A stretch of DNA of 20,000 nt, taken from the IMG/VR virus record IMGVR_UViG_3300025767_000007. One strand, given 5' to 3'. A model generated the notes under the pieces. That model worked only from the letters and a program-made list of their open reading frames with translations, did no database searches and was not told the origin of the DNA. This document shows, piece after piece, positions 1-20,000 of this stretch. A program made the position numbers and the translations under genes. Source of the stretch: an uncultured virus (IMG/VR IMGVR_UViG_3300025767_000007) (taxonomy: Duplodnaviria; Heunggongvirae; Uroviricota; Caudoviricetes). The stretch's first letter is position 1, and each line of letters opens with the position of its first letter.

Positions 1-850
1 CGATAGTGTTCAAGGTAGAGGTCCGGCGATTGCATTTGTACCTTATTGTTCGTTACCCGAGCTAGAAGCATGTATGATTACTTGGGATTTCTTTGAAACT
101 ATTCATAGCCGCAGTTATACTCATATTATTAAAAACATATATCCTGATCCTAGCGAGGTTTTTGATACTATTCTTGACGATGAAAAAATTGTTGCTAGAG
201 CAGAAAGTGTAACAAAAGCATATGATGATTATATCAATGATGCACAATATTACTCAGCCACAGGTAAAGGTGATTTACGAGAAATTAAGAAAAAATTATA
301 TCTAGCAATGGTTAATGTTAACGCATTAGAAGGTTTGCGTTTTTATGTATCTTTTGCATGTACCTTTGCATTTGGTGAATTAAAAACAATGGAAGGTTCT
401 GCTAAGATTGTTAGTTTAATTGCTAGAGACGAAAGTCAGCATTTAGCAGTTAGTACACATATTATTAAGAATTGGATGAAAGGTGATGATCCAGAAATGG
501 TTTCTATTGCTAAAGAATGTCAAGATGAAATTGGACTCATTTATGATAAAGTAGTAGAGGAAGAAAAGGAATGGGCAGATTATTTGTTTACAAATGGTTC
601 TATTGTTGGACTAAACGAAAAACTATTACATATGTTCATTGAGCATACTGCAAACAAAAGACTTAAGAGTTTAGGATTACCAATTCGTTATAACCAGAGT
701 CCAAACGATAATCCGTTACCTTGGACACAACATTGGCTTTCAAACAAAGGAGTACAAAATGCTCCGCAAGAAACAGAAATTGAAAGTTATGTTATTGGTG
801 GAATTAAACAAGACGTAGACAAAGACACATTTACAGGATTTAAATTATAA
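1..850 (+). CDS. nrdB: Ribonucleotide reductase class Ia beta subunit (5'-truncated by window edge)
   Basis: Frame is open from position 2 (DSVQGRGP...). Contains ETIHSRSY (Fe ligand His and radical Tyr), LEGLRFYVSFA, IARDESQH and C-terminal APQETEIESY motifs of NrdB. Confidence 0.97.
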   Translation, partial: DSVQGRGPAIAFVPYCSLPELEACMITWDFFETIHSRSYTHIIKNIYPDPSEVFDTILDDEKIVARAESVTKAYDDYINDAQYYSATGKGDLREIKKKLYLAMVNVNALEGLRFYVSFACTFAFGELKTMEGSAKIVSLIARDESQHLAVSTHIIKNWMKGDDPEMVSIAKECQDEIGLIYDKVVEEEKEWADYLFTNGSIVGLNEKLLHMFIEHTANKRLKSLGLPIRYNQSPNDNPLPWTQHWLSNKGVQNAPQETEIESYVIGGIKQDVDKDTFTGFKL

Positions 851-1176
851 TGTTAGTATCAACTAAAACAAGAAAAAAAGGAGATGTGATCTCCATAAAA
901 TTAACAAATGGAGAAGAACTTATTTCTTCATTTGTAGAAGAAAAAGACCAACATCTAATCATTGATAGACCAGTATCGTTATCAACTGGTCCTCAAGGTG
1001 CACCGGCGTTGATGCCATTCTTTATGACAGCATCACCAGATGCTACAAGAAATATAAAGTTAGAAAAGCGTCATGTTGTTATGACTGCTGATACAGATGC
1101 ACCGTTAGCCAAACAATATTCAACTGCAATGTCAGGAATTTTACCAGCAGGGGCGATTCCAGGCTTACAAGTTTAA
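850..1176 (+). CDS. Small phage protein, Sm/LSm-like beta-barrel fold likely
   Basis: ATG overlaps the nrdB stop (TAATG). The pattern 'DVISIKLTNGEELIS...LIIDRPVSL...LMPF...IKLEKRHVV' resembles Sm-like hypothetical proteins of T4-like phages. Confidence 0.6.
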   Translation: MLVSTKTRKKGDVISIKLTNGEELISSFVEEKDQHLIIDRPVSLSTGPQGAPALMPFFMTASPDATRNIKLEKRHVVMTADTDAPLAKQYSTAMSGILPAGAIPGLQV

Positions 1177-1187
1177 TAAATACTTGT

Positions 1188-1472
1188 ATGACTGAAGTTC
1201 ACAGAGATACAGATTCTAGAATATGCGGAGCAAGTACCGTTGTTGCTGGTAACTCAACTGTCTTTGCAAATAATTTATTGGTAAGTGTTGATGCAGATCC
1301 CAATTCACATGGCGCCGGAAGTATTATTGCAAGTACAAAAAATGTTTATGCTCATAACAAACTAATTGTTGAGAACGGTGATGCCGCTAACCCGGATTCA
1401 TTATGCCCAATACCACCTCATTGTGGCCCAGACACTAGTTCAGGGTCTCCTAATGTATTTGTAGGAAGTTAG
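1188..1472 (+). CDS. PAAR-like tail spike tip protein (gp5.4-like)
   Basis: 94 aa, Gly/Ser-rich repeats (GNSTVFAN, STKNVYAHN, SGSPNVFVG) with Cys/His metal ligands (CG, SHG, CPIPPHC). Confidence 0.8.
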   Translation: MTEVHRDTDSRICGASTVVAGNSTVFANNLLVSVDADPNSHGAGSIIASTKNVYAHNKLIVENGDAANPDSLCPIPPHCGPDTSSGSPNVFVGS

Positions 1473-1473
1473 C

Positions 1474-3336
1474 ATGGTTAATATTCCAGTAATCCCAGGA
1501 GTCAATGTTCAAACACAAGGAATACTCAATAAGTCTATTAAAGACATAATTTGTGCGATACTCTTTGGCGGTATTGGAAACCTTTTAAAAGGAAATATCA
1601 TATGTATTGAAGCAAATATAAACGAGATGCTTGAAGATGCCGGATATGCTAACTTATATGATATAAAAGACGAATTAAGATTACTACAAGATGAAGTTAA
1701 AGCATTTAACGACCACTTAGGTATAAATGATATAACGCAAAGGATTAATGATGCGTTAGCAGAAGTAAGATATCTACTAAGTCTAGGAGGATTATGTCCT
1801 GTTCCAATTAAGATACCAAATATTAACGGAGATATATTAGATCAAGTCACTGATAATGTTTTTAATAACTTACAAGGTGTATTAAGTGCATTTGGTCCAT
1901 TGCTAAAACCTAAAATTTGTATTGATGCACAAGGAAGAATAAACACAGGATCTTTTGATCCAGGTAGTATACTTGATAATATCAGGAAAGCATCACAAAA
2001 TGCGTTAAATGCTGGAAGTGTAATACCATCAAGTATTACATCAGGCTTTAATAACCAAATAAGCGGTGTTACAAGCAGTATTAAACAGGCAAGGGCAATA
2101 GAACTATTTCCAGACTTTAGACACAAGCATAACTTATTAACAGGAGCACCTGTTGTTGCTGGACAACCAGCGATAACTATTGCCGCTAGACCATCAGATG
2201 CTGATATTGCCGCAGTAGCTGGACTTTCGACTACAAGTGGCCCAGCATTTGAGGCCGCAGGAGCCTCTTATCCTCCTCAAGGAAATCCTAATTTAACAGA
2301 TGCAACTAAGCAAGCACAACAGTTGGTTGCCAATATTGCAAATAGTGCAAACTATCCTATTAATGCTGATAAAAATCTATGGGCAAGAGCATTGGGACCT
2401 GAAGTATATGCATTAGCATTAGATGCTTTAAACGGAGATGACCCATTTGTAGGTCAATCTCAAGATGTCTATGATTATTGTGGAAGAGTAGTTTCGCAAG
2501 AAACACAAACTATTACTGGAGATCCATTAGGTGCAGGATTGTCAGATACTACAGATGCAAATCTAACACCAACACCAATAAACTATAGTTTACTATGGAT
2601 TGATGCACCAGCACAAAGTAGGGTTGGTTGGGCAGTTAGTGGAATTACAGAAGAAGCATTAGTACCAGATGACTATGGTTGCGAAGTACTAACACCAGCA
2701 CTAGCATTAAACCCTGAAATTGAGTTATTTCAAGGCAAATCTCATATACTAAGTCTGCCACCAAGTAACCCAAATGTTAATTCTTTGGAAATAAGCAATT
2801 TTGGCTATAAAGATAACGGTTTAAGTGCCGTACGGACCCAAATTTCCTACGAAATGCCAGTTGGACAGGAATTTTACATATACGAAGCCAAATTAGACGG
2901 TTCAGGTAATAGAGTACCCGATATAACGAAGAGATGGACAAATGGACTGGTTCGTTTTGAATTTTCTGAATACTTAGATGAAGCAAATGGCAGAAACGAA
3001 GATCAAATTACTTGGGCTCAATCATTTATTCCGGATTTAATTCCAGATCCAAATGATACCAATAAGCAATTTGATTCTCAAGGACGATTGTTAAAGAGTA
3101 CTTTGATACAAGCACCTTTACCAACCGAACCTGGTGAAGTTTGGACTGATAATGGATCAGTAGTATACGATAGTCCTACAGGTGGCTCTCCTATATTAGT
3201 AAAAACATGGAAACGTGCTATTGCTAATTTAGCAGTTGGAGAAAATATGCTTATTGAAGTTGATAATACCTTTCCAGATTACTTAACTTATAGTAATGAG
3301 GACGGAACAGTATACGGCTTACTAAAAATTACATAG
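1474..3336 (+). CDS. Large hypothetical protein, probably virion/baseplate associated
   Basis: 620-aa ORF starting 1 nt after the PAAR-like gene; Gly/Pro/Asn/Asp-rich. Function inferred from position only. Confidence 0.55.
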   Translation: MVNIPVIPGVNVQTQGILNKSIKDIICAILFGGIGNLLKGNIICIEANINEMLEDAGYANLYDIKDELRLLQDEVKAFNDHLGINDITQRINDALAEVRYLLSLGGLCPVPIKIPNINGDILDQVTDNVFNNLQGVLSAFGPLLKPKICIDAQGRINTGSFDPGSILDNIRKASQNALNAGSVIPSSITSGFNNQISGVTSSIKQARAIELFPDFRHKHNLLTGAPVVAGQPAITIAARPSDADIAAVAGLSTTSGPAFEAAGASYPPQGNPNLTDATKQAQQLVANIANSANYPINADKNLWARALGPEVYALALDALNGDDPFVGQSQDVYDYCGRVVSQETQTITGDPLGAGLSDTTDANLTPTPINYSLLWIDAPAQSRVGWAVSGITEEALVPDDYGCEVLTPALALNPEIELFQGKSHILSLPPSNPNVNSLEISNFGYKDNGLSAVRTQISYEMPVGQEFYIYEAKLDGSGNRVPDITKRWTNGLVRFEFSEYLDEANGRNEDQITWAQSFIPDLIPDPNDTNKQFDSQGRLLKSTLIQAPLPTEPGEVWTDNGSVVYDSPTGGSPILVKTWKRAIANLAVGENMLIEVDNTFPDYLTYSNEDGTVYGLLKIT

Positions 3337-3354
3337 GTTTTTCACAATAAAAGG

Positions 3355-3390
3355 TTGACATTCTATATCTTTAGTGCTATATTATAAATA
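3355..3390 (+). promoter_or_regulatory. Sigma70-like promoter with overlapping T4-type late promoter
   Basis: TTGACA 3355-3360, 17-nt spacer, TG-C-TATATT (-10 at 3378-3383), and TATAAATA at 3383-3390. Confidence 0.75.
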
Positions 3391-3402
3391 ATACTGTAAT
3401 AT

Positions 3403-3801
3403 ATGAAAGGATTCTTTGATATGCATGTTAGTAAACTGGCTATTGTTGCCGCTTTTTCACTTTCAATGATGTTAATAACATTTAACATAGCAACAGCTCA
3501 CGAATATTCATACAAGCATTATCATAATTCTCATGATAGTTGGGACGTTGACAGGTATGATGATTATAGTTACTATCACAGTGATTATTATAAACGTTAT
3601 AAAAGAAATGATCGCGAAAGAGAACATTGGGATTGGTATTATGACGATAAGAGTGGCCCAGAAAGAGAGGACACATATTACATGCCAACACCTTCTCCAA
3701 TAATCGTGCAACCTGTTCCTCCTATAGGTTATGAAAGAGTTATTGCATATGATAACTTATGTCATTGCAATATATACGTTCTTGTACCTATTAGACAATA
3801 A
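3403..3801 (+). CDS. Putative exported low-complexity His/Tyr/Asp-rich protein
   Basis: Signal-peptide-like N-terminus ending ATA-HE, then a H/Y/D/R-rich tract, a Pro-rich linker and a C-terminal CHC. Start may be 3421. Confidence 0.6.
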   Translation: MKGFFDMHVSKLAIVAAFSLSMMLITFNIATAHEYSYKHYHNSHDSWDVDRYDDYSYYHSDYYKRYKRNDREREHWDWYYDDKSGPEREDTYYMPTPSPIIVQPVPPIGYERVIAYDNLCHCNIYVLVPIRQ

Positions 3802-3890
3802 TCTTAAAACCCTATCTAGTTTATTCTTTTGATAAATAAAGTTAACATGTGTATAGCACATGTTATTAATTAAAAAGGTACAAATAAAAT

Positions 3891-4109
3891 ATGGCAATAG
3901 AACTAACAGGCAAAGTAAAATGGTTTCAAGACGCAAAAGGATGGGGTTTTATTAAACCTGACGATGGTTCCGATGATGTTTTTGCACACTATTCAGCAAT
4001 TAATTCGGATGGATTTAAATCATTAAAAGAAGGTCAAGCAGTAACATTTGAAGTAATTCAAGGTGCTAAAGGACGTCAAGCCGCCAATATCAATTTAATT
4101 GAATCTTAA
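3891..4109 (+). CDS. cspA: Cold-shock domain protein
   Basis: TGKVKWF, KGWGFI (RNP1), DVFAHYSAI (RNP2), [23 protein letters not shown] upstream. Confidence 0.95.
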
Positions 4110-4242
4110 GACTAACTCTCCATAAATTATAACAATAGTAATCTTAAAGACTAAATAGATTATGGTAGTACATGTATAGGAACATAGAGTAACTATGCAT
4201 ATAACATCTGTTTACAGAAAATAGATAAGGCATTAGAGATTT

Positions 4243-4740
4243 ATGAGTTTAACTGACTTTATCGACAGCAGTATAAGTCGATTCGCAAAATATTATTCTT
4301 GGTTTGCATTACTAATGGTATTGTTCGTTGTGATCAATGTCTTGGGAAGATATTTCTTTGACATTCGTAATGATTATGCAGTTGATTCAACATGGCAATT
4401 ATACGGTATGCTTATTATGTTTGGTTGCAGTTATTCATTAGGAAAAGAAGCACATATTAGAACAGATCTGTTCTGGAACAATTATAAAGATCGTACAAAA
4501 GCAATTATTGACTTTGTAAGTTATCTCTTACTATTCTTTCCTTCATTTGCACTTATCACATACATCAGTTTCAATGATACATCAGCCGCTATTGAGATGA
4601 ACGAACGTAGTTCTGAAACAATGGCTCAGCTTGTCATCTGGCCTATGAAGATTGGTATTACACTTGGCTTGGTACTTTTGATGGTACAAGCATTGAGTCA
4701 AATGATTAAATGTTATAGAAGGATTTTTATCAATGAGTAA
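4243..4740 (+). CDS. dctQ: TRAP transporter small permease subunit
   Basis: 165 aa with four hydrophobic segments and the 'HIRTDLF' motif (H-I-x-x-D of DctQ); overlaps the dctM start. Confidence 0.9.
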   Translation: MSLTDFIDSSISRFAKYYSWFALLMVLFVVINVLGRYFFDIRNDYAVDSTWQLYGMLIMFGCSYSLGKEAHIRTDLFWNNYKDRTKAIIDFVSYLLLFFPSFALITYISFNDTSAAIEMNERSSETMAQLVIWPMKIGITLGLVLLMVQALSQMIKCYRRIFINE

Positions 4741-6127
4741 TGAATGGCTAGCAATGACAATGTTATTTACAATGATTGCCGGCATATTTGTTGGAGTTCC
4801 AGTTAGTTTTACACTAACATTCTTAGCATTAATTTTTGGATTAATTGGATTAGGACTAAGTGTTTTTGATCTTACATATCTTAACCTATTAGGAGGTCTT
4901 TCAGACGAAGTACTAATGAGTATTCCTATGTTTATTCTGATGGGTTACATTGCTGAACGAGCTGGATTGGTAGAAAATTTATTTGAAAGTTTAAAAAAGG
5001 TATTTTCAGGCGTTCCTGGTAACCTATACATTGTTGTTATCTGTATTGCAGTATTAATTAGTTTAGCAACAGGAGTAGTTGGAGCGTCAGTAACATTACT
5101 AGGCATTATGGCCGCTCCAAGCATGATTAAACAAGGATATGATGCTAAACTATCAGCAGGAGTAATAGCAGGAGGCGGGTCTCTTATTATGATTCCTCCA
5201 TCTATTCCCCTTATTGTAATGGCGCCTACTATGAATCTTAATATCATTGACGTATATGCGGCCGCAATGGGACCAGGACTAGCGATTGCATTTATGTATC
5301 TAGTATACGTTATATACCTTATAAAAACAAAGCCAGAGGTAGCACCTATGATGCCTGTGGAAGAAAGAGTAGAAATAGATTACAAGTTAATTCTGTTAAC
5401 ATTATGGCATATTGTGCCATTAGCGTCATTAATTCTTATTACACTAGGATCAATGTTATTTGGACTAGCAACTAGTACAGAAGCTGGTGCATTTGGTGCA
5501 TTTGGTGCTTTATGTTTAGCCGCTATTAACAGAAAATTAACTTTAACAAATATTCAAGAAGCATTACTAAAAACTACTAACACGTCAGCAGTAGTAATGT
5601 TATTAGCAATTACGTCAACTATATTTGGTGCCGTATTTGCTTCCTTGGGTGGTGACAAAGTCATTGTATCGGTACTAACTTCGATGCCTATACCCGGATG
5701 GGCAATAGTTGGAGCGATATTAGTGTTATGTCATATTTTAGGCTGGCCCTTTGAGTGGCCAGTGGTAGTGCTAGTGTTCTTACCAATTTTCTTACCAGTA
5801 TTAATTGATACTGGTGTTGACTTAATTTGGTTTGCGGCCGCTTTGGGTGTTATTTTACAAACAGCATATTTAACACCTCCTGTAGCCTTAACCGGATACT
5901 ACCTAAAACAGGTGGTGCCTTCGTGGGATCTTAAATTAATATTCAAAGCAATGATGCCCTTTATGTATATTCAGGTTATTTGTGTTGTAATATTGTTTAT
6001 TACACCTGGCCTTGCAACATGGTTACCTAATTACCTAGCAGAGCAAAGAAAAAATATAGTACAAGAAGTACTAGATGATGATGTCAAAGGACAGGAAGTC
6101 GACTTCCTAGGTGTCCTTGGACAATAA
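4733..6127 (+). CDS. dctM: TRAP transporter large permease subunit
   Basis: Polytopic membrane protein with 'SIPMFILMG', 'MIPPSIPLIV', 'TEAGAFGA' and 'AYLTPPVA' DctM motifs. Confidence 0.95.
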   Translation: MSNEWLAMTMLFTMIAGIFVGVPVSFTLTFLALIFGLIGLGLSVFDLTYLNLLGGLSDEVLMSIPMFILMGYIAERAGLVENLFESLKKVFSGVPGNLYIVVICIAVLISLATGVVGASVTLLGIMAAPSMIKQGYDAKLSAGVIAGGGSLIMIPPSIPLIVMAPTMNLNIIDVYAAAMGPGLAIAFMYLVYVIYLIKTKPEVAPMMPVEERVEIDYKLILLTLWHIVPLASLILITLGSMLFGLATSTEAGAFGAFGALCLAAINRKLTLTNIQEALLKTTNTSAVVMLLAITSTIFGAVFASLGGDKVIVSVLTSMPIPGWAIVGAILVLCHILGWPFEWPVVVLVFLPIFLPVLIDTGVDLIWFAAALGVILQTAYLTPPVALTGYYLKQVVPSWDLKLIFKAMMPFMYIQVICVVILFITPGLATWLPNYLAEQRKNIVQEVLDDDVKGQEVDFLGVLGQ

Positions 6128-6146
6128 TATTTTGGAGAATAAAAAT

Positions 6147-7241
6147 ATGAAACGTTTCATCGGAGCGGTATTAGCTACCGCAATGTCATTTGGCGTAGTG
6201 GCTTCAGTAGCAACTGCAAATGCCAAAGAACTACAGATTGCATCTAGTTTTGGAGCAATCTCAACTTTTAACGAGCAAGCAAACTTTCTTGCCGAAAGAG
6301 TTAAAGTATTAACTGACGGAAAAATTGATATGAAAATCAGACCTTCCGGCGCATTAGTTCCTTCTTTTAAGGTTCTAGATGCTACGGCGTCAGGTGCAGT
6401 AGATGGTGCATGGACTCAGTCTTATTACTGGGTAGGAAAGTCAAAGACTCTTGCATTGTTTAATAGTCCGTTAGGAGGACCTTACGGTATGGACGGGATT
6501 GATTTCCTAGGTTGGATGTTCCACGGTGGTGGACTTGAATTGTATAACGATTTTTATCAGAATGAGTTAAAAATGGATGTACAGGCACTTCCAGCAATGC
6601 CTACTCAGAATCAGCCATTGGGTTGGTTCCATCGCCCAATTAAAGATCTAGCAGATCTCAAAAACTTTAAATGTCGTCAAACTGGCGCCAACGTAGAACT
6701 TTATGCTCGTATGGGTATGCAGACTATTGGTATGCCAGGTGGTGAGATTATGGCCGCGGCCCAAAAGGGTGTTATTAATTGTGCTGAATTCGTTGGTGGT
6801 TTAGAAGACGAACGTCTTGGATTTCCTACAGTATGGAAATACTACTACTTGAATTCATTGCATGAGCATTCAAATACTGGTGATCTATTGATTAACGGTA
6901 AAGTGTGGCGTTCAATGACTAAGCAACAGCAGACCGCTGTTCGTTCTGCCGCTTATGAGTCATATCTATGGTGGTTAACTGATATTCAAGCAAAGAATGG
7001 TGAGGCACTTGCTAGAATGATCAAAGAGCATGGCGTTAGAGTTATGAAGACTCCAGCAGATATTTTGGTTGCTGAGTTAGAAACTATTGACGAAATGTTA
7101 GCAGAAAATGCCGCAAAGGATCCTTATTTTGCAAAAGTACTTGCTTCTCAGAAAGCATGGGCAAAGAAAGTAGTTCCATTTAAGAACGTAGCATTTACGC
7201 CTTATAACTATGCCGCAGATTACTACTGGAAGAAAAAGTAG
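6147..7241 (+). CDS. dctP: TRAP substrate-binding protein, TakP-like (2-oxoacid/monocarboxylate clade)
   Basis: Start reassigned to ATG 6147 (GGAG at 6134-6137). Signal peptide MKRFIGAVLA...ANA-KE. Motifs 'GALVPSFKVLDA', 'YYWVGK', 'WMFHGGGLELY', 'LGWF', 'PGGEI' are typical of TakP-like DctP. Confidence 0.9.
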   Translation: MKRFIGAVLATAMSFGVVASVATANAKELQIASSFGAISTFNEQANFLAERVKVLTDGKIDMKIRPSGALVPSFKVLDATASGAVDGAWTQSYYWVGKSKTLALFNSPLGGPYGMDGIDFLGWMFHGGGLELYNDFYQNELKMDVQALPAMPTQNQPLGWFHRPIKDLADLKNFKCRQTGANVELYARMGMQTIGMPGGEIMAAAQKGVINCAEFVGGLEDERLGFPTVWKYYYLNSLHEHSNTGDLLINGKVWRSMTKQQQTAVRSAAYESYLWWLTDIQAKNGEALARMIKEHGVRVMKTPADILVAELETIDEMLAENAAKDPYFAKVLASQKAWAKKVVPFKNVAFTPYNYAADYYWKKK

Positions 7242-7261
7242 TTTTAAAAGCATATAACGTT

Positions 7262-7293
7262 AAAAATAGGGTGCTTATGCATCCTATTTTTTT
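7262..7293 (+). terminator. Rho-independent terminator after dctQMP
   Basis: AAAAATAGGGTGC-TTAT-GCATCCTATTTTTTT hairpin with T tract. Confidence 0.85.
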
Positions 7294-7322
7294 GGCTATA
7301 ACTTCTATATTTGTTATAAATG

Positions 7323-7330
7323 TATAAATA
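7323..7330 (+). promoter_or_regulatory. T4-type late promoter
   Basis: Exact TATAAATA, intergenic, between a terminator and the second dctP. Confidence 0.7.
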
Positions 7331-7432
7331 CACTTGGATAGATACGGTTTAATACCTTATCGGAAAAAGCCAGTTTTCTATCTCAATGTTACTTGAAGTA
7401 ATATTGTTTTCTTAAGAAAAAAGGAGTCAATT

Positions 7433-8371
7433 ATGACACAGAAAATTAGATGGGTTCTAGCACATGAGCCAATTGAATTATTTCTAAGAGCGGCAAAAGT
7501 TTTCGCATCAGAAGTTAATGCAAAAGCAGAAGGCGCACTAGATATTGAAGTTATGACAATGAGTGAGTATTCTGCAAAGTATAATAACGGTGTTGTTGTT
7601 ACTAAGCACGAACTTGTTGATATGATTAACAGAGGCGACATTGAAATGTCCCAAACATACACAGTAGACATTGGCGAATATGATCACGAATTCCGTGCAT
7701 TAGATATGCCATTCCTATTTGAGTCACACGACCACGCAACTAAGGTGTTCGAAGGCCCAATCGGTCAGTCACTACTAGACGGATTAACAGAATCAGCTGG
7801 TGTTAAAGGTTTAGCCTTTACATACTCCGGTGGATATAGAATTATTCCTGGACAAGAAGGAATTGATACTATTGAAGATATTAGAGGTCTAAAACTTCGT
7901 ACTTCATTCTCACCTGTTGCTATTGAGACTTTCAAAGCAGTTGGTGCAGACGTAGTTCCTATGGAACTTGAAGAAATGACAGACGCAATCCAAGACAAAG
8001 ATATTCAAGTAGGTGAGTCTACTTACCCACGTATCTATGCATTAGGACAAGACAGAGTTTCTAAGGTTATTAACCACACAGAACACTCATTGTTCTTAAC
8101 AAGCATCCTAATCAACCAAGACTTCTTTGCAACTCTTGGTGAAGAACTACAAGGTATTGTTGTAGACGCCGCTAAAACAGCCGCTAATTACGAACGTGTA
8201 ATCAGCATTGAAGACGTTGCACTTACACAAGCTAAAGCTGAAAGCGATGGCATTGAAGTTCGTAGAATGTCAACAGAAGAAAAAGCTCGTTTCAAAGCCG
8301 CTACTGCTCATGTTTATGACATGTTCCCAGAGTTAGCTGGAACAGTTAAGAAGATCCAAGATACAAAATAA
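7433..8371 (+). CDS. dctP: Second, stand-alone DctP-family solute-binding protein without a signal peptide
   Basis: 'ALDMPFLFESHDHA', 'GVKGLAF', 'GYRII', 'GLKLRT', 'FKAVGADVVPM' DctP motifs; AAGGAG RBS; no hydrophobic N-terminal leader. Confidence 0.88.
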   Translation: MTQKIRWVLAHEPIELFLRAAKVFASEVNAKAEGALDIEVMTMSEYSAKYNNGVVVTKHELVDMINRGDIEMSQTYTVDIGEYDHEFRALDMPFLFESHDHATKVFEGPIGQSLLDGLTESAGVKGLAFTYSGGYRIIPGQEGIDTIEDIRGLKLRTSFSPVAIETFKAVGADVVPMELEEMTDAIQDKDIQVGESTYPRIYALGQDRVSKVINHTEHSLFLTSILINQDFFATLGEELQGIVVDAAKTAANYERVISIEDVALTQAKAESDGIEVRRMSTEEKARFKAATAHVYDMFPELAGTVKKIQDTK

Positions 8372-8391
8372 AATATCTTAGAACTACTATG

Positions 8392-8421
8392 GAAAAGGCG
8401 CTATTTGGCGCCTTTTCTTTT
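8392..8421 (+). terminator. Rho-independent terminator
   Basis: GAAAAGGCGC-TATTTG-GCGCCTTTTC followed by TTTT. Confidence 0.85.
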
Positions 8422-8517
8422 GACTAAATTTTACTAGCCCTTTTTTATGAATAAACAACTAATGGTATAAACTCTTTAACACGTTAACTAAATATTAGTA
8501 ATGGATAGGAGAACATT

Positions 8518-9603
8518 ATGCCGGCAAGAAATCATAGAAATTGGTTAAAGAAACCATTAGTAGAATATGTTAGTAGCGAAATATATTCAAGTCAAGAAAT
8601 ATTTGAAGAAGAAATCGAAAGTATTTTCTCAAAGGTGTGGGTACCAGTATGTCACATCAGTGAAATGTATAATAAATTAGATTATCGAACATCTCAGATA
8701 GCAGGCATTAATATTTTAGTTTACAATACCGGAGATGGCGTTAAAGCATATCGTAATTATGGCAGTTGGGCACCTACTGGAACATTGCAAGCACCTATTG
8801 TAACAGTTGAACCACAACTACACAGCGAAGTAAAGCACGGAGGTATGGTATGGGTAACACTTGATCCTAATCCTACACAGAGTGTTGAAGAGTGGACAGC
8901 AGGTGCATTTGATTGCATTGCTGATGCTATTGACACAGAAGAACTAGAAATTTTTCATTATCATAAAGCAATTATTCCTACCAACTACAAACTATGGCAT
9001 GATACTAACAGTGAATTCTATCATGACTTCATGCATTACTTTAATCGTGTAACTGGTTTCAACGATGAGTATTTTGCTAGAAAGAATATTCCCTTTGATA
9101 ACGGGCATGTGAACGTTAGTAGTTTTACTGTAAATTATACAGAGTTTGATAAAGAAGGCGATAGAGGTGAACTAAGTTTTCCTAACTTACCTCCAAACCA
9201 ATGGTATATGGTAGACTTGTTTCCTGGCTTTAACTTTAATTTACGTGGTAGTGCATATCGTTCAGATAGTGTTACGCCACTTGGACCAAATAGTGTACTA
9301 ATAGAGTTTAGAGGATACGGTTTAAAGAAAGATACTCCAGAAGAAAGACAAACTCGTATTAAACATCATAATACTATCTGGGGACCGTTTGGCAGAAACT
9401 TACATGAAGATCTTTTAGGTGTAACCGGGCAAGGAGCATCAATGTCTCCAGGCACAGAGAAAAGAAATATTTTACATGGAAGACATGAAAATAGTACTAT
9501 ACATGATGAAGTTGGTATGCGTCACTACTATGCAGAATGGGGAAAATATATGGAGTTAGATCCTAGTAATCCAATAAAAGAGGTTGACAAAAAGGCCGCA
9601 TAG
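8518..9603 (+). CDS. Ring-hydroxylating (Rieske-type) oxygenase alpha-subunit homolog lacking the Rieske [2Fe-2S] ligands
   Basis: N-terminal 'IYSSQEIFEEEIESIFSKVWVPVCHISE', catalytic-domain 'NYKLWHDTNSEFYHDFMH', 'LFPGF' and 'EDLLGVTGQG'; no CxH...CxxH motif; AGGAG RBS. Confidence 0.82.
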   Translation: MPARNHRNWLKKPLVEYVSSEIYSSQEIFEEEIESIFSKVWVPVCHISEMYNKLDYRTSQIAGINILVYNTGDGVKAYRNYGSWAPTGTLQAPIVTVEPQLHSEVKHGGMVWVTLDPNPTQSVEEWTAGAFDCIADAIDTEELEIFHYHKAIIPTNYKLWHDTNSEFYHDFMHYFNRVTGFNDEYFARKNIPFDNGHVNVSSFTVNYTEFDKEGDRGELSFPNLPPNQWYMVDLFPGFNFNLRGSAYRSDSVTPLGPNSVLIEFRGYGLKKDTPEERQTRIKHHNTIWGPFGRNLHEDLLGVTGQGASMSPGTEKRNILHGRHENSTIHDEVGMRHYYAEWGKYMELDPSNPIKEVDKKAA

Positions 9604-9614
9604 TGTTATAAATA
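9584..9614 (+). promoter_or_regulatory. Composite sigma70-like and late promoter for the tmRNA gene
   Basis: TTGACA 9584-9589, 17-nt spacer, TG-T-TATAAA (9607-9612); the -10 is itself part of TATAAATA (9607-9614). Confidence 0.75.
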
Positions 9615-9619
9615 TAATA

Positions 9620-10049
9620 CAATGGTGAAGCATAACAAACGTTGTACAGGACTCGGGGGCAGTACCCGACGCCTCCACCATAAACACACGAACGAGGAAT
9701 GGAACTATAAACAGTTTTAAAGATAAGTGTAGAATATTTTATATCGTTAAAGGTCATCTTAACGTATCTACACAAACAATAGAAGATTGTTACGATTATT
9801 ATTTTAGAAGAATGTGGAATAATAACGAGTGTTACATATACGAAGAAGGTTTTGAAGAATCGTATCGTGTTTTTATGATGGGGGCGAAATAGGATCGACT
9901 GGCAAGTAGTAGGAATGTGGAGTTGTCCGGATGTAAGCTCGGTTAACGCGAACAAAACGATAATTGCAAACGATAATTTTGCATCTGAGGATTTTGCCCT
10001 AGCGGCTTAGTTACTCTGGGCGGGTACTGCCTGGAAACAGAAGTGCCAC
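9620..10049 (+). ncRNA. ssrA: Circularly permuted two-piece tmRNA, alphaproteobacterial type
   Basis: Acceptor piece has T-arm TCGGG-GGCAGTA-CCCGA (9653-9669) and CGCCTCC-A-CCA (9670-9680). Coding piece starts GGGGGCGAAATAGGATCGAC at 9880 and pairs 7/7 with the acceptor strand including the G3.U Ala determinant. Tag frame 9966-10010 = ANDNFASEDFALAA*. Outer ends are approximate. Confidence 0.95.
9707..9892 (+). CDS. Candidate 61-codon ORF inside the tmRNA intervening segment (non-ATG start, or pseudogene)
   Basis: Stop-free frame (I/M)NSFKDKCRIFYIVKGHLNVSTQTIEDCYDYYFRRMWNNNECYIYEEGFEESYRVFMMGAK*. GAGGA at 9694-9698 precedes ATA at 9707. Confidence 0.45.
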   Translation: MNSFKDKCRIFYIVKGHLNVSTQTIEDCYDYYFRRMWNNNECYIYEEGFEESYRVFMMGAK

Positions 10050-10064
10050 TTAAAGTGAATAACA

Positions 10065-10790
10065 ATGATTGAAAATTTCCATACAAGTGACTTTTTAAGG
10101 ATTCGGTATATGTCTTCTCCGCAAGAACGATCCTCAAATAGAGTACTAATATGGTTTTCTGGAATAGCTGGAGCACTTGGCTCAAAAGCAAGACCAAGTG
10201 GATTTTTTGAAAGTTTAAACATTGATTCAATTATTTGGGTAGATGAGAAAGCACCTTTCTCTTGGGGCAATAGTATAGATATTGAAGAACTTTGTAAAAC
10301 ACTTCTGCCTCTAACAAAAAATAAAGAATTACTATTTTTTGGAAATTCAATGGGAGGTTTTCTAGCAATATTACTTTCTAAGTATCTTAAACCTATAAAG
10401 GTTATTACAATGAATCCTCAATATAGTGTTCATCCTGATATAATATTAGAAAAGAGATGGCGTGATTTTATCAATGTAATTACACAGTTTAAACACAAAG
10501 ATCTGACTAACAGTTTTATTCCTGATACTGATTATGCAATAATGTTTGGCGTTGATGATCAGGACGAAATGCATTTTAAGTTATTCAATACCCACCGTAA
10601 TCTTCCAAATGTACAGATTATTAAATTTTTAGATTACAAAACTAACTTAGATAATGCCGCACATCAGGCAGGGGTATATCTTAATAGACTTGGCATCTTC
10701 CGTGATGTTATTGCAAACTTTTATAATAGTAAATCACTGAAAGAAATTTTTATAAAAAACTCCGTTAGATATACAGGGCTGAAACATTAA
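10065..10790 (+). CDS. Alpha/beta-hydrolase-fold protein
   Basis: Nucleophile elbow GNSMGG (G-x-S-x-G), upstream 'LIWFSG', downstream Asp (GVDDQD) and His (AAHQ) candidates. Confidence 0.75.
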   Translation: MIENFHTSDFLRIRYMSSPQERSSNRVLIWFSGIAGALGSKARPSGFFESLNIDSIIWVDEKAPFSWGNSIDIEELCKTLLPLTKNKELLFFGNSMGGFLAILLSKYLKPIKVITMNPQYSVHPDIILEKRWRDFINVITQFKHKDLTNSFIPDTDYAIMFGVDDQDEMHFKLFNTHRNLPNVQIIKFLDYKTNLDNAAHQAGVYLNRLGIFRDVIANFYNSKSLKEIFIKNSVRYTGLKH

Positions 10791-10900
10791 TACTAAAGGA
10801 ATGCCTGTTAGGGTGGCATTTAGGGTAAACTTGAATGATGATAATGAATAATTAGAAAGTAACATTAGTTACATACACACACAGAAAAGGAGACATAACA

Positions 10901-11182
10901 ATGTCTGATACAATCAAAAACTATAATGATGCTATGAGTGCATCATTCCCTAAGGTAACATTCAATAAGAATGGATACGAAATCCGCACACAAGTTCTTG
11001 AAATGGCAAAAGAACAAGAATGGAATGACTTTCATGCTAAACTTCAAGCATGGGAGCAAACAGTGGTGCGTGATCCAGACACATCAGAGGTAATATCAAC
11101 AACTTTATTACCTTCGGTTCCAGGCGTATCCGCAATTCTTGAGACCGCCGAAGAGTTTTATAACTTTATTAATAAGAAATAA
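10901..11182 (+). CDS. Hypothetical phage protein
   Basis: 93-aa ORF with a strong AAAAGGAGA RBS preceded by a CA-rich leader. Confidence 0.75.
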   Translation: MSDTIKNYNDAMSASFPKVTFNKNGYEIRTQVLEMAKEQEWNDFHAKLQAWEQTVVRDPDTSEVISTTLLPSVPGVSAILETAEEFYNFINKK

Positions 11183-11299
11183 AACTTTTAAAACAACTCT
11201 GCCATCTTTAGTAGATTAGCAGTAGAAACTGACGGTAGCTAGAAATCCGATTACAAAAAAAGTAGCACTATAAAAGGGGTGGTTACCAAATAAACCCGA

Positions 11300-11329
11300 G
11301 GAGCCCAACGGTTAGGCTCCACTTTTCTT
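11300..11329 (+). terminator. Probable terminator hairpin
   Basis: GGAGCC-CAACGGTTA-GGCTCC followed by ACTTTTCTT. Confidence 0.55.
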
Positions 11330-11346
11330 AACAGCTATATATTAAC

Positions 11347-11985
11347 ATGCTATCAACATATGCAAATAAACAAAATACTCATCTTGTAATAGATACAACA
11401 ACTAATGGAATATTAATTGCAGTACATAGCAACGTTGTTGCGAATGCAATATGTTTTAAAATATTGAATACAGAATCAATGTCTATTAGGCTAGTAGATT
11501 TCAATGAGCAAATAAATTCATTGCTTAACCCACAGTTTAATGAGTCTAGTAATTTTATATTAACTAAAGTTGGACATAACTTAACACCTCAATCAACAGC
11601 AAATGTTGGACAACTTGTAAAAAGTACAGATGGCCATGGTCGTTTTGGTGTAGCTAAAATGTCTGAAGTAACAGATGAGTGGATAGCATTAAGAAAGAAA
11701 GCACATAATATCAAAGAAGTTATAGCAAGTAGCGATCTTCGAGTTCTTAGATCAGCAACACCGAGCAAACAGTTCTTTGGAGACACTATTACCTTTCCTT
11801 TTATTAAAAAAGAACTTGATAAATGTAATCCACAGGAAGATCAATACACAGATGCTATTCGAGAATGGGCAAGTATAGTAAATGTTCCTGTAAAAAAAGG
11901 ATTTGAAATGCTATCAGCAGAAAGCAATAATATTACTCATTTGGTTAATAATTCAAGAATATTTTGGAGTAAAAAATGTCTTTAA
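11347..11985 (+). CDS. Hypothetical protein, paralog of 13006..13725
   Basis: Shares N-terminal and C-terminal blocks (ELxKCxPxEDQYTxxxxEWA) with the ORF at 13006. Confidence 0.75.
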   Translation: MLSTYANKQNTHLVIDTTTNGILIAVHSNVVANAICFKILNTESMSIRLVDFNEQINSLLNPQFNESSNFILTKVGHNLTPQSTANVGQLVKSTDGHGRFGVAKMSEVTDEWIALRKKAHNIKEVIASSDLRVLRSATPSKQFFGDTITFPFIKKELDKCNPQEDQYTDAIREWASIVNVPVKKGFEMLSAESNNITHLVNNSRIFWSKKCL

Positions 11986-13013
11986 ATTATGCTTTTAGTA
12001 CTAAATTAAAACATGGCAGTGAATATACTAAGAAAGACATTGCTGTTTTTCGTTCTCTCTATCGTATTGATCCAGATCCATTTTTAGTTGATAGAACTGG
12101 CTCTGTAGTCTTTCCTTTCTCAGAAAACAATTATTTTCCAATGATACAACCGTTATCTAATGTTATGAGTTGGGAAGAATGTACAAAAGAGAGAGTTGAA
12201 GAACTAATATCCTTTGACAAAGAACTTTATGTTATGTGGAGCGGAGGAATAGATAGTACATTAATGCTTTTATCTTTTATGAAATATAGTAATATGAATA
12301 ATGTTACAATAGTTTTAAACATGGACTCAATTAAAGAATATCCTTATTTTTATAAAAGGTTTATAGCTCAATGTAATTATAAATTACTGTCAACTGAACA
12401 ATTAATGAATAATGCATTGCTAAATGACATCAATGGATTAATAGTATCAGCCGAACATGCTGATCAGTTAGTTGGATCTCCTTTGGCTCAGTTACTTGCA
12501 ACAACATCAGGTAGAACAATGCTTGGTCTTCCATTTGATGAAGACAATTTCAGCAAATTTTTAACAAACTTAAATGTTCCAGTACATCATATTGATACAA
12601 TAATGGAACTCTATAACATTAGTATTAAAAACAGTCCTCGTCCAATTAAGAATATGTGGGATCTCTGTTGGTGGCATGGATTTAACTTTAAATGGCAAAC
12701 CATCTACATGAAACTGGCTATTAGAATAAAAAATCCTTTGAATCTTTTAACTTTCTACTCTTCGGTAAACTTTCAAAATACCAGTATACACCAAGAAGGT
12801 AATACACTTGATCTAAAGAAAGTTTTTAAAGATATAATCGTTAATTATACCGAAGATACTGAATACCTAAGAAAAGAAAAATTTGCATCTTCAACATTAT
12901 ATTATGGACTAACCTCTTCGACAGGATTAGACAAAAATTGGAATAAAATTAATGTTGATATGATTGAATACTATAATAAAGATAACACTATAAAGGAAAT
13001 AATGAATGCTTGA
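11976..13013 (+). CDS. PP-loop ATP pyrophosphatase, asparagine-synthetase C-terminal-like
   Basis: 'VMWSGGIDST' PP-loop and 'IVSAEHADQLVG' (compare SGEGADELFG of AsnB); no N-terminal Cys glutaminase domain. Confidence 0.8.
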   Translation: MSLNYAFSTKLKHGSEYTKKDIAVFRSLYRIDPDPFLVDRTGSVVFPFSENNYFPMIQPLSNVMSWEECTKERVEELISFDKELYVMWSGGIDSTLMLLSFMKYSNMNNVTIVLNMDSIKEYPYFYKRFIAQCNYKLLSTEQLMNNALLNDINGLIVSAEHADQLVGSPLAQLLATTSGRTMLGLPFDEDNFSKFLTNLNVPVHHIDTIMELYNISIKNSPRPIKNMWDLCWWHGFNFKWQTIYMKLAIRIKNPLNLLTFYSSVNFQNTSIHQEGNTLDLKKVFKDIIVNYTEDTEYLRKEKFASSTLYYGLTSSTGLDKNWNKINVDMIEYYNKDNTIKEIMNA

Positions 13014-13725
13014 TACTTTTAGCAATAGAAAAAATGTTACAATGATGCTTATAGACCAAGAAGATCTCAGTATATTAACTGTTACATCAAGTGTCTCGGT
13101 ACTTAATGCATTGTCAGAAGGTTTTGATAACTCTGTACCTGTACTTGGAAGAATAACAAATCCTGATGCGTTAAAAGCACTAAGAACTTATAATCAATCA
13201 GCTTCTCAAGCTCTGTTAGTAAATGTCGGACTTGATGATCTAACTCAAGAAATTGAAACCAAAGCAAATTGGGACACGATTGGACTAACACCAATCAGCT
13301 TTGGCTTAAAGCCAATGAACGAAAAAGCAGAAGGGTTTGTATTAAAAAGAAAGATTGCAAATAGAAGAAACAACGTACTGTCTCAGATTGAATCTAAATT
13401 AGAACGTTATGCCAGTCGAGTTATTAATTCTTCTCTTGATGATATTTTTATTCCCTATATGTCGGACGAACTTAGTAAATGTAAACCAGATGAAGACCAA
13501 TATACCAATCCTGTAATTGAATGGGCAATAGCATCAGGTTTAGATGTAAAACAAGCATATCATGAGTTAAGCATGGTAACAAGTTCTGCTAATTTAATTA
13601 CTATGCGTCTTCATGCTCATTGGAGGTTCTTTGTAAACCAAGTTAATAAGCTCGACTTTCAAGTTGACGGAATACTAGAAAAAGTTATTGCTGATGCTGA
13701 ACTAAAACTTAGATCTGGGCTATAA
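13006..13725 (+). CDS. Hypothetical protein, paralog of 11347..11985
   Basis: Overlaps the PP-loop gene stop by 8 nt and shares motifs with the ORF at 11347. Confidence 0.75.
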   Translation: MLDTFSNRKNVTMMLIDQEDLSILTVTSSVSVLNALSEGFDNSVPVLGRITNPDALKALRTYNQSASQALLVNVGLDDLTQEIETKANWDTIGLTPISFGLKPMNEKAEGFVLKRKIANRRNNVLSQIESKLERYASRVINSSLDDIFIPYMSDELSKCKPDEDQYTNPVIEWAIASGLDVKQAYHELSMVTSSANLITMRLHAHWRFFVNQVNKLDFQVDGILEKVIADAELKLRSGL

Positions 13726-13750
13726 ACGGATAAAAATCACAAAAAAAAGG

Positions 13751-13779
13751 TTGACTATTGGATAGAGTTATGTTATATT
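13751..13779 (+). promoter_or_regulatory. Sigma70-like (early) promoter
   Basis: A-tract, TTGACT 13751-13756, 17-nt spacer, TG-T-TATATT (13774-13779). Confidence 0.75.
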
Positions 13780-13828
13780 AATAACATAGTTAGAAAGACT
13801 CTAACTACTTTTGATAAAAGGAAATTAA

Positions 13829-14125
13829 ATGTCAAAAACTACAACGTCAATCAGATCATTCGATCTAGAAACGAAGCAAGGCAAGCTCTTTCACGCACTA
13901 GTGCTAGAGAAGCAAGCTCTTACTAAATCAGCAATTAAGAAGCGATTTGGTATTGCAAATCCTACCGCGACTGTATCGAACATTCGCCAACGTGGTTATG
14001 CTATCTATGCAAACCAACGTAAAGCCGGTAATGGCGTACATGTAACTGAGTATTCACACGGTGCTCCGTCACGTCGTATGGTTGCTTTGGCCTATAAGGC
14101 TCAGGGAATGGGTATTACTGTTTAA
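13829..14125 (+). CDS. Small basic DNA-binding protein, winged helix-turn-helix-like
   Basis: 98 aa, basic, 'LTKSAIKKRFGIANPTATVSNIRQRGYAI' HTH-plus-wing pattern; has its own promoter, RBS and terminator. Confidence 0.65.
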   Translation: MSKTTTSIRSFDLETKQGKLFHALVLEKQALTKSAIKKRFGIANPTATVSNIRQRGYAIYANQRKAGNGVHVTEYSHGAPSRRMVALAYKAQGMGITV

Positions 14126-14148
14126 TCAGTAGTTTCTAAAACTGACTA

Positions 14149-14179
14149 AAAATAGGGGGAGAAATCCCCCTATTTTCTT
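14149..14179 (+). terminator. Rho-independent terminator
   Basis: AAAATAGGGGGA-GAAA-TCCCCCTATTTT perfect stem with GNRA loop. Confidence 0.9.
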
Positions 14180-14224
14180 GACATAAATATCAGGCATTGA
14201 ATGCAAGAAAGAGAGAGTATACAC

Positions 14225-15085
14225 ATGTCAAAACGTATCCTAATTATGGGATTACCAGGATCTGGAAAAACAACTTTAGCTGAGAAGTTAAAAACTTATA
14301 TAGAGGCAGAAGCCGGTATAAGTTCAGCACCATTAGATAAACAAATTAGAGTAATTGAATCTCCTAAACTAGACGAATATAAATGTACAGTAGATTGGTT
14401 CAACGCAGACGAAATCCGTAAGAAGTTTGACGACTGGGATTTTAGTCATACTGGACGCATTAGACAAAGTATTCGTATGTTTGATTTGTCTCAAGAATCA
14501 AATGCTGATTTTGTTATTTGCGACTTTGTTGCACCGTTAGTAGAAATGAGAAATAATTTTAAAGCAGATTGGACAATTTGGATTGATACAATTAAAGAAG
14601 GTAGATATGAAGATACCAATAAAGCATTTATTGAACCTGAGGTATATGACTTCCGTGTACCAGAACAAGATTGTGAAAAATGGGCTAGATATATTTGCGA
14701 CAGAATTGTAAAAGATGAAAGAAGACCTATGTTTGACTGGAGGAAAGAAACAGTACAGATGCTAGGCCGTTGGCAACCATGGCATGATGGACATCGTGCA
14801 TTATTTGAAAGACTAATTCAACGCACAGGACAGGTTGTAATACAAATTAGAGATGTACAAGGATGGGAAGGTTCTAATCCTTTTGAAATTGATCAAGTTA
14901 AACGTTTTATTAAAGCAGACTTAGATCCATTGTACCAAGGACAATATGAAATTCAGATTGTTCCTAATATTGTACATATTGGCTGGGGTAGAGGTGTAGG
15001 TTATACGTCAGGAGAAGAAACCTTTGACGAATCAGTAACAGAAATTTCTGCAACTAATATTAGAAAAGGAATGGGACTAAAGTAG
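14225..15085 (+). CDS. Adenylylsulfate-kinase-like P-loop domain fused to a HIGH-motif nucleotidyltransferase-like domain
   Basis: 'ILIMGLPGSGKTT' Walker A, 'NADEIR', 'GRIRQ', 'ICDFVAP', then 'MLGRWQPWHDGH' (HxGH). Start set at MSKR (14225). Confidence 0.85.
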   Translation: MSKRILIMGLPGSGKTTLAEKLKTYIEAEAGISSAPLDKQIRVIESPKLDEYKCTVDWFNADEIRKKFDDWDFSHTGRIRQSIRMFDLSQESNADFVICDFVAPLVEMRNNFKADWTIWIDTIKEGRYEDTNKAFIEPEVYDFRVPEQDCEKWARYICDRIVKDERRPMFDWRKETVQMLGRWQPWHDGHRALFERLIQRTGQVVIQIRDVQGWEGSNPFEIDQVKRFIKADLDPLYQGQYEIQIVPNIVHIGWGRGVGYTSGEETFDESVTEISATNIRKGMGLK

Positions 15086-15086
15086 A

Positions 15087-15368
15087 CTAACGTCTTTTCT
15101 TTTTATTAGAAACTAAGGCGTGTTGTTCTAGTGCCTCACGTCTTAGTTTTTCTATATCATCTTCTTTTGAAAATTTAGGCTTTTCTCTCATGCTTAATTG
15201 AGCATGAAATTTCTTTTTAACTGGTTCAGGGTCCTCTACGTTTCTTATAAGCATGGTTATGGCTTTGTAGCCGTCGCCCATAAAGATTAATTTATTATCT
15301 TTGTATAATAATGTTTTAGAAGAGGTTTCTTGGTTTATCATAAAATTTTCATGTACGAATATTGTCAT
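15087..15368 (-). CDS. Hypothetical protein
   Basis: ORF-track frame 15087..15398. Start moved to MTIF (15368) to reduce overlap with the Cys-rich ORF; the start remains uncertain. Confidence 0.6.
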   Translation of the reverse strand: MTIFVHENFMINQETSSKTLLYKDNKLIFMGDGYKAITMLIRNVEDPEPVKKKFHAQLSMREKPKFSKEDDIEKLRREALEQHALVSNKKKRR

Positions 15369-15480
15369 CTTTACACTCGCATTTTTGGCATACATCATTA
15401 GGACAAGTTTGACATTCTGGTGAATAGCAATGACACCTGCATTTACATTTACTACAATATCTTTCTGGACTACCTGTCAT
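15349..15480 (-). CDS. 43-aa Cys-rich metallothionein/zinc-binding-like peptide
   Basis: MTGSPERYCSKCKCRCHCYSPECQTCPNDVCQKCECKDDNIRT*; AGGAG RBS 5 nt before ATG; fills the gap in a tightly packed minus-strand operon. Confidence 0.8.
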   Translation of the reverse strand: MTGSPERYCSKCKCRCHCYSPECQTCPNDVCQKCECKDDNIRT

Positions 15481-15488
15481 CTACTCTC

Positions 15489-15818
15489 CTACTTTTTGCC
15501 TATTGAATTTAAACTATCCATAACATTATCGATATTTGGCTCCTTGCTATTTGGATTATACACACATTTATATTGCTTTGGACAATTCTGATCAAACATT
15601 AATTCGTAAGTTTTGTTACCGCCTTTGTATATACATGCTTGTTGTCCACTTCTTGACTGGATAATCTTTGCTAGTCGGCAGGTTGTCATACTAGGCGGTA
15701 TTATATCTCCTCTTTGAATCTTTTGTTGACGAGTATAATCTTTTTTACTACCATATGTTTTTGCTCCTGCGATTGCAATACTTGGAATCAACAATAACAT
15801 TACTATATATTTAATCAT
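15489..15818 (-). CDS. Hypothetical exported protein with 4 Cys
   Basis: Signal-peptide-like N-terminus (MIKYIVMLLLIPSIAIAG) and four Cys; overlaps the upstream ORF. Confidence 0.7.
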   Translation of the reverse strand: MIKYIVMLLLIPSIAIAGAKTYGSKKDYTRQQKIQRGDIIPPSMTTCRLAKIIQSRSGQQACIYKGGNKTYELMFDQNCPKQYKCVYNPNSKEPNIDNVMDSLNSIGKK

Positions 15819-16032
15819 ATAATTTTACTCTCTTTGGGTCAATTAAAGAAGGTTCGCATACAGCAGTATATGATCTTCTTTTTGGTACATCTTCACCAGC
15901 AGTTCCAGGAACTGCTGGTTGCTGATTCAATCTACTTGCAAAATATTTACAATCGTCTATGTTGCGAAAGTACATATCATTGCTAACTATTTGAGTACCT
16001 AAGTAAACAGTTAACAAGAATGCATGAATCAT
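15811..16032 (-). CDS. Small hypothetical protein
   Basis: 73 aa, hydrophobic N-terminus, 'F...DDC...C.P' two-Cys pattern; coupled to both neighbours. Confidence 0.65.
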   Translation of the reverse strand: MIHAFLLTVYLGTQIVSNDMYFRNIDDCKYFASRLNQQPAVPGTAGEDVPKRRSYTAVCEPSLIDPKRVKLYD

Positions 16033-16499
16033 TATAAGTTTATCACCGCAACAGTAAGTATGCCAATGACAACCATAGCAGATAATATAACAAATCCAAT
16101 TAACTTTAGATTTTCAAGTAGCTCTGCACTTTCTTTTGCCTTCTTTTTACGTCTAACTAATTCTGCTTCTTTTGCGGCCTGTATTCTATTTGCTCGTTCC
16201 TGAATGATACCTGCCCATGTTCCAGGACCAAATCTCATATTAATCATATTTGCTACCTCTTGCATCTGCTCTTGTGCAATTTTAGCATCTATTGTTTCTC
16301 TTGCTATATTACTTGTACTAAATTGGTCTGCTATAGAGATGTTTCCACTTCTTTTGGAATTCATCTGACTATTTCCTTCGAACATTTTGTCAATGGCATC
16401 AGCTATATCGCCTATGTCTTTACATGTTTCTATTTGGTCCTTAATGAATGATACACTCTGTTTGACCAAAGCGATGCCTGCTAGTGTTTCCGCTATCAT
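16032..16499 (-). CDS. Helical protein with C-terminal transmembrane segment
   Basis: AAGGAGAG RBS, coiled-coil-like body and hydrophobic C-terminus; TAAATA on the minus strand at 16557-16562. Confidence 0.75.
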   Translation of the reverse strand: MIAETLAGIALVKQSVSFIKDQIETCKDIGDIADAIDKMFEGNSQMNSKRSGNISIADQFSTSNIARETIDAKIAQEQMQEVANMINMRFGPGTWAGIIQERANRIQAAKEAELVRRKKKAKESAELLENLKLIGFVILSAMVVIGILTVAVINL

Positions 16500-16705
16500 T
16501 ACAACTCTCCTTTCTACTGAGAAGAGACATTTTAAAAACTGTCTGGATATTACATGTATTTAACAAAACAGGCCCAATTTTTATACTTTAGGTACGACAA
16601 TACCTGTTATAAACTTATAAGTATATGGTTGGTTAAGCAAACTGGCGAGCAGTTTTGTATTTTAACTAATACTCAAATCCTATAATAGGAATAAAGGAAA
16701 AATCA

Positions 16706-17608
16706 ATGAAGATATTACCCTTAGCCACGATCGCAGTATTCGTGGGCATCTTTACGGCGAATGCTGGTGAAAAACTAGCACTTCCGTCTACGGAAGGTGT
16801 AGACATTACAACATATGGTGAAGTCCGAGCATATGTTGAATCATCAACTACAAATGATGTTGATACAGCAATTAAAACATCAGACAGTAAAGTAGGACTA
16901 AAATTTAAGACTAAAGAACCAGTATATGTCTTTGGAGAAATGTCAGCTAATGTTGATCTATCCTCAGACGGAGCAGACGATGTAACAACTCGGTTTGGTT
17001 ATATTGGCGTAGGTACCAATGCATTGGGAGAAATTTCACTTGGACGTACAATGAGCATTATGGATTCATTTGTTGATAAAGCAGATGTGTTTATGGGTGC
17101 AGGAAATCAAGGAGTTCAGAAGACTCCTTTTACTATGAATAACAGTTTGAAGTATACTGGTAGTTTTAGCGGAGTCGATGTTGGCTTTCAAACACAAATG
17201 ACTGATGATGCACAAAACCATGACTTGGATTTATATCAAATTGGTTTAGGCTACAAAGGCATTGGTGTTGCATATGCAAGAGATGAAATTAATTCATCTG
17301 ACTACTATGGCTTGGGTGTTTCTCAAAAGTTTGGAAAAATTGGAGCATATGCTAGTGTGTCGGTATTAGATGATGATACACAAGCAAATGATGCAGTTGG
17401 ATATGAACTTGCTGGTTCATATGATTTAAACGAAAAACTAACACTACAAGGCGGTTGGCAAGATACTGACGTTCAATCAGATGACGGTAACTTGACAATT
17501 GAATCACAGTATAAGATTGCAACTCAATCAGTATTTTTTACTAATATTGATTATGACTTAACAACAGAAGATGCAACTCTTCGAACAGGTCTTAGCTTTA
17601 CATTCTAA
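16706..17608 (+). CDS. Gram-negative outer-membrane porin
   Basis: Signal peptide, 'ITTYGEVRAYV', 'TRFGYIGV...GEISLGR' porin motifs, alternating beta strands, C-terminal 'GLSFTF' BAM signal. Confidence 0.88.
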   Translation: MKILPLATIAVFVGIFTANAGEKLALPSTEGVDITTYGEVRAYVESSTTNDVDTAIKTSDSKVGLKFKTKEPVYVFGEMSANVDLSSDGADDVTTRFGYIGVGTNALGEISLGRTMSIMDSFVDKADVFMGAGNQGVQKTPFTMNNSLKYTGSFSGVDVGFQTQMTDDAQNHDLDLYQIGLGYKGIGVAYARDEINSSDYYGLGVSQKFGKIGAYASVSVLDDDTQANDAVGYELAGSYDLNEKLTLQGGWQDTDVQSDDGNLTIESQYKIATQSVFFTNIDYDLTTEDATLRTGLSFTF

Positions 17609-17622
17609 ACTAGTTTTGAATA

Positions 17623-17671
17623 TTTACCCTCCTCTAGTAATGATATATAATATTATATAGAGGAGGGTAAA
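17623..17671 (+). promoter_or_regulatory. 14-bp inverted repeat sequestering the RBS of the downstream gene
   Basis: TTTACCCTCCTCTA (17623-17636) is the exact reverse complement of TAGAGGAGGGTAAA (17658-17671), which contains GAGGAGG. Confidence 0.75.
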
Positions 17672-17673
17672 GT

Positions 17674-18396
17674 TTGCCACTAATAGAGCAATATCCTAAT
17701 TATAAATTCTTAGAAACCGTGTTTAGACTTGGACACTTAGATAAACTCAAAAAAGCATTTTATGATAGTAAGCCTGTATGGAACCAAAGAGCAACAAAAA
17801 CATTCTTTGCTGATTGCGGCTGGTATAAGTATCCTTATTGTTGTTTCGTTCCTGGTTATGAAGAATTAAATGCTCCAAACGTTATTGGTTTACTGCAATC
17901 TGAGATATACAATGCAACAGTTAACATTGTTAAAGAACTGTGGGTAGCACTATATAAAGAAACTGACGAAGAATGGATGCCTTTCGGAGCAGAACTTAAC
18001 TTAGTATATCCTGGCAGGAAAATTCAACCTCACACAGATAATCATTTCTATAGCAATTATGCAACTAGATGTCATGTTGTATTAGAAACTAATAGTAATG
18101 TAGAATTTACATTTGGAAACAACGAATCACCAACATTTAATGTAGGACATTCTTTTATTTTCAACAATAAAAGAAGGCACGAAATATGCAATTTTGGAAG
18201 CACAAACAGAGTTCATTTAGTAGTAGATTTTTTACCCAAGAACATATTTCCTTATACAGAAAGAACTCTTGCTCCGTTTGGTACTGACAACTCGTGTCAT
18301 ATCATTAATACTATACGTTCAAAAGATCATCCTTTACATAATAAATATGTAGACTATGTTGACGATACACCTATACCTAAAAGAAAAACTATATGA
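17674..18396 (+). CDS. Aspartyl/asparaginyl beta-hydroxylase-like 2OG-Fe(II) oxygenase
   Basis: 'PGRKIQPHTD' (HxD), 'RCHVVLETN', 'FNNKRRHEICNFGSTNRVHLVVD'; TTG start. Confidence 0.85.
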   Translation: MPLIEQYPNYKFLETVFRLGHLDKLKKAFYDSKPVWNQRATKTFFADCGWYKYPYCCFVPGYEELNAPNVIGLLQSEIYNATVNIVKELWVALYKETDEEWMPFGAELNLVYPGRKIQPHTDNHFYSNYATRCHVVLETNSNVEFTFGNNESPTFNVGHSFIFNNKRRHEICNFGSTNRVHLVVDFLPKNIFPYTERTLAPFGTDNSCHIINTIRSKDHPLHNKYVDYVDDTPIPKRKTI

Positions 18397-19052
18397 TTTC
18401 AGACGATGTTAATCAACCTGTTCAGGCACATCCTGAATATTTTATCCCTCTAAATTTAACACTACCTCAAGTAGATATCGAAGCACTTAAAGGCGGCATT
18501 ATTGCTGATTTAAGCGTCAAGCACAAGGATAGCGATAGATTATGGTTTAATACTGCTATCGCATCTGGTAATCCATTAGAAGAAACGCAGAGAGTAGCAA
18601 ATGATTTCTTAGAACAATATAATCTTGAGGCAAGTACTATGGGAATATTTGTTGTTAATGCTAATACATACGATTGGAACATACATTGTGATTCACAACG
18701 TTTAGAAACTCGGCTAAATTTTTATGAATTAACTACTGCTCCGGGCTTAGTTCGCTGGTTTCCGGATACAAACGACGGATATGAAGAGATACATAAAAAC
18801 ATAGAAGGTAATGAATTTGTTGACTATGTATGGCCATGGGTTATACAGTTTAAGCAACAACATAGGGATTGGAGCAAAGTACCACCTGCTATTTGGTCTA
18901 CATCTACTGGTTGTAGTAGTGCGTTAGTTAGGACTAATTTACCACATCATGTAGTACAAGGTGATGGAATTAGGATAACAGTTACCTGTAAGGTTGTAGA
19001 CAAAGAAACAAAGAGTACAGTTGACACATGGAGCAGATTACAACAATGTTAA
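18393..19052 (+). CDS. Probable 2OG-Fe(II)/cupin-fold oxygenase
   Basis: 'IHCD' (HxD), 'RLNF', distal 'VRTNLPHHV' and 'RITVT'; ATGA overlap with the upstream gene. Confidence 0.6.
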   Translation: MISDDVNQPVQAHPEYFIPLNLTLPQVDIEALKGGIIADLSVKHKDSDRLWFNTAIASGNPLEETQRVANDFLEQYNLEASTMGIFVVNANTYDWNIHCDSQRLETRLNFYELTTAPGLVRWFPDTNDGYEEIHKNIEGNEFVDYVWPWVIQFKQQHRDWSKVPPAIWSTSTGCSSALVRTNLPHHVVQGDGIRITVTCKVVDKETKSTVDTWSRLQQC

Positions 19053-19480
19053 AAAGAGTTACAAACTTAACTTATGGCATGGCCGAAGAGTTAAAGAAAG
19101 ATCCTGTTAGGCCGAATATTACGCCTTCAAGGAGAATTGGAAAAAACAAAGATATTTTCTACGAGTTATCTGATGAAGGAAATATTGATGCAGTAATTTG
19201 TGTTACCTATACAAATGATGTACCTACTGATGAATCAAATTTATTTGATATGCCAGGTAAAGACGTTGCTATTTTTTATAGTGTCTGGAGTAACAAGGCC
19301 GGTGCTGGACGCAAGATAATCTTTGATACAGTCGATGTAATAACAAATGAAAATAAAAATATACAACGTTTTGTAACACTAAGCCCAAACACTAAAATAG
19401 CAGAAAGATTTCATCTAAGAAACGGAGCAATAGTATTCCGTACCAATGACAATACTGTAAATTATGAGTATTTAAAGTAA
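19046..19480 (+). CDS. Hypothetical phage protein, possibly GNAT-like fold
   Basis: 'IFYSVWSNKAGAGRKII' and 'AERFHLRNGA' resemble GNAT motifs A and B. Start is 19046 (GGAG upstream) or 19028. Confidence 0.55.
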   Translation: MLKRVTNLTYGMAEELKKDPVRPNITPSRRIGKNKDIFYELSDEGNIDAVICVTYTNDVPTDESNLFDMPGKDVAIFYSVWSNKAGAGRKIIFDTVDVITNENKNIQRFVTLSPNTKIAERFHLRNGAIVFRTNDNTVNYEYLK

Positions 19481-19494
19481 TATGCATAAACTGG

Positions 19495-19523
19495 TTGACA
19501 GACACAATATATTGTGTTAGTAT
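19495..19523 (+). promoter_or_regulatory. Sigma70-like (early) promoter
   Basis: TTGACA 19495-19500, 17-nt spacer, TG-T-TAGTAT (19518-19523). Confidence 0.7.
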
Positions 19524-19558
19524 ACATTATAAAGTTAAAAAAATGAAAGGACTTTAAT

Positions 19559-19774
19559 ATGAATAAAACAAAATATATCGCAACTAGATTATTCTTAATT
19601 GCACTTGCAACATTACTATTCGTACAAGTAGTAAGGTTTATTGCAGTACTTGGAACAGACTATGGATTTACTCTACAACAAGTAGGTGCTGGTATTAGTC
19701 TTGTTGTAATATTTTCAGTTATGGGTTTTTGGTTGTCTTCCGATTATGACATGAAGAAGTTAGGTGATAAGTAG
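19559..19774 (+). CDS. Small membrane protein with two transmembrane helices
   Basis: 71 aa, two hydrophobic stretches, AAAGGA RBS. Confidence 0.7.
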   Translation: MNKTKYIATRLFLIALATLLFVQVVRFIAVLGTDYGFTLQQVGAGISLVVIFSVMGFWLSSDYDMKKLGDK

Positions 19775-19788
19775 AACGGAAATAAAGT

Positions 19789-19863
19789 GCCGCCTTGGCC
19801 CAACGGTAAGGCAACTGATTTGTAATCAGTAGATTGGGAGTTCGATTCTCTCAGGCGGCACCA
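19789..19863 (+). tRNA. tRNA-Thr (anticodon UGU)
   Basis: Acceptor GCCGCCT/AGGCGGC-A-CCA, anticodon arm ACTGA-TTTGTAA-TCAGT, T arm GGGAG-TTCGATT-CTCTC; CCA is encoded. Confidence 0.97.
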
Positions 19864-19932
19864 CTTTTGTTAAAAGAATAACAGAATCATAATTGTAATA
19901 TAAGTAAGATATAATACAAACGGAAAACGAAG

Positions 19933-20000
19933 ATGAAATGGTTTTTTATATTAATGGTAATGACACAAAATACTCCTGTACAAGATCATTTGTACTTAAT
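19933..20000 (+). CDS. Start of a small hypothetical protein (truncated by window edge)
   Basis: MKWFFILMVMTQNTPVQDHLYL... open to the end of the window; TATAAGTA at 19899-19906 upstream. Confidence 0.4.
   Translation, partial: MKWFFILMVMTQNTPVQDHLYL

Follow-up and report, generated by a model that had tools for sequence, protein, structure and literature searches.

Phages are known to carry genes thought to raise the nutrient uptake of the infected cell. Cyanophage PstS is a phosphate-binding protein and PnuC of Vibrio phage KVP40 is a nicotinamide-riboside transporter, each being either a single subunit that needs host partners or a single-protein carrier. To our knowledge, the uptake genes described so far in phages each supply one part that works with the machinery of the host. 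The locus described here is likewise phage-borne, but it encodes a TRAP-type binding protein together with both membrane subunits.

Among TRAP systems, the closest described counterparts of the phage binding protein are TakP of Rhodobacter sphaeroides (2hzk/2hzl) and 7ug8, and those of the permease are SiaPQM (7qha, 7qe5, 8thi) and the isethionate DctMQ (9pym). TakP-type proteins feature a long C-terminal helix that is swapped between the two subunits of a dimer. In the available excerpt of PMC1839085, the sodium-pyruvate site of TakP is formed by Y100, Q156, R177, E214, W215 (through a main-chain contact) and E240. For the permease, the Na1/Na2 serine/threonine positions and both twin-proline motifs are given as required for transport in the excerpted text of PMC9971032. 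TRAP cassettes are also gained, lost and swapped in marine SAR11 populations, according to the part of PMC12379486 that deals with DctPQM paralogues in flexible islands of Pelagibacter; those are cellular copies, whereas the present cassette is viral and the capsids of some of its carriers are nearest to those of pelagimyophages.

Gene layout of the viral cassette

The window, that is, the whole stretch of DNA analysed, comprises 20,000 nucleotides from an uncultured virus (IMG/VR record IMGVR_UViG_3300025767_000007). The features referred to below are the following.

74-850, nrdB, upstream of the cassette
1188-1472, PAAR-like gene, upstream of the cassette (Pfam 20.6 bits, below the cut-off of 27; phrog_281, E 5.8e-8)
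3891-4109, cold-shock gene, upstream of the cassette
4152-4157, + strand, TAAATA motif from a motif scan, possible promoter element in the 133-nt spacer before dctQ
4243-4740, + strand, dctQ, small membrane subunit, 165 aa (PF04290, E 1.2e-20, 74.2 bits against a cut-off of 28.3)
4733-6127, + strand, dctM, large permease subunit, 464 aa (PF06808, E 1.8e-59, 202.1 bits)
6147-7241, + strand, dctP (product DctP1), TakP-type periplasmic substrate-binding protein, 364 aa (PF03480, E 1.9e-32, 113.2 bits)
6147-6224, + strand, predicted Sec-type signal peptide of DctP1, 26 residues, ANA then KE (from sequence and hydropathy)
7262-7293, + strand, hairpin and T-run after dctP, likely intrinsic terminator (folding energy against shuffles)
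7323-7330, + strand, TATAAATA before DctP2, with a sigma-70-like pair (TTGGCT, 17 nt, TATAAA) directly upstream
7433-8371, + strand, DctP2, DctP-family binding protein without signal peptide, 312 aa (PF03480, E 2.2e-51, 175.4 bits)
9580-10050, conserved two-piece alphaproteobacterial-type tmRNA, 1.2 kb downstream of the TRAP block
11976-13013, + strand, PP-loop ATPase-like gene with an SGGxDST motif, from the commonest downstream neighbour family of DctP2-type genes in other phages
16706-17608, outer-membrane porin gene with signal peptide, in the same island

The open reading frames and Pfam matches place dctQ, dctM and dctP in one orientation, intact and tightly packed in the order Q-M-P, with an 8-nt overlap between dctQ and dctM, as an earlier note on this DNA had described them. 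All three Pfam matches exceed their cut-offs, so that the small subunit, the permease and the binding protein that make up a DctPQM-type TRAP system are encoded together. The NCBIfam scores are mixed: DctP1 reaches 55 bits with NF037995 (cut-off 50) and 32.7 with TIGR00787 (cut-off 175.05), DctM reaches 208.8 bits with TIGR00786 against a cut-off of 268.45, and no NCBIfam model matched DctQ. The neighbouring nrdB and PAAR genes named in the note were both located, the latter with a sub-threshold Pfam score. A fourth TRAP-family gene, DctP2, lies just beyond the region delimited in that note and was missed there.

The listed reading frame of dctP (6111-7241) opens at a GTG at 6111. The ATG at 6147 yields the N-terminus MKRFIGAVLATAMSFGVVASVATANA and coincides with the starts of all 12 DctP1 orthologue reading frames inspected; because of this Sec-like N-terminus and the aligned orthologue starts, 6147 was taken as the start of dctP.

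Subunits compared with solved TRAP structures

Three strongly hydrophobic segments were found in DctQ at the hydropathy threshold used, and Q and M are separate genes, as in Photobacterium. DctM could be aligned end to end with the solved SiaM/SiaQM and isethionate DctMQ chains, with E values of only 1e-21 to 1e-25 and a different substrate class. Its functional positions were assigned by alignment to 7qha_B and from the excerpted text of PMC9971032. Residues S110, T113, P155-P156, G337, E341, T381 and P382-P383 are invariant in all 23 viral DctM sequences, and those other than E341 correspond to S103, S106, P149-P150, G325, T369 and P370-P371 of 7qha_B. The Na1/Na2 serines and threonines and the twin prolines of a TRAP permease are present; four other sodium-site positions differ, with G145 and V148 of Na1 and G366 and M372 of Na2 in 7qha_B replaced by I152, I154, A378 and V384. 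Because these are backbone contacts, the replacements carry no verdict and count neither as support nor as refutation.

The predicted signal peptide of DctP1, judged by eye and by hydropathy, begins with charged residues, continues with a hydrophobic core and ends in ANA at the cut, and its only hydrophobic segment is N-terminal (residues 4-22). Signal-peptide-like N-termini of diverged sequence occur in 12 of 12 DctP1 orthologue reading frames inspected. The closest solved structures are the ketoacid-binding protein 7ug8 (E 6.3e-43) and TakP (2hzk, E 4.8e-42), in agreement with the proposed TakP-clade assignment. The proteins are distant. Five of the six sodium-pyruvate residues of TakP are identical: Y94, Q156, R177, E214 and E240 of DctP1 align with Y100, Q156, R177, E214 and E240, while F215 replaces W215. 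The alignment with TakP enters its long C-terminal extension, up to residue 352 of 365. R177, the counterpart of the arginine that pairs with the ligand carboxylate in TRAP binding proteins, is invariant with the other four in 26 of 26 sequences; at position 215, 25 have F and one has Y. Apart from the four backbone-contact positions of DctM, a loss of conserved sodium-site or substrate-site residues was found neither in DctM nor in DctP1, where W215 alone of the six is replaced.

Viral carriers, relatives and expression signals

The window matches a larger virus record, G001 (244,432 bp), at 97% identity across 4301 bases (4100-8400). G001 carries a Gp23-type capsid gene at 47.9 kb (E 6.2e-98), a terminase at 77 kb and the TRAP block at 110 kb, and so answers the check for hallmark genes that the earlier note had proposed. 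In its capsid protein it shares 62-66% identity with the jumbo phages Phosso, PA5oct, Vibrio phage 2.275.O and 121Q, and its TerL is 49% identical to that of PA5oct. Capsid and terminase were both matched in four of five further TRAP-bearing virus records, so that capsid, terminase and TRAP genes stand on a single contig in five of the six records tested (G001, G002, G004, G005 and G006); in G003 (228 kb) neither was matched with the queries used. The same gene order recurs on eight viral contigs with near-identical DctM (96-100%), which all but rules out an assembly chimera. The viral collection gave 28 pattern matches; 24 of these, each on a viral contig, encode a DctM relative, and the Q, M, P order is the same at every viral locus reaching that far. 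With hallmark genes on the same contig in independent assemblies and signs of maintenance by selection, the cassette has the marks of phage auxiliary metabolic genes.

The capsids of G002 and G004 are 35-37% identical to that of G001 and 67-75% identical to that of pelagimyophage Mosig. Despite these divergent capsids, their DctP1 proteins are 75-82% identical to that of the window. As judged by capsid and binding-protein sequences, the cassette is common to at least two unrelated myovirus lineages, one PA5oct-type jumbo and one pelagimyophage-like.

The proposed phylogeny check placed viral DctP and DctM in a clade of their own, apart from cellular relatives. Homologues of DctP1 fall into 29 clusters at 70-95% identity, one at 60%, and then 52% and below; each of the 29 is 76-100% identical to a viral locus examined. 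For DctM the values are 62-96%, next 57% and next 51% and below. The tree unites the viral loci with the near clusters in a group of 54 rows (SH-aLRT 97-99), and 90 rows at about 50% identity lie across a branch with support 98. In a sample of 401 Alphaproteobacteria the top match reached 50% identity, and no cellular relative of the phage DctP/DctM clade was closer than about 50-55%. Among relatives with unsaturated dS, dN/dS is 0.05-0.19 over the four genes (0.05-0.08 for dctQ and for dctM, 0.05-0.17 for dctP1 and 0.11-0.19 for dctP2, close relatives). The cassette is, by these comparisons, an old gene set maintained in viruses, with no recent capture from a host.

That a whole TRAP module is unusual in a phage, as had been claimed, is borne out by the searches made. 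In tblastn of DctM, DctP1 and DctP2 against 50,697 deposited phage records, only short unannotated or really bacterial records were hit, at 21-27% identity; in PHROGs no family was found for DctQ, DctM or DctP1, and our literature search found no paper describing a phage-encoded TRAP cassette.

The TAAATA at 4152-4157 had been read as a late-promoter core. On both strands of the window the motif shows no excess over chance (16 found, 41.9 expected from shuffles); its placement, however, is non-random, since on the + strand eight of nine copies lie in the intergenic 11.5% of the window, upstream of + strand genes. Ahead of dctQ the sequence is CTAAATAG, at a distance of 91 nt from the ATG; the full TATAAATA is found in the same spacer of relatives L006 and L026, where the spacer is otherwise poorly conserved. 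A T4-type late promoter is defined by the full eight-base TATAAATA box at the proper distance from a mapped transcript start; no start was found before dctQ. Two other copies fall within sigma-70-like -35/-10 pairs, so that expression of the cassette is not assignable to late timing: the motif itself stands, the label "late" is not borne out. Were the motif before dctQ a late promoter, the importer would be produced too near the end of infection to bring much return, except with a long latent period.

The claim that the cassette has its own terminator fared better. The segment 7262-7291 forms a 13-pair hairpin (-17.5 kcal/mol, z = -3.68; one of 200 shuffles folds as well), which is followed by the T-run and is the same but for one loop base in the four relatives aligned (L001, L005, L006, L009); it is absent from the output of a simple consensus scan for terminators.

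Contigs from RNA libraries, which as assemblies cannot prove transcription and may derive from DNA in the libraries, span 5567-7253 (3' dctM and dctP) in four metatranscriptomic runs from four studies, unbroken in runs X4, X16 and X18 and as three shorter pieces in X19. Contigs from the same runs also span 7345-8395 (DctP2), and the remaining pieces are bounded by single genes. One contig terminates at 7253, near the hairpin, and in three of the four runs contigs start at 7345-7363, past the TATAAATA before DctP2. Over dctQ and the first two thirds of dctM the depth is low, at 0-2.3 in each of the four runs.

Proposed function and its alternatives

We consider it probable, at roughly 0.7, that the cassette is a working TRAP importer encoded by the phage. 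In the mechanism we propose, DctQ and DctM would enter the inner membrane of an infected Gram-negative host, and the Sec signal peptide would send DctP1 into the periplasm, where it would bind a sodium ion and a small monocarboxylate, likeliest a 2-oxo acid (pyruvate, for example). The ligand would pass from DctP1 to DctQM, and the sodium gradient would drive its import by an elevator mechanism as in SiaQM. The infected cell could then use the acid in its energy and carbon metabolism, to the presumed benefit of the phage. Of the earlier proposal that the phage installs a whole carbon uptake system, the complete set of intact genes in phages holds, whereas transport activity and substrate are what we infer from sequence. 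The gene set suggests that the phage brings its infected host its own nutrient importer for small organic acids. At least two marine myovirus groups that are unrelated to each other have retained this complete secondary transporter as a separate lineage, and one of these groups has relatives among the phages of SAR11-type bacteria. Should the system function as proposed, infected marine cells would import small organic acids (e.g., pyruvate) through viral proteins, which would bear on how viruses redirect the flow of labile dissolved carbon.

An unlikely, though not negligible, alternative is that the importer supplies a phage-specific pathway rather than mainly bulk carbon and energy. Signal-less DctP paralogues would bind the acid in the cytoplasm and phage-only PP-loop ATPases would activate it (e.g., by carboxylate adenylation), giving an end product (a modified nucleotide or a cofactor, for instance) that would be made in infected cells alone. 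DctP2 has a strong ribosome-binding site of its own, matches phrog_31178 (E 2.1e-34), lacks both an in-frame start further upstream and a hydrophobic segment by hydropathy, and begins at the position of the mature SiaP start; its R156, which corresponds to the arginine that binds the carboxylate in DctP proteins, is the same in all 23 relatives compared. Both phage lineages have signal-less DctP genes next to QMP or close to it: DctP2 in that of the window, a 43%-identical paralogue directly 3' of dctP in L020 and L022, and DctP3-type genes in L017 and L018. Genes of the PP-loop family are found downstream in the window; in L020-L023 they stand immediately ahead of QMP, and L021 has as many as five matches. 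Of 80 DctP2-family viral loci, 30 have a member of this family directly downstream (+1) and 15 have one in second place (+2). The SGGxDST motif of the family is invariant in 24 of 24, its closest Atlas clusters are 78-100% viral, and matches of its profile to LarE, GMP synthase, nitrile synthetase and QueC are confined to the PP-loop (E 5e-4). A virus-only module of TRAP import, signal-less DctP carriers or traps inside the cell and a carboxylate-activating PP-loop ATPase is offered as a tentative idea of low probability. If it were true, a periplasmic binding fold would be reused as a soluble cytoplasmic enzyme partner, a new role for the DctP family. The signal-less form is widespread in phages: 199 stretches of the viral collection have it, and most of them lack QM. 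However, QM is absent within 6 kb in 73 of the 80 DctP2-family loci, which makes the DctP2-type binding protein independent of this importer. In the distant group, most QMP loci have no DctP2-like gene in the DNA examined, and neighbourhood in hypervariable phage islands is weak evidence.

The working importer is also to be set against three further readings. Passenger genes, picked up from a host and drifting unused or kept because harmless, would suit a variable island in which DctP3, a Rieske oxygenase and a hydrolase come and go between relatives, and the very low RNA-library depth over dctQ and 5' dctM. Such a history is very improbable given the low dN/dS, the invariant functional residues, signal peptides retained while their sequence drifts, no cellular relative above about 55%, and Q, M and P intact wherever reached, across divergence to 52-82% identity. 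Slightly less credible again is an envelope role with transport lost, e.g., a block to superinfection or altered receptor exposure. The porin gene of the island hints at envelope remodelling, but exclusion alone would not require conservation of three subunits and of all transport-site residues tested. Least probable of all is that the block is cellular, an assembly chimera or a bacterial island misfiled as viral. The window itself has no structural phage gene, G003 gave no hallmark match, and the 60% relative L040 has a weakly phage-like context; against this, the junctions of nrdB, the PAAR-like gene, the cold-shock gene, QMP and DctP2 repeat on several separate viral contigs, hallmark and TRAP genes share a contig in most records tested, the flanking genes have phage families (PHROGs), and the stretch is present in 20 runs from 17 studies among the matches listed, one of them a possible source.

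As for the host, the alphaproteobacterial-type tmRNA downstream of the TRAP block points to the group concerned, and the host, Gram-negative in the proposed mechanism, is probably an alphaproteobacterium.

Cassette structure and carrier phages

The window contains 27 plausible genes, most of them on the + strand. Three of these encode a tripartite ATP-independent periplasmic (TRAP) importer, and each matches its family over the Pfam cut-off:

4243-4740, + strand: dctQ (PF04290, E 1.2e-20)
4733-6127, + strand: dctM (PF06808, E 1.8e-59)
6111-7241, + strand: ORF of dctP, the gene of binding protein DctP1 (PF03480, E 1.9e-32)

The earlier note had described three intact, adjacent TRAP genes with their own terminator and with nrdB and PAAR genes nearby, and this description holds: dctQ and dctM overlap by 8 nt, and the cassette is preceded by nrdB, a PAAR-like gene and a cold-shock gene. 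The first codon of the dctP ORF (6111) is GTG; the start is taken as ATG 6147 (364 residues) because the N-terminus from that codon resembles a signal peptide (charged residues first, then a hydrophobic stretch and an ANA cleavage site) and because it aligns with the starts of orthologues. A signal-peptide-like N-terminus is kept in all 12 inspected DctP1 orthologue ORFs despite sequence drift. A 13-pair hairpin followed by T's lies 3' of dctP (7262-7291; -17.5 kcal/mol, z = -3.68); only 1 of 200 shuffles folds equally well, and the hairpin is kept in all four aligned relatives. The terminator call is based on this fold and its conservation and not on a consensus scan, a simple form of which gave three sites in the window versus 3.5 expected, the hairpin not among them.

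Viral origin, for which the earlier note had looked to terminase and capsid genes on the contig, is confirmed by the virus record G001 (244,432 bp; estimated in the collection as 74% complete). This record is 97% identical to the window over 4100-8400 and carries, on one contig with the TRAP block, genes for a Gp23-type capsid protein (E 6.2e-98) and a terminase. The capsid protein shares 62-66% identity with its counterparts in the jumbo phages Phosso, PA5oct, Vibrio phage 2.275.O and 121Q, and the terminase shares 49% with that of PA5oct. When the viral collection was scanned with DctM, 24 loci were identified, eight of which have a DctM 96-100% identical to the window's. Those of the eight that extend far enough upstream repeat the window's gene order from nrdB to past the TRAP block, and this recurrence on separate viral contigs rules out an assembly chimera. 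In the other 16 loci (DctM 64-73%, DctP1 72-82% and DctQ 52-61% identical to the window's) the Q-M-P order is kept wherever the DNA extends far enough, and the neighbours differ.

Five large TRAP-bearing records besides G001 were tested. In four of them a Gp23-type capsid and a terminase were both matched; neither was matched in G003 (228 kb) with the queries used. G002 (154 kb) and G004 (89 kb) encode capsid proteins that share just 35-37% identity with that of G001 and 67-75% with that of pelagimyophage Mosig, with OM43 phage Melnitz and HTVC008M next. The cassette is thus common to two strongly divergent myovirus lineages.

Lineage, conserved residues and proposed function

As a transporter, this is a typical TRAP-family member; the novelty lies in phages carrying the complete system and having kept it as a separate lineage. 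A search of 5.8 billion proteins with DctP1 gave 29 homologue clusters at 70-95% identity, one at 60% and all others at 52% or below, the few named clusters in this last range being Burkholderiales MAGs. All 29 have a counterpart among the viral loci at 76-100% identity. DctM homologues fall off in the same way, from 62-96% through a single cluster at 57% to 51% or below. The maximum-likelihood tree (150 rows) places the viral loci and these clusters in one group of 54 (SH-aLRT 97-99), with the 60% cluster as its sister and 90 relatives at ~50% identity across a branch with support 98; the window's group is nested within that of pelagimyophage-like phages. Judged from sequence, the viral loci and related clusters are a virus-only clade. 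The best DctP1 match in 401 sampled Alphaproteobacteria is 50% identical, and a peptide scan of the genomes of 185,579 species, which depends on shared exact peptides and thus shows only the absence of near copies, gave eight loci at 32-36% identity and nothing above. The 60% relative, P0034, is on metagenome contigs L039, L040 and L044, which carry QMP amid many family-less ORFs and with a T5orf172/endonuclease-like ORF, a ClpP-type protease and a radical SAM gene; these are probable, unproven phage contigs.

The earlier note had regarded a whole TRAP system in a phage as unusual, and the collections agree: 50,697 deposited phage records contain no real homologue, and none of the PHROGs families corresponds to Q, M or DctP1. 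No account of a phage-encoded TRAP system turned up in full-text literature searches. The word 'TRAP' is absent from the main text of PMC7029224 on pelagimyophages and of PMC9123017 and PMC12619734 on marine/aquatic jumbo phages, and in PMC10507020 the passages on phage and on TRAP are unconnected.

Against relatives with unsaturated synonymous divergence, dN/dS is 0.05-0.08 for both dctQ and dctM, 0.05-0.17 for dctP1 and 0.11-0.19 for DctP2, the second DctP-family gene of the window. The earlier note had held that loss of conserved sodium- and substrate-site residues would count against an active importer; most such residues named in PMC9971032 and PMC1839085 are kept. The alignment of DctM with TRAP permeases of known structure covers its full length, and the phage counterparts (S110, T113, P155-P156, G337, T381 and P382-P383) of the sodium-site residues named for Photobacterium SiaM (PMC9971032), plus E341, are invariant in all 23 viral DctM sequences; four positions with a backbone sodium contact differ from SiaM and are uninformative. 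The closest solved relatives of DctP1 are the ketoacid-binding protein 7ug8 and the 2-oxo-acid binding protein TakP (2hzk). Five of the six residues named as holding sodium-pyruvate in TakP (PMC1839085) are identical in DctP1 and in 26 of 26 viral sequences, and at the sixth, W215, which makes a main-chain contact in TakP, 25 sequences have F and one has Y.

In the mechanism we propose, Q and M would insert into the inner membrane of a Gram-negative host, and DctP1, once exported, would bind a small monocarboxylate, most likely a 2-oxo acid, together with sodium and pass it to QM for sodium-driven uptake. The phage would benefit through extra carbon and energy for the infected cell in nutrient-poor water. 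One rival reading alone carries real weight, namely import in the service of a phage-specific pathway.

Possible promoter box and RNA libraries

TAAATA is rarer than chance in the window overall (16 matches versus 41.9 expected), and eight of its nine + strand copies are intergenic, a class that makes up 11.5% of the window, and point at the downstream gene. The box upstream of dctQ reads CTAAATAG and lies 91 nt from the ATG; relatives L006 and L026 have TATAAATA in the equivalent spacer. The earlier note had called this box a late promoter. Its intergenic placement makes a promoter role plausible, but 'late' is not established, since the boxes before the tmRNA gene and before DctP2 lie inside sigma-70-like -35/-10 pairs.

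Among 24 runs listed, 20 (from 17 studies; six RNA libraries, one possible source) have all or part of the stretch, and two 'viral metagenome' runs contain 0.60-0.61 of its words. Contigs from four RNA libraries, each from a different study, were compared with the window. Three of the libraries have a single contig piece from 5567/5568 to 7070-7253, that is, the 3' part of dctM with dctP, and the fourth has the same 5567-7253 span in three shorter pieces. DctP2 is covered in all four, by pieces that start at 7345-7461 and end at 8360-8395, and further pieces are bounded by single genes (the cold-shock gene, o10901, an HTH gene and a porin gene). Such gene-bounded pieces are what transcripts would be expected to give; contigs, however, can neither prove transcription nor show its ends. 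Cover over dctQ and 5' dctM is 0-2.3, and contigs cannot show absence. The contig start at 5567/5568, inside dctM and shared by three studies, hints weakly at an internal 5' end favouring dctP mRNA; no promoter-like motif was seen upstream of it, and it may instead reflect a break in the assembly where the sequence is variable. Elsewhere in the window, a tRNA-Thr gene (TGT; 19789-19863) has high RNA-library depth in its bin in run X16.

DctP2 family, tmRNA and island genes

DctP2 (7433-8371), a DctP without a signal peptide, has a strong ribosome-binding site, no further upstream in-frame start and no hydrophobic segment, and its start coincides with that of mature SiaP. A third signal-less paralogue (~360 aa, 33% identical to DctP2) is absent from the window's strain and is found in relatives, where the o3403 and cold-shock genes flank it (window 3801/3891):

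L005, 6156-7235: third DctP paralogue
L006, 7919-9025: third DctP paralogue
L026: third DctP paralogue

Similar signal-less genes occur in some loci of the 64-73% DctM group. DctP2 homologues at 65-75% identity are numerous, and those inspected also have no signal peptide; distant representatives (36-47% identity) are mixed, some with and some without one, so the phage form probably derives from a periplasmic ancestor that lost its leader. At E <= 1e-40, with no positive-control genome, DctP2 was not found in 401 sampled Alphaproteobacteria or 400 sampled Gammaproteobacteria. The viral-collection scan for DctP2 relatives gave 199 stretches; in the 80 loci kept (L046-L125), QM lies within 6 kb in only seven, all of the window's lineage. 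Genes for a tail sheath protein, a DnaB-like helicase, a RecA-like protein and MazG are among the neighbours, and a small DUF2061 membrane protein gene is at -1 in 21 loci. The commonest downstream neighbour (+1 in 30 loci, +2 in 15) is the phage-only PP-loop ATPase family of window gene 11976-13013, in which the PP-loop SGGxDST is invariant; its relation to LarE, GMP synthase and QueC is confined to that motif, and its nearest protein-atlas clusters are 78-100% viral. Arrays of three to five PP-loop-family matches lie directly upstream of dctQ, with a kinase homologue, in L020, L021 and L022 of the 64-73% group. Just past the DctP2 gene of relative L024 is a 'freshwater-2' RNA motif match (2754-2832; 67.3 bits), and the window has none at the gathering score.

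Further along the window lies a tmRNA gene:

9580-10050, + strand: two-piece (permuted) alphaproteobacterial-type tmRNA (RF01849, 101.3 bits; RF04321, 105.9 bits)

A TTGACA-17-TATAAT promoter is just upstream, and the tag sequence is ANDNFASEDFALAA. The tmRNA is kept in all four relatives searched (L005, L006, L009 and L024); the window's copy has ~170 additional bases in the intervening segment, and RNA-library contigs have loose ends there (9681-10006). This tmRNA type, together with a cassette in common with pelagimyophage-like phages, points to a marine alphaproteobacterial host.

Several other genes were noted in the window. A Rieske-type ring-hydroxylating oxygenase alpha subunit (8518-9603), whose catalytic domain matches Pfam and whose N-terminus weakly matches Rieske regions, and an alpha/beta-hydrolase-like gene (10065-10790) occur in the window's closest relatives only and are absent from L006-L008. 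The product of 14201-15085 (phrog_10255, 'kinase') joins an N-terminal P-loop kinase-like part to C-terminal weak nicotinamide-nucleotide adenylyltransferase matches and is possibly an enzyme of the NAD-salvage type. A Gram-negative porin with a signal peptide (16706-17608; Porin_4, E 1.2e-20) is overlain by an RNA-library contig at 16642-17587. One variable island holds both an Asp/Arg beta-hydroxylase-like 2-oxoglutarate oxygenase gene (17674-18396) and a short ORF (19028-19480) with a weak match to the malonyl-CoA decarboxylase C-terminal domain.
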